Shown here: positions 1 to 44,694 of the stretch, piece after piece
Layout of the letters: each line of letters starts with the position of its first letter
How positions within the stretch are numbered: the stretch's first letter is position 1
Assembly: GCA_037137635.1 (NCBI GenBank)
Contig: JBAXJW010000001.1
Span: 1 to 44,694, forward strand
Reading direction: 5' to 3'
Source of the DNA: a bacterium
GTDB lineage: Bacteria; Bdellovibrionota; UBA2428
Length of the DNA stretch: 44,694 bases
Made by a program: the position numbers and the translations under genes
The notes under the pieces: model-generated
Seen by the model: only the letters and a program-made list of their open reading frames with translations
The model's database searches: none
What the model was told of the DNA's origin: nothing

Positions 1-66
1 GACAAAATCTCTATAAAACTTATCTCCAAAAAAGGTTCTAAAATTTTAGTTTTCGAAAAAACTTCT

Positions 67-1452
67 TTATAAAACGTTTGGCTTACGAGGCTGAGATAAA
101 GTTGTTGCCACCTTTGCAAAAAAATCGCCCATATCTTGCTGGGAAGGAAACTTATCCGTGCCCATACAACCAGGCGATAAAAGAACAACATCTCCAGAGC
201 GAGACTTTTGATAAGCAAGCAAAGTTGCTTCTTCAAGAGTTCCCACAAGGAAAGTTTCTGTGTAATCACCTAAAAAGCGGTTAATCTTTTCCTTGCTTTC
301 TCCGGTAATAATCAAGTTTTTCACACGTAAGCGAATATGGGGAGCGAGAAGAGAGAAATTTACCTCTTTATCTTTTCCACCCATAATCAAAATAACAGGC
401 TCATAAAACGAACCGAGCGTGCGAATAACTGCAGCTGGATTTGTTGCATAAGCATCTGAATAAAACGCAACATCATTGATACGTTTTATAAATTGTACTC
501 GGTGAGGCAACGCCTTCAATTCAACAATTGTTTTTTGAATGGATTCACGCTTTACACCTAAATTGAGAGCCGCTAAAGACGCAGCCATCAAATTCTCGCG
601 ATTATGGAGGCCGCGCATTTTTAATTGGCTAATATCAAGGTCAACAAGTTCATTATCTTTCCAACGAATTGAAATTTTATTTTTCTGGCACCAAGCACCT
701 TCAAAGCCCGATGGAATTTCTTGCATTCCAAAAAGGTACGTTTTGCTTTGAAGATTTTGTACAAAAGAGACAACCGTGCTGTCTTGAGAATTAAAAACAA
801 CCCAAGTATCAGCATCGGCATTCTTAAGAACTTCTCGATTTGCTTGAAAATAGTTTTCAATATTCGGATAACGATCCGCCATATCTTCCGCCAAGTTCAA
901 AAATAAAATTCCTTTTGGTTTAAAGGTTCTTGTCCCTTCAAGTTGCTGAGGAGAACAAGCTGCAAGAATAAAATCAGGCGTCGCTGTCTCGTTAAGAACT
1001 GCACTTAAAGGGCGATCCGTATTCGCAAATGCTACAATGTTTTGTTTTTCGAGAATTGATTTTAAAATTTGCGCAGTCGTGCTTTTTCCATTTGTACCCA
1101 CTACTGCTACGATGTTGGCAGCTGAGTGAAGAGAAACAAATTCTAATTCGGAAACCACGGGAATGTTCATATTTCGAGCAGCATCAAGCTCTCGAAGATC
1201 GATGGGGAATCCATCGCACACAACAACCATTCCAGAAGATTGAAAAATTCTTAAATCTATTGGTCCAAATTCAAATTCAACGGCAAGTCCTTCAAAAATA
1301 GCTTTCACTTGTTCGTGCTTGTCTTCTGGAAGACCTGGCAAAACAATTCTCGCAATTCCTTGATTTCTCAAAACGAATCGAGAAATCTCGAGAGCGTTTT
1401 GTTCTGCTCCTAAAATACTAATGACTTTTCCGTTTAATCCCTGCATTGCCAC
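67..1452 (-). CDS. murD: UDP-N-acetylmuramoylalanine--D-glutamate ligase
   Basis: 461 aa ORF with the Mur-ligase P-loop VVGTNGKSTT. Length and domain order are typical of MurD. It lies directly downstream of mraY, as in dcw clusters. Confidence 0.9.
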   Translation of the reverse strand: MAMQGLNGKVISILGAEQNALEISRFVLRNQGIARIVLPGLPEDKHEQVKAIFEGLAVEFEFGPIDLRIFQSSGMVVVCDGFPIDLRELDAARNMNIPVVSELEFVSLHSAANIVAVVGTNGKSTTAQILKSILEKQNIVAFANTDRPLSAVLNETATPDFILAACSPQQLEGTRTFKPKGILFLNLAEDMADRYPNIENYFQANREVLKNADADTWVVFNSQDSTVVSFVQNLQSKTYLFGMQEIPSGFEGAWCQKNKISIRWKDNELVDLDISQLKMRGLHNRENLMAASLAALNLGVKRESIQKTIVELKALPHRVQFIKRINDVAFYSDAYATNPAAVIRTLGSFYEPVILIMGGKDKEVNFSLLAPHIRLRVKNLIITGESKEKINRFLGDYTETFLVGTLEEATLLAYQKSRSGDVVLLSPGCMGTDKFPSQQDMGDFFAKVATTLSQPRKPNVL

Positions 1453-1489
1453 AATATATAAAAAACCTTTCTCGCAACTCTCGCAACGT

Positions 1490-2575
1490 TTATCGTAACT
1501 TTAAAGTTCCCAGTGCAGCTATAGCTAAAATAAACGAGAGAATCCAGAATCTTACAATAACCTTAGGCTCAGGCCAGCCTAAAAGTTCGAAATGGTGATG
1601 AATAGGAGCCATTCTGAAGATTCTCTTCCCTCTTAATTTAAAAGATGCGACCTGCAAAATGACCGAAAGAGTCTCTATCACAAAGACCCCTCCTAAAATA
1701 ACAAGCAAAATTTCGTTCTTTGAAAGAACTGAGAGTGCCCCTAAAGCCCCTCCCAGCGCCAAAGCTCCCACATCTCCCATAAATATTTGGGCGGGAAAGG
1801 TATTAAACCATAAAAAGGCGATGCCCCCACCCATTAAAGCCGCGCAAACTATCGAAAGCTCTCCAATTCCTGGAACATGAGGGATTTGTAGATATCGTGC
1901 AAAAACAATGTTCCCTCCAAGATAACAAAGGATAAAAAAGGATGCGCAATTAACAATACAAGGTCCAATGGCCAATCCGTCCAATCCATCTGTTAAATTC
2001 ACAGCATTTGAGGCACCTACGATCACAACAACGCTCAAAAGCATATAATAGGGTCCTAAGTTAAGGGCTAAGTTTTTAAAAAAAGGAAAAAATAAAATTC
2101 CCTGAACCCCGTCTCCGTCTGCAGAGACAAAAGAAACGTATGAAAAAAAAGCTGCTCCTAAAAAAAGAAGACGAAACTTCCAGCGACTTGCTAAACCCTC
2201 CGGATCTTTTTTAATGATTTTGATGTAATCATCTAAAAAACCGACCAATCCAAAAATAAAAAGAATGAGTAACATACACCAGACGTAAACATTTGAGAGA
2301 TCCGACCAAAGAAGAATTCCCAAAAAAGCCCCTCCAAGGATCAACAATCCTCCCATAGTGGGAGTTCCTGTTTTTTTAAGATGGCTCTGAGGGCCTTCGT
2401 TACGTATAGCCTGACCAAACTGACGCTTTTTCATCCAACTTATAAATGGGTTTCCTGCAAAGATAACGAACAAAAGAGCCGTGACTGCCGCAAGCCCCGA
2501 GCGAAAGCTAATGTATTTTATAACGTTAAAAATTTTGAATTCATTATTGAGGGCGTAAAGTAAGGCGTATAACAC
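1490..2575 (-). CDS. mraY: phospho-N-acetylmuramoyl-pentapeptide transferase
   Basis: 361 aa polytopic membrane protein with the MraY hallmark motifs KKTGTPTMGG, NAVNLTDGLDGLA and PIHHHFE. Confidence 0.93.
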   Translation of the reverse strand: MLYALLYALNNEFKIFNVIKYISFRSGLAAVTALLFVIFAGNPFISWMKKRQFGQAIRNEGPQSHLKKTGTPTMGGLLILGGAFLGILLWSDLSNVYVWCMLLILFIFGLVGFLDDYIKIIKKDPEGLASRWKFRLLFLGAAFFSYVSFVSADGDGVQGILFFPFFKNLALNLGPYYMLLSVVVIVGASNAVNLTDGLDGLAIGPCIVNCASFFILCYLGGNIVFARYLQIPHVPGIGELSIVCAALMGGGIAFLWFNTFPAQIFMGDVGALALGGALGALSVLSKNEILLVILGGVFVIETLSVILQVASFKLRGKRIFRMAPIHHHFELLGWPEPKVIVRFWILSFILAIAALGTLKLR

Positions 2576-2598
2576 TTCTAAAGTCTGTTAGAGTTTTG

Positions 2599-3036
2599 TT
2601 ACTTTTTCAAGAATAGCGCTCGAATGTATATCCACGGAAACAACACCCAGCAAAAGAAAGCCCCCCCGACAAGACCAATACCCAGCGCGAGCTCCAAGGT
2701 TTCTCGGAAAGTCCATTCATGAAAAACTTGTCTCTTTCTCAAGATCAATACGAGCAACAAAACTCCAGGAGCTATGCCTAAAGAAAGCCACGGATAAACA
2801 TTTAAAATACTCAAAATCAAAGATTCCCACAAAATAAATCCAAAATAACAGGAGAAGGCAAACAATAGAGCGGAGACTTGTGGGCGACTCCCTTTTTTCC
2901 ATTTTGATCCCATCGAGAACAATTCACTTAATTTTTGAGGATGAAGACCCCTTTCTTTGCGCTTTTTAAATTCAACAACCAAAAAAAGGATAAGAAAGAA
3001 GAACAGTAAAATAAATCTTATTAAAAACAAGACCAC
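2599..3036 (-). CDS. small hydrophobic membrane protein, function unknown
   Basis: 145 aa ORF with a GTG start and about 4 predicted hydrophobic helices. It lies 23 nt upstream of mraY on the same strand. No recognisable motif. Confidence 0.4.
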   Translation of the reverse strand: MVLFLIRFILLFFFLILFLVVEFKKRKERGLHPQKLSELFSMGSKWKKGSRPQVSALLFAFSCYFGFILWESLILSILNVYPWLSLGIAPGVLLLVLILRKRQVFHEWTFRETLELALGIGLVGGAFFCWVLFPWIYIRALFLKK

Positions 3037-3074
3037 ACATTAAGACTAACCTAAATCTGTAATAAAATAACCAG

Positions 3075-4172
3075 ATGTCCGAACCTCTTCTTTGCCCTAA
3101 GTGCGGAGCCCTTATTGGAAAACACCTTGTTCGTTGCTATCAATGCAACACCTATCTCATGGGCTCTCGAATGGATTCGTGGACAACAGCTTTTCTTCCA
3201 GAGAAAGCTCAAAAGAATCCCGCTACAAGTCTTTTAATTTTTTTAAGCTTTATTCCCTTTTTACTTGTTTTTTTAAAAATCGGTCCAGCTTCTTTGCTTT
3301 CAATTTCGAGTTATACGATGACTCAAATAGGAGCCACCAACTCTGCTCTTATTCTCATGGATCAATACTGGCGTTTTGTGACAGCTAACTTTGTACACTT
3401 CAATGCTCTTCACTTACTTATGAACATGTTGGGATTGCTGGCACTTGGCCCTTTTATTGAAGAAATGTTTGATTATAAAAAATGTTTTTTTATTTTTTTT
3501 ATTTCAGGAACTTTTACCTTCGCAATTTTCACGATGCTTACTTTTTTATTGCCAAATATTTTCATGTCAGCTTTAGCAGGAGGGGCATCTGCTGGAATAT
3601 TTGGACTTCTTGGTGCAGGCATTGCGGGTGCTCGAAAAATGAACGGAAAAAAAGATCTTCAGAAAATTCTTTTGAAAAACTTTTTTCAAAACCTTGTCCT
3701 GGGACTTATTATTCTTCCACTTGGAAGCACGGTCCTCCACGTTTTAGGATTTGGCCTTGGTTTCTTATTTGCTTTTTTTATTCCAGCGGGGAGTGGGGCT
3801 TTAGGCAAAGAAAGAAAACTCTTTTCTTATAGCTTTTTATTTTCACTGATCATCGTTGTTCTTTCATTTGGATTTCAAACAATTGAATTAAAAAAATATC
3901 CCCTTTTAATCTCTCAAGAGAGCTTTAAATCTCGTCTTTCTGAATGCCTATCTACTAATCCAAACTCAGTAAATAACGATCCCAATTCGCTTAACCTGAT
4001 AAAAGAGAAAATTAAAACCTGCGAAATAATTCTAAGAATTGGAGTGAACCATCCAGAAGCGATCGTGAACCGTCTTGTATATTTAGCACAAGACTATCCA
4101 AACCTATTAAATAAAGAAAAATACACTTTCTACCTAAAGAGAATGAATAAATTACTTAAACCAGCTCTTTAA
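3075..4172 (+). CDS. rhomboid-family intramembrane serine protease with N-terminal zinc ribbon
   Basis: 365 aa. N-terminal CPKC-x10-CYQC zinc ribbon. Rhomboid core motifs are present: [20 protein letters not shown], the [12 protein letters not shown] catalytic Ser (GxSxG) and a TM6 His in [10 protein letters not shown]. About 90 aa of soluble C-terminal tail. Confidence 0.75.
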
Positions 4173-5318
4173 GGTGTCTGTTTTATCAGTCTTTTCCCAA
4201 CTTAGGCCTACATCTTCACGACCAAAATGGCCATAATTTGTGCTGTTTTTGTATATGGGTTTTCGAAGATCAAGTTGTTTAATAATTCCAGCAGGTTTTA
4301 AAGAAAAGATTTCTCTCACTGCTCTCTCAATTTTCTGAGGATCAACTTCACTTGTTCCTTGGCAATCAACCATTACACTCACAGGCTCTGCAACGCCAAT
4401 CGCATAAGCAAACTGAACAAGAGCATGTGAAGCGAGACCAGCTGCCACAATATTTTTTGCAACATATCGAGCCATATAAGCCGCTGAGCGATCTACTTTT
4501 GTAGGATCTTTTCCGCTGAAAGCTCCTCCGCCATGTGGAGCATAACCGCCGTAACTATCTACAATAATCTTGCGTCCTGTTAATCCAGTGTCTCCATGAG
4601 GACCACCTATCACAAATTTTCCAGTCGGATTAATGTGATATTTTACGGGTCCCTTTATAAGATTTTGAGGCAACAAAGGTTCTACGATTTCTTTTTGAAC
4701 TGTTTTTTTAATTTCCTCTTGAGAAACACTCTCTAAATGTTGAGTAGAAACAACAACAGTATCTATTCGATAAGGAACTCCGTCCTTATATTCAACGGTG
4801 ACTTGAGTTTTTCCATCAGGCCTGAGCCACGGAATTTCTTTTGATTTACGTTTTACAGATAATGATCGAGAAATCTGATGCGCTAGAGAAATACAAAGAG
4901 GCATCAAAGATTTTGTCTCTTGGCATGCATAACCGAACATCAAACCCTGATCGCCCGCTCCAATATCATCACCAAGATCTACTCCGCGAGCAATATCCGC
5001 ACTTTGTTCATGAAGACGGTTGATAATCTCACACGAATCAACGTTGAAGCCCTCTTCTGGACGATCGTAACCAATTGAACGAATGACTCCTCTAACAAGC
5101 TCGTTTATATCAACATTGGCTTTTGCGTGATTTGAAATTTCTCCAGCAATTAAAGCTAGGTTAGTCGTTACAAGTGTTTCGCAAGCAACACGAGCAAAAG
5201 GGTCTTGAGATATAAAAGCGTCTAATATTGTGTCGCTTATTAAGTCAGCTACCTTATCTGGGTGGCCTTCGGTTACAGATTCAGAAGTAAACAGAAAGTT
5301 TTTATTCGATGCTTCCAT
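4152..5318 (-). CDS. metK: S-adenosylmethionine synthase
   Basis: 388 aa with the MetK signatures [22 protein letters not shown] and [20 protein letters not shown]. Confidence 0.95.
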
Positions 5319-5670
5319 TGTCGTTGTCTCTTTCTTCTAAGAATACATCGACTTTCTCTCTTTTTTTATGATCTGTCACCTTTTCTTTATGTTTTCTACT
5401 TTGATGAAGAATTTTATCAGTCACCTCATCTATTGCAGAGAAAAGATTTTCTCCTCTGGCTTCTGCTCGAGCATCAAAATCACCTGCTACGACATGAAGC
5501 TGCGCAACACTATCCGTTCTTTCCGTTAAAAAAGTAAAATGGCAATTTGTCATTTCATGAAGATGTTTTGACACTTTGGCAACTCGATCATTTGCGTAAT
5601 CTTTTACAGAATCACTTGAATGAATCCCCTTAAAAACAACCATGACGTTTAAATTAGATCTCTTTTCCAC
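5302..5670 (-). CDS. hpf: ribosome hibernation promoting factor (short HPF/RaiA type)
   Basis: 122 aa (113 aa if it starts at the internal MVVFKG at 5643). The sequence pattern is sigma-54 modulation protein / S30EA-like. It lies immediately downstream of rpoN, as in the conserved lptB-rpoN-hpf arrangement. Confidence 0.8.
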
Positions 5671-5736
5671 AACAACCCCTCATTCTTTTATTTTAAGTCT
5701 CTACAAGGACGAGAAACTTTAAATTTATGTTATTCA

Positions 5737-7158
5737 TCAAAAATACTTCTTTCTTTTACTTGAAGGTAAAATTGCCAATGCCTCTCTATATTTTGCAACA
5801 GTTCTACGAGCAATTTCAATTTTCTCTGCTTTTAGAACCTCTACAATTTCTTGATCGCTCAATGGTCTTTTTGAATCTTCTCGAGCCACGATATCTTTTA
5901 TCTTTTGTTTCACCGAGGCGCTTGCTAAATCATCACCCCCATCGGATCGGCGAATGCCTGAATTAAAAAAGTATTTCAATTCAAAAATGCCGTGTGGAGT
6001 ATGAACAAATTTATTCGTCGTTACTCTCGAGATAGTTGATTCGTGTAAACTCAACTCATCTGCAACATCTTTTAAAACCATTGGATGCAAGTGCTCTGGC
6101 CCTTTTATGAAAAAATCGTTTTGTTTTTTTAGAATAGATTCAGTGACCCTAAAAATAGTTCTCTGTCTTTGATAAATAGACTTTAGGAGCCAGTTAGCTC
6201 CCTTTAATTTATCTTTTACAAAATTACGGGTTTCTTCTTTGAGCATCCCTGTATCTAATTGCTCTTTGTACTCAGTTGAAACCTTCAGTCGAGGCAAACC
6301 ATCTTCGTTCAAAACAACCATGAATTGGCCGCCTACTTTGACAACGTAGACATCAGGAACAAAGTACTGTGCATCTCCCACATGAAAACTGCGCCCAGGC
6401 TTAGGCTCCATATTGTGAATAACCTTACAGAGTTCCTGAACTCGATGAAGTGGAAGTCCCATCTTTTTACTAATTGAAGTGTAATTCTTAGTTTCTAATT
6501 CAGATAAATGTTTTTCAATAATTTGCTCAACTTCGTCATCTTCTGAAAGAAGCTCCGCTTGAATGAGCAGACATTCTTGCAAAGAACGTGCGGCAACCCC
6601 GGGCGGATCAAAGCGTTGAATACGAAATAAAACTGCACTCACTTCATCCACATCGCATTTCAAATCTGCTGAGATTTCCTCAACAGAGGGGACCAAGTAA
6701 CCATCTTCATTAATGTTTCCGATGATTTCTTCGGCAATCACATTTTGATCTTTTGTGGATTCGCTCAACCTCCACTGCCACATTAAATGATCAAAAAGTG
6801 TTTGGGGTTTAGAGACAAATTGCTCATAAGAGGGAATCTCATCAAGATTCATATTTCTTGTTGAGCGATAATTTTGTGATCCAATATCTATTTGGCCAAA
6901 GTCAAAATCTTCTGCGCTTGATGATTGAGAGGCTTTATCTTCAAATTCATTTGAGTCTTCAACAGATTGAGCAATAGGCGCTTCTTCGGAAGAACTTTCA
7001 TCACCTGTGGATTCTTCAAGACATGGATTTTCAACAAGTGCATTTCCAATTTCTTGTTGGAGCTCCAACACAGACATTTGTAAAATCTTAATTGCCTGCT
7101 GAAGCTGTGGGGTCATTACCATCCCCAGGCTTTGCTTCATTTGTTGCTTTAGTGCCAT
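5737..7158 (-). CDS. rpoN: RNA polymerase sigma-54 factor
   Basis: 473 aa with a Gln-rich N-terminal region I, an acidic region II and the C-terminal RpoN box ARRTVAKYRE. It lies downstream of lptB. Confidence 0.93.
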   Translation of the reverse strand: MALKQQMKQSLGMVMTPQLQQAIKILQMSVLELQQEIGNALVENPCLEESTGDESSSEEAPIAQSVEDSNEFEDKASQSSSAEDFDFGQIDIGSQNYRSTRNMNLDEIPSYEQFVSKPQTLFDHLMWQWRLSESTKDQNVIAEEIIGNINEDGYLVPSVEEISADLKCDVDEVSAVLFRIQRFDPPGVAARSLQECLLIQAELLSEDDEVEQIIEKHLSELETKNYTSISKKMGLPLHRVQELCKVIHNMEPKPGRSFHVGDAQYFVPDVYVVKVGGQFMVVLNEDGLPRLKVSTEYKEQLDTGMLKEETRNFVKDKLKGANWLLKSIYQRQRTIFRVTESILKKQNDFFIKGPEHLHPMVLKDVADELSLHESTISRVTTNKFVHTPHGIFELKYFFNSGIRRSDGGDDLASASVKQKIKDIVAREDSKRPLSDQEIVEVLKAEKIEIARRTVAKYREALAILPSSKRKKYF

Positions 7159-7177
7159 CTGACTTTCAACCTACCTT

Positions 7178-7933
7178 TTAGAGTTTAAATCCCTCTCCTA
7201 AATAAATTTCCCTTGCTTCATTGCTTTCGGTAATTGTTTGCGGAGATCCACTTAAAAATACGTTTCCTTGGTTCATTAAATATGAATAATCACAAACCCC
7301 TAATGTTTCCCGTACGTTATGATCAGTTATCAAAATACCGATATTTTTTTGACGGAGCTCATGAATAAAGCCCTGTATCTCCAGAACCGCTTTTGGATCA
7401 ATCCCGGCAAAAGGCTCATCTAACAAAATGAAATCTGGGTTAATGGCCATACAACGAGCGATTTCACATCTTCGACGCTCTCCGCCCGACAGAGCAGCAG
7501 CACTCGAATAAGCTACTTTTTCTAAACCAAAGCTTGAAATTATTTCATCGGCTTGATTGTGCATATCTTTGCCTTTCAAGTTCTGTGCCTCCAAAGCCAT
7601 CAATATGTTTTCATAAACACTTAATTTACGAAAAAGGCTTGGTTCTTGAGGCAAATACCCAATTCCAAGCTTAGCTCTCTCAAAAAGATGCAAAGAGCTG
7701 ATATCTTTCTCACCAATTGTTATTTTTCCTTCATTCGGAAAAACAAGTCCCACAATCATATAAAAAACTGTTGTCTTACCTGCACCATTTGGCCCTAAAA
7801 GACCAACAACTTGTCCCTTTTTTACCTCTAAAGTAACGCCATTCACGACACTTCTTTTGCCATAAGACTTCTTCAGACCTTCAGCTTTAAGTAAAGTATC
7901 CCTTTGAAAAGTTCCTTTTTGATCTGTATTCAT
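7178..7933 (-). CDS. lptB: LPS export ABC transporter ATP-binding protein
   Basis: 251 aa single ABC ATPase with Walker A GPNGAGKTT, signature LSGGERRR and Walker B ILLDEP. Conserved position directly upstream of rpoN. Confidence 0.85.
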   Translation of the reverse strand: MNTDQKGTFQRDTLLKAEGLKKSYGKRSVVNGVTLEVKKGQVVGLLGPNGAGKTTVFYMIVGLVFPNEGKITIGEKDISSLHLFERAKLGIGYLPQEPSLFRKLSVYENILMALEAQNLKGKDMHNQADEIISSFGLEKVAYSSAAALSGGERRRCEIARCMAINPDFILLDEPFAGIDPKAVLEIQGFIHELRQKNIGILITDHNVRETLGVCDYSYLMNQGNVFLSGSPQTITESNEAREIYLGEGFKL

Positions 7934-7957
7934 TTGAACGCCTTTTTATTTGCGAAA

Positions 7958-8668
7958 TTATTTTGTAGGTGTGGCACCTGGTGCTGGAGCTCCCCCACCA
8001 GAATCTTTTCTTTTAATGTATTCCACAATATCTTCATCTTTGAAGGATTCAGGTTTATCACAAGCCATGTTCTTCAGATAGACAGGAGCTATTCCCACTC
8101 CGTTCGCATCCGTAGGATAAACAATGACAGCTGACTTACCTGTTTGCCCAGGAATAAACTCCACTCGACTTCCGTCATTATGCAAAAAAACAGCCCCTAC
8201 TCTATTTATAAGAGGCTTCAAGTTTTGTTTATCTATTAACCGCTTACGTCCCTTACTAAATTCCAAAACTCTTTCGACTTCAGTGCCTCTCATTGCGTAA
8301 AATTCTGAACGATTATTTTTTAATTTTTTTTGAAAAACAAAGGTCACCTCACCCCTGTCTCCTAGAACTTGGCTGAGTTCCCAGAGAAAATAAGTTTTAT
8401 CTCCATCTTTCTTTAGGTAGTCACGAAAAATTCTTCTTATTCTTTTACCATTACTTTTTATGGACCAAGGAATTTTATCAACGGTTCCACAAGTACTTAT
8501 GTGAGAAACTCTAAGATCTCCCGTGGTGGGATCGTAACTCAGTTTTTCAAATTTTTGCTCAGAAGAAACAGAGCCTTCAATCTTAGGAGTTTTTTTAGCG
8601 CATAAAAAATGATGCAAAGAAAAAAATAAAATGAAAAAAAAACCCTTCAAAAAAGGCGTAGCTCTCAT
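7958..8668 (-). CDS. secreted/periplasmic protein, function unknown
   Basis: 236 aa with an N-terminal signal-peptide-like segment (MRATPFLKGFFFILFFSLHHFLCA) and a Gly/Pro/Ala-rich C-terminus. Its ATG overlaps the stop of the upstream gene by 4 nt. I recognise no LptA/OstA-like sequence. Confidence 0.5.
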   Translation of the reverse strand: MRATPFLKGFFFILFFSLHHFLCAKKTPKIEGSVSSEQKFEKLSYDPTTGDLRVSHISTCGTVDKIPWSIKSNGKRIRRIFRDYLKKDGDKTYFLWELSQVLGDRGEVTFVFQKKLKNNRSEFYAMRGTEVERVLEFSKGRKRLIDKQNLKPLINRVGAVFLHNDGSRVEFIPGQTGKSAVIVYPTDANGVGIAPVYLKNMACDKPESFKDEDIVEYIKRKDSGGGAPAPGATPTK

Positions 8669-9846
8669 GTTTTTATTATGCCATAAATCCCAGATAGAAC
8701 GCGCTTTCGAGCCATGACTCGACGCTTTTCTTTGTAGTCACGATGGCTACTGCGCCCCCTTAGATTTTCTACGTAAGATTCCTTGTCCGTTATTTGAATC
8801 TCATAAGGATAATAAAAGGCTTTTCTTTCTCTCAAAACGATTGGAAAAGATTTCAAGAATCTCCTACCCGAAATTGTTTTTTCAAGCTGTTCTCTTATTT
8901 TTTCAAAAACCGGCAAGATTGAATTTTGCACGTGAACTAAATGCTGACATGTAAACTGCAAAGAACGATAGTGAGGAGAACTAAAGGAATTTTTAACTCC
9001 CGCTTCACCCACAGACATAAGAGGAATATCAAGCAAAGAATATTTTTTATCCGCCTCTGAGGGAGAAAGCCTTCCTGCTTCTACGTCTTTTCTTAAAGAC
9101 TCCATATTTTCATGAATGACTTTTATATCTAATAAATTATTAAAAGATTTTCTGGGTTGAATATTCGCATATGAAATCGCACCCAATTCAAAAAACTTTT
9201 CTACTAATCGAATCGCATCAATTTTTTTTTCAACAACAAAACGAAACCCTAAGCTATCGTAAATTAATTCGACATCGTTTTGCGCCTTTGAAATGAGTTT
9301 AACAATCATGGAATTTCGTTCTTTTTTAACTTTTTTCTGATAACGAACAAGAGGAACACCCTCTTCTCCTGGTTTACCAAAACTCCATTTTCGAGGTGCA
9401 ATTTGTCGAACAAAGGGATCAAACTGAGCAAATATTTTCTCACGAGCAGTGTGAAAGTTTTCTAATTTCAAATCATTATCCAGATGTGAAATCGTATGCA
9501 TGACTCGAAGGATCGCACATGCCCAACCAGAGCGCTCACCTTGTGGTACAGAAGCTTCTACAAGTAATTTTAAAATATCATTCTGACTTGTCCGTTCATA
9601 AAAAGACGGAGGTAGCTTTTCATTTGCTTCCAATAAAACGTTTCGAATAAAATTGAGGGCTTCAAAATACACCCTCCAAATTTCTTCATAAGTTATCGGA
9701 TCATCAACATCGTAGCCGTAGGCTTTTAAAAAGGTTTTTGCTTCATTTTTTGTTCGAACATTTAAATGTGAAAAATCAATAATCGATTCCCCAGAAATTG
9801 TTTGATTGATGGGGAGCCAATCATGATGCCACTGGCTTGATGCCAT
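8665..9846 (-). CDS. divergent RelA/SpoT-domain-like (nucleotidyltransferase-fold) protein, function unknown
   Basis: 393 aa. The C-terminal half carries, in the canonical order, degenerate versions of the RelA/SpoT synthetase motifs: KxxxSxxxK (VKKERNSMIVKL), DxxGxRxV (DSLGFRFVV), YxSxQ (HYRSLQ, His replaced by Gln) and EIQI (YPYEIQITD, Arg missing). The N-terminal ~180 aa is helical and unassigned. Confidence 0.45.
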   Translation of the reverse strand: MASSQWHHDWLPINQTISGESIIDFSHLNVRTKNEAKTFLKAYGYDVDDPITYEEIWRVYFEALNFIRNVLLEANEKLPPSFYERTSQNDILKLLVEASVPQGERSGWACAILRVMHTISHLDNDLKLENFHTAREKIFAQFDPFVRQIAPRKWSFGKPGEEGVPLVRYQKKVKKERNSMIVKLISKAQNDVELIYDSLGFRFVVEKKIDAIRLVEKFFELGAISYANIQPRKSFNNLLDIKVIHENMESLRKDVEAGRLSPSEADKKYSLLDIPLMSVGEAGVKNSFSSPHYRSLQFTCQHLVHVQNSILPVFEKIREQLEKTISGRRFLKSFPIVLRERKAFYYPYEIQITDKESYVENLRGRSSHRDYKEKRRVMARKRVLSGIYGIIKT

Positions 9847-9862
9847 TCTTTTTTAAATTTCC

Positions 9863-10417
9863 TTACCAGTCACGATCATCTTCGGAGTCGCTATCGCTAT
9901 CACTCTTTTTATCATCATCAGCCCATTCGTCGTCTTCGGTCCATTCATCTGAATCGTCGAAGTTTCCACGGTCGCCCTCCTCCTCATCTTCCGCTCCTTC
10001 AATCGCAGCTGGATCGCTTTTCCACCAAGCTGGAGGGCCATCCGTGTCTTTATCATCTTCAAACTCTTCGAGTTTTGTTCGTGCTTTTTCATCTTCTTCG
10101 AAGTCATCGACTTCGCTATCAGCCAACACATAGGAAGCAGCTAGCTCTTCTTTTGGAAGAATTTTAGAAAGAGCGACTGCGGGAGCTGCCTTTGTAAGAG
10201 GCTTCGCGGCTTTTTCACCTGATTTTTTAGTCTCGGTTGATTTTTCTGAGCTCTTTTTTGAGGGCTTCTCCTTCGATGCAGCTTTATTTACTTTTTTAGC
10301 CGCAATTTTTTTTGGAGCGCTCGTCTTTTGAGCTTTGGGTGCCTTAGGAACCTTTGAGGCTTCCTTTGGTGCTTTTTTAGTATTTTTACTTTTACTCGCC
10401 ATATGTCCTAAAAACAT
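9863..10417 (-). CDS. bipartite low-complexity protein with Lys/Ala/Pro-rich histone-H1-like N-terminus and Asp/Glu/Trp-rich acidic C-terminus
   Basis: 184 aa (179 aa if it starts at the second ATG at 10402, MASKSK, which has an AGGA 3 nt upstream). Residues ~6-85 are KKAPKEASKVPKAPKAQKTSAPKKIAAKK-type. Residues ~100-184 are strongly acidic with W residues (DEWTEDDEWADDD ... DRDW). The other-frame ORFs here are low-complexity artefacts. Confidence 0.55.
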   Translation of the reverse strand: MFLGHMASKSKNTKKAPKEASKVPKAPKAQKTSAPKKIAAKKVNKAASKEKPSKKSSEKSTETKKSGEKAAKPLTKAAPAVALSKILPKEELAASYVLADSEVDDFEEDEKARTKLEEFEDDKDTDGPPAWWKSDPAAIEGAEDEEEGDRGNFDDSDEWTEDDEWADDDKKSDSDSDSEDDRDW

Positions 10418-10430
10418 TTACAAAGGGCTA

Positions 10431-11066
10431 GTGGGACTTGTGTCAAGAACAGATTTAAAAATTCTTTACGAAGATCATAATTTATTAGTTATTTGTAAAC
10501 ATGCAGGTGTTCACAGTAACGAGCTTGAAATAGAACGCGGTGCGCAATTGTTTAAACCAGTTCATAGAATCGATTATGAAACACAAGGCCTTCTTCTATT
10601 TGCCACTGATAGCGCCTGGAAGACTTATAATGAATTATTTTTGGGTCACTCAATACAGAAGGTCTATCTTGCAGGCGCCCCTTACAAACAAAGCTGCGTT
10701 GGAAAAAAAGAAGGTTTTATAGCCTCTCGCTACCGGTCCTCAAAAAAAACCTCTTATGGAGAAGATTCTGAAAAGTTTCGTTCTTTTCATTCCGTACTCG
10801 AATCCAAGCACATTGTCCGTGAATCTCAAGAAAAGATAAACTTCACGGGCCATATATTTGAAGTCGATCTGATTTCAGGCCGAAGACATCAAATCAGAAG
10901 CTACTTCGCATCCCAAAAGTGTCCCTTAAGAGGCGATAAACTTTACGGAGATATTAGCCCTCAAAAAACACTTGAGCTTTTTAGTTGGAAATTAAACTTT
11001 ATAGATCCTCTTTCGAAAAAAGAAATATCTCTTCAAGCTCCAACTTCTTTATTTACCATTGAATAA
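10431..11066 (+). CDS. RluA-family pseudouridine synthase (catalytic domain only)
   Basis: Motifs HRIDYETQGLLLFA (catalytic Asp) and GRRHQIR. The track ORF starts at 10335 but would overlap the divergent gene by 83 nt. The in-frame GTG at 10431 (VGLVSRTDLKILYEDHNLLV) removes the overlap and fits where the catalytic domain begins. There is no S4 domain. Confidence 0.7.
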   Translation: MGLVSRTDLKILYEDHNLLVICKHAGVHSNELEIERGAQLFKPVHRIDYETQGLLLFATDSAWKTYNELFLGHSIQKVYLAGAPYKQSCVGKKEGFIASRYRSSKKTSYGEDSEKFRSFHSVLESKHIVRESQEKINFTGHIFEVDLISGRRHQIRSYFASQKCPLRGDKLYGDISPQKTLELFSWKLNFIDPLSKKEISLQAPTSLFTIE

Positions 11067-12442
11067 TTCTTGGCCCATAAATGATCCTTTAATTGCGCTA
11101 TGTTTTTGATTTTTAAAACTTGAGCTCCGACTGGAACTGAAATCTTTTTTGAATTTCCACTTTCAGACACAATTATTTTTTTAAAACCCATTCGAGAAGC
11201 TTCTTTCGCTCGAATATCTAAATGCTGAACGGACCGAATTCCTCCTGTAAGACTCACTTCTCCTAAAAGCAAGACGTCCTCAGGAATACTTTTATCCAAA
11301 CGAGCAGAAGCCAATGCTGCTGCAATTGCTAAATCAGCCGCCGCCTCTTCAATCCGGGCTCCTGCTGCAACTTTCACATAAACATCGTAATTAGAAAAAT
11401 CTATTCCATATTTTTCAAGAACCGCTAACAAAAGGGCTACGCGATTTTGATCTATGCCTTGAAATGTTCTTCTAGGAAAGCCTTGAAAACATCTTTGTAC
11501 AAGCGCTTGAATTTCAACAAGAAAACACCTTGTCCCATCGACAAGAGCAGCCACAGATGTGCCTGAAACTCCTGTTTGTCGCTCAGACAAAAACTGCTCA
11601 GATGGATTTAAAACTTCGACCAATCCGTCTTCTGACATTTCAAAAACAGCTGATTCGTTTGCAGAACCAAAGCGATTTTTCTGCGTTCGTAAAATTCTCA
11701 AAGCCCCCTCATGCAAACTTTCAAAATAAAAAACGGCATCCACCATGTGCTCTAAAAGTTTAGGCCCTGCGAGAGATCCATCTTTTGTGACATGTCCCAC
11801 CATCACAACAATACATTTTCTTGATTTTGCAATTTCTAAAAACTTCTGTGTGATCTCTCGTATCTGGCTAATCGTTCCCGCACTTGATTCAAGAGTAGAG
11901 GTTGCTAGCGTCTGCACACTATCTACCACAATAAAATCAGGTTCGTAATTTTGAATAAGTGATTCAGCTTCCTCAATATTATTTGTCGAAAGAAATTGAA
12001 TACTGCCTAGATCAAGACCCAATCTTTTTGCACGATCGGCAACTTGAAGACCCGACTCTTCTCCGCTCACGATAAGACATTTGTAACTTTTGCTTAACTT
12101 ACCCACAATTTGCAAAAGAAGAGTTGACTTACCAATCCCCGGAATTCCTCCCACAAGCAAAAGAGAGTTCCACAAAAAACCGCCGCCCAAAACGCGATCA
12201 ACTTCTGGAAAAAAAGAAGAAACTCTTTTTGAGAAATTTTCATGCGTAAAAGTATTCAAGCTCTGAATACTTGGAACCTCGCCTGAATTCATCTTTGATG
12301 AAGATTTAGAATTTTTAGGGAGTTTAGCTTCTTTAAATTCAACAAGTGAATTCCAAGCTCCACACTCAAAACACTTACCACTCCACTGAGCGGATTCCCC
12401 ACCACACTCTTGGCAAACAAAATGGGTTTTTAATTTCGCCAT
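11033..12442 (-). CDS. radA: DNA repair protein RadA/Sms
   Basis: 469 aa with an N-terminal zinc finger CQECG-x9-CFECGAWN, Walker A GIPGIGKST, the RadA-specific KNRFG motif and a Lon-like C-terminal domain. Confidence 0.93.
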   Translation of the reverse strand: MAKLKTHFVCQECGGESAQWSGKCFECGAWNSLVEFKEAKLPKNSKSSSKMNSGEVPSIQSLNTFTHENFSKRVSSFFPEVDRVLGGGFLWNSLLLVGGIPGIGKSTLLLQIVGKLSKSYKCLIVSGEESGLQVADRAKRLGLDLGSIQFLSTNNIEEAESLIQNYEPDFIVVDSVQTLATSTLESSAGTISQIREITQKFLEIAKSRKCIVVMVGHVTKDGSLAGPKLLEHMVDAVFYFESLHEGALRILRTQKNRFGSANESAVFEMSEDGLVEVLNPSEQFLSERQTGVSGTSVAALVDGTRCFLVEIQALVQRCFQGFPRRTFQGIDQNRVALLLAVLEKYGIDFSNYDVYVKVAAGARIEEAAADLAIAAALASARLDKSIPEDVLLLGEVSLTGGIRSVQHLDIRAKEASRMGFKKIIVSESGNSKKISVPVGAQVLKIKNIAQLKDHLWAKNYSMVNKEVGA

Positions 12443-12500
12443 ATAGCTATGTCATAGCTAATAGCGGGCCAATTGGAATGATAAATATAAAAAAACAGTT

Positions 12501-12902
12501 TTAATTAACAGACTTTAACGCATTTACACGGCTCATAGCGCGCTGAAGTTTAAGCTCATATTTTCTAAACTCTTCATCGCTCATTCCGCCTTCAGTTACT
12601 TTTTTAAAGGCCTTAGTCTCAGCCGCTTTTGCTCTTTGCTCATCAATTTCAGTTGCAAGTTCACTTACGTCAGCAAGAACTGAAATTTTATTATCAAAAA
12701 TTTCAAGCCATCCATAAGAAATGGCCGCTGCACCCCAAGCGCCATCCATCTTCCAACGAATCACGCCTGTTTTTAATTCAGTAATAAAATTAGAGTGCTC
12801 GGGTAAAATTTCAATTTGTCCTTCTACGCCGGGCGCAAAGACATCACTAACTTCTTGTTCAACAAGTATCTTTTTGCTGGGAGTAAGAATTGATAATTTC
12901 AT
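12501..12902 (-). CDS. atpC: F0F1 ATP synthase subunit epsilon
   Basis: 133 aa with a typical epsilon N-terminal beta-sandwich sequence and a C-terminal helical hairpin. It is the last gene after atpD. Confidence 0.9.
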   Translation of the reverse strand: MKLSILTPSKKILVEQEVSDVFAPGVEGQIEILPEHSNFITELKTGVIRWKMDGAWGAAAISYGWLEIFDNKISVLADVSELATEIDEQRAKAAETKAFKKVTEGGMSDEEFRKYELKLQRAMSRVNALKSVN

Positions 12903-12916
12903 TTTTTATCCTGTAA

Positions 12917-15279
<2,363 letters not shown>

Positions 15280-15288
15280 ATTCTCTCC

Positions 15289-16800
15289 CTAGTTTGCAAA
15301 TTGTTTTGTGAATGTTTCCAAAACACTCTTCAGTTGAGGTTCTGTTTTATCGTCAATGGCCTGGCTTTGGCTAAGAGCCTTCATCAAGTCTCCACCTCGG
15401 CTATCGAGGTATGCAGAGAGTTGTTCTTCATAATCACGAACGCGATTTGTTGGAACATTATCAAGATATCCCTTTGTCACCGCGTAAATAAGAACAACTT
15501 GTTTATCGACGCTTAAGGGAACGTATTGACCTTGTTTCAATATTTCTTGAAGACGAAGTCCTCTATTTAATTGTTTTTGAGTTGTAGGATCTAAGTCAGA
15601 ACCAAACGCTGCAAAAGCTGCCAGTTCTCTAAACTGAGCCAATTCCAAACGAAGAGGTCCCGCTACTTTTTTCATCGCTTTAATTTGTGCATTGCCACCA
15701 ACGCGAGAAACTGAAAGTCCTGCGTTCACTGCTGGGCGTATACCTGCGTAAAATAAATCACTTTCTAAGAAGATCTGTCCGTCAGTAATCGAAATAACGT
15801 TCGTAGGAATGTATGCAGAAACGTCGCCTGCTTGAGTTTCGATAATCGGAAGAGCTGTCAAAGAGCCTCCACCCATTTCTTTACTCATCTTAGCAGCACG
15901 CTCTAACAAACGTGAGTGAATATAGAACACGTCTCCAGGAAAAGCTTCGCGGCCTGGAGGGCGTCGGAGAAGCAACGAAAGCTGTCGATAAGCTTGAGCC
16001 TGTTTTGTTAAGTCGTCGAAAACAATGAGGGCATGCCTACCATTATCGCGATACCACTCTCCAATAGTAGCACCCGTGTAAGGAGCGATAAATTGAAGAG
16101 GTGCAGTTTCTGATGCTGTCGCCATAACAATAGTTGTATATTCCATGGCACCATGAGAACGAAGTTTCTCAACTACTTGAGCAACTGTTGATTGTTTTTG
16201 TCCAATCGCAACGTAAACACAAAAAACGCCTTTGCCTTTTTGATTGATAATTGTGTCGATTGCAACAGCTGTCTTTCCAGTTTGACGATCGCCAATGATC
16301 AACTCACGTTGACCACGACCAATAGGAATAAGAGCGTCGATAATTTTTAATCCAGTTTGAAGAGGCTCTGTAACAGGTTGTCTTTTAACGATACCGGGAG
16401 CCTTTGTTTCAACAACTCTCGATTCTTTACTTATTATAGGACCCTTTCCATCTACTGGAATTCCAAGAGCATTCACAACACGACCAGCGAGCTCTTCACC
16501 TACTGGAACTTGTAAAATCTTTCCTGTGCGCTTAACAGTATCGCCTTCTTTGAGTCCTGTATCACGACCAAAAATCGCAACGCCCACGTTTCCTTCTTCA
16601 AGGTTAAGAGCAACACCGTAAACATTTCCTGGAAGCTCAATCATCTCTCCAGCCATACATTTATCGAGACCATGAACGCGAGCGACACCGTCTCCAATCG
16701 AAATAATGGTTCCAGTTTCATTCACTTCAAGTTTTGTATCGAAGTCTTTGATTTGCTTTTTGATAATCGAACTAATTTCTTCGGCGCGTAATTGCTCCAT
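15289..16800 (-). CDS. atpA: F0F1 ATP synthase subunit alpha
   Basis: 503 aa with P-loop [11 protein letters not shown] and full-length similarity to the alpha-subunit pattern. Confidence 0.97.
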
Positions 16801-16843
16801 TGAATTTCCTTCTCCTTAACTTTCACCAAGCATCTGACTCATG

Positions 16844-17401
16844 TCAGTTGCCTGTTCTTTCTTCCATAAATTTGTTTTGCATCTGGAACAAAACGCCCGT
16901 CAATGTTGAGTCGATTGTTCTTCCTAAAAAATGCACTCTAATTCCCGCCACAAGTTCGGGAACAATATCTACTGATGACAGGAACTTAGTTGAAAACTCT
17001 TTCTCTAAACTTGAAATAATTTTTTTTTGTTGAGCTTCAGTCATAGGAAGTGCCGTTTCAATTTTGACAGACGCCACTCCTTCTTGAGTCATAATTTTTT
17101 CTCTATAGGACTCTAGGATAGAACCCAAAATATTGATTCTGTCGCTCTCAAGCAAAAGCAACAAGAAGTTTTGTAATTCTTGAGAAAAAGAAACTTTGTT
17201 AAAAATTTCTTTCAAGATTTTTTTCTTGTCATCATTAGAAAAAGCCGGGTTTGAAAAAAGCTTTTGTAAATCTTCACTTGAAAGAAAAATTTCAACAAAC
17301 CTCTCCAAAGACGTCAAAGTTTTTTTTGCTTCCTCAACCGTCAAAGAAGACCAAAGAGCTCCTGCATATCTTTTGGCAACAAGTTCAGCAGACGTACTCA
17401 T
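16844..17401 (-). CDS. atpH: F0F1 ATP synthase subunit delta (OSCP)
   Basis: 185 aa with N-terminal VAKRYAGALW, as in delta subunits. It lies between atpF and atpA, with a 4-nt overlap with atpF. Confidence 0.8.
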   Translation of the reverse strand: MSTSAELVAKRYAGALWSSLTVEEAKKTLTSLERFVEIFLSSEDLQKLFSNPAFSNDDKKKILKEIFNKVSFSQELQNFLLLLLESDRINILGSILESYREKIMTQEGVASVKIETALPMTEAQQKKIISSLEKEFSTKFLSSVDIVPELVAGIRVHFLGRTIDSTLTGVLFQMQNKFMEERTGN

Positions 17402-17928
17402 ACTCGAACACCTCTAGAAGAGTTTTCAGTTTTAGTTATAAAACCTTCGATTAATTTTTCGTGTAATTTTTGACGAGAAATTTCGTTTGAAAATTCTGAA
17501 CGAATTTTTTCAAAAACATTTTCTAAAAGTTCTTGTTTATATTTTTTGCGCATCTCCGCGAATTCAGAAGTCACTGCATTACTACTGTCTTCTCGAATTC
17601 TCTTGGCACTCATTTGTGCTTCGTCAATTAATTTACGTGCCAACAATTTACCCTCTTCTTCGACGTTTCGAATAAGAGCTTCTTTTTCTGTTTCAATGTT
17701 CTTAAGGCTTAAGCGAGCATTTTCAATCTCTTGAGAAATTTTCTTCAACTCTTCTCTTGCAAGAACCAAACTTTCTTTAGTTTTTTGACTTCTTGTTTTG
17801 AAAAGGACAGGAATAGATTTTCTTCCCAAAACAAAAATCGCCAAAACAACGATTCCGATATTCATCAAAGCATATAACTCATGCATACCAGGGGACTGTG
17901 CAACGTGATGCGCTTCCATGCTAATCAA
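17398..17928 (-). CDS. atpF: F0F1 ATP synthase subunit b
   Basis: 176 aa with one N-terminal TM helix followed by a long charged coiled-coil. Operon position supports the call. Confidence 0.75.
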   Translation of the reverse strand: MISMEAHHVAQSPGMHELYALMNIGIVVLAIFVLGRKSIPVLFKTRSQKTKESLVLAREELKKISQEIENARLSLKNIETEKEALIRNVEEEGKLLARKLIDEAQMSAKRIREDSSNAVTSEFAEMRKKYKQELLENVFEKIRSEFSNEISRQKLHEKLIEGFITKTENSSRGVRV

Positions 17929-18407
17929 AATTCCTTTTCTAAAGTTATTTTTTTGGCAGAGCTAGATCCCAAAAGTTTTTCTAAAATTTCTTCTTTGAGC
18001 TCGACACTTAAACGATCAAGTTTTTGTTTTTCATCAGTCAGCATTTTCTCAACTTTTTCCCGAGCTGCTTTGACTTGATTTGCAAAATCCTCTCGAGCTT
18101 CTGTCAAAATTTTTCTCTGCTCAGAACTCGCTTGAACTTTGAGACTTTCGAATTTTGAACTTGCTTCTTGTTGAGCGCGTCGTCTTTTTGACGATAGGTT
18201 TTCCTGAATCTCTAAAAGCTCTGATCGAATTTTTGTAACTTGTTTTTGACGACCTGCAATTCGCTTATCTCTTTCAACTAAGAGACTGGCAACAGGTCCA
18301 GTCAAAAGAAAAGATACAAGTAAATATGTGGTCGCAAAAAGACCAAACATTACAAAAAAACTTTGATTAACACCCAACTGCGAAAGGAGTGCAAGTAGTT
18401 GTCCCAT
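17925..18407 (-). CDS. F0F1 ATP synthase subunit b'
   Basis: 160 aa. This is a second b-type subunit (N-terminal TM helix plus a charged helix) directly upstream of atpF, overlapping it by 4 nt. Confidence 0.7.
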   Translation of the reverse strand: MGQLLALLSQLGVNQSFFVMFGLFATTYLLVSFLLTGPVASLLVERDKRIAGRQKQVTKIRSELLEIQENLSSKRRRAQQEASSKFESLKVQASSEQRKILTEAREDFANQVKAAREKVEKMLTDEKQKLDRLSVELKEEILEKLLGSSSAKKITLEKEF

Positions 18408-18489
18408 CTTGAGACTCTTTTGAACTCCGTAGGGGCATTTTGGTCAAGCTTTAAATCTAAAATTCCAAACAATTACGCTCTTAAAGACA

Positions 18490-19572
18490 CTATTTCGTGA
18501 CGCTTCTGAGTTGATGTAAAAGCCTATGAAGTGAGTCGTCATTGGAATAAAACAACTCAATCATTCCGCCTTTCACATTTCCTCTAATCACAACTTTGGT
18601 GCCAAAGATTCCACGCAACTCTTCTTCAGCGGCGAGATGCTCCGGGCTTTTTTGAAAACTTTCACTTTGAACAGGTGAAGCACTTTGTGGAGCTGAGTTA
18701 ATCTTAACGGGCGAGGTTTGAATCAAAGTTCCTTGAATTTTTTCTCTGACCTTTAGCTCGATATCTCGAACGCTCATGTTTGAAGCGCTTGCTTCGTTAG
18801 CTAAAAAAATAATGTCTGCTTCTTTTTCAAGAGTTAGGAGCGGACGAGCATGCCCCTCAGTCAATTTTCCTTGAATTATCAAATTTTTAACGACGCTTGG
18901 CAATTTTTGTAGACGAATTGTATTGGCAATAGAAGCTCTTGAGACACCAAGTTTCTTCGCCAATTCTTCTTGAGTAAAGTTATATGCTTTTAGAATTTTT
19001 GAATATGCATCCGCTAACTCAACAGCATTTAGATCAACTCTTTGGATGTTCTCGATTACGCTCGCTAAATCAGCTTTCTCAACATTTTCATCTTGCTCAC
19101 GTATGATCGCAGGGATTTCGGCCATTCCGAGCATTTTGCAGGCTCTCCATCTACGCTCTCCTGCAACAATTTGATAACTTTGATCAGGCATCATGCGAAC
19201 TATGATTGGCTGAATTAACCCTTGTTCGCATATACTTTCTGCTAATTCTGCTAATTGAGAATCGGCGAAGTACTGTCTAGGCTGCTCTGCGTTAGCGTGA
19301 ATTTGCTCGGTTGGAATTCTCTTAATTTTATACTCTTTATCTTGTGCTTCTGTAACAATAGTTTCTTTAACGGGCTCTTGAACAATTTTTTCTTGAATAG
19401 AACTAACCGTTACTTTAGCCGTTACCCCTTCAACCAATGAGGAAGACTGAACGGTAGTACTTACATAAGGAAGTTCTTCATCTCCACCTAGCAAGGCTGC
19501 CAATCCTCTTCCTAAACCTTTTTTTTCAATTTTATTGATGGCAATTGATGTTTTTGAAATTTCTTTTTCCAT
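18490..19572 (-). CDS. parB: chromosome partitioning protein ParB (Spo0J)
   Basis: 360 aa with the N-terminal ParA-interaction motif GLGRGLAALL, the CTP-binding box GERRWRA and the HTH TQEELAKKLGVSRASIANTIRL. The start overlaps the parA stop (TAATG). Confidence 0.9.
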   Translation of the reverse strand: MEKEISKTSIAINKIEKKGLGRGLAALLGGDEELPYVSTTVQSSSLVEGVTAKVTVSSIQEKIVQEPVKETIVTEAQDKEYKIKRIPTEQIHANAEQPRQYFADSQLAELAESICEQGLIQPIIVRMMPDQSYQIVAGERRWRACKMLGMAEIPAIIREQDENVEKADLASVIENIQRVDLNAVELADAYSKILKAYNFTQEELAKKLGVSRASIANTIRLQKLPSVVKNLIIQGKLTEGHARPLLTLEKEADIIFLANEASASNMSVRDIELKVREKIQGTLIQTSPVKINSAPQSASPVQSESFQKSPEHLAAEEELRGIFGTKVVIRGNVKGGMIELFYSNDDSLHRLLHQLRSVTK

Positions 19573-20468
19573 TAGTTTGGACTCCCTGAAAATGGCTCAA
19601 GTGGTGGAATGGGGGGTAGTTCAACAGTTTTTGCGATTTGAGAAAATCGATCCATTGGATCTGGTGGTAAAAAAGGCTGCTCCGCTTCTAAAGGAAACTC
19701 TTCACCTGTATGCCTAAATATTACTTCTCTTGCGACATTCATATAAGCTCTTGAACCAAGACAAGCTGGATCATAAACAACTCCTGGAATTCCATGAGAA
19801 GTACTTTCTGAAAGCCTAATCCTACGAGGAACTAATGTTTTAAAGAGTTTTTCTCCCACAAAACTCTTTACCTCTCCCATAACTTGCTTAGAAAGGTTTG
19901 ATCTTGAATCAAACATAGTGAGCAAGATCCCTTCTAAATCTAAAGTGGTATTTAAATGTTTTTTTACAATATTTGCAGTTTTCATAATGCTTGTGAGTCC
20001 TTGCATTGAAAAGAACTCCGCTTGCATAGGAATTAAATAAGAATCACTCGCAGATAAAGCATTAACAGTAAGGAGCCCCAATGAAGGCGGGCAATCTATG
20101 AGCAAATAATCGAAATCCTCTAGCCCTTCAGAAATTGACTCTTTGAGTCTAAACTCTCTTCCAACAACACTTACGAGCTCAACTTCCGCTCCAGCGAGGT
20201 TAGAGTCAGTGCCTACGCAAAAAAGCTTATCCAAATTCGTAGAAATGATGTTTTTGGCTAATCTGCCCTCCTCACTTAGAGCAGAATAGGTGTTTTTTTG
20301 CTTAACCTGGTCAGGCGGAAGATTAAGCCCTGCAGTCATGTTCCCTTGTGGATCAAGATCCAATATAAGAGTTTTTTTATTGAGCAAAGCAAGCGAAGCG
20401 CCCAGATTAATAACAGAGGTGGTTTTCCCAACCCCTCCCTTTTGATTTATGACTGAAATCACCTTCAT
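19572..20468 (-). CDS. parA: chromosome partitioning ATPase ParA (Soj)
   Basis: 298 aa with the deviant Walker A KGGVGKTT and an extra ~45 aa Pro-rich C-terminal extension. Confidence 0.9.
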   Translation of the reverse strand: MKVISVINQKGGVGKTTSVINLGASLALLNKKTLILDLDPQGNMTAGLNLPPDQVKQKNTYSALSEEGRLAKNIISTNLDKLFCVGTDSNLAGAEVELVSVVGREFRLKESISEGLEDFDYLLIDCPPSLGLLTVNALSASDSYLIPMQAEFFSMQGLTSIMKTANIVKKHLNTTLDLEGILLTMFDSRSNLSKQVMGEVKSFVGEKLFKTLVPRRIRLSESTSHGIPGVVYDPACLGSRAYMNVAREVIFRHTGEEFPLEAEQPFLPPDPMDRFSQIAKTVELPPIPPLEPFSGSPN

Positions 20469-20520
20469 GAGTGTTACTATAGAACAAATTTCACGAAGGG
20501 AAATAGATACAAGGCTTTTT

Positions 20521-21012
20521 TTAAAATTTTTTTATTAAAGAATACCTATCTTCGCTTTTATCAAAGATAAAAAGAGGGAACTTTAACTTAGAACGCAAAT
20601 AAAGAACCTCTAAGCTTTCTGTAGAACTGAAAGCCCTCGCCGCAAAGAACAACTTGCTTTTATCAGGGCAAAAGTCCAATACTCGCTGCTCTTTAAAGTT
20701 TTCTATTCGATCACCTACAACAATCGCTCTACTTTCCTCTGCAAAGGCATCAAGTAAAAAAGCGAGGGCTTTTCTATCAGGCTCAAGGGCAACGACTCTT
20801 CTATCAGGGGAACTCTTTAACCACGCATAAGCTAAAACTCCTGAACCTGATCCCACATCTACCATTGTAGTAAATCCCTTTATAAGATCTTCTGAATTTC
20901 TAATGGCTTTTGTAGCTTCGCTTACAAGTGTTTCACATGAAACATTGCCGATAAGGCGATGAGTTCGGTTGTATTTTTTTAATTTCTCAAAATACTGTTT
21001 CATGTGAAACAT
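20521..21012 (-). CDS. rsmG: 16S rRNA (guanine527-N7)-methyltransferase, short form
   Basis: 163 aa with the SAM-binding motif VDVGSGSGV. It holds the conserved position between mnmG and parA. It is shorter than typical RsmG (~200 aa), so the assignment rests partly on synteny. Confidence 0.65.
   Translation of the reverse strand: MFHMKQYFEKLKKYNRTHRLIGNVSCETLVSEATKAIRNSEDLIKGFTTMVDVGSGSGVLAYAWLKSSPDRRVVALEPDRKALAFLLDAFAEESRAIVVGDRIENFKEQRVLDFCPDKSKLFFAARAFSSTESLEVLYLRSKLKFPLFIFDKSEDRYSLIKKF
20996..21011. promoter_or_regulatory. parS-like ParB binding site
   Basis: TGTTTCATGTGAAACA matches the widely conserved parS consensus TGTTTCACGTGAAACA at 15 of 16 positions. It lies at the mnmG stop / rsmG start, about 530 bp upstream of parA. 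Confidence 0.6.
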
Positions 21013-22841
21013 TCGCCTGTGTTTTGATGCTTTAAAGATGTTCTTCCTGCTGCTCGGGCAATCATTAATACTGCAGTTGGAGGAATTCCGCTTATTTTTG
21101 AAAGCTCCAGAACAGATCTAGGCTTAATGGCTTTGTATTTCTCTATAACCTCTAAAGAAAGAGAGGAAAGATCATCTATATTAAAGGTTGGATCCAATAA
21201 AGATCCCCCGAGTTTCTGCAAGGCTGAGATTTCACTCTCTTGCCTGCTTAAATAACCATCGTATTTTGCTTCTACTTCTAATTTTTCTATAGCCTTGTCT
21301 GATATAAAAGAAGCATCCGGAATAGAAAAGCTTTCCCATGTGATTTCGGGACGCTTTAGATACTCCATGTAGCTTTGAACTCTATCCTTAGAGACTCTGA
21401 TGCGATTGTTTTCGAGAAATTCTCTTCCCTTAGCTATTTCATCAAGGTTTTGAGAGTGATGTTTTTTCTGAGCTTCTGTTAAAAGCCCCAATTGAACACC
21501 TAAATCATAAAGACGTTCTTGAGCGTTGTCTTCTCTTAAAACCAAACGATATTCGGAGCGACTTGTAAACATTCTATATGGCTCTTGAGTGCCTTTAGAA
21601 GTTAGATCATCCACTAAGGTTTCCGTGTAGCTTCTAGCTCTATTGGGATAAACAAAGTCTTTACCCTTTAGAAAGAGAGCTGCGTTTATTCCTGCCCACA
21701 TTCCTTGAGTTGCAGCCTCCTCATAACCCGATGTCCGATTCACTTGGCCAGCAAAGAACAACCCTTCTTGAAATTTAGACATAAAAGAGAAGTGTAAGTC
21801 GGTAGGGTTAATAGTGTCATACTCAACGGCATAGCCTGGACGAATGAATTCAACCTGTTCCAAGCCTCGAATACTTCTCATGAACTCAAGCTGAACATCA
21901 GCGGGCAAGCTTGTACTCAGTCCATTAGGATAAATAGACTCTGTATCAAGACCCTCAGGCTCAAGGAAAATTTGATGGCGTTCCCTATCGGCAAATCTTT
22001 TAATCTTATCTTCTATGCTTGGACAATATCTGGGCCCTAATCCAACGATATCACCTGAAAACAAAGGGCTCCTATCAAAGTTCGCTCTAATAATGTCATG
22101 AGTTCGCTCAGAAGTATGAGTGATATAACAACAAAGTTGAGGAAGCTTTTCTCTTGGCTCTCGCCAAGAAAAGCGTCGAATTTCCGGATCACCCCACTGC
22201 TGTTCTAAATTAGAAAATTTTATTGTTTTGGCATTAAGCCTTGCTGGAGTTCCTGTCTTTAAGCGACTTAAGGCATGTCCAAGTTCGCACAAAGATTCGC
22301 TCAAAAATTTGGCGGATTGGTCGCCAACACGACCGCCTTCTTTTCTATCATCACCGCAGAACATAAGACCGCGCATAAAGGTTCCGGTGGTAATAATGAC
22401 AGATCGAGTCAAAATCCGGGCGCCGTCTTTTAAAGAAACCTGCCAAGTATTTTCTAACTTAGATAAAGCAGAAACTTCGCCTTCGACAATGCTTAGATTG
22501 TTAATCGAGCGAAGCTCAGAGATCATCGAGCGAACATATCTATCTTTATCGCACTGTAATCTTGTTGACCTTACAGCGGGTCCCTTATTCATATTCAACC
22601 TACGTGCCTGAATTGCAGCAGTATCAGCCACAAAACCCATCAGCCCACCAAGGGCATCGATTTCTGACACAAGATGGGATTTTGCCACCCCACCAATAGC
22701 TGGATTACAAGACATTGCCCCTAGCTTAGAGGCATCCATGGTCAGCAAAGCCACCTGTTGACCTATTGACGATAGGGCTCTGGCTGCTTCGATGCCGGCA
22801 TGACCGCCGCCCACAACAATCGCATCGAAGTCTATTTTCAT
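21000..22841 (-). CDS. mnmG: tRNA uridine 5-carboxymethylaminomethyl modification enzyme MnmG (GidA)
   Basis: 613 aa with the FAD-binding motif VVGGGHAGIEAA and a full-length GidA-like pattern. Confidence 0.95.
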   Translation of the reverse strand: MKIDFDAIVVGGGHAGIEAARALSSIGQQVALLTMDASKLGAMSCNPAIGGVAKSHLVSEIDALGGLMGFVADTAAIQARRLNMNKGPAVRSTRLQCDKDRYVRSMISELRSINNLSIVEGEVSALSKLENTWQVSLKDGARILTRSVIITTGTFMRGLMFCGDDRKEGGRVGDQSAKFLSESLCELGHALSRLKTGTPARLNAKTIKFSNLEQQWGDPEIRRFSWREPREKLPQLCCYITHTSERTHDIIRANFDRSPLFSGDIVGLGPRYCPSIEDKIKRFADRERHQIFLEPEGLDTESIYPNGLSTSLPADVQLEFMRSIRGLEQVEFIRPGYAVEYDTINPTDLHFSFMSKFQEGLFFAGQVNRTSGYEEAATQGMWAGINAALFLKGKDFVYPNRARSYTETLVDDLTSKGTQEPYRMFTSRSEYRLVLREDNAQERLYDLGVQLGLLTEAQKKHHSQNLDEIAKGREFLENNRIRVSKDRVQSYMEYLKRPEITWESFSIPDASFISDKAIEKLEVEAKYDGYLSRQESEISALQKLGGSLLDPTFNIDDLSSLSLEVIEKYKAIKPRSVLELSKISGIPPTAVLMIARAAGRTSLKHQNTGECFT

Positions 22842-22880
22842 ATGCGAACTTATATCAAAATAAGATTCGCATTTACACTC

Positions 22881-24239
22881 TTATTTACCGAGGCAAAATT
22901 GACTAAAAATTTCGGAGATATAGTCCTCAGACAGCTCTTTGCCCTGGCAATTCTTGAGTGCTTTATCCGCCAAAATTAAGTCTTCTGCAATCAGCTCTAA
23001 AGATCGACCCTCATTTAAGCTAAGCCTCGCTCTTTTGACAGAAGCCTCAACTTCTCTCAATAATCCCATTTGTCGCTCACTTACAAAAACATCAAGCTTT
23101 TGACTCTCTTTTTTTTGAGTCAAAAGAGGAAGAAGTTCTATTTCAAGTTTTTGACGAATGAGAAAAGAATCCTTTTGAAAATTAAAAGCGCCTTCTTTTT
23201 TCGAAATATCAGCAAAACTTTCCAGACAAATTAAAGAAGAATGTTTTTCTAAAAGTTTTTCAATATTTTTATTGATCGGTTTATGAGAAGGCTTCACCCA
23301 AAGAACAATATGCGCATCACTTAATAAGGAGAGCGCTCGATCAATTCCCTGACTCTCAAGAGCGTCAATTTCTTCTCCCTCAAGACCACGCAATCCTGCG
23401 GTATCAATAAATATAAATTCTTGATTAGAAATTTTTACTCGAGCTTCGATATAGTCTCTTGTTGTTCCGGGAATATCAGAAACTAAACTTCTTTCATTTC
23501 CGAGCAACAAATTCATCAGCGAACTTTTTCCAGAATTAGGTTCGCCTATAATTAAAACTTTTGGCTTTTCCCAAGAACTTGAAAAGTTTTCATAGTTTGT
23601 CAAAAACTCATCGAGGCGCAAAGAAAGAGTTGATAGTTTTTCTTGGCAAGACAACACATCTTCCGATTGCTCTTCTGTAGCTTCAGAAAAATCAATTGCG
23701 CTTTCAATTCTACCTCGAGCAGACGTCAAAGAACTTTCTAAATCAACAAAAATTAATTTTGTTTTATCTTGAGTAGCTTTTGATAAATTCAAAAGATCAC
23801 TTGAAAACGTAGACTCACTCGCAACAGACAAAGCAGTGTGCAAAGCTTCCGATTCTGAGAGTGTCATTTTTTCATTCATAAAAGAACGAAAAGAAAACTC
23901 TCCTGGAAGAGCCTCCAAAATATTTCTCTTATTTAATTCTCTCAAAAGCAATTCGCATATGCGATCACTTCCATGAACGTGAAATTCTAAAACATCTTCG
24001 CCCGTAAAAGAATGTGGGGATTTAAAATAAATAACGATTCCATTATCAAAACCAAAAAAATTTCTGTAACAGGCTTTTCTAATATCTTCTTCTTTAATAT
24101 GAAGCTCTTGGGATAATGAAGATAAATTTTTTCCGCTAACTCGAAAAACAACCAATGGACCGCCAACAGCTGTTGCAGCGGCGGCAATTGGATTTTCAAG
24201 TCGCTTAAAATAGTCAAAAGAAAAAGATCGGGAACTCAG
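22881..24239 (-). CDS. mnmE: tRNA modification GTPase MnmE (TrmE)
   Basis: G-domain motifs GEPNSGKSS, DIPGTTRD and DTAGLR, plus a C-terminal FCLGK (the CxGK motif). The track ORF starts at TTG 24155. However, the conserved MnmE N-terminus (ENPIAAAATAVGGPLVVFRVSG) continues in frame upstream. I extended to CTG 24239, which lies 6 nt after an AGGA. The start is uncertain. Confidence 0.88.
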   Translation of the reverse strand: MSSRSFSFDYFKRLENPIAAAATAVGGPLVVFRVSGKNLSSLSQELHIKEEDIRKACYRNFFGFDNGIVIYFKSPHSFTGEDVLEFHVHGSDRICELLLRELNKRNILEALPGEFSFRSFMNEKMTLSESEALHTALSVASESTFSSDLLNLSKATQDKTKLIFVDLESSLTSARGRIESAIDFSEATEEQSEDVLSCQEKLSTLSLRLDEFLTNYENFSSSWEKPKVLIIGEPNSGKSSLMNLLLGNERSLVSDIPGTTRDYIEARVKISNQEFIFIDTAGLRGLEGEEIDALESQGIDRALSLLSDAHIVLWVKPSHKPINKNIEKLLEKHSSLICLESFADISKKEGAFNFQKDSFLIRQKLEIELLPLLTQKKESQKLDVFVSERQMGLLREVEASVKRARLSLNEGRSLELIAEDLILADKALKNCQGKELSEDYISEIFSQFCLGK

Positions 24240-24250
24240 AAAAATTCCTA

Positions 24251-25054
24251 TTAACGATTTCCAATGTTATCGTCGATATCATCTACTTGGTCAGAGACCG
24301 CAACGTTACCGTTTATTTCTCCGGATGAATTTTGATGGTCATCAAATTGAGCTCTTCTGACGTTATCATTCTCAGGTCTGCGCGGATTTTTGTTAGGACC
24401 GCGGTTACTAAAGTTTCGTGGGCCATGCCCTTTTCTAAAACCTCCACCTTGTGGACGATTTCCGCCTGAACGAGGATTCGCATTTCCTTTTTCTACAGAT
24501 CGAGAAGTATCGTTGATAAGTTTCACACGAATTCTTTTATAGGTTCCGTTCCCAATACTTTCGCTGGTTACTTCTCCCAAGGTTGCAAGGTGAGTGTGAA
24601 TCACTCTTCGTTCTGAAGGACTTAATGCTGGAATATAAGTAGGACGTCCATTGTTGCTTATAACTTTTTCACGAGACTCTTCAGCAATTTTTTTAAGTCC
24701 TTCGTAATGACGATCTCTGAATCCTTCAGCGTCAACAGTGACCCTATATTTACTTAAGTCAGTTCCTTCTTCGATAGCTTTATTTGCTAATCCTTCTTGT
24801 TTACGAAGAACACGCATAGAAATATGAGCGAGAGCATCGAGAATTTGTGTATTTTCTCCGAGCATACTCATAACTTCTTCGCCTTTAACTTCAATGTGAT
24901 GACTTCCATCATCTTTTTGGTGTCGATCGAATTGGATGTCATACCCCATTGCGCGAGGAAGCCCTTCTAAAAATTGATCAAGGTTTACAACTCCTTGAAC
25001 TTCTTCTTCCTTTGAAATACCAAATAAACTAAGAGCAGATTTTACAATATTCAT
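24251..25054 (-). CDS. jag: Jag/KhpB RNA-binding protein (Jag_N, KH, R3H) with Arg/Gly-rich tail
   Basis: 267 aa with an R3H motif region SPSERRVIHTHLA. Conserved position downstream of yidC. The C-terminal ~85 aa form a low-complexity RG/N-rich tail. Confidence 0.85.
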   Translation of the reverse strand: MNIVKSALSLFGISKEEEVQGVVNLDQFLEGLPRAMGYDIQFDRHQKDDGSHHIEVKGEEVMSMLGENTQILDALAHISMRVLRKQEGLANKAIEEGTDLSKYRVTVDAEGFRDRHYEGLKKIAEESREKVISNNGRPTYIPALSPSERRVIHTHLATLGEVTSESIGNGTYKRIRVKLINDTSRSVEKGNANPRSGGNRPQGGGFRKGHGPRNFSNRGPNKNPRRPENDNVRRAQFDDHQNSSGEINGNVAVSDQVDDIDDNIGNR

Positions 25055-25057
25055 TTT

Positions 25058-26653
25058 TTAACTTTCCTTCCCTAAGAGAATGCTTTGATTTGTTGCGATG
25101 CTGGTTTTCTTTCTAAAGAAAAACTGCTGACTCATCCCCGCTAAATTACTTACTAAGAAATACAGGTTCAGGCCAGACGGAAAATCTTTAGATACAAATC
25201 CAAAAACGACAAACATAATTCGTGAAACCCACTTCATGTCGGGCATTCCTGGCTGCGAAGAGGTTGGCTGCGGATTTAATTCCACAGAAATAATTAAACT
25301 AATTGTCCAAATAACAGGAAGCACATAGTACGGATCGTGATAAGAAAGATCATGTATCCATCCAAAAAATGGTGCTTGATATAAATCTACTGCATTTGAA
25401 AGAGCACTATTTAATCCAAAGAAAATTGGGATTTGTAAAAAAACAGGAAGACAAGAACCAAAGGGGTTCACTCCAGATTTTTTATAGAGAGCTTGAATTT
25501 CTTGATTCATTTGAAGGAGTTGATCATTTTTTCCTTCGAATCTTTTCTTGATTGCTTCCATCTGGGGCTGAATATCCTTCATCTTTTGACCAGATTCGAA
25601 CATCTTTTTATTGATCGGCCATAGAAGAAGACGAACAATCAAAGAGAGAATAATAATTGAGATTCCATAGTTAGATGTGAGTCTAAAAAGAGTCTCCAAA
25701 CACCACAACATAAAGCGAGAAATGCCACTGAAATAACCAAAATCGATTGTTTCAACAAGGTCTGCTTTCACAGAACGAAGTTCCTGCAAATCCTTCACTG
25801 CAAAATATAGATCAAAATTGTAAGAAAGTTTTGTTGTATCAGGAGACCACTTTAAAGGGTAAGCAACACCCCATAAAACTCTTCCCGTATCTTCACTGCC
25901 TTTTTGATAATAAAGATCGGGATTGTAGCGACCTTTTGGAATAATATTTGTGGAGAAATATTTATCCCCCCATGAAATCCATTCATAAGGACCAGAGCTT
26001 CGAACGTTTTCTTCCCACAGTTTCTTATCTCGAATTCTTTCTGTTTTAGATTCTTTCTTTTTTAAAGCAAGATAATGGTGGTCTTGTATGATTCCCTTGC
26101 CAACTCCATCTTCTGTTTCAAAAAAAACATCTCCGCTTATTTCTTTATCAGATTGAATATCAAAAGCTGTTTCTAAAATTAAGTTGTTGAGTTTGTATTT
26201 TACGCTACAAGAAACTCCCTCAAATTGAGCTGAATATGTTAAGTCTCCAGAGGAAGATAAGTTTTTCAAACACTTATCCACACGGACATCACTTGAGCGC
26301 CAGTGAAACCCGTTTTTAATAATTTCAACGTTGGTTTTTGTTTCTTCGCCTCGATTAAAATATTTTGTAAAAAAAACGTTTCCAATGCCAGCATTGGAAA
26401 AGAGATTAAAATTTCGAGAGTTATTAACGTCTATTTTTTTTGCAGTCTTTTTTAAATCTTCAGAAATCTTAGGAGTGGAAGAATTACTGTTTTGGCTGAC
26501 AGCTCCTGGAAGCTTAGGGATTCCAGAACTTACCACCTGCGAAGAGGGGCTTTCTTTTGGAACATATTTTTCCTGATAAGGAGTTAAAATAAAATGTTGA
26601 TACGCAGCCATAGCTGCAACAAAAAAACCAATGATAATCCAATTACGATTCAT
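25058..26653 (-). CDS. yidC: membrane protein insertase YidC
   Basis: 531 aa with an N-terminal TM helix, a large periplasmic domain and a C-terminal 5-TM 60 kDa insertase core. It sits in the rpmH-rnpA-yidD-yidC-jag cluster. Confidence 0.9.
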   Translation of the reverse strand: MNRNWIIIGFFVAAMAAYQHFILTPYQEKYVPKESPSSQVVSSGIPKLPGAVSQNSNSSTPKISEDLKKTAKKIDVNNSRNFNLFSNAGIGNVFFTKYFNRGEETKTNVEIIKNGFHWRSSDVRVDKCLKNLSSSGDLTYSAQFEGVSCSVKYKLNNLILETAFDIQSDKEISGDVFFETEDGVGKGIIQDHHYLALKKKESKTERIRDKKLWEENVRSSGPYEWISWGDKYFSTNIIPKGRYNPDLYYQKGSEDTGRVLWGVAYPLKWSPDTTKLSYNFDLYFAVKDLQELRSVKADLVETIDFGYFSGISRFMLWCLETLFRLTSNYGISIIILSLIVRLLLWPINKKMFESGQKMKDIQPQMEAIKKRFEGKNDQLLQMNQEIQALYKKSGVNPFGSCLPVFLQIPIFFGLNSALSNAVDLYQAPFFGWIHDLSYHDPYYVLPVIWTISLIISVELNPQPTSSQPGMPDMKWVSRIMFVVFGFVSKDFPSGLNLYFLVSNLAGMSQQFFFRKKTSIATNQSILLGKES

Positions 26654-26945
26654 AATGACTCAAAATATATCTAGGTGTGGGTGGATCGAAAGATAACGTA
26701 GGAGTTGACCAAGGATTACACCTGATAATTCTTGCAACAGATCGAATTACGTTTTTAAAGCTAAAGTCCTCTAACAATAGAGCTTCTGCATAATGAGAAC
26801 ACGAAGGATGGAAACGACATCCAGAAAAGCCAAAAATTTTAATAAACGGAACAATAAAAGTTCGATAACCAACAAAAGATTTTTGAATTATGAAAGACTG
26901 AAGAGATTGAACTTTTTTACTTCTTGAGAAAGAAAGGGTGCCCAT
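26643..26945 (-). CDS. yidD: membrane protein insertion efficiency factor YidD
   Basis: Contains the YidD signature CRFHPSCSHYA ... RCNPWS. The track ORF starts at 26999. I prefer the internal ATG at 26945 (MGTLSF...), which gives 100 aa and reduces the overlap with rnpA. Confidence 0.8.
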   Translation of the reverse strand: MGTLSFSRSKKVQSLQSFIIQKSFVGYRTFIVPFIKIFGFSGCRFHPSCSHYAEALLLEDFSFKNVIRSVARIIRCNPWSTPTLSFDPPTPRYILSHYES

Positions 26946-27286
26946 TCTTTGGTCTGAATTGATTGATTTAATTTTTTGTTTCGATTGAATCTTATCCATA
27001 AACTTTGCCTCGGACTAATTGAGAGGCCCTCAGAGCGATGCCATTCTTTAATAATTCTTTTCCACCGATTACGAAGAACGGCATTTCCAGCTGTTCTAGG
27101 AATCGTGACTAAAAGCGGTTTCACCAAGTCTTGAGTATTATTTTTCCACTCAATTTGAGACATGTGAAAAAGCGAAGAACAAGACGAACTTCTTTTTAGA
27201 AGCTTAAAGCGCTCAGGTCTTTTTTGAGCCTTCTTCATTTTACGAGCAGTCGAAGGCTTTTCAGCAATTTTGCTTTTATTCACCAT
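26888..27286 (-). CDS. rnpA: ribonuclease P protein component
   Basis: 132 aa basic protein with the RNR-type motif LRNRWKRIIKE. It lies directly downstream of rpmH. Confidence 0.8.
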   Translation of the reverse strand: MVNKSKIAEKPSTARKMKKAQKRPERFKLLKRSSSCSSLFHMSQIEWKNNTQDLVKPLLVTIPRTAGNAVLRNRWKRIIKEWHRSEGLSISPRQSLWIRFNRNKKLNQSIQTKEWAPFLSQEVKKFNLFSLS

Positions 27287-27381
27287 AAAATGTGCGTTTT
27301 ATAAAAACAGTCTTTTTTGCGATTATTTAAACTCTTAAAACAATGTTTATTAGAAGTTTATATAAACCTTGAAAAAATCAA

Positions 27382-27546
27382 CTATTTCTTTCTTCCGCGC
27401 TTAGAACTCACAGCAACAGCAATCTTTTTTCTGCCCTTGCGGCGGCGACGACTTAAAGTCTTTCTTCCACCAGGTGTTGCCATGCGTTCCAAAAATCCGT
27501 GAACGCGCTTTCTTTTTCTCTTGCTCGGTTGATATGTACGTTTCAT
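27382..27546 (-). CDS. rpmH: 50S ribosomal protein L34
   Basis: Not in the ORF track because it is under 60 aa. Manual translation of the minus strand from ATG 27546 gives [54 protein letters not shown]. This is a canonical L34 N-terminus with a short basic C-terminal extension. Confidence 0.93.
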
Positions 27547-27653
27547 AGAGCTAAGTCTTTATGGCATATGTTTGTGGGCCGCACAATCCCTCAAATTAAG
27601 ATGATGAAAGAAAATAGCAAAAAAAAGACCGTCTAAGAAAATAAATCGAATAA

Positions 27654-28805
27654 ATGGACACACAACAAGAGATTTTTCCCTTTGATAACTTCAAAACTAA
27701 AGAAGGCCTTGAAGCTAATCCGCTTGGACAAGAAGAAACTTCTCGTTATCCGGGAAAAACCGTTACTACTCAGTTTGGAGAGTCTTTAACTCCCAAATAT
27801 TCTTTTGATACTTTTGTTGTAGGTAAAAGCAATCAATTTGCCCATGCCTCAGCTGTTGCAACAGCTAATAAACCCGGAATTTATAACCCTCTTTTTATAG
27901 TTGGAAAGACGGGTTTGGGTAAAACGCACCTTTTAAAAGCTATTGGATATAGAATTCTCACAGATATTCGTCCTGGAGCCAGGATTTGTTATCGATCTAC
28001 CCAAAAATTTATCGAAGAAGTTATTCAGTCTATTCGTCACGACACACGTCACGAGCTTCATGAACGTTATCAAACAAATTGTGATGTTCTGTTAATGGAT
28101 GATATTCAATTTTTATCGAGATCTGTTTCAACTCAAGATGAGTTTTTTCGTATTTTTAACGCTCTTTTTGATAACGGAAAACAAATCGTCATTACCTCAG
28201 ATCGCCTTCCAAAAGAAATTCAAGACATTAACGATCGAATTATTTCACGTTTTGAAATGGGTATGGTGGCCGATATCGACGCGCCAGAACTAGAAACGCG
28301 TGTTGCAATCCTCAGGGCTCGTGCAGAGACAGATAACGTAACCCTTTCAGATGAGGTCGCACACCTTATAGCCACTTACGTAAAAGCAAATATTCGTGAA
28401 TTGGAGGGCTGCCTGACAAAACTCGCTGCACACGCTGCGATTTATAATGAAGACATCTCAGTTGCTCTCGTAAAAAAACTTCTCAAGGGTTACGCGGGCG
28501 AGCGACAAAAGGTAATTACACTTGATGAAATCATCAGTGTTGTTTCACATTATTTTTCTGTAAAATCAGCTGAGATCAGAGGTCCCTCTCGAAAGGCCCC
28601 TGTTTCGAAAGCTAGACAAATTGTGATGTTTTTAGGAAAAGATCTCTCGAAACTAAGCTGTACCTCTATTGCAGAAGAGCTTGGCAATCGCCACCACACA
28701 ACAGTTCTTCATGGTCAAGCCTTTATTGAGAAATCAATTCTTAAGGATCCAGTTCTTAAAACTCAAATTCAACAAATTGAAGAAACTCTTTTAAAGACTC
28801 TCTAA
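27654..28805 (+). CDS. dnaA: chromosomal replication initiator protein DnaA (lacking N-terminal domain I)
   Basis: 383 aa with the domain III entry LTPKYSFDTFVVGKSNQ, Walker A GKTGLGKTHLL, Walker B LLMDDIQF and the domain IV signature RHHTTVLHG. An in-frame TAA sits immediately upstream of the ATG. Confidence 0.93.
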   Translation: MDTQQEIFPFDNFKTKEGLEANPLGQEETSRYPGKTVTTQFGESLTPKYSFDTFVVGKSNQFAHASAVATANKPGIYNPLFIVGKTGLGKTHLLKAIGYRILTDIRPGARICYRSTQKFIEEVIQSIRHDTRHELHERYQTNCDVLLMDDIQFLSRSVSTQDEFFRIFNALFDNGKQIVITSDRLPKEIQDINDRIISRFEMGMVADIDAPELETRVAILRARAETDNVTLSDEVAHLIATYVKANIRELEGCLTKLAAHAAIYNEDISVALVKKLLKGYAGERQKVITLDEIISVVSHYFSVKSAEIRGPSRKAPVSKARQIVMFLGKDLSKLSCTSIAEELGNRHHTTVLHGQAFIEKSILKDPVLKTQIQQIEETLLKTL

Positions 28806-28831
28806 AATCCAAATTTAAAACATTGAATAAC

Positions 28832-28877
28832 CTGTGGATAACTCAGGGATAACTCTGTGGATAACTCAGGGATAAAC
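28832..28877. repeat. 23-bp tandem direct repeat, each copy carrying two DnaA boxes
   Basis: The sequence ctgtggataactcagggataa occurs at 28832-28852 and again at 28855-28875. The two copies are identical over 21 nt. Confidence 0.9.
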
Positions 28878-28933
28878 TATGAATTCCATGTTTTCCAATT
28901 GTTTTCCCTTATTTATCCACAGAGTTATCCACG
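28833..28933. promoter_or_regulatory. oriC DnaA-box cluster (six boxes)
   Basis: TGTGGATAA at 28833 and 28856 is the perfect complement of TTATCCACA. CAGGGATAA occurs at 28844 and 28867, TTATCCACA at 28913 and TTATCCACG at 28925. Spacing within each group is 11-12 bp, and the two groups have opposite orientation. Confidence 0.85.
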
Positions 28934-28949
28934 CACTTTATTCAACAAA

Positions 28950-29045
28950 ATCATATACTTAACTTAGTTACGCCATACAATTCATATATACATATATAAT
29001 TAACAACAACTTATTAATTATAATACTAGTCAAAAATGAGAAAAA
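28950..29045. other. AT-rich putative DNA unwinding element of oriC
   Basis: About 95 bp of very AT-rich sequence (e.g. ttcatatatacatatataattaacaacaacttattaattataatactag) lies immediately right of the last DnaA box and upstream of the dnaN RBS (AAGGTGG). Confidence 0.6.
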
Positions 29046-29101
29046 CTTAGGGAAAACTTGCTCTGTTCAATATGAAAGAATCCAATTAAGGTGGGGAAAG
29101 A

Positions 29102-30229
29102 ATGGAATTTACGATTGATAGAAGTCTGTTTTTGGAAGGATTAGAAAAAACTTTAAGTGTTGTCGAAAAAAGAAACACGATGCCTTCTCTAAACCATGCG
29201 TTGATAGATATTAAAGAAGATCAACTACAAATATCTGCAACGGATTTAGAAATTTTTGTAAGCGCAAGTGTTCCTTGTAAAGTCACAACATCTGGAAGAA
29301 TTGCACTTCCTGCAAAAAATCTTTATGACATTGTTAAAGAACTTCAAGCAAGTGAAGTTAAAATTAGAGGTCTTGAAAATAATCGTGTCGAAATAAAAAG
29401 TGGAAAAAGTTTATTTCGTTTAATGGGATTAGCAGCAGATGATTTTCCACACTTCAAAACATCTCCTAAGGGACAACTTTCAACTGGAAGATTGAAAGTA
29501 AAAGAATTTTTAAAATTAATTCAAAAAACTGAACATTGTATATGCCATGAAGAATACCGATATGCTCTTACAGGAATATATCTTGAATATTTAACGGAAG
29601 ATGGAAAAAGTAAATTAAGAGCAGTGGCAACAGATGGACATCGGTTATCCCTTATGGAATGCCCTGTGGATAAGTTAGGGAATGTTAAGCTCACAAAAGG
29701 AATGATCATTCCTCGAAAAGGTGCGGCAGAACTTCGAAAACTTTTAGAATCTACAAATGAAGAAGAATTTGAATTAACTTGCGATGAAAATTTAATTCGA
29801 GTGAATCTTGGAAGATTTAAAATTTGGATTAGACCTCTTGATGCGGAATATCCTGATTATAGAAGAGTTCTTCCTGGAGAACTTCCCAGTAAATTCTTTT
29901 GTCGTAAGTCGGATTTAAGTTCTGCTTTAAAAAGAATGTCCCTCCTTGTTTCAGATCGTTCAAGAGTTGTTGCTTTTGATTTTCAAAAAGAACGCTTACA
30001 ACTTTCAACACAAAACCCTGATTTAGGAGATGCAAACGACGAACTTTCAGGAGATTTTACAGGAAATACTGTAAAAGCCGGGTTTAACGCAAAATTTTTC
30101 TCAGAAGCGCTTCAGAACTTTACGGATGAAAAAATAGTTCTTCACGTAGGAGAAGCTTTGCAGCCTGCGGTTATTAAGGCTCCTGCAGAAGAAGGCATGA
30201 CCATTGTGATTATGCCTATGAGACTTTAA
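29102..30229 (+). CDS. dnaN: DNA polymerase III subunit beta (sliding clamp)
   Basis: 375 aa with a three-domain clamp pattern and a C-terminal ...VIMPMRL typical of DnaN. A strong SD lies upstream. Confidence 0.93.
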   Translation: MEFTIDRSLFLEGLEKTLSVVEKRNTMPSLNHALIDIKEDQLQISATDLEIFVSASVPCKVTTSGRIALPAKNLYDIVKELQASEVKIRGLENNRVEIKSGKSLFRLMGLAADDFPHFKTSPKGQLSTGRLKVKEFLKLIQKTEHCICHEEYRYALTGIYLEYLTEDGKSKLRAVATDGHRLSLMECPVDKLGNVKLTKGMIIPRKGAAELRKLLESTNEEEFELTCDENLIRVNLGRFKIWIRPLDAEYPDYRRVLPGELPSKFFCRKSDLSSALKRMSLLVSDRSRVVAFDFQKERLQLSTQNPDLGDANDELSGDFTGNTVKAGFNAKFFSEALQNFTDEKIVLHVGEALQPAVIKAPAEEGMTIVIMPMRL

Positions 30230-30247
30230 TCAAAAGTTTCCCCTGAG

Positions 30248-30320
30248 TTGTCCACAGTGGATCACAATGGATAAGTTGATTGAAAAATTATCAAATGACT
30301 TGTGGATAAGTGATGGATAA
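30248..30320. promoter_or_regulatory. second DnaA-box cluster (dnaN-recF intergenic)
   Basis: TTGTCCACA at 30248 (1 mismatch), AGTGGATCA at 30256, AATGGATAA at 30266, TGTGGATAA at 30301 (perfect) and GATGGATAA at 30312. Confidence 0.65.
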
Positions 30321-30337
30321 CTTTATAACCTGCATCT

Positions 30338-33906
<3,569 letters not shown>

Positions 33907-33909
33907 TTC

Positions 33910-35067
33910 ATGGAAAAGGTTGTTGATAATTTCAGGAAAGAGTTTTTTCTGGAGGCTCCAACTCATATTGCCCTAAACAATGCAGGAACTTCACTTTTAA
34001 CAAAAAAGTCCTTTGATAAGTTAACAAAAGTTTCTGAAGCTTTAGCGATCGAAGGAGCTTTTATAAATCCTTTGTTTGCTGAGCGTGAAAAAGCAAAAGA
34101 AACGCTTGCTCAGTTTTTAAATGCCAAAGTTACGGAAGTAGCTTGGGTTCAAAATTGCTCTGCAGCTCTTTCGATGGTTGCTCAGGGATATGAGGAAAAG
34201 AGTCATGAAGAAATTGTGATTCTTGAAAATGAATATCCCGCGAATTTTTATCCTTGGGTTGAACGATCTAAGAGAAATCAATCTCAATTAAGAATTGTTC
34301 CTGCAGAAAAAGATCTCACACGAGTGGAAGAAAAAATAATTTCTCAAATTAATTCCCGCACTCGAATTGTTGCGCTTTCTCACATCCAAAGCGATTGTGG
34401 GTTTAAAGTTGATGTTGCTTCTATTGCGGCAGCTGCACATAAAGTTGGTGCGATTGTGGTTTTGGATGTTATTCAGTCCATGGGAATTGAAAAGATAGAT
34501 TTTCAAAATCTTGGAGCCGATATTATTTGTGGAGGATCGCACAAGTGGCTTTGTGGTCCTATAGGAGCAGGCTTTTTGGTAGCTAAGGAAATTTTATTGG
34601 AAAAAATTACTCCTTGTCTCCATGGAGCAAATAATTACGGAACATTTGAGGATGCTTCTTGTGTTACAAAAACCCCTTTTCAAGATGCTCGAAGGTTTGA
34701 GCAGGGGACTGTTTCTTTTCATTCTATTTTAGGAACGGCAGCCTCTTTGGAAGTTTTAAAAGATTACAATGTGGATAACTTAGGGAAAAAATCGCTGTTT
34801 CTAAGAAGTTATTTAGCAGAGCATTTAAATGAACTTGGCTTTCATGTTTACGGAAACTCAAAAGCAACGGGACCACAAGTGTCTATTTCTCATCCAAAAA
34901 TTAAAATTGATGAATTCTCAATTGCTTTAAATAAAGAAAAAATATCACATGCTTTAAGGCCTGCTCCCGTACAGGAGAAAAAAGTTCTTCGCCTTTCTCC
35001 GCATGCATACAATACTAAAGATGAAATTGCGTTTGCAATTGAAACGCTTAAGAAGGTTTTAGCTTAA
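33910..35067 (+). CDS. class V aminotransferase-fold PLP-dependent enzyme (cysteine desulfurase / selenocysteine lyase-like)
   Basis: 385 aa with the PLP-lysine motif [10 protein letters not shown] and overall NifS/CsdA-like organisation. The precise substrate cannot be inferred. Confidence 0.75.
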
Positions 35068-35068
35068 T

Positions 35069-37576
35069 ATGACTGATAATAAAGAACCAATTGTTGTCGA
35101 TAAAATCGAATCCATCAAAATTGAAGAAGAGATGCAAGGAGCTTATCTCGAATATGCAATGTCAGTTATTGCTGGCCGCGCTCTTCCAGATGTGCGCGAT
35201 GGGTTGAAGCCTGTTCATAGAAGAATTCTTTTTTCGATGTACGGTCTTGGAAATACATACGATAAAAGATATTTAAAATCTGCCCGCACAGTGGGGGATG
35301 TAATCGGTAAATATCACCCTCACGGAGATTCGGCTGTGTATAACGCCCTTGTTCGTATGGCCCAAGATTTTTCGATGCGCTACATGCTCATCGATGGGCA
35401 AGGAAACTTTGGTTCTGTAGACGGGGACAGCGCCGCGGCTATGCGTTATACGGAAGCGCGCATGACCCGTTTTGCAGGTCATTTACTCTCGGATCTTGAA
35501 AAAGAAACTGTTGAGTTTGGCCCAAACTACGACGGAACCATGGAAGAGCCTAAGGTTCTTCCTTCTAAAATTCCTAACTTACTTGTGAACGGAAGTAACG
35601 GTATTGCCGTGGGAATGTCGACAAATATTCCTCCCCATAACGTGGGGGAGGTTCTGCGCGGAACAATTGCAATCATTGATAATCCCCAAATCGAGTTTGA
35701 TGAATTGATGAAAATTATTCCAGGCCCAGACTTACCAACGGCTGGAATTATTTCGAACATTTCTGGAATTCGTGCCGCTTACAAATACGGTAAGGGTTCT
35801 TTCACGATGACCGGTCGAGCAATCATTGAAAGTATTGGAAAAGATAAAGAAGCGATTGTTGTGATTGAGCTTCCTTATCAAGTGAACAAGTCTACTTGGA
35901 TTGAAAATATTGCGAGCCTTGTTCGTGATAAAGAAATTGAAGGAATCACAGACCTTAGAGATGAAAGTAACCGCGAGGGGATGCGTGTAGTTATTGAACT
36001 TCGTAAGGGAGAGGCTTCTCAAATTGTTTTAAATAATCTCTATGCAAAAACTCAACTCAGAACAAATTTTGGGGTGATTATGCTTGCTATTGAAAATGGG
36101 CGCCCTCGACTCTTTTCTTTGAAGGATTCGATTGTTGCGTTTATCGATCACCGTCGCGATGTTGTTACAAAAAGATGCGTCTTTGAACTTCGTAAGGCGC
36201 GAGACCGCGAACATTTGTTAGAAGGATTAAGAATTGCTCTTGATCAAATTGATGCTGTTGTTGATTTCTTAAAGAAAACAAAAGATGCAAAAACAGCAAA
36301 AGAAGGATTACAAGATAATTTCAAATTAAGTGAACGACAAGCTCAAGCCGTATTGGATATGCGATTACAGCGATTAACGGCTATTGAAACTCAAAAACTT
36401 ATTTCCGAATTAGAAGAAATCAAAACAGAAATTAATTATTTAAATCTTGTATTGGGTAGCGATATCGAGCTCATGAAAGTGATTAAGGCTGAATTAACAG
36501 AAATGCTGGATCATTACGGAGACAAACGAAGGTCTGAGATTTCTCTTGCGGACGATAAAGGTTTTAATGCTGAAGATTTCCTGCAAGACGAACAAGTTGT
36601 CGTCACAATTACAAATTCTGGATATGCAAAACGAAGTTCTGTGGAAGATTATCGATCTCAAGGGCGAGGCGGAAAAGGAATTAAGGGCGCTGACACTGGT
36701 AAAGACGATGATTTTGTAAAAGATATTTTCGTTGCGAGCACTCTGAGTTATCTTTTGTGCTTTACGAATTTGGGCCGTTTGCATTGGTTAAAGGTTCACC
36801 AAGTTCCAGAAATGAGTCGCACTGCTCGTGGACGACCTCTTGTTCAGCTTTTACAGCTTGTAAGTGGAGAAGAGGTTTTATCCATTCTCCCAATCAAGGA
36901 ATTTGTTGAAAACAAATATATCGTCATGGCTACAAAACAAGGCGTTATTAAGAAAACAGATTTAATGGCGTTCTCTAATATTAGAGCTGCAGGAATTATT
37001 GCCATTGCTTTTGATGATGGTGATTCGTTGGTTAAAGCCGCTTTATCTGATGGAAAGCAAGATATATTTGTGGCGACTAAGCTTGGGCAAAGTATTCGCT
37101 TTAGCGAGGAAGATGTTCGAGATATGGGTCGAAACGCTCGCGGAGTCAGGGGCATTAAGCTTGATGATAAAGATGCAGTTGTAGGAATGGAAATCTTTCC
37201 CACAGAAGAAAACGATAAAGACAAACTTTCTATTTTGAGTGTGAGTACTTTGGGTTATGGAAAACGCACTCCTCTTAATGAATATCGCACACAAGGTCGA
37301 GGTGGATCGGGAATTATCAATATCAAAGTTACCGATAAGATTGGCGAACTCGTGGCTGTGAAATTGGTTCGAGATGGTGATGATGCAATTGTCATTAGTA
37401 ATGTCGGTCAGCTTATTAGAACTCCTGTAAGTGAGATTCGAGAGATTGGCCGTAACACTCAAGGAGTGAGAGTCATCAACATGGACGATGGTGAAAGTGT
37501 AAAGGCTTTTGCAATTACTCGTGAAGTAGATGAAAGCCAAGTTGAAGAGACTTCTTCTGGTGAAAAATTAAATTAG
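35069..37576 (+). CDS. gyrA: DNA gyrase subunit A
   Basis: 835 aa with the active-site Tyr in [10 protein letters not shown], the [21 protein letters not shown], the GyrA box QGRGGKG and C-terminal beta-pinwheel repeats. Confidence 0.97.
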
Positions 37577-37578
37577 TA

Positions 37579-38862
37579 ATGTCTGTGAATAGTGAATTTA
37601 TAGCGCGCGCAGAAAAGGTTTTTGTTGGGGGAGTGAATTCTCCCGTTCGAAGTTTTCGTCGTGTAGAGGGGAAACCCATTATTATTAAAAGAGCTCAAGG
37701 AGCTTTTATAGAAGATGTTGAGGGTAAAAAATATTTAGATCTTGTGATGTCGTATGGGCCGCATCTTTTTGGTCATCACTATGATCCGATTCTAAAAGCC
37801 ATAGCAAAAACTCTGGAAGAAGGTCTTTGCTATGGAATGACAAGTGAACGAGAAATTCAATGGGGTGAAAAGATGCTTTCTTTTTTACCGCCTCGTTGGA
37901 AAGTAAGAGCGTTAAGTTCTGGAACCGAAGCTTGTATGACCGCAATTCGTCTTGCTCGAGGTTATACAGGCAGAGATATAATTGTTAAATGTTCGGGTCA
38001 TTATCATGGACATGTAGATTCACTTTTGTTTGATGCGGGAAGTGGGCTTGCCACCTTAAGTGAAGAAAGTGTTCCTGATTCTGCAGGGATTCCTCAATCG
38101 CTTGGAAAACTTTTAAAAATTATCCCTTTTAATGATGTTTCTGCTCTTGAAAAAGTTTTTTATGAGCACGGCGAGCAAGTTGCAGCATTTATTTTTGAGC
38201 CCATCATGGGGAACATGGGAGTTGTCCTTCCTGAAGAAAGTTTTTTAAAAAGAGCGCGTGAGCTGACCCAAAAACACAAAGCGCTTTTAATTTTAGATGA
38301 AGTCATGACAGGATTTCGAGTTGCTAAAAATTCAGCTTGGGGTCGCTTTGATCTTCAACCTGATCTTGTGACCTTTGGAAAAATTGTAGGAGGAGGCTCA
38401 GCTTTATCGGCTTTAGCTGGAGATGCAAAAATTCTAGATTCTCTTGCTCCTCTTGGAAAAGTCTATCAAGCCGGTACGCTCTCTGGAAATCCGATCGGTG
38501 TAAGCGCAGGCCTTGCAATGCTTGAAGAAATTGATCGCTGTGATCCCTATCCTTCTTTAGAAAAGTTGGGCGAAAAGTTGGAAAACACACTTCAAAATGT
38601 AGCTTTGAAAAAAGGAATTCAACTCAGCGCTGTTCGTTGTGCCTCGATGTTGAGCATTCACTTTAAAAAAGAAAAACCTCGAAACGCAGCTGAGACTCGC
38701 GATATCGATTATGAATTATATAAGAAGTTTTTTTGGTCAGCCGTGAAAAACGGAGTCATGTTACCACCTTCTCCCTTTGAGGCTTATTTTCTAGCAACAG
38801 CTCACTGCCAACACGAAGACCAGCTTCTTTCTTCATTTGAAAAAATATTGAGTGATATATGA
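37579..38862 (+). CDS. hemL: glutamate-1-semialdehyde 2,1-aminomutase
   Basis: 427 aa class III aminotransferase with LILDEVMTGFRVA and the PLP lysine in TFGKIVGGG. Confidence 0.92.
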   Translation: MSVNSEFIARAEKVFVGGVNSPVRSFRRVEGKPIIIKRAQGAFIEDVEGKKYLDLVMSYGPHLFGHHYDPILKAIAKTLEEGLCYGMTSEREIQWGEKMLSFLPPRWKVRALSSGTEACMTAIRLARGYTGRDIIVKCSGHYHGHVDSLLFDAGSGLATLSEESVPDSAGIPQSLGKLLKIIPFNDVSALEKVFYEHGEQVAAFIFEPIMGNMGVVLPEESFLKRARELTQKHKALLILDEVMTGFRVAKNSAWGRFDLQPDLVTFGKIVGGGSALSALAGDAKILDSLAPLGKVYQAGTLSGNPIGVSAGLAMLEEIDRCDPYPSLEKLGEKLENTLQNVALKKGIQLSAVRCASMLSIHFKKEKPRNAAETRDIDYELYKKFFWSAVKNGVMLPPSPFEAYFLATAHCQHEDQLLSSFEKILSDI

Positions 38863-39179
38863 TTCAAATGAATACCGTTATTTCTATTTTAATTGGTTTA
38901 ACAATTGGGCTTTTTCTTACTTTTAGCAGCTCTTACATTATTAAAAAGGCCTTTAAAGCTGTTAGTAATAAAGAAACTACTAAAAGTCAGTTCGCAGCGC
39001 TTGCTGAAGGAACAGCTCTTGCTTCTCTTTGGCTTGGAAAATTGATTGTAGCAATTGGAGTGATTCATTTTTCAATGAAAGCTGGATATTCCTCTTTGTA
39101 TATTGGTGTTTTGACCCCGGTAGGGATACTTTTGGGAGTCTTTCTTTTGCTTTTTTTTGGTAGAAAAAAAAGCCCATAA
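38859..39179 (+). CDS. small membrane protein, probable ATP synthase protein I (AtpI-like)
   Basis: 106 aa with 3-4 hydrophobic helices, directly upstream of atpB. The assignment is positional only. Confidence 0.45.
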   Translation: MIQMNTVISILIGLTIGLFLTFSSSYIIKKAFKAVSNKETTKSQFAALAEGTALASLWLGKLIVAIGVIHFSMKAGYSSLYIGVLTPVGILLGVFLLLFFGRKKSP

Positions 39180-39224
39180 CTTTGTGTTTACAGGCGTTCT
39201 TTGGGGCGATATGTATTTTTATAG

Positions 39225-40037
39225 ATGTCCGCTGGTTTTAAGATTTGGAATCCTCTGCATATTGAGTATTTGAACGCAAATCCTCATTTTGGTGCAGCAC
39301 TTGTGACGGCTGGAATCTTTGTTGCGGGCGGAGTTGCTTACCGTCTTACAACTTCTTCTTCAAAAAGCTCAAAACAAGCTTTGGAACAAGCTCAAGATGA
39401 AGACCTCGTTCCTTCTGAAAAAGTTGGATTAAGAAATATTTTTGAATCTATTGGAGAGTTTGTCCAAGGTCTTGCGAAAGATATCATGGGACACGACTAT
39501 CCTAAGTTTCTTCCAATGATTCTTTTCATTTTTACTTGGGTTTTAGTCAGTAACTTGATGGGAACCATTCCAGGAATCGGGGCCCCTACTATAGACATCA
39601 ATACAACCCTTTCTATGGGTTTGTTTGTTTTTATTTATTATAACTTTAAAGGGTTTAGAGCGAGTGGATTTAAATATCTTGAGCACTTTACCGGACATTT
39701 GCATGGGGTTTTACTTTTTTGCTTTGGTTGGTTGATGTTTCCCCTAGAACTTATTTCTCACTCTCTACGACCTCTTACATTGGGAATTCGTTTAAGAACG
39801 AACATCTTTGCCGATCACGCCGTCTTTGATATTATTTCTGGATTAACACAAGACCTCGCCCATTTTATGGAAGCAAAATTGGGGTTTGTAGGTAAAATTC
39901 TTGGATTTTTAACAGCATCAGCAGCTCCCATTCCACTTGTTCTACTCGGAATTATTTTTTGCTGTGTACAGGCCTTAGTCTTTACGCTCTTAACGAGCGT
40001 CTATATTAGCATTGCAACCTCGCATGAAGACCATTAA
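39225..40037 (+). CDS. atpB: F0F1 ATP synthase subunit a
   Basis: 270 aa polytopic membrane protein with the conserved Arg region SLRPLTLGIRLRTNIFADH. It is followed by atpE. Confidence 0.85.
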   Translation: MSAGFKIWNPLHIEYLNANPHFGAALVTAGIFVAGGVAYRLTTSSSKSSKQALEQAQDEDLVPSEKVGLRNIFESIGEFVQGLAKDIMGHDYPKFLPMILFIFTWVLVSNLMGTIPGIGAPTIDINTTLSMGLFVFIYYNFKGFRASGFKYLEHFTGHLHGVLLFCFGWLMFPLELISHSLRPLTLGIRLRTNIFADHAVFDIISGLTQDLAHFMEAKLGFVGKILGFLTASAAPIPLVLLGIIFCCVQALVFTLLTSVYISIATSHEDH

Positions 40038-40048
40038 AAGGAGAGATC

Positions 40049-40366
40049 ATGAAATTCAACAAAATTGTCGCTATTAGTTCTTTTGCACTACCTTTATTAG
40101 CAATGGCTGAAGAAACAGCTGCTGCTGCACAACACGGAAACGCTGGAGCAAGTTATGCTTATCTAGCTGCTGGTTTTGGTGTTGCTATTGCTGCTGCTGT
40201 CGTTGGCTATGCTCAAAGCCGAGCTGCTTCTGCTGCTCTTGACGGTATTGCACGTAACCCTGCATCTGCAAGTGCTTCACTCGTTCCCCTCATCTTGAGC
40301 TTAGCTTTCATGGAAGCTTTGGTTCTTTTGACTTTCGTTATCGCTCAATCATTGGCTGCTAAGTAA
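40049..40366 (+). CDS. atpE: F0F1 ATP synthase subunit c (with N-terminal extension)
   Basis: 105 aa with a strong SD (AAGGAG). The C-terminal 70 aa form a c-subunit hairpin with the loop GIARNP and the ion-binding carboxylate in AFMEAL. The first ~25 aa resemble a signal peptide. Confidence 0.85.
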   Translation: MKFNKIVAISSFALPLLAMAEETAAAAQHGNAGASYAYLAAGFGVAIAAAVVGYAQSRAASAALDGIARNPASASASLVPLILSLAFMEALVLLTFVIAQSLAAK

Positions 40367-40373
40367 TTAACGA

Positions 40374-41264
40374 TTGTTAAGCATTGATGTTTTTGATCTA
40401 CGCAATAAAAGTGTAGTGAAAGAAAAAGTTTACGGCGGAAAGTTGTTGCGTATATTCTATGCAACCTTTCCGCTTAATTTTTTTGTAAGTCTTTCTTGGG
40501 TTCAAAAAATCGTAAGTGTTTTTGTAGGGATTTATAAACGAAGTTCCTGGAGTCGAAAACAAATTCTTCCCTTTATTCATCAATATGAAATGAATCTCGA
40601 TGAGTTTGTTGTCCCTCAAGAGGGATTTCAAAACTTCAATGAATTTTTTATTCGTCAAAAAAAAGAAATTATTTTTTCAAATGAAGAAAATATCTTTTCA
40701 TCTCCTTGCGAGGCTCGTCTTGTGGCAAGTCGCTTTGAAGATTCTATTCCTCGCTTAAAAGTTAAGGGAAAAGAAATTCTTTTGCCTGCCTTGTTGGGCC
40801 CTTTTCAAAATAAACTTCCTCAAAAAGGATGGGCTTTAACCTTTCGCTTGTGTCCTCTTGATTATCATCGCTTTCATTTTTTTGATTCAGGAATTGCAGA
40901 TGAAGCATTCAAGCTTGGAACAAAACTCGATTCTGTGAATCCCTGGGCGCTTGAATCCAAACCCCGCATTTTTGAGTGGAATGAGAGACAAATTACTCTT
41001 TTTCATTCTGATCATTTTGGAGATGTTTTCTATATCGAAGTTGGAGCTTTATGTGTGGGTAGAATTCATCAAACCTATGAATCAGGAAAGCTCTTGAAAA
41101 AGGGCCAGGAAAAGGGATTTTTCGATTTTGGAGGCTCAACTGTTGTTTTAATCGTGTCTGACGGACAAAAAAAACTAGAATTAGACCCCTTAGTCCTTTC
41201 TCAAAATGCTTTAGGAGTTGAGGTTTTAGTAAGGCTCGGCGATAATCTGGGCCGGTGGGTGTAG
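40374..41264 (+). CDS. psd: phosphatidylserine decarboxylase proenzyme
   Basis: 296 aa with a TTG start and the self-cleavage motif FGGSTV near the C-terminus. The overall pattern is PSD-like. Confidence 0.82.
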   Translation: MLSIDVFDLRNKSVVKEKVYGGKLLRIFYATFPLNFFVSLSWVQKIVSVFVGIYKRSSWSRKQILPFIHQYEMNLDEFVVPQEGFQNFNEFFIRQKKEIIFSNEENIFSSPCEARLVASRFEDSIPRLKVKGKEILLPALLGPFQNKLPQKGWALTFRLCPLDYHRFHFFDSGIADEAFKLGTKLDSVNPWALESKPRIFEWNERQITLFHSDHFGDVFYIEVGALCVGRIHQTYESGKLLKKGQEKGFFDFGGSTVVLIVSDGQKKLELDPLVLSQNALGVEVLVRLGDNLGRWV

Positions 41265-42442
41265 TTTTTAGATTCTCTTTATCTCATTCTTTGAGAGTCC
41301 TATTGGCGCTTGTTTTTTTGAATCCATTATTCATTATTTCAAAAGTTACGCCTATTTTGAAGGCCATTCCGGTGAAGATGGATCCTCAGCAGATAAGGAA
41401 TTTAAAAGTTGCTCCGCAAACCGAATGGTCTACTTGTGCGCGTGGCTTTGTCCCCTCTCTTTTGCCTTATAAAAAAGCAAGAATAGATGTTTTTATTTTG
41501 AGAGATGAAGGGCGGCGTTATTTTTCAGCCCTCAAAAACTTTGATCAAGAGTTTTTGGTTCTCTCTATTGATGGAGTCGTGAGATCAGCCGGACTTGTTT
41601 CTTCTGGAACACACACAACGGATGGCAAGGGAGGGATTACTCCTGCCGGGCGTTTTTATGTTTTTGCTTTAGATAGAGATCATCGACAGATGGTTGAAGA
41701 CGAAGAAACTCACGAAATTGTTCCTCGTTCATGGATGCCCTATGACATCATGCTTACTTCTCGAAGGCCTACTTATTCCAATGAGAGAAAAAGAAAAAAC
41801 CTAAACCAAATGCCCGTTCTGGCGGAATATTCAAGAAGAAACTTTCATGGGACCGATGGATACGGATACGACTATTTTGGACAGCCTGCATCTCATGGAT
41901 GCATCAGAAATTTTACCTCTCAAGACGTAACTGTTCCTTATACAAACGCTGAAGGAAAAGTTTTGGTTGATGAGCCTAGAAGGCTTCAGCGTTGGGGGCT
42001 TCATCGAATCAATTGGAAATATTTAAATCCTTATGGATGGGACAAGGTTGATCTCATTCCCAATCGTCCACAGAATCGTTTCTTAAAGGGACGGTCCTGG
42101 GAAAATAATTGGTTTGAAGATTATCCAAATGAACAAGGAAATTTAAATTTAGTAAACGGCACAGCCATCGGATTAGAGGAAATGTCTCAAAAAGTTCGAA
42201 TTGAATTTCATGATTATGAAAGCATCGCTCAACGAACAAACCGAAAAGAGCTTCTTGAAAAACTTTATCGTCCAATCACAGAGCTTTTAAAGGAATTCCC
42301 CTATGCTGATTTTGGAGATAAAGAGTTTTTACAGAAAATAAAGTTTGCTCAACTTTATAATTATCCATTGAATCCAAAGCTTTTAGCTGAAATAGAAAAT
42401 TTAGAACAAAGCGTTCCGCGGACCATCCCCATCACTCAATAA
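41255..42442 (+). CDS. L,D-transpeptidase (YkuD) domain protein
   Basis: 395 aa with a GTG start and an N-terminal hydrophobic anchor/signal. The catalytic motif is FHGTDGYGYDYFGQPASHGCIRN (His ... SxGCxR). A ~170 aa C-terminal region is unassigned. Confidence 0.78.
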   Translation: MGVVFRFSLSHSLRVLLALVFLNPLFIISKVTPILKAIPVKMDPQQIRNLKVAPQTEWSTCARGFVPSLLPYKKARIDVFILRDEGRRYFSALKNFDQEFLVLSIDGVVRSAGLVSSGTHTTDGKGGITPAGRFYVFALDRDHRQMVEDEETHEIVPRSWMPYDIMLTSRRPTYSNERKRKNLNQMPVLAEYSRRNFHGTDGYGYDYFGQPASHGCIRNFTSQDVTVPYTNAEGKVLVDEPRRLQRWGLHRINWKYLNPYGWDKVDLIPNRPQNRFLKGRSWENNWFEDYPNEQGNLNLVNGTAIGLEEMSQKVRIEFHDYESIAQRTNRKELLEKLYRPITELLKEFPYADFGDKEFLQKIKFAQLYNYPLNPKLLAEIENLEQSVPRTIPITQ

Positions 42443-42447
42443 TTAAA

Positions 42448-44694
42448 TTAAGCGGTTACCTTGCTCCATCCACGACGTTCAAAATAAGTTTTAAGAGGCG
42501 CTGCTGTTGCAGATCCTTTTGTCTTGGGTAAGTCCATGGGTGGGCCTTGGAAAACAATCTGTCCACCTTCATTTCCTGGGCCGGGACCAATATCAATTAA
42601 CCAATCCGCAGAAGCGATTACATCAAGATTGTGCTCAATCACACAAACAGTATTTCCTTGATCGACAAGACGGTGAAGAAGCTCAAGAAGTTTTTTAATG
42701 TCTTGAAAGTGAAGGCCTGTTGTTGGCTCATCTAAAAAGTAAATTGTTTTCCCGCTAGAACGCTTTGAAAGTTCTCGAGCGAGTTTGATTCTTTGAGCTT
42801 CACCTCCCGAGAGAGTCGTGCTGGATTGTCCAAGCTGCAAATATCCAAGTCCTACATCGAGAAGAGTTTTAAGCTTTTGTTCTAAAACGGGTTGGTTTTT
42901 AAAATGCTCATAAGCATCTTCAATGGACATCTTGAGAACTTCAGAAATATTTTTTCCTTTAAAAAGAATTTCAATAATCTCTCTGCGATAGCGTCCTCCA
43001 CCACAGCTTTCACATTCCACGAAAACATCCGGCAAAAAATGCATTTCAATTCTTTTTTGACCCGCACCTTCGCAAGTCTCACATCGTCCACCTTTGGTAT
43101 TAAAAGAAAAGGTTCCCGCTGAGTATCCCCGAATTTGTGAATCGGGAAGTTGTGCATAAAGTGTGCGTAAGTGACTGAAAAGTCCGGTGTAAGTGGCGGG
43201 ATTACTTCGAGGTGTTCTGCCTATGGCTCTTTGATCTACGCGGATAGATTTTTGTAAGCTTTCCGTACCCTCAATTTTCTTATAGGGAAGAGCTTGTTTG
43301 GTTGTTGTTCCGTTGAGTTCTTTTGAAAGAGCAACCTCGAGAGTGTCTCGTGCGAGAGAAGATTTTCCGCTTCCACTGACTCCTGTGAAAACAACAAAAA
43401 GACCTAAGGGTATTTCAGCGCTTACGTTTTTTAGGTTATGGCCTGTGCAGCCAGTAATTTTAATAGATTTTGTTTCTTTTTTTCGAGGCTTTCTTTTTTC
43501 AAAGACAAGTTCTTTTCCTAAAAGAAAATCAGCCGTCAGAGAATTTTTAGATTTTTTGAGTTCCTTCGGAGACCCGGCCCAAATTAATTCTCCACCAAAA
43601 CGTCCAGCTCCTGGTCCAATATCTATCAAAAGATCTGAGGCGAGCATTGTTTCTTCATCATGCTCAACGATAACAACGGTGTTTCCCATGTCTCTGAGGC
43701 GTTTAATACTTTTGAGTAAACGCGCGTGGTCGGCAGGGTGCAAACCAATGCTTGGTTCATCTAAAATGTATAAAACACCACTGAGCTCTGATCCTAGCTG
43801 TGTTGCAAGTCTAAGCCTTTGAGCTTCTCCTCCGGAAACCGTACTCACTCTTCGATCAAGAGAAAGGTAAGAGACTCCTACGTTTTTCATGAACTCTAGT
43901 CGAGGTAAAATTTCTTCAAGAATTCTTTTTGTGACCAAATTTTTTTGATTCACATAGATTTTACTTAGCTCAATTTTAAGATCAGAAGCTGATAGATTCG
44001 CCCATTCCGCAATGTTTTTTCCTTGAAATAAAACCCAAAGAGCTTCTTGGCGTAGGCGAGTTCCTTTACACGAGGAACAAGCTTGAGCGACTTCCTCTTC
44101 GTTTATTTCTTCTCCGTCTTCATCGACAGCTTTTATTTTTTTCTTATCTTCGACAACAAGCCCCACACCCTTACAACTTTCACACATTCCGTAGGGAGAA
44201 TTAAAAGAAAAAAGTCTGGGTTCGAGATCCGGAAATGTTTTTTCAGAAGAAGAGGCCGCAATTTTTCTAGAAAAAAGCTTTTCGCTCTTATCAGCAAGAG
44301 AAATGATTTTTAGCCAACCTTCAGCAATTCGGTCGACGTGTTTGAATGCGGTGGCAATTCTTTTGGCGCTTTCTTCAGACCCAGCAACAATCGTATCCAC
44401 GAGAAGTTCAATATCGTGGCTTTGATAGCGAGAAAGGAGAATAGGATCAAAAAGATCGCGCATTTCTCCATCCACTCGAACCTTTGAAAAGCCTGTTCTT
44501 CGCCAGCCTTCAAATTCCCTAAGGAACTCTCCCTTTTTGCCACGAACAACGCTTGCGTAAATTTGGAACTTAGTTCCAGATGGAAGTGAGTCTATGTGTT
44601 GTTGTATGTCGTCATCTGTGTGTGGCTTGAGGGTTTCTCCCGTTGTGGGGTCTCGTACTTCTCCAACGCGCGCAAAAAGCAAACGAAGAAAATC
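42448..44694 (-). CDS. uvrA: excinuclease ABC subunit A (partial, N-terminus beyond window end)
   Basis: The open frame runs to the window edge. It has two ABC modules with LSGGEAQR signatures twice, and zinc-finger Cys clusters (CESCKGVG, CSSCKG, CETCEGAG, CESCGG). Confidence 0.95.
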   Translation of the reverse strand, partial: DFLRLLFARVGEVRDPTTGETLKPHTDDDIQQHIDSLPSGTKFQIYASVVRGKKGEFLREFEGWRRTGFSKVRVDGEMRDLFDPILLSRYQSHDIELLVDTIVAGSEESAKRIATAFKHVDRIAEGWLKIISLADKSEKLFSRKIAASSSEKTFPDLEPRLFSFNSPYGMCESCKGVGLVVEDKKKIKAVDEDGEEINEEEVAQACSSCKGTRLRQEALWVLFQGKNIAEWANLSASDLKIELSKIYVNQKNLVTKRILEEILPRLEFMKNVGVSYLSLDRRVSTVSGGEAQRLRLATQLGSELSGVLYILDEPSIGLHPADHARLLKSIKRLRDMGNTVVIVEHDEETMLASDLLIDIGPGAGRFGGELIWAGSPKELKKSKNSLTADFLLGKELVFEKRKPRKKETKSIKITGCTGHNLKNVSAEIPLGLFVVFTGVSGSGKSSLARDTLEVALSKELNGTTTKQALPYKKIEGTESLQKSIRVDQRAIGRTPRSNPATYTGLFSHLRTLYAQLPDSQIRGYSAGTFSFNTKGGRCETCEGAGQKRIEMHFLPDVFVECESCGGGRYRREIIEILFKGKNISEVLKMSIEDAYEHFKNQPVLEQKLKTLLDVGLGYLQLGQSSTTLSGGEAQRIKLARELSKRSSGKTIYFLDEPTTGLHFQDIKKLLELLHRLVDQGNTVCVIEHNLDVIASADWLIDIGPGPGNEGGQIVFQGPPMDLPKTKGSATAAPLKTYFERRGWSKVTA

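Follow-up and report, generated by a model that had tools for sequence, protein, structure and literature searches.

The minus-strand gene at positions 8665 to 9846 of the window, that is, of the whole 44,694-nucleotide stretch of DNA analysed here, encodes a 393-aa protein which keeps the RSH-type synthetase fold and nearly the whole set of donor-site residues. Judged by its sequence, the gene product is a member of the curated TIGR04552/TIGR04562 family, already named and common in predatory bacteria. With moderate confidence, it is regarded as a highly diverged RSH synthetase of this family, with an ATP donor site and a rebuilt acceptor pocket, which is not a toxin and is additional to Rel. 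RSH enzymes are central alarmone producers in bacteria, and divergent branches have recently been found to make ppApp or to pyrophosphorylate tRNA.

The list of open reading frames confirms the ATG-to-TGA frame of 393 aa plus stop which a sequence-only reading had placed at these coordinates, and its identity is further defined by full-length NCBIfam scores and an AF2 model. The protein scores 300.3 bits against the TIGR04562 HMM (cutoff 140), with aa 10-384 lying on profile positions 2-355 of 356, and 288.9 bits against TIGR04552 (cutoff 125), again over its full length. Its NCBI record is already titled "TIGR04552 family protein". In a 90%-clustered database 92 homologs are found; relatives are encoded in at least 583 species genomes, mostly of Bdellovibrionota, and form 889 clusters at 50% identity. 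The same reading had called the protein an orphan, which is wrong for a curated family of such spread. Members such as MXAN_4858 of M. xanthus and DOE51_RS08710 of Bdellovibrio sp. NC01 share its length, N-terminal domain, and motifs, and no structural difference sets it apart from the rest of the family. It belongs to a Bacteriovoracaceae subclade whose members share at least 43% identity with one another and about 30-34% with the rest of the family, and which has its own synteny. In contrast to that rest, the protein and its closest relatives carry Q instead of R301.

The relationship to the RelA/SpoT synthetases is seen both in profiles and in structure. The AF2 model (pLDDT 88, pTM 0.80) was compared with the PDB by Foldseek, and nearly all of the top ~48 matches are RelP, RelQ, Rel, RelA, or Tas1, the best at E 9.2e-4 and probability 1.00; the first match outside the RSH enzymes has a probability of 0.14. 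For the small synthetases, target-normalised TM values lie at 0.47-0.57. The E-values are modest and the global RMSDs are large, the latter because of inserts and an extra domain. A fold search of BFVD gave weak matches only, phage RelA/SpoT proteins among them. In Pfam, RelA_SpoT (PF04607) is the sole match of the protein, at 18 bits (E 0.0037) against a gathering score of 27 bits. The same profile is matched by 35 of 47 family members at E <= 0.01 (best E 8.4e-9), seven of ten members tested exceed the 27-bit cutoff, and homologs related to the protein at E 1e-36 to 1e-57 reach 28-35 bits; in two members, profile positions 1-110 of 113 are covered. Since the single protein lies below the cutoff and its clear homologs lie above it, membership in RelA_SpoT is transitive, via the family.

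Searches with the family as a whole agree with this. The family profile retrieved nine matches from the whole PDB, all of them RSH, and a sub-profile found RelSeq at E 1.4e-4. By hhalign, the family aligned with five authentic long-RSH synthetase domains at E 6.4e-5. The full-domain register of this alignment is a permissive extension in which only Syn4 is significant, and the register of Syn1 and Syn2 is supported separately by HMMER. A small profile of authentic long-RSH sequences was required for this fuller alignment; against the single sequence of E. coli RelA or SpoT, Syn4 alone was aligned, with low probability. When searched against 1.84 billion representatives, the family profile did not retrieve canonical RSHs at significance.

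The sequence-only reading had proposed a Pfam search and a structural comparison, and had named the lack of any match to the RelA/SpoT fold as grounds for giving up the idea; matches were found by both routes. They support its view of a diverged RelA/SpoT-type fold distinct from both long Rel/SpoT and classical SAS. That the motif likeness is a coincidence on an unrelated fold can be given practically no credence. A sub-threshold Pfam score for the single sequence, and a single-sequence phmmer search of the PDB that returned noise only (MoaE at E ~1), would be in keeping with it. It is refuted by the Foldseek result, the family-profile search of the PDB, and the Pfam matches of members; conservation also speaks against it, and the HD-domain negative control fails as expected (E 0.19).

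Four synthetase motifs are present in canonical order, as had been read from the sequence, and HMMER and hhalign place them in register with Rel, RelA, and YwaC. In the translation they are KVKKERNSMIVKLISK (aa 172-187), DSLGFRFVV (197-205), HYRSLQ (292-297), and PYEIQITD (347-354). In an alignment of 47 family sequences with a mean column identity of 34%, residues K175, S179, K183, D197, G200, E349, Q351, G364, H368, and Y371 are invariant, and the motifs are therefore not chance matches. Y293, D354, and K372 are each kept in 46 of the 47; Q297 is kept in 43, the other four having K. Catalytic residues are thus invariant or nearly so across sequences only ~30% identical. The donor and acceptor residues map one-to-one onto FaRel2 residues with crystallographic roles (PMC11782079): the protein has the same donor-site set as FaRel2 (K66, S70, K74, D90, G93, R95, E145, Q147) and the same acceptor Tyr.

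The Syn1 or ATP-triphosphate motif (9286 to 9333, minus strand), defined by HMMER, hhalign, and conservation, was aligned to "KSRVKSFESIVNKLMRK" of YwaC by HMMER and to "KHIYSIYRKM" of Rel by hhalign. Its residues K175, S179, and K183 correspond to K66, S70, and K74 of FaRel2, which hold the ATP triphosphate (PMC11782079). At the -2 position the canonical Arg is absent, V173 standing here and E, A, P, or V across the family. The equivalent R64 of FaRel2 contacts the adenine, the ribose, and the alpha and beta phosphates (PMC11782079), so donor binding must differ somewhat. K172 and R177 are conserved in the family and may be family-specific candidates for compensating this loss. Syn2 (D197-S-L-G200-F-R202-F-V-V; 9232 to 9258, minus strand) has the same three lines of support, its alignment partners being "IYDLLAVRILV" and "HDIAGVRI"; 42 of the 47 sequences have R at position 202 and the other five have K. 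By analogy with D90, G93, and R95 of FaRel2 (PMC11782079), its Asp would be the catalytic Mg-binding residue and its Gly and Arg would contact the adenine.

Downstream of Syn2 lies a beta-strand, N228-I-Q-P231-R-K233-S-F-N236-N-L (9133 to 9165, minus strand), recognised from conservation and from AF2 strand 229-236, within which N236 is invariant. By eye and without a significant alignment, this stretch may resemble the canonical P-G-R-F-K-D (RxKD) strand. Syn3, the G-loop (Y293-R-S-L-Q297; 8956 to 8970, minus strand), is placed by conservation, by the extended hhalign alignment, which sets YRSLQ on YQSLH, by its position at the start of AF2 strand 296-307, and by the motif spacing in members without insert 2. 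At its position 295, 26 of the 47 sequences have S and 14 have A, and the canonical His is replaced by Q297. Syn4 with the following helix (P347-Y-E349-I-Q351-I-T-D354 ... G364-x3-H368-x2-Y371-K372; 8731 to 8808, minus strand), defined by alignments, spacing, and conservation, gives the best alignment of all segments with RelSeq, Mtb Rel, E. coli RelA, and SpoT. The spacing of its E, Q, G, H, Y, and K (0/+2/+15/+19/+22/+23) is identical to that of the long RSHs, and where the canonical sequence has "RT", the family has Thr or a hydrophobic residue and then D354.

[quoted passage not shown] The superfamily does contain catalytic domains without activity, such as the pseudo-hydrolase domain of RelA (Atkinson 2011). 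The reading is nonetheless improbable, because the Mg-binding Asp, the Glu and Gln of Syn4, the Lys/Ser/Lys of the triphosphate site, and the stacking Tyr are invariant or present in 46 of 47 sequences. Such conservation at ~30% identity and in several phyla is typical of purifying selection on catalysis and not on a scaffold. The protein is most likely an active ATP-dependent pyrophosphokinase.

According to the mechanism proposed for this enzyme, ATP-Mg2+ would bind the canonical donor site, with the triphosphate held by K175, S179, K183, and K187, Mg2+ by D197, and the adenine contacted by G200, R202, and Q351. E349, the conserved Syn4 Glu, would be the counterpart of the FaRel2 Glu which hydrogen-bonds the donor adenine (PMC11782079). 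The beta,gamma-pyrophosphate would then pass to a ribose 3'-OH, the base of this acceptor being stacked on Tyr293 of the G-loop. For the acceptor pocket, a family-specific and strongly conserved rebuilding is predicted, with N236, N286, Gln297 in place of His, and Asp354 in place of Thr, the Arg of EIQIRT lost, and a helical insert on either side of the G-loop. As the product, an alarmone-like purine nucleotide with a 3'-pyrophosphate is most likely, and it may differ from (p)ppGpp.

The two inserts differ from what had been read from the sequence, namely one insert of about 90 aa between the second and third motifs. An insert is indeed present there, but the distance from the Asp of motif 2 to the Tyr of motif 3 is 96 aa as compared to 44 in canonical long RSHs, and its real size is therefore ~52 aa. 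This insert 1 (aa 237-292; 8971 to 9138, minus strand), delimited by AF2 and motif spacing, consists of two helices (241-256 and 262-270) and a long loop ending in the invariant N286, and canonical RSH synthetases are without it. A second insert, of ~30-40 aa between motifs 3 and 4, had been missed. Insert 2 (aa 308-340; 8827 to 8925, minus strand) is a helical hairpin between beta4 and beta5 (AF2 helices 310-321 and 325-333). It is missing in a subset of members, appearing as gaps in P0064, P0079, P0082, and P0092, and members without it have a near-canonical Tyr-to-Glu spacing of ~27. Many representatives match the profile in two stretches.

The exchange of His for Gln and of RT for xD, as well as the inserts, could point to another acceptor, or even to another kind of chemistry. 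A different chemistry on the same fold, for example nucleotidyl (AMP) transfer or pyrophosphorylation of a non-nucleotide acceptor, is very improbable. The acceptor side is remodelled, the RSH synthetase domain lies within the Pol-beta-like nucleotidyltransferase superfold, and TdT is a weak Foldseek match (probability 0.14). However, classical nucleotidyltransferases carry an hG[GS]...DxD triad, whereas the protein has the RSH-type pattern of a single Asp with the Glu and Gln of EIQ, the K-x3-S-x3-K helix, and the GxxxHxxYK helix, and the base-stacking Tyr is kept. A different acceptor for an active pyrophosphokinase, other than GDP/GTP, ADP/ATP, or tRNA-CCA and yielding a novel 3'-pyrophosphorylated signal of predatory and gliding lineages, is unlikely. 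The pocket features behind such a reading are Gln297, Asp354, N236, N286, the two inserts, and a Cys/His face of the N-terminal domain.

This N-terminal domain (aa 1-145; 9412 to 9846, minus strand) is all-helical and family-specific by AF2 secondary structure and conservation. A helical domain of ~180 aa without a recognised motif had been described; it is helical, but only ~145 aa long, since residues 146-172 belong to the catalytic core as beta-strands, and it has an invariant motif of its own, W108-x-C110...H117...H121, in which W108, C110, and H117 are invariant and H121 is nearly so. The motif lies in the best-conserved N-terminal helix, ERSGWACAILRVMHTISHLDND (aa 104-125; 9472 to 9537, minus strand), identified from conservation and translation. 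C110, H117, and H121, being spaced i, i+7, and i+11, would lie on one helix face. D24, F39, Y43, and G44 are also invariant in the domain. A degenerate HD hydrolase domain was considered and rejected as not detectable, hhalign of aa 1-150 against five HD domains giving Prob 0.3% and E 0.19; likewise, neither a Pfam HD nor a TGS domain was matched by the protein at E <= 10, and Foldseek found no separate PDB match for the N-terminal domain. The domain is probably a regulatory or substrate-selecting module.

Among known systems, the best structural matches are RelP and RelQ (SAS2/SAS1; PDB 6EX0, 6EWZ, 5DEC, 5DED, and 6FGK), which share with the protein the beta-sheet core, the register of Syn1, Syn2, and Syn4, and the G-loop Tyr. 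They are only ~210-230 aa long, whereas the 393-aa protein adds the 145-aa helical domain and the inserts of ~52 and ~30-40 aa, and it exceeds the single SYNTH domain of ~200-250 aa which characterizes a classical SAS. Compared with RelP and RelQ, the Arg at Syn1 -2 is absent, YxSxH becomes YxSxQ, EIQIRT becomes EIQIxD, and the helix beyond Syn4 shows the GxxxHxxYK pattern of the long RSHs. With the long RSHs (Rel, RelA, SpoT; PDB 1VJ7, 5XNX, 6YXA, 7OIW, and 5IQR) the protein shares the spacing from the Syn4 Glu to the G/H/Y/K helix, and the Syn1-to-Syn2 spacing is 22 as against their 21. Unlike them, it has no detectable HD, TGS, ACT, or other C-terminal regulatory domain, ending 21 aa beyond the Syn4 helix motif, and its inserts flank the G-loop strand on both sides. 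DsRel or SAS-TPR (Tde-SAS of Treponema denticola) is also a two-domain SAS of ~400 aa, and homologues occur in Deltaproteobacteria according to the DsRel paper. Identity with it was rejected, as the domain order is reversed: in DsRel the catalytic domain is N-terminal and the TPR C-terminal, whereas here the extra domain comes first and the catalytic part last, and no search matched a TPR.

Of the toxic SAS, FaRel2, CapRel, and PhRel2 are tRNA-CCA pyrophosphokinases, while FaRel and Tas1 are (pp)pApp synthetases. Tas1 is a weak fold match of the protein, which is much larger than the toxic SAS and has no equivalent of FaRel2 R64. That the protein acts like the former on the 3'-end of tRNA or another RNA, with the same donor chemistry directed to the terminal adenosine of CCA, is rather improbable. 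It would agree with the donor-site residues and G-loop Tyr held in common with FaRel2 and with a basic catalytic core (segment pI ~10, whole protein 9.4). The Arg of EIQIRT is lost and D354 is gained near the acceptor side, changes which may parallel the reduced positive patch of the tRNA-targeting FaRel2 (PMC11782079). On the other hand, the N-terminal 100 aa are acidic (pI 4.9), whereas the N-terminal region of FaRel2 takes part in tRNA recognition. Mutants with a frameshift or a transposon insertion survive and show no toxin-locus signature, and in hundreds of species the gene occurs as one chromosomal copy passed on vertically. Across 80 family loci, the bi- or tricistronic arrangement with an antitoxin or immunity gene that marks toxSAS (Jimmy et al. 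2020) was not found, and, unlike for toxic SAS, neither a toxin-antitoxin-like operon with overlapping genes nor a secretion-system context is seen. No conserved antitoxin-like or hydrolase partner, or any other neighbour, is common to these loci, where neighbours vary by lineage. PADLOC gave no match for the protein or its two neighbours, and PHROG gave none, and a toxin-antitoxin or defence reading was rejected on these grounds. On the preferred reading, a diverged pyrophosphokinase additional to Rel, the enzyme is encoded on the chromosome of Bdellovibrionota and allied lineages, is inherited vertically, and is not a toxin.

The two neighbours are conserved only inside the one Bacteriovoracaceae subclade. 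The upstream companion u184 (~179-184 aa; 9863 to 10402, minus strand), recognised by synteny and alignment, lies 16 nt from the enzyme gene; its N-terminus is disordered and rich in K, A, and P, it carries the invariant motif EGPPxWWKxDP...DDSDEWTEDDEW, and no family was matched in searches. The downstream companion d236 (7958 to 8668, minus strand) is placed by synteny and by its start codon, which overlaps the enzyme stop codon (ATGA). It has only 16 homologs (AF2 pLDDT 70.6) and appears to be an exported beta-rich protein. That d236 is a divergent LptA/LptC, with the enzyme gene then heading the lpt cluster, is not supported: ten orthologs have no Pfam or NCBIfam match, and nothing in the PDB is significantly similar to the AF2 model (best E 0.056, with no Lpt protein among the matches). 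The genes lptB, rpoN, and hpf follow downstream on the same strand; the enzyme gene had been described as lying just upstream of them, but d236 intervenes before lptB. Their linkage occurs only within the subclade, and none of the ~68 more distant family loci that were inspected shows it, so it offers little as a hint to function. Scans for promoters and terminators gave no excess of sites over shuffled sequence, and operon structure is therefore read from short gaps and overlaps only.

No Rel/SpoT lies within the window, as had been noted, and no second paralog either. In the RSH census of Atkinson 2011, B. bacteriovorus is listed with Rel[HS] only, in keeping with an enzyme additional to the housekeeping Rel; some family members at least were missed there. 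The same census gives M. xanthus one unclassified "SYNTH" protein, YP_633016.1, which by accession numbering is probably MXAN_4858, and very divergent sequences were left out of the later SAS classification into 30 subfamilies (Jimmy et al. 2020, methods). No functional or biochemical study of any TIGR04552-family member was found in the searchable literature on MXAN_4858, Bdellovibrio ppGpp synthetase, or Myxococcus SAS, which holds only one transposon fitness pattern and one frameshift from an evolution experiment. These limited genetic data hint at a link of the family to motility and development in M. xanthus.

The TIGR04552 family thus stands as a discrete and widespread RSH branch with an intact donor site, a conserved non-canonical acceptor site, and an extra domain. 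The identity of its product would show if Bdellovibrio-like predators and myxobacteria own a second alarmone-type signal beside the (p)ppGpp made by Rel. If the acceptor should prove to be a new one, the product would be a previously undescribed signal typical of Bdellovibrionota, Myxococcota, and some Sericytochromatia.

The ORF list of the window contains an ATG-to-TGA frame of 393 aa at 8665-9846 on the minus strand. Direct translation recovers the motif strings quoted in the sequence-only reading of this DNA, namely KVKKERNSMIVKLISK (aa 172-187), DSLGFRFVV (197-205), HYRSLQ (292-297), and PYEIQITD (347-354). The same reading called the protein an orphan, which is wrong: it scores 300 bits against the NCBIfam family TIGR04562, where the cutoff is 140, and 289 bits against TIGR04552, where it is 125, in matches that span the whole protein; 92 homologs were retrieved from a 90%-clustered protein database, and relatives turned up in at least 583 genomes when each species was represented by a single one. 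An identical protein sequence is recorded at NCBI as "TIGR04552 family protein," and the gene is 99% identical to the Bacteriovoracaceae MAG contig CANIGN010000017.1. The G+C content of the window is about 38-40%. The majority of the relatives listed in the scan belong to Bdellovibrionota (Bacteriovoracaceae, Bdellovibrionaceae, Pseudobdellovibrionaceae, Oligoflexia, and Halobacteriovorax), and Myxococcales, Sericytochromatia, and a few others are also represented. In an exhaustive HMMER search of 1.84 billion cluster representatives, 889 proteins reached E ≤ 1e-3 with the family profile, 340 of them E ≤ 1e-30, and canonical RelA/SpoT homologues (RSHs), which are far more numerous, did not appear at significance. 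The family thus forms a discrete, mid-sized sequence island. Neither a long Rel/SpoT nor a second copy of the enzyme was found in the window, as the earlier reading had stated for the housekeeping enzyme, and the sole trace of similarity to E. coli RelA is the EIQ motif of this gene.

The relationship to RelA/SpoT synthetases is backed by four independent lines of evidence: Pfam, a profile search of the PDB, the predicted fold, and profile-profile alignment with a control. The sole Pfam match of the window protein is RelA_SpoT (PF04607), with E 0.0037 and 18 bits, under the 27-bit cutoff. Among 47 aligned family members, 35 match PF04607 at E ≤ 0.01 (best E 8.4e-9); the cutoff is exceeded by seven of ten tested members, with 28-35 bits, and two tested members align to positions 1-110 of the 113 in the profile. 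A search of all PDB sequences with the family profile gave nine matches, all of them RSH enzymes, led by YwaC (E 0.0023) and RelSeq (0.0026) and followed by Mtb Rel, RelA, and others. These alignments span the synthetase motifs Syn1 and Syn2, as well as Syn4 and the next helix, and a sub-profile raises the RelSeq match to E 1.4e-4.

With the 47-sequence alignment as input, AlphaFold2 gave a confident model (mean pLDDT 88, pTM 0.80). Down to rank 48, its Foldseek matches among PDB structures consist nearly entirely of RelP, RelQ, Rel, RelA, or Tas1, with a best E of 9.2e-4 at probability 1.00 and TM scores, normalised to the small synthetases, of 0.47-0.57. The first unrelated fold in the list is TdT, a Pol-beta-like nucleotidyltransferase, at probability 0.14. 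With canonical sequences drawn from the PDB matches and from E. coli, hhalign aligned the family profile to a five-sequence profile of long-RSH synthetase domains at E 6.4e-5, and the control against the HD hydrolase domain by the same procedure gave E 0.19 (Prob 0.3%). Syn4 is the only block significant by itself in hhalign, and the full-domain register emerges under permissive extension; this register is consistent with how HMMER separately aligned Syn1/Syn2 and with where the model places the strands. Both the profile and the fold comparison proposed in the sequence-only reading thus lead to RSH synthetases, the former below cutoff for the window protein, and its view of a diverged RelA/SpoT-type enzyme is upheld by fold, homology, and catalytic-residue conservation.

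The protein begins with an all-helical domain (aa 1-145), followed by beta-strands leading to Syn1 (146-172). The earlier estimate of a helical N-terminal domain of about 180 aa was therefore right as to its character and too long, because residues 146-172 are strands. The domain has no Pfam match and no separate PDB fold match by Foldseek with the AlphaFold2 model, and its similarity to the RSH hydrolase domain is undetectable by hhalign. Conservation within it peaks in the helix ERSGWACAILRVMHTISHLDND, in which W108, C110, and H117 are invariant and H121 is nearly so; C110, H117, and H121, spaced i, i+7, and i+11, would lie on the same face of the helix.

Syn1 comprises K172, K175, R177, S179, K183, and K187, and Syn2 (D197-x2-G200-x-R202) lies on strand 200-205. 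Next come a helix and a strand (229-236) that ends with the invariant N236, and then a first insert (237-292) of two helices and a loop carrying the invariant N286. The G-loop, or Syn3 (Y293-R-S-L-Q297), opens strand 296-307; a second insert (308-340), overlooked in the sequence-only reading, is a helical hairpin missing from some family members. The Syn4 strand (341-354, P347-x-E349-x-Q351-x2-D354) is followed by G364-x3-H368-x2-Y371-K372 and a basic C-terminal helix. The distance from the Syn1 Lys to the Syn2 Asp is 22 residues versus 21 in canonical long RSHs, and that from the Syn4 Glu to the following Gln, Gly, His, Tyr, and Lys (+2/+15/+19/+22/+23) is identical. The G-loop Tyr and Syn4 Glu are 56 residues apart (about 27 in members without the second insert) versus 16, and the Syn2 Asp and G-loop Tyr 96 versus 44. 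The insert between the second and third motifs, previously put at about 90 aa, therefore exists but amounts to about 52 extra residues.

In the complex of the toxic small alarmone synthetase FaRel2 with APCPP, the donor adenine is contacted by R64, G93, R95, E145, and Q147, and the triphosphate by R64, K66, S70, K74, and R77; D90 binds Mg2+, and the G-loop Tyr128 binds the acceptor base (PMC11782079). The equivalents in the window protein are K175, S179, K183, (K187), D197, G200, R202, Y293, E349, and Q351, which are invariant or nearly so in a family alignment of sequences sharing only about 30% identity. Unlike the others, R64 has no equivalent: two residues N-terminal to K175, the window protein has V and the family E, A, P, or V. 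Near this position lie two family-specific basic residues, K172 and R177, each present in 45 of 47 sequences. Among the acceptor-side residues, the canonical His of the G-loop is replaced by Gln in 43/47 and by Lys in the remainder, and the Arg-Thr of EIQIRT by a hydrophobic residue or Thr and then Asp354 (46/47). N236 and N286 are invariant across the 47 sequences, and R301 occurs in 44 of them, the window protein having Q. As read from the alignment, the donor chemistry of the family is conserved, and its putative acceptor pocket differs from the canonical one yet is itself conserved. This pattern favours an active pyrophosphokinase, whose acceptor may be non-canonical, over a pseudo-enzyme.

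The enzyme gene is directly preceded, at a gap of 16 nt, by u184, a companion gene of 179-184 aa, and its end overlaps by ATGA the start of the downstream companion d236 (236 aa), after which come lptB, rpoN, hpf, and metK, all in the same orientation. A divergent gene for an RluA-type pseudouridine synthase lies upstream, with radA further beyond. This arrangement is kept in every family locus whose protein is at least 43% identical to that of the window. There are about 15 such loci, from Bacteriovoracaceae or Bdellovibrionota MAGs throughout, with occasional extra genes between d236 and lptB. A tRNA U5-methyltransferase-like gene is inserted there at one locus (L002, 8133-9413), and at another (L001, 10114-11636) rpoN and hpf are separated by a LemA gene plus an unknown one. 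None of about 68 family loci at 29-34% identity has the arrangement. The hint of function drawn earlier from the position beside lptB-rpoN-hpf is thus weak, and the most plausible reading of the rpoN/hpf neighbourhood is local synteny inherited within one subclade, not a functional link of the whole family.

At the distant loci, annotated by eye from the sequences, neighbours are lineage-specific and fall into PgpA-like plus recA, GYF-like plus PlsB-like, thioredoxin-like, and FAD-type groups. A divergently transcribed PgpA-like gene occurs at about 24 loci (within L019-L085), Bacteriovoracia and Halobacteriovorax included, with recA upstream in about 19 of them. In Bdellovibrionaceae-type loci, a GYF-like protein and a PlsB-like acyltransferase follow the family gene, and in Oligoflexia a thioredoxin-like gene lies upstream. 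Membrane-lipid genes recur beside the family (PgpA-like, PlsB-like, and the lptB neighbourhood in the window). No recurrent alarmone hydrolase, antitoxin-like, or immunity-like partner was found across the family loci examined, and the defence and phage libraries PADLOC and PHROGs gave no matches. Elsewhere in the window, 24251-33906 is the chromosomal replication-origin region, where jag(R3H)-yidC-yidD-rnpA on the minus strand face dnaA-dnaN-recF-gyrB on the plus strand; at about 27-29 kb the cumulative GC skew reaches its minimum and gene orientation switches, and dnaA lies about 18 kb from the enzyme gene.

The companion u184 (9863-10402 or 10417, minus strand) is always immediately upstream of the enzyme gene within the Bacteriovoracaceae subclade and has no family match in Pfam, NCBIfam, PADLOC, or PHROGs. 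Its N-terminal half is disordered, histone-H1-like, and Lys/Ala/Pro-rich; the strongly acidic C-terminal half bears the invariant Trp-containing motif EGPPxWWKxDPxGIE...FDDSDEWTEDDEW. The real start, matching that of the orthologs, is likely the ATG at 10402 (MASKSK...) and not the listed upstream ATG at 10417. A perfect TTGACA hexamer stands about 40 nt upstream of this ATG, followed by an A/T-rich stretch (10418-10446, minus strand), and was not scored as a full promoter by the consensus scan. From its listed TTG start, the divergent RluA-family ORF (10335-11066, plus strand) shares about 80 nt with the region encoding the u184 N-terminus; its Pfam match starts at aa 63, and its true start probably lies further downstream. 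The product of d236 (7958-8668, minus strand) is the true near-orphan of this locus, with only 16 homologs, at 43% identity or more, among 5.8 billion proteins. Its N-terminus is a hydrophobic signal or anchor, Cys60 and Cys203 are invariant, and the fold search matched its beta-rich model (pLDDT 70.6) to no PDB entry at significance. The gene sits where lptA/lptC are found in Proteobacteria, but relatedness to them is undetectable.

TIGR04552 is named in only two papers. In one, on M. xanthus, transposon insertions in the family gene MXAN_4858, located close to the G1 gliding cluster, produced a fitness pattern that was motility-like, though dampened, in the course of development. In the other, one of six lines evolved from Bdellovibrio sp. 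NC01 carried an indel of a single nucleotide in its TIGR04552 gene at a frequency above 75%. These reports indicate that the gene is dispensable under the conditions of both studies. The 2011 RSH census listed only Rel for B. bacteriovorus, so that its TIGR04552-family member was missed, and one unclassified "SYNTH" protein in M. xanthus (Atkinson 2011), which probably belongs to this family. Identity with DsRel/SAS-TPR was rejected, as the architecture is different. The family, already named (TIGR04552/TIGR04562) but functionally uncharacterised, represents a variant of its own among the RSH synthetases.

Follow-up and report, generated by a model that had tools for sequence, protein, structure and literature searches.

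A conserved three-gene operon around a divergent RelA/SpoT-type protein in the Bacteriovorax-type lineage of predatory bacteria

RSH (RelA/SpoT-type) enzymes govern growth, stress and persistence programmes of bacteria, and divergent members have recently been shown to yield ppApp or pyrophosphorylated tRNA as products and to act as toxins or defence effectors. Among the described enzymes, those nearest to the protein considered here are RelP and RelQ and the synthetase domains of the long enzymes Rel, RelA and SpoT, whose N-terminal half combines an HD hydrolase with the synthetase. RSH-fold enzymes that are tightly operonic with small partner genes are represented by the toxSAS modules (FaRel, FaRel2, PhRel2, CapRel), which occur as two- or three-gene operons (PMC7229694), and the CCA end of tRNA is the target of some RSH enzymes (bioRxiv 10.1101/2021.04.30.441581). 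The gene order of the locus has its own point of reference in the E. coli cluster kdsD-kdsC-lptC-lptA-lptB-rpoN-hpf. The locus described here keeps the lptB-rpoN-hpf order of that cluster, but unrelated genes fill the positions of lptC and lptA, and metK replaces ptsN, rapZ and npr. No literature on this three-gene arrangement was found.

The locus and its conservation

The window, that is, the whole stretch of 44,694 nucleotides analysed, comes from around oriC in a Bacteriovoracaceae chromosome. Three genes, here called g1, g2 and g3, lie at a distance of about 18-20 kb from oriC in the core chromosome, with radA, atp genes, lptB, rpoN and metK around them:

g1: 10402-9863, minus strand, 179 aa, start reassigned from orthologues
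g2: 9846-8665, minus strand, 393 aa, TIGR04562/TIGR04552 family
g3: 8668-7958, minus strand, 236 aa, envelope protein
lptB: 7933-7178, minus strand, ATPase of the LPS export ABC transporter (NCBIfam TIGR04406, E = 3.8e-101)
rpoN: 7158-5737, minus strand, sigma-54 (Pfam Sigma54_AID, Sigma54_CBD, Sigma54_DBD)
hpf: 5670-5302, minus strand, ribosome hibernation factor (Pfam Ribosomal_S30AE)
metK: 5318-4152, minus strand, 17-nt overlap with hpf, position kept in relatives (where Pfam S-AdoMet_synt is recorded)
RluA-type pseudouridine synthase: 10431-11066, plus strand, divergent from the trio (Pfam PseudoU_synth_2)

The preliminary description of this DNA had three same-strand, minimally spaced genes ahead of lptB, and the open reading frames and spacing bear this out: 16 nt lie between the end of g1 (9863) and the ATG of g2 (9846), the TGA of g2 and the ATG of g3 share the ATGA at 8668-8665 in a 4-nt overlap, and 24 nt separate the g3 stop (7958) from the lptB ATG (7933), with further spacers of 19 nt between lptB and rpoN and 66 nt between rpoN and hpf. 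The start of the first gene, placed at 10417 in that description, has to be moved, since all orthologues use the Met equivalent to 10402 (MASKSK..., with AGGA ahead), which on this alignment is almost certainly the true start. The pseudouridine synthase probably begins at a GTG at ~10431, a position drawn from orthologue lengths (216-219 aa) and the sequence, which leaves only ~28 nt up to the start codon of g1. The region is gene-dense, with short spacers throughout the list of open reading frames. There is no intergenic terminator-like hairpin between g1 and hpf, where gaps do not exceed 66 nt, and no Rfam family (riboswitch or other leader RNA) anywhere in the window. Scans for promoter and terminator consensus sequences did not exceed the site count of shuffled sequence and placed no site in a spacer, and transcription units are for this reason only inferred; in the compact subclade to which the window belongs, one transcript probably covers the trio and lptB-rpoN-hpf-metK.

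Among species-representative genomes with a g2 of 43-99% identity to that of the window, 14 of 14 have the order g1-g2-g3, and two further assemblies likewise keep the trio with a divergent rluX. In comparisons made on 13-kb loci, not whole genomes, HMMs of g1 and g3 match at 18/18 syntenic loci and at 0/66 other, more distant g2 loci; in each of the 18, g1 is the gene immediately ahead of g2, and the pseudouridine synthase is divergent and present in every syntenic locus with upstream sequence. Gene order has changed on both sides of the trio across these loci, while its internal gaps stay between -4 and about 90 nt. Purifying selection acts on g1, g2 and g3, with pN/pS values relative to the related locus L006 of 0.08/0.80 (g1), 0.07/0.76 (g2) and 0.18/0.61 (g3). 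A reciprocal search for synteny in metagenome contigs, seeded from g3, gave only two fragments of ~1.2-1.3 kb, which do not inform on gene order. The co-conservation and synteny on which the preliminary description had left the matter to turn are thus present in 14 species-level genomes, and the trio is a conserved, uncharacterised and vertically inherited operon confined to the Bacteriovorax-type Bdellovibrionota, a lineage of predatory bacteria.

The relation of the trio to lptB is looser. The genes g3 and lptB are immediate neighbours in the window and in L001, L006, L007, L011, L015 and L018, and overlap in L001 and L007, whereas in seven deeper relatives 1.3-4.6 kb of other genes separate them, g2 and g3 never being parted. 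These deeper relatives have a (tRNA/rRNA) U5-methyltransferase between g3 and lptB, its start overlapping the g3 stop, and in one of them a NUDIX gene, a gene on the opposite strand and an open reading frame of 487 aa are also present. The module had been described as fused to lptB-rpoN-hpf; this holds as abutment in the subclade of the window but not for the deeper relatives with their inserted genes, and the linkage to lptB-rpoN belongs to the synteny of the region and does not define the module. The other conserved neighbours (pseudouridine synthase, U5-methyltransferase and hpf) are RNA-related, and a translation-linked role fits them equally well.

The enzyme g2 and its family

The middle gene had been called RelA/SpoT-like, and on this motif alignment and fold matches agree. 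Against Pfam RelA_SpoT (PF04607) g2 itself scores 18 bits, below the gathering cutoff of 27; that model is matched by 50 of 57 family members at a threshold of E <= 0.1 (best value 1.9e-8), and the precomputed annotation of several relatives includes PF04607. When the family profile is aligned to RelP and RelSeq, the shared motifs K..S...K, D..G.R, Y[RQ]SL, E-I-Q and H..YK fall on K175/S179/K183, D197xxG200xR, Y293-R-S-L-Q, E349-I-Q351 and H368..Y371-K. Residues K175, S179, K183, D197, G200, E349, Q351, H368 and Y371 are invariant in the 57 sequences, and Y293 and Q297, which belong to the equivalent of the acceptor-base stacking motif GY[QR]SLH, are at least 90% conserved. The first Arg of the RxK motif is out of register in this alignment, a difference from RelP/RelQ and the long enzymes that g2 adds to its sub-threshold Pfam score. 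The AF2 model of g2 (pLDDT 89) has RSH synthetase domains (RelP, RelQ, Rel, RelA) as its Foldseek matches at ranks 1-47 against the PDB, with probability up to 1.0; the best E-value is modest (2e-3) and the target-normalised TM low (0.42-0.57) because of an extra domain and an insertion that the described synthetases do not share.

These additions consist of a helical N-terminal domain (~1-145) ahead of the divergent RelA/SpoT-type synthetase domain (~146-393), and of ~55 residues placed by the model between the β-strand at 229-236 and the Y293 motif. The N-terminal domain of ~145 residues has no detectable relatives. An HD-like nature of this domain was not detected: no HD-family Pfam match occurs in 57 family members, and in searches of the g2 profile against the PDB and by hhalign against SpoT residues 1-400 the synthetase motifs alone align. 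In these comparisons g2 shows no similarity to the HD hydrolase domain of the long enzymes. The protein is basic (pI 9.4), its C-terminal helix strongly so (pI 11.6). Judged by its motifs, g2 is a divergent member of the RSH superfamily with every synthetase catalytic motif kept, and because they are all kept it is most likely, on sequence and model, an active enzyme with ATP as pyrophosphate donor and the 3'-OH of a purine nucleotide as acceptor; an RNA 3' end may possibly take the place of the nucleotide.

The preliminary description could map the arrangement onto nothing described. The enzyme at least can be classified, for g2 matches TIGR04562 with 300.3 bits (cutoff 140, E = 1.9e-89, model positions 2-355 of 356) and TIGR04552 with 288.9 bits (cutoff 125, E = 6e-86, positions 4-351 of 352), in both cases over the full model length. 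This is a named family without an assigned function. The literature found on it consists of passing mentions, of MXAN_4858, which adjoins the glt G1 gliding cluster, and of an indel in Bdellovibrio sp. NC01, and two papers that classify RSH enzymes make no mention of the branch. Relatives occur in at least 590 species genomes, among Bdellovibrionota, Oligoflexia, Myxococcota, Sericytochromatia, Holophagaceae and others; most of these lack g1 and g3, whose pairing with g2 is confined to one clade.

In the g2 tree the clades match gene neighbourhood and, roughly, taxon labels. In the sister clade, the Bdellovibrionaceae, the next gene after g2, within 26-110 nt, encodes a different membrane protein with a GYF_2 domain, a TM helix and a periplasmic part, and the gene after that encodes a PlsB-like acyltransferase; in a third clade, other 'Bacteriovoracaceae', pgpA is the divergent neighbour of g2. 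Envelope and lipid genes thus recur beside the g2 family, in three clade-level events that were noticed post hoc. Homology of g3 to the GYF_2 membrane protein of the sister clade was considered and is ruled out (hhalign probability 0.2%). At the 66 other g2 loci no common small partner gene was found.

The partners g1 and g3

Bacterial proteins of the histone-H1-like, Lys/Ala/Pro-rich kind include Hc1 and Hc2 of Chlamydia and AlgP of Pseudomonas. Residues 1-75 of g1 are likewise Lys/Ala/Pro-rich (pI 10.5), and the earlier view of g1 as H1-like or nucleoid-type draws on this composition only; searches of Pfam and NCBIfam and for homologues gave no H1-like or nucleoid family. Residues 76-179, which set g1 apart from those proteins, form a long acidic tail (pI 4.05) with conserved motifs of its own, GPPxWWKxDPxxIE and FDDSDEW[TS]EDDEW, and a C-terminal Trp. 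Only 11 close homologues, all unnamed or spuriously named, were found among 5.8 billion proteins, and g1 matches no Pfam, NCBIfam or PADLOC model. From its composition g1 is probably a cytoplasmic, disordered bipolar protein.

In the window g3 carries a single hydrophobic segment at its N-terminus, either a signal peptide or an anchor, followed by a β-rich domain and a low-complexity tail. Most relatives have four or five N-terminal TM helices ahead of a periplasmic domain with two invariant Cys, the residues invariant in the family being C60, W96, Q100 and C203. The third gene had been described as a signal-peptide protein; an exported or envelope location is upheld, but a signal peptide does not describe most of the family, and comparison of the sequences indicates that the g3 of the window is a reduced form in a subclade that lost the multi-TM region. 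It may be that in this subclade g3 is a cleaved, soluble periplasmic protein, which could then not touch the cytoplasmic g2. The family, with 43 clusters at 50% identity among 1.84 billion representatives, appears from these searches to be restricted to the clade of the trio. It has no Pfam match, the N-terminal extensions of the long relatives contain no Pfam domain, and a CHAP fusion (P0160) that seemed a clue to function proved to be a repeat-protein false positive (E = 2e-4). The AF2 model of g3 is moderate overall (mean pLDDT 70), with a core at pLDDT 80-93. Neither the PDB nor the viral fold libraries gave a match at E <= 0.001 (best 0.16 and 0.06, TM about 0.2), and a sequence-profile search of the PDB gave transmembrane noise only.

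Possible roles of the operon

The reading preferred here, to which a probability of roughly 55% is given, is that the trio is an operon around the RSH-type enzyme g2, with g1 and g3 as its partners, in envelope-linked nucleotide signalling. That it is a conserved functional operon around an active enzyme of this type is considered very likely on sequence and model; the specific course of a signal from envelope to nucleotide is put forward tentatively, the roles of g1 and g3 being read from composition, topology and gene order. In the Bacteriovorax-type lineage a widespread enzyme would have gained two dedicated partners. Of these, g3 would be a membrane-anchored, disulfide-bonded periplasmic domain, translationally coupled to g2, that reports on or acts at the envelope. 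For g1, nucleic acid or the ribosome is a possible binding target of the basic arm; the acidic, Trp-rich tail might cover this arm or attach to g2, which is strongly basic, and g1 would tune or target the enzyme. Co-transcription would tie expression of the trio to envelope export, sigma-54 and ribosome hibernation. A bolder version, which is thought improbable as a whole, is that g2 and its family of ~600 species form an unrecognised RSH branch, controlled by the N-terminal domain, that makes a nucleotide signal distinct from classical (p)ppGpp or pyrophosphorylates macromolecular 3' ends, and that in the Bacteriovorax lineage has been wired to the envelope through g3 as sensor and g1 as regulator.

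Another explanation, judged unlikely, is translation-linked housekeeping, in which g2 would have the ribosome as its target or add pyrophosphate to an RNA 3' end, g1 would be an RNA or ribosome adaptor and g3 would be incidental. The pseudouridine synthase at all loci, the U5-methyltransferase of the deeper relatives and hpf downstream are neighbours of the kind expected, some RSH enzymes modify the tRNA CCA end (bioRxiv 10.1101/2021.04.30.441581), and the Lys-rich arm of g1 would suit RNA binding. However, the strict coupling of g2 to an envelope protein is left unexplained, other clades put g2 beside lipid and not RNA genes, and the Y293-R-S-L-Q motif, although kept, does not separate nucleotide from RNA acceptors.

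It is less probable still that g3 is a non-orthologous replacement of LptC/LptA or an Lpt accessory that belongs with lptB, leaving g1-g2 alone as the new unit. The gene fills the slot of E. coli lptC/lptA, 24 nt from lptB here and overlapping it in two relatives, its N-terminal anchor and β-rich periplasmic domain are LptC-like in outline, and its weak top fold matches are the lipid-binding RseB (the first in the PDB, E = 0.16, TM 0.21) and lipocalins. Against this, 17 members of the g3 family have no match to Pfam LptC (PF06835) or OstA (PF03968) even at E <= 10, hhalign gives probabilities of 1.7% and 0.1% against E. coli LptC and LptA, and the best 50 of 297 Foldseek matches contain no β-jellyroll or Lpt structure, so that an identity of g3 as LptA or LptC is ruled out and the β-jellyroll fold that the preliminary description had named as a check is not what the protein models as. 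Furthermore, the g3 family is confined to this clade, and the intervals of 1.3-4.6 kb in seven deeper relatives open between g3 and lptB, never between g3 and g2. As had been claimed, neither lptA nor lptC is recognisable here: a Pfam scan of open reading frames of at least 110 aa found neither, its scope being the window apart from recF/gyrB/gyrA and the genes of the ATP synthase block (12.5-18.4 kb), which were named by length and inspection of the translations.

The preliminary description also offered a toxSAS-like toxin with a neighbouring neutraliser, in which g2 would arrest growth through ppApp/ppGpp or tRNA pyrophosphorylation and be neutralised by the acidic tail of g1 and/or by g3. 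Known toxSAS likewise stand in two- or three-gene operons (PMC7229694), g2 has the RSH synthetase fold with intact catalytic motifs, and this basic protein follows 16 nt after a small acidic-tailed one in a tightly coupled set. The proposal is nevertheless held to be very improbable because of vertical inheritance and of g2 relatives without partners: the trio sits on the core chromosome near oriC with synteny held down to 43% g2 identity, the tree follows neighbourhood and roughly taxa as expected under vertical descent, and g2 homologues at 66 other loci lack g1, g3 and any shared small partner. In addition, the window gave no sign of mobile-element genes, PADLOC has no model matched by g1, g2 or g3 and so assigns none of them to a defence system, and the envelope location of g3 is atypical of antitoxins. 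Accidental adjacency of three unrelated genes in a compact genome, also raised earlier and in keeping with the gene density and short spacers of the region, is scarcely tenable and is rejected, given that order and tight spacing are constant in 14 species-level genomes while the flanking neighbours change, that g1 and g3 occur only beside the g2 of this clade within the loci examined, and that g2 and g3 overlap as ATGA.

For the TIGR04552/TIGR04562 branch, the trio locus provides the first concrete handles: an intact set of catalytic residues, a new N-terminal domain and two strictly co-inherited partners. Its lineage includes Bacteriovorax stolpii, a cultivable species that is represented here by the locus of a MAG assigned to it. 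Should g2 prove inactive or merely housekeeping, the operon would still be a clean case of lineage-specific operon accretion. If g2 is active, a signalling nucleotide pathway would be added to those of predatory bacteria, and the operon of sigma-54 and ribosome hibernation might be linked to the state of the envelope; and if the proposed envelope wiring is true, this would be a new pathway from envelope to alarmone, expressed together with LPS export, sigma-54 and ribosome hibernation.

Layout of the locus and its chromosomal setting

Six closely spaced genes run along the minus strand from 10402 to 5302: the trio, consisting of g1 (an H1-like/acidic protein), g2 (a RelA/SpoT-like enzyme) and g3 (a predicted envelope protein), followed by lptB, rpoN and hpf, whose identities rest on NCBIfam and Pfam matches.

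Genes of the locus, with the distance to the next gene
10402-9863, minus: g1, 179 aa, 16 nt to g2
9846-8665, minus: g2, 393 aa, 4-nt ATGA overlap with g3 (8668-8665)
8668-7958, minus: g3, 236 aa, 24 nt to lptB
7933-7178, minus: lptB, 251 aa, 19 nt to rpoN
7158-5737, minus: rpoN, 473 aa, 66 nt to hpf
5670-5302, minus: hpf, 122 aa, overlap with metK
5318-4152, minus: metK, overlapped by hpf

These ORF coordinates agree with the spacings in the preliminary description, both within the trio and from g3 to lptB. The start of g1 required correction: the mechanical ORF opens at 10417, but the Met at 10402 (MASKSK..., with AGGA in front) is equivalent to the start in all orthologues. Comparison with the orthologues at L006, the locus of a relative, gave pN/pS values of 0.08/0.80 for g1, 0.07/0.76 for g2 and 0.18/0.61 for g3; purifying selection therefore acts on all three genes and indicates that g1, though low-complexity, is a real gene. 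The spacers from g1 to hpf are at most 66 nt and contain no terminator-like hairpin, which suggests that the trio would be co-transcribed with lptB-rpoN-hpf in the window. Known RNA elements, riboswitches included, were not found in the window. The start of g1 is approximately 28 nt from that of rluX, a divergent RluA-type pseudouridine synthase gene (plus strand, probable GTG at ~10431), and each promoter must consequently sit within the other gene. A perfect TTGACA is present on the g1 strand at 10446-10441, with no good -10 element at standard spacing. As had been noted, lptA and lptC are not recognisable near lptB: a Pfam scan covering all window ORFs of 110 aa or longer other than those of the ATP synthase block (12.5-18.4 kb), recF, gyrB and gyrA (all named from length and translation) found no LptC or OstA/LptA domain. 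A 145-aa ORF (2599-3036, minus), flanked by genes for a rhomboid protease and a family-4 glycosyltransferase (Pfam Glycos_transf_4), likewise had no Pfam match.

The window is a replication-origin region and the trio lies in the core chromosome, approximately 18-20 kb from oriC.

Features of the origin
27287-30229: origin region
27654-28805: dnaA
28833-28933: DnaA boxes (TTATCCACA), three perfect and one near-perfect, clustered in the dnaA-dnaN spacer
29102-30229: dnaN

On one side of the origin are rnpA, yidC, the gene for an R3H-domain protein that is probably Jag, mnmE, mnmG, rsmG, parA and parB (Pfam), then ATP synthase genes; the opposite side carries dnaA and dnaN (Pfam) and, after them, ORFs with lengths fitting recF, gyrB and gyrA. 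At ~28-29 kb the cumulative GC skew is at its lowest, and the whole window contains 31 DnaA boxes with at most one mismatch, against 9.4 +/- 3.3 in shuffles. A near-identical locus (99%) is found in L005, a Bacteriovoracaceae MAG. At 383 aa, DnaA is a short protein. The ATP synthase genes do not form one block: the gene for the a subunit (Pfam ATP-synt_A; 39225-40037, plus) is more than 20 kb away from the minus-strand ORFs at 12501-18407, read as b/delta/alpha/gamma/beta/epsilon genes from length and translation.

The three proteins

The product of g2 scores 300 bits against TIGR04562 and 289 bits against TIGR04552 (NCBIfam cutoffs 140 and 125 respectively). Its own match to Pfam RelA_SpoT is sub-threshold (18 bits); 50 of 57 aligned relatives match, and the family profile retrieves RelSeq, RelP and Rel from the PDB. 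The aligned hallmark synthetase motifs, K175..S179...K183, D197-x-x-G200-x-R, E349-I-Q351 and H368..Y371-K372, are invariant in the 57 sequences, and Y293-R-S-L-Q297, the equivalent of GY[QR]SLH, is nearly so. The best 47 PDB structural matches of the AlphaFold model (pLDDT 89) are all synthetase domains of the RelA/SpoT homologue (RSH) superfamily, and the motifs, the relatives' matches and these fold matches together bear out the RelA/SpoT-like assignment of the middle gene. The g2 protein shares the fold and catalytic motifs of these domains but adds a novel N-terminal domain, predicted to be helical (residues 1 to ~145), for which no relative was detected. No HD hydrolase signal was found in g2 or its relatives. 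From sequence and model, g2 is a divergent RSH-type pyrophosphokinase that is probably active and whose N-terminal domain is novel.

The description of g1 as H1-like/acidic is accurate, and its nucleoid-type label is putative: residues 1-75 are Lys/Ala/Pro-rich (pI 10.5), and the strongly acidic stretch 76-179 (pI 4.05) contains 43 Asp+Glu and 5 Trp. GPPxWWKxDPxGIE, FDDSDEW[TS]EDDEW and a C-terminal Trp are conserved across all g1 orthologues; of the basic arm, composition alone is conserved. No family match was found in Pfam, NCBIfam or PADLOC, and the search for close homologues yielded only 11. One orthologue, P0119, carries the JGI annotation 'RNA polymerase primary sigma factor', which is most likely spurious and owed to the acidic low-complexity region.

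In the window, g3 consists of a single hydrophobic segment at the N-terminus, a beta-rich domain and a tail of low complexity. Its family is tiny, with 43 clusters (50% identity) in a set of 1.84 billion representatives. Ahead of the conserved domain, most members are predicted to carry 4-5 transmembrane helices and a linker rich in Pro, Ala and Lys; the L002 orthologue is one of the multi-TM forms. The invariance of C60, W96, Q100 and C203 suggests a periplasmic disulfide. An LptA or LptC identity, which the preliminary description had raised, was rejected, given no Pfam match and hhalign probabilities of 1.7% and 0.1% with E. coli LptC and LptA respectively. The g3 model had no fold match at E <= 0.001 in the PDB or viral models; the weak top matches (RseB, lipocalins; TM about 0.2) are given no evidential weight.

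Conservation of the trio and its flanks

A g2-profile scan of one genome per species gave at least 590 loci, and the 80 with the best scores were carried forward. The trio is co-conserved and syntenic: g1 is directly upstream and g3 directly downstream of g2 in 14 of 14 species representatives (g2 identity 43-99%), and the order is the same in two further assemblies, L001 and L002. The g1 and g3 HMMs match in every trio locus and in none of 66 more distant g2 loci, and neighbour-joining groups the trio-linked g2 sequences in a single clade whose sister is the Bdellovibrionaceae clade. The divergent pseudouridine synthase gene is present in every trio locus having upstream sequence; beyond it lies radA, ClpB or a K+ transporter. 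A gene for a tRNA/rRNA U5-methyltransferase (~425 aa), absent at this position in the window lineage, separates g3 from lptB in seven deeper relatives.

U5-methyltransferase genes between g3 and lptB (also in L010, L016 and L017)
L002, 8133-9413: start overlaps g3 stop by 4 nt
L009, 8162-9406: start overlaps g3 stop by 4 nt; NUDIX gene, opposite-strand gene and 487-aa ORF also in the interval
L013, 8104-9375: start overlaps g3 stop by 4 nt
L014, 7883-9169: trio locus of a MAG assigned to Bacteriovorax stolpii

The fusion of the trio to lptB-rpoN-hpf thus holds for the compact subclade of the window, within broader regional synteny, and not for these seven relatives. With order constant and flanks variable, the conserved unit is rluX<-|g1-g2-g3, and the two RNA-modification genes indicate that the trio was ancestrally bracketed by such genes. 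Given these neighbours and hpf, a translation-linked role of the trio is possible. That g3 is a non-orthologous Lpt accessory is unlikely, since g3 stays beside g2 rather than lptB. The suggestion of a toxSAS-like toxin with a neutraliser, as in RSH-type toxin-antitoxin modules, is disfavoured for three reasons: first, the locus is in the core chromosome and vertically inherited; second, the partner genes are absent from most of the g2 family; third, the trio proteins have no PADLOC match. Accidental adjacency is rejected, since the gene order stays the same while the flanks change.

Family context and proposed mechanism

Lipid or envelope genes recur beside the g2 family (lptB, pgpA, plsB). 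In other clades pgpA is divergent from g2 (20 loci), and in Bdellovibrionaceae g2 is followed by a gene for a GYF_2-domain membrane protein, then one for a PlsB-like glycerol-3-phosphate acyltransferase (16-18 loci).

Phospholipid-gene neighbours of g2 (loci L020-L084), examples
L039, 5428-5943
L026, 7269-8672
L047, 4066-6627

Further neighbours encode an alpha/beta hydrolase, a thioredoxin-like exported protein and Fe-S oxidoreductases. A membrane protein directly downstream of g2 recurs in two sister clades; g3 and the GYF_2 protein are not homologous. A lipid/envelope theme common to the whole family is possible, as a post hoc reading of three clade-level events. There is precedent for linking an RSH enzyme to the envelope, since ppGpp in E. 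coli acts as an inhibitor of PlsB and also affects the turnover of LpxC.

In summary, the conserved g1-g2-g3 operon encodes an RSH protein whose catalytic apparatus is, by its motifs, intact, together with a predicted envelope partner (g3) and a predicted bipolar disordered partner (g1). It is suggested that g2 would be active, that g3 would connect it to the envelope and that g1 may regulate or target it, the acidic Trp tail of g1 perhaps opposing basic g2 or g1's own basic arm. The three-gene module first described is real and uncharacterised. The RSH superfamily is already well known and the g2 branch is catalogued but unstudied, with two passing mentions of TIGR04552/TIGR04562 in the searchable literature and no mention of g2-family lineages in two RSH classification papers; what is new is the setting, an operon that supplies two orphan partner proteins. 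While no new principle has emerged so far, specialists in RSH enzymes and predatory bacteria gain a concrete, testable system.

Follow-up and report, generated by a model that had tools for sequence, protein, structure and literature searches.

A predicted disordered protein with a lysine-rich head and an acidic tryptophan-motif tail, conserved in one uncultured Bacteriovoracaceae-like family of Bdellovibrionota

The window, the whole 44,694-nucleotide stretch of DNA that was analysed, contains an open reading frame at 9863..10417 on the minus strand, which the ORF listing and translation gave as 184 aa when counted from the ATG at 10417, as a preliminary description of this DNA had claimed. 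The product joins a polycationic head to a polyanionic tail and is referred to here as the charge-diblock protein (Table 1). The neighbours were also as previously described, with a divergent pseudouridine synthase and a downstream RelA/SpoT-like gene identified by Pfam and NCBIfam matches, and the reported 16-nt gap to the latter was correct (next ATG at 9846). The RelA_SpoT Pfam match of the downstream protein, hereafter TIGR04552, was sub-threshold only. The TTG start listed for the RluA-family synthase (10335) overlaps the charge-diblock gene, while the domain match begins at residue 37-63 of the listed ORF, and the true start of the synthase is probably a GTG near 10432-10441. The opposite strand carries a 98-aa Ser-rich ORF (9837-10133).

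Table 1. Features of the charge-diblock locus, with positions in the window
Feature	Position	Strand	Remarks
Charge-diblock CDS, 179 aa	9863..10402	-	ATG 10402-10400, TAA stop 9863-9865; ORF listing, homologues, purifying selection
Polycationic Lys/Ala/Pro/Ser-rich head, residues 1-84	10151..10402	-	Composition: net +21, pI 10.5
Genus-specific conserved middle segment, residues 67-108, KPLTKAAPAVALSKILPKEELAASYVLADSEVDDFEEDEKAR	10079..10204	-	dN/dS 0.01-0.11, alignment
Polyanionic tail, residues 85-179	9866..10150	-	Net -34, 45% D+E, all five Trp
Trp motif 1, DGPPAWWKSDPAAIE	9998..10042	-	Consensus E-G-[PL]-P-x-W-W-K-x-[DN]-P-x-[GA]-I-E
Trp motif 2, FDDSDEWTEDDEW	9923..9961	-	Consensus [FV]-D-D-S-D-E-W-[TS]-[ED]-[DE]-[DG]-x(0-3)-W
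C-terminal DRDW, terminal aromatic bearing free carboxylate	9866..9877	-	End residue aromatic in 32/32 members
Five codons MFLGH from upstream ATG 10417	10403..10417	-	Probably 5' leader, non-coding
Possible sigma-70-type promoter: TTGACA 10441-10446, 18-nt spacer, TGTAAA 10417-10422	10417..10446	-	Read from sequence
TIGR04552/TIGR04562 protein, diverged RelA/SpoT-like nucleotidyltransferase	8665..9846	-	NCBIfam E 1.9e-89
RluA-family pseudouridine synthase, divergent	10335..11066	+	PF00849 E 1.9e-15

Two start codons had been considered for the charge-diblock gene, and the homologues favoured 10402 and not 10417. Every homologue beyond the closest species has an M-A/P-x-K N-terminus preceded by a stop or by non-conserved sequence, and the gene therefore most likely starts at ATG 10402. 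The MFLGH extension was retained in the closest species only, and the frame upstream of MAxK was closed or unrelated in loci L006 and L007, which belong to the same genus, and throughout the other genera. An AGGA sequence is located at 10406-10409 in the probable 5' leader. The TTGACA/TGTAAA pair was conserved across seven genus-g1 loci and may be a sigma-70-type promoter of the charge-diblock gene, in which case transcription would start downstream of ATG 10417. This candidate was absent from the list returned by the consensus promoter scanner and falls outside the -10 rule of that program.

Residues 1-84, counted from ATG 10402, include 26 K, 16 A and 8 P with zero D, R and W, and residues 85-179 include 25 D, 18 E and all 5 W. 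Trp is confined to the acidic block and Lys is found almost only in the basic block, and no other ORF of the 1.82-Mb genome has a 50-aa window as acidic as that in the tail. The whole protein has a net charge of -13 and a pI of 4.7. The disorder proposed earlier was supported by an AF2 model built on a 16-sequence alignment, which predicted full disorder (mean pLDDT 54) with no domain and a single low-confidence helix (residues 102-110, pLDDT about 52-54).

Homologues with the same architecture were present in 19/19 genomes of one uncultured Bacteriovoracaceae-like family within the Bdellovibrionota; 21 further genomes of the phylum yielded no convincing homologue, the one match obtained being weak and stop-ridden. 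A tail-only profile run against 1.84 billion representative proteins matched only 13 clusters, and every one of these that could be placed had the genomic context of the charge-diblock gene. No comparable basic/acidic gene was found within 1.5 kb of rpsT in 30 genomes of the phylum. Scanning of 185,579 species genomes recovered 18 charge-diblock loci, all in MAGs labelled Bacteriovoracaceae or Bdellovibrionota, and a scan of JGI metagenomes recovered 19 loci. One metagenome contig (L105) was identical. The family was confined to uncultured MAGs of freshwater, soil and groundwater type, and the family-wide counts given below refer to 32 unique members. The protein in the window shares the features by which members are recognised, namely both Trp motifs at a spacing of 26-29 residues, a terminal aromatic and an N-terminal net-positive block.

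The split into a polycation and a polyanion, which had been claimed for the single protein, emerged as a conserved and selected feature of the family. Net charge, about +22 for the head and about -36 for the tail, ranged over +19..+34 for the head in 31/32 members and over -31..-60 for the tail in 32/32, and the whole protein was net negative in every member. Head sequences could barely be aligned between genera and the charge was nonetheless kept, so that on these alignments it is charge, not sequence, that is conserved in the head. Values of dN/dS ranged over 0.01-0.11 for the middle and tail, and the head had higher values than the tail, at 0.07-0.58. These estimates, for which dS approached or exceeded saturation, indicate that purifying selection acts on the gene.

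The strings PPAWWKSDP, DEWTEDDEW and terminal DRDW quoted in the preliminary description were all present. Columns G122, P124, W126, W127, K128, P131 and E135 of motif 1 and D149, D150, S151, D152, E153, W154 and W160 of motif 2 were invariant in alignment A1 and are embedded in otherwise variable acidic sequence, with motif 1 reading GPPxWW, or in some members LPGWW. In 31/32 members, motif 2 was located 26-29 residues past the first Trp of motif 1, and the distance from motif 2 to the terminal aromatic varied from 10 to 30 residues. Exactly five Trp residues were present in 31/32 unique members and the final residue was W in 31/32 and Y in one. A search of the genome for a shared docking hub found motifs 1 and 2 nowhere else. 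The middle segment, which includes the predicted helix, was near-identical within genus g1 and unconserved in other genera. The non-low-complexity segment LSKILPKEELAASYVLADSEVDDF, which had been put forward as a handle for homology searches, is conserved within the genus only, and the alignments indicate that the Trp motifs are the family-wide handle instead.

These data bear on whether the ORF could be a non-functional chance frame or the shadow of another feature. Its low-complexity composition and the Ser-rich ORF opposite are what such a reading has in its favour. However, frame, length, architecture and motifs were kept over 32 unique sequences, dN/dS was far below 1 with saturated dS, and neither an Rfam match to the locus nor a tandem repeat (Tandem Repeats Finder, 9800-10480) was found. 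A chance or non-functional ORF is refuted by the homologues in all genomes of the family, the invariant motifs, the dN/dS values and the conservation over the 32 members, and its probability is negligible. The charge-diblock ORF is a genuine, selected and conserved gene without a name.

Searches of Pfam-A (E<=0.1) returned 0 families for the charge-diblock protein, and NCBIfam, PHROG, PADLOC and PDB sequence-profile searches returned no entry matching it. Homologues belonging to a known family of unrelated function, which would have spoken against the preliminary description, were looked for and none was revealed. The resemblance that had been drawn to H1, Hc1/Hc2, AlgP and Hlp held as a compositional likeness and not as homology, given the lack of a Pfam match and of a tandem repeat. 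The Pfam-A search at the above threshold gave no assignment to the Hc1 family (Hc1/Hc2). Linker histone H1/H5 has a winged helix, and no Pfam match and no folded domain in the AF2 model were found here; the same searches gave neither a Pfam match nor an AF2 fold for an HU with a Lys-rich tail (HupB/MDP1/Hlp). Tandem KPAA/AAKP repeats and domains of the AlgP/PhaF type were not found, the basic block being N-terminal and non-repetitive. With AlgP and the C-terminal domain of PhaF, both of P. aeruginosa, and with chlamydial Hc1/Hc2 and the mycobacterial HupB/MDP1 tail, the charge-diblock protein has in common a disordered polycation rich in Lys/Ala/Pro(Ser) that is 75-100 residues long and has a pI above 10. 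In contrast to AlgP, PhaF, Hc1 and HupB, it has no sequence homology to them, no KPAA-type repeats and no folded HU, phasin or Hc1 domain, and only the charge-diblock protein adds an over-compensating acidic Trp tail to a basic block that is N-terminal. AlgP is reported to act on polyP granules (PMC9239181), PhaF is reported to be a disordered RNA-binding protein (PMC12818456), the Lys-rich HupB tail (PMC5676037) and the MDP1 IDR (PMC10810275) offer further precedents, and polycations of these types bind DNA, RNA or polyP without sequence specificity (PMC9239181, PMC12818456, PMC5676037, PMC10810275). The combination of a basic head with a GPPxWWK/DDSDEW/terminal-W tail appears to represent a new family.

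The TIGR04552 gene followed the charge-diblock gene in 20/20 genome loci and in 18/18 metagenome contigs that were long enough, at a distance of 9-110 nt in nearly all loci. It is conceivable that the charge-diblock protein is a dedicated accessory subunit of this RelA/SpoT-like enzyme, with the Trp tail binding or inhibiting the enzyme, the Lys head tethering it to the ribosome or nucleoid and the two genes forming one functional unit. The invariable gene order would fit, as would its persistence where TIGR04552 identity drops to 35-38% and a spacing that in many loci is only 9-20 nt; the 16-nt gap of the window contains no terminator-like site. Several observations nevertheless make such a subunit unlikely. 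TIGR04552 is single-copy and present in 124/151 genomes of the phylum, the gene upstream of it in 30 loci from other families is unrelated to the charge-diblock gene, and the enzyme was found without that gene in over 100 other genomes and therefore works without the charge-diblock protein. A 120-aa ORF parts the two genes in two loci of a divergent branch. The entire block from the pseudouridine synthase through lptB is syntenic, and adjacency may be inherited order rather than coupling; the same holds for the RluA-type synthase, which was divergent in all loci and whose adjacency as part of a conserved block by itself says little.

Docking of the tail on the enzyme was modelled with AF2 on a natural in-frame read-through, in which the tail of locus L008 continues into TIGR04552 with the TAG read as Gln, using an alignment of 45 rows, paired and unpaired. 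The enzyme was predicted at pLDDT >90 and the motif residues 13-52 at 38-52, with no sign of the tail motifs docking on TIGR04552 in this fusion, a result that also speaks against an accessory subunit. Only the last few residues beside the artificial junction rose to pLDDT about 68-79, which the fusion itself can explain. Open frames of 575-620 aa among the TIGR04552 hits were considered as natural fusions and rejected as merely ORFs in high-GC DNA. A toxin-antitoxin pair with a RelA/SpoT-like (toxSAS) toxin was likewise rejected on the single-copy presence of TIGR04552 in 124/151 genomes and the absence of the partner at the 30 other-family loci, and PADLOC returned nothing for the charge-diblock protein or its TIGR04552 neighbour.

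Lys-rich heads or tails similar to that of the charge-diblock protein were found in the same genome on RpoD, L13, L17, a SWIB protein, a peroxiredoxin and a PilZ protein, and by this comparison the Lys-rich head is not peculiar to the charge-diblock protein. With such extensions on several housekeeping proteins, the acidic tail might be the working part and serve as a chaperone or sink for the Lys-tailed proteins of the lineage (RpoD, L13, L17, SWIB and others) or for histone-like proteins, much as prothymosin-alpha does for linker histone H1, the head being merely self-cargo or an autoinhibitor. The location of the most acidic window of the genome in this tail and the negative net charge of every member are compatible with this role. 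However, the Lys-rich RpoD head is also present in families f10, f15, f5 and f13, which are without the charge-diblock gene. Exclusive co-occurrence of the gene with Lys-headed RpoD was therefore rejected, and pure charge leaves the invariant G, P, S and W and the fixed motif spacing unexplained. A chaperone or sink was accordingly judged improbable.

Conserved motif residues and spacing also weigh on the possibility of a condensate scaffold, in which the diblock polyampholyte would coacervate by itself or with RNA, DNA or polyP to form a membraneless compartment and Trp-Lys cation-pi pairs would act as stickers. The extreme charge segregation conserved across 32 members, the full disorder predicted by AF2 and the partition of Trp and Lys between the two blocks are all properties expected of such a scaffold, but stickers need neither invariant Gly, Pro, Ser and Asp nor a fixed spacing of 26-29 residues, and this was considered quite improbable.

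A specific ligand role for motif 1 would follow if the protein were a membrane-proximal adaptor in which GPPxWW is the ligand of a cytoplasmic GYF_2 domain belonging to a family-restricted membrane protein; the analogy is with the GYF domain of GltJ, which binds the proline-rich sequence of AglZ in the gliding machinery of Myxococcus. Among the products of the genome is a 281-aa protein (contig C2, 24187-25029) that has a GYF_2 domain at its N-terminus (E 2.7e-11) and then a hydrophobic segment. Homologues of this protein were detected in 19/19 family genomes, with only weak matches in 3/21 others, the same pattern as for the charge-diblock gene. Proline-rich sequences are bound by bacterial GYF domains (PMC11135422), and in M. 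xanthus TIGR04552 maps close to the glt G1 cluster (bioRxiv 10.64898/2026.08.28.747804). Shared presence in a single clade is not independent evidence, however, and would be seen with any family-specific or fast-evolving gene. Moreover, the GYF_2 and charge-diblock genes are unlinked (contigs C1 and C2), and GPPxWW/LPGWW is not a canonical GYF ligand (canonical PPG[WFYML]; bacterial GYF_2 binding non-canonical). Such an adaptor was regarded as very improbable.

Our best explanation, to which we assign a joint probability of about 0.45, is that the charge-diblock protein is cytoplasmic, intrinsically disordered and limited to one uncultured Bacteriovoracaceae-like family, with the following function that we infer for its parts. 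The head would bind a polyanion (DNA, RNA/ribosome or polyphosphate) without sequence specificity, as H1-like Lys/Ala/Pro tails do in AlgP, PhaF, HupB/MDP1 and Hc1. The tail would over-neutralise the head, fold back on it electrostatically and hold it off the polyanion. The two Trp motifs at their fixed spacing (~27 residues), together with the terminal Trp-COOH, would provide a bipartite docking site for one folded partner, and once engaged, this partner would become tethered to the polyanion and the head would be freed, the logic known for SSB and Hfq with their acidic tips and for HMGB1 with its acidic tail. In their invariant columns, fixed spacing, constant Trp count, terminal aromatic and absence elsewhere in the genome, the Trp motifs behave like docking sites, and the invariant tail motifs must contact something specific. 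Since the whole protein is net negative, no polyanion binding would be expected without release of the tail, and the head could equally be the regulated or the passive part.

Side observations touch this mechanism from both directions. The recurrence of Lys-rich extensions on the nucleic-acid-handling RpoD, L13, L17 and SWIB protein is in its favour. Against it are the extensions on the peroxiredoxin and PilZ protein, as a consequence of which such extensions need not mean nucleic-acid binding, the lack of predicted docking of the motifs on TIGR04552, the obvious partner candidate, and head and tail charges that were without obvious co-variation across members.

Docking by SSB and phage T7 gp2.5 hinges on the final aromatic and its free carboxylate, and the acidic tails of SSB, gp2.5 and HMGB1 both mask a binding site and recruit partners. 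With Hfq, SSB (DDDIPF), gp2.5 and HMGB1 the charge-diblock protein shares an acidic disordered tail on a polyanion-binding chain, the binding being presumed here. The tails of Hfq, SSB and HMGB1 are attached to folded Sm, OB and HMG box domains, whereas the basic part of the charge-diblock protein is itself disordered and there is no homology; its tail is also far longer (about 95 residues) than those of Hfq, SSB, gp2.5 and HMGB1 and has two extra internal invariant motifs. The comparison with the logic of the SSB tail made in the preliminary description was upheld in one respect, namely that all members (32/32) end in an aromatic. Neither Pfam nor the AF2 model gave an OB fold, Pfam returned no SSB match, and the acidic end with its terminal aromatic is the only SSB-type feature present. 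The acidic CTD of E. coli Hfq is reported to be autoinhibitory, masking the binding site and recruiting partners (PMC5606850).

Paired acidic and basic disordered blocks with a eukaryotic character are shared with the C-terminal region of CarD of Myxococcus xanthus, from a related predatory lineage, in which an acidic stretch is combined with HMGA-like AT-hooks, or with an H1-like tail in some myxobacteria (PMC4374960, PMC8156234). CarD differs in having an RNAP-binding CarD_CdnL_TRCF domain at its N-terminus and in the order of its blocks, the acidic one preceding the basic one, and the charge-diblock protein gave no CarD/HMGA-like Pfam match, contains 3 Arg only and is without an AT-hook (RGRP). 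To our knowledge, CarD has no Trp motifs. In eukaryotes, prothymosin-alpha and linker histone H1 are polyanionic and polycationic disordered chains that form a high-affinity complex and stay disordered. These are two separate eukaryotic proteins not known to have Trp motifs, whereas both charges are carried by one chain here.

A more specific proposal is that the Trp motifs and terminal Trp-COOH make up an undescribed bipartite, docking degron-like tag for one conserved machine (e.g. RNA polymerase, the ribosome or the TIGR04552 enzyme), whose engagement of the tail would unmask the H1-like head and pin the machine to the nucleoid, RNA or polyP. This is distinctly unlikely; if true, bacteria would have, in one chain, an equivalent of the prothymosin/H1 or HMGB1 tail switch, and this may be linked to the starvation operon TIGR04552-lptB-rpoN-hpf that contains the charge-diblock gene.

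The immediate impact of these findings is modest because the charge-diblock family is limited to uncultured MAGs and its function is putative. H1-like Lys-rich tails are widespread in Bdellovibrionota, Chlamydiae, Actinobacteria and pseudomonads, and cells must keep such sticky polycations in check. The charge-diblock family offers a clean natural case in which a polycation is fused to its own polyanion with few invariant motifs. Nucleoids of predatory bacteria undergo strong compaction in the course of the life cycle. Should the tail be a switch, it would provide a simple model of how binding to the nucleoid, RNA or polyP is regulated in these bacteria and would define a new class of short linear motif in bacteria, where such motifs have rarely been described.

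The open reading frame reported on the minus strand at 9863-10417, 184 aa when counted from the ATG at 10417, was found at that position and is a genuine gene. When 41 related genomes were searched in six frames, each of the 19 same-family genomes, spread over 10 genera, yielded a single homologue, and the 21 genomes from 12 further families of the phylum yielded none, their one match being spurious and stop-ridden. Within the genus, Nei-Gojobori dN/dS values were 0.01-0.11 for the middle and tail and 0.18-0.24 for the head in closer pairs (0.07-0.58 across all pairs), with dS near saturation or past it. The family homologues and low dN/dS together mark the antisense Ser-rich ORF as the shadow of this gene. 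No DNA tandem repeats and no Rfam match were found in the gene region.

Translation was assigned to the second ATG because all homologues beyond the closest species begin M-A/P-x-K, the MFLGH extension read from ATG 10417 was not kept even in two same-genus loci (L006, L007), an AGGA lies 3 nt ahead of the second ATG, and ATG 10417 overlaps the putative -10 element of TTGACA-N18-TGTAAA. This element is kept in the genus of the window organism and is a putative promoter, while absent from the promoter scanner's list. The divergent pseudouridine synthase and the RelA/SpoT-like gene that follows after 16 nt in the same orientation, both named in the preliminary description, were recovered as an RluA-type enzyme (PF00849, E 1.9e-15) and a TIGR04552/TIGR04562 member (E 1.9e-89). 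With its listed TTG start (10335) the synthase overlaps the gene by ~70 nt; since its domain match starts ~37 residues into the listed ORF, its translation probably begins at a GTG around 10432-10441, which would leave 30-40 nt between the divergent start codons and place each promoter inside the other gene.

Searches of Pfam, NCBIfam, PHROG, PADLOC and PDB sequences with the protein gave no match, and it belongs to none of the described families with which it was compared. No comparable basic/acidic two-Trp protein was encoded close to rpsT in 30 genomes of the phylum. A word-indexed search of 5.8 billion proteins returned 11-15 clusters, named 'hypothetical protein' apart from one misnamed 'RNA polymerase primary sigma factor', and a profile built from the C-terminal 70 residues and searched without a word filter matched only 13 of 1.84 billion representatives, all of 43-228 aa with the motifs C-terminal. 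In a scan with a single genome for each GTDB species, 18 loci turned up, every one in a MAG labelled Bacteriovoracaceae or Bdellovibrionota; a further 19 came from JGI metagenomes, including one with the window sequence, and no match was from a cultured organism. The metagenome contig Ga0194055_10118421 (L105:1-1164) was 100% identical to the window over the gene and its flanks, so the window organism or a very near relative had been sampled independently.

Composition agreed with the described Lys/Ala/Pro-rich head and acidic, Trp-studded tail. Numbered from the second ATG (10402), residues 1-84 include 26 Lys, 16 Ala, 11 Ser and 8 Pro and lack Asp, Arg and Trp altogether (net charge +21, pI 10.5). 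All five Trp fall within residues 85-179, together with 25 Asp and 18 Glu (net charge -34), and the full chain comes to -13 and pI 4.7. The most acidic 50-residue window among all ORFs of the 1.82-Mb, 40% GC assembly lies in this tail. Head sequence was hardly alignable from genus to genus among 16 aligned members, while across 32 unique full-length members head charge was +19 to +34 in 31 (median +22.5; lengths 45-118 residues) and tail charge was -31 to -60 in all. Two Trp motifs were invariant within the tail and had no second occurrence anywhere in the genome. In 31/32 members the DDSDEW Trp came 26-29 residues after the first Trp of motif 1, with variable residues between, motif 2 and the terminal Trp were 10 to 30 residues apart, Trp numbered exactly five in 31/32, and the C-terminal residue was Trp in 31 and Tyr in one. 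The middle segment, described as non-low-complexity, was conserved within the genus but not beyond it.

Coordinates of the coding sequence and the conserved tail motifs
Feature	Position	Strand	Basis
CDS	9866-10402	-	start at second ATG, 10402
Motif 1, invariant columns E-G-[PL]-P-x-W-W-K-x-[DN]-P-x-[GA]-I-E	9998-10042	-	16-member alignment
Motif 2, invariant columns [FV]-D-D-S-D-E-W-[TS]-[ED]-[DE]-x(1-4)-W	9923-9961	-	16-member alignment

AlphaFold2 with the 16-sequence alignment gave a mean pLDDT of 54 and pTM of 0.16, with no domain and a single low-confidence helix at 102-110, and intrinsic disorder with predicted short linear motifs is the best description of the protein. A role as a condensate scaffold is improbable. 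Lys-rich extensions also occur in this genome on L13, L17, a SWIB-domain protein, an AhpC/TSA peroxiredoxin, a PilZ protein and RpoD, where the extension is N-terminal to region 1.1. These Lys/Ala/Pro-rich extensions were 40-100 residues long, the RpoD ORF being L124 (G000:C5:69-3950) and the others lying on contigs C69, C95, C49, C159 and C17 of the same genome. The RpoD extension was common to some families of the phylum, not all, and was present in four without the gene (f10, f15, f5, f13). The head is therefore a generic lineage module, and the unique part of the protein is the Trp-bearing acidic tail. That the tail serves as an acidic chaperone for such lysine-tailed proteins has a small chance of being correct.

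All 20 genome loci shared the order divergent pseudouridine synthase, gene, TIGR04552, 236-aa exported protein and lptB, as did every metagenome contig of sufficient reach. The exported protein (7958-8668, minus strand) lies between TIGR04552 and lptB in all sufficiently long loci, the usual lptA/lptC position. Family members share 22-37% identity in it, and it had no match in Pfam or NCBIfam. The gap to TIGR04552 was 9-20 nt in many loci with no terminator-like site, so the two genes are likely co-transcribed. In the most divergent branch a conserved Cys-containing ORF of 120-122 aa (L118:3299-3661 and L117:3225-3593, plus strand; ...RWW.RCV...HPCWNC.LGKVYR...) is inserted between them and may encode a zinc-binding protein.

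A dedicated accessory protein of TIGR04552 would fit this arrangement and is the least unlikely of the alternatives. TIGR04552 was found in 124/151 genomes of the phylum, and in 30 loci of other families the upstream gene was unrelated, being a lipoprotein gene or none on that strand. The 393-aa neighbour matched the RelA_SpoT Pfam model below threshold only and is little known from the literature, where MXAN_4858 is located close to the glt G1 gliding cluster and its developmental fitness pattern is mild (bioRxiv 10.64898/2026.08.28.747804), and one evolved Bdellovibrio line acquired a frameshift (PMC9888234). Gene and TIGR04552 share a frame with a single stop between in L008, L011 and L017, and a natural read-through was modelled as tail, stop as Gln, 3-6 intergenic codons and TIGR04552 (45 rows: three paired fusions, 13 tails, 29 TIGR04552 proteins). 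The enzyme part exceeded pLDDT 90, residues 13-52 with both internal motifs reached 38-52 in this single-chain model with few paired rows, and a rise to about 68-79 occurred only beside the artificial junction. Docking of the tail on TIGR04552 was unsupported by this model, a weak test given its single chain and few paired rows.

The favored reading, at a confidence of about 0.45, is a self-masked polyanion tether whose tail would also be a bipartite docking site. The head resembles known H1-like polycations and the tail known acidic autoinhibitory or docking tails. Retention of head charge without sequence is what a non-specific polyanion binder should show, and the head would bind in the manner of H1-like tails. 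The acidic block, which over-compensates the head's charge within one chain, would mask it. The SSB tip and HMGB1 tail show the same masking behavior as the acidic C-terminal domain of Hfq. That domain masks Hfq's own RNA-binding surface (PMC5606850), and H1-like tails bind polyP granules in AlgP (PMC9239181), RNA in PhaF (PMC12818456) and DNA in HupB and MDP1 (PMC5676037, PMC10810275).

Charge alone leaves the invariance of Gly, Pro, Ser and Trp positions, the constant 26-29-residue spacing and the terminal aromatic carboxylate unexplained, and these features point to a specific folded partner that would read motifs 1 and 2 jointly. A candidate reader of GPPxWW is a family-restricted membrane protein of 281 aa (L102:1417-2262, plus strand; G000:C2:24187-25029) that has a GYF_2 domain at its N-terminus (E 2.7e-11) and a hydrophobic segment after it. 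Its homologues were present in 19/19 family genomes, the same phyletic pattern as the gene, with weak matches only elsewhere; this co-occurrence is at clade level, however, and thus weak evidence, and that the Trp-tailed protein is a ligand of this GYF_2 protein is the slimmest of the alternatives. In this uncultured lineage, the regularity of the motifs is striking and testable.
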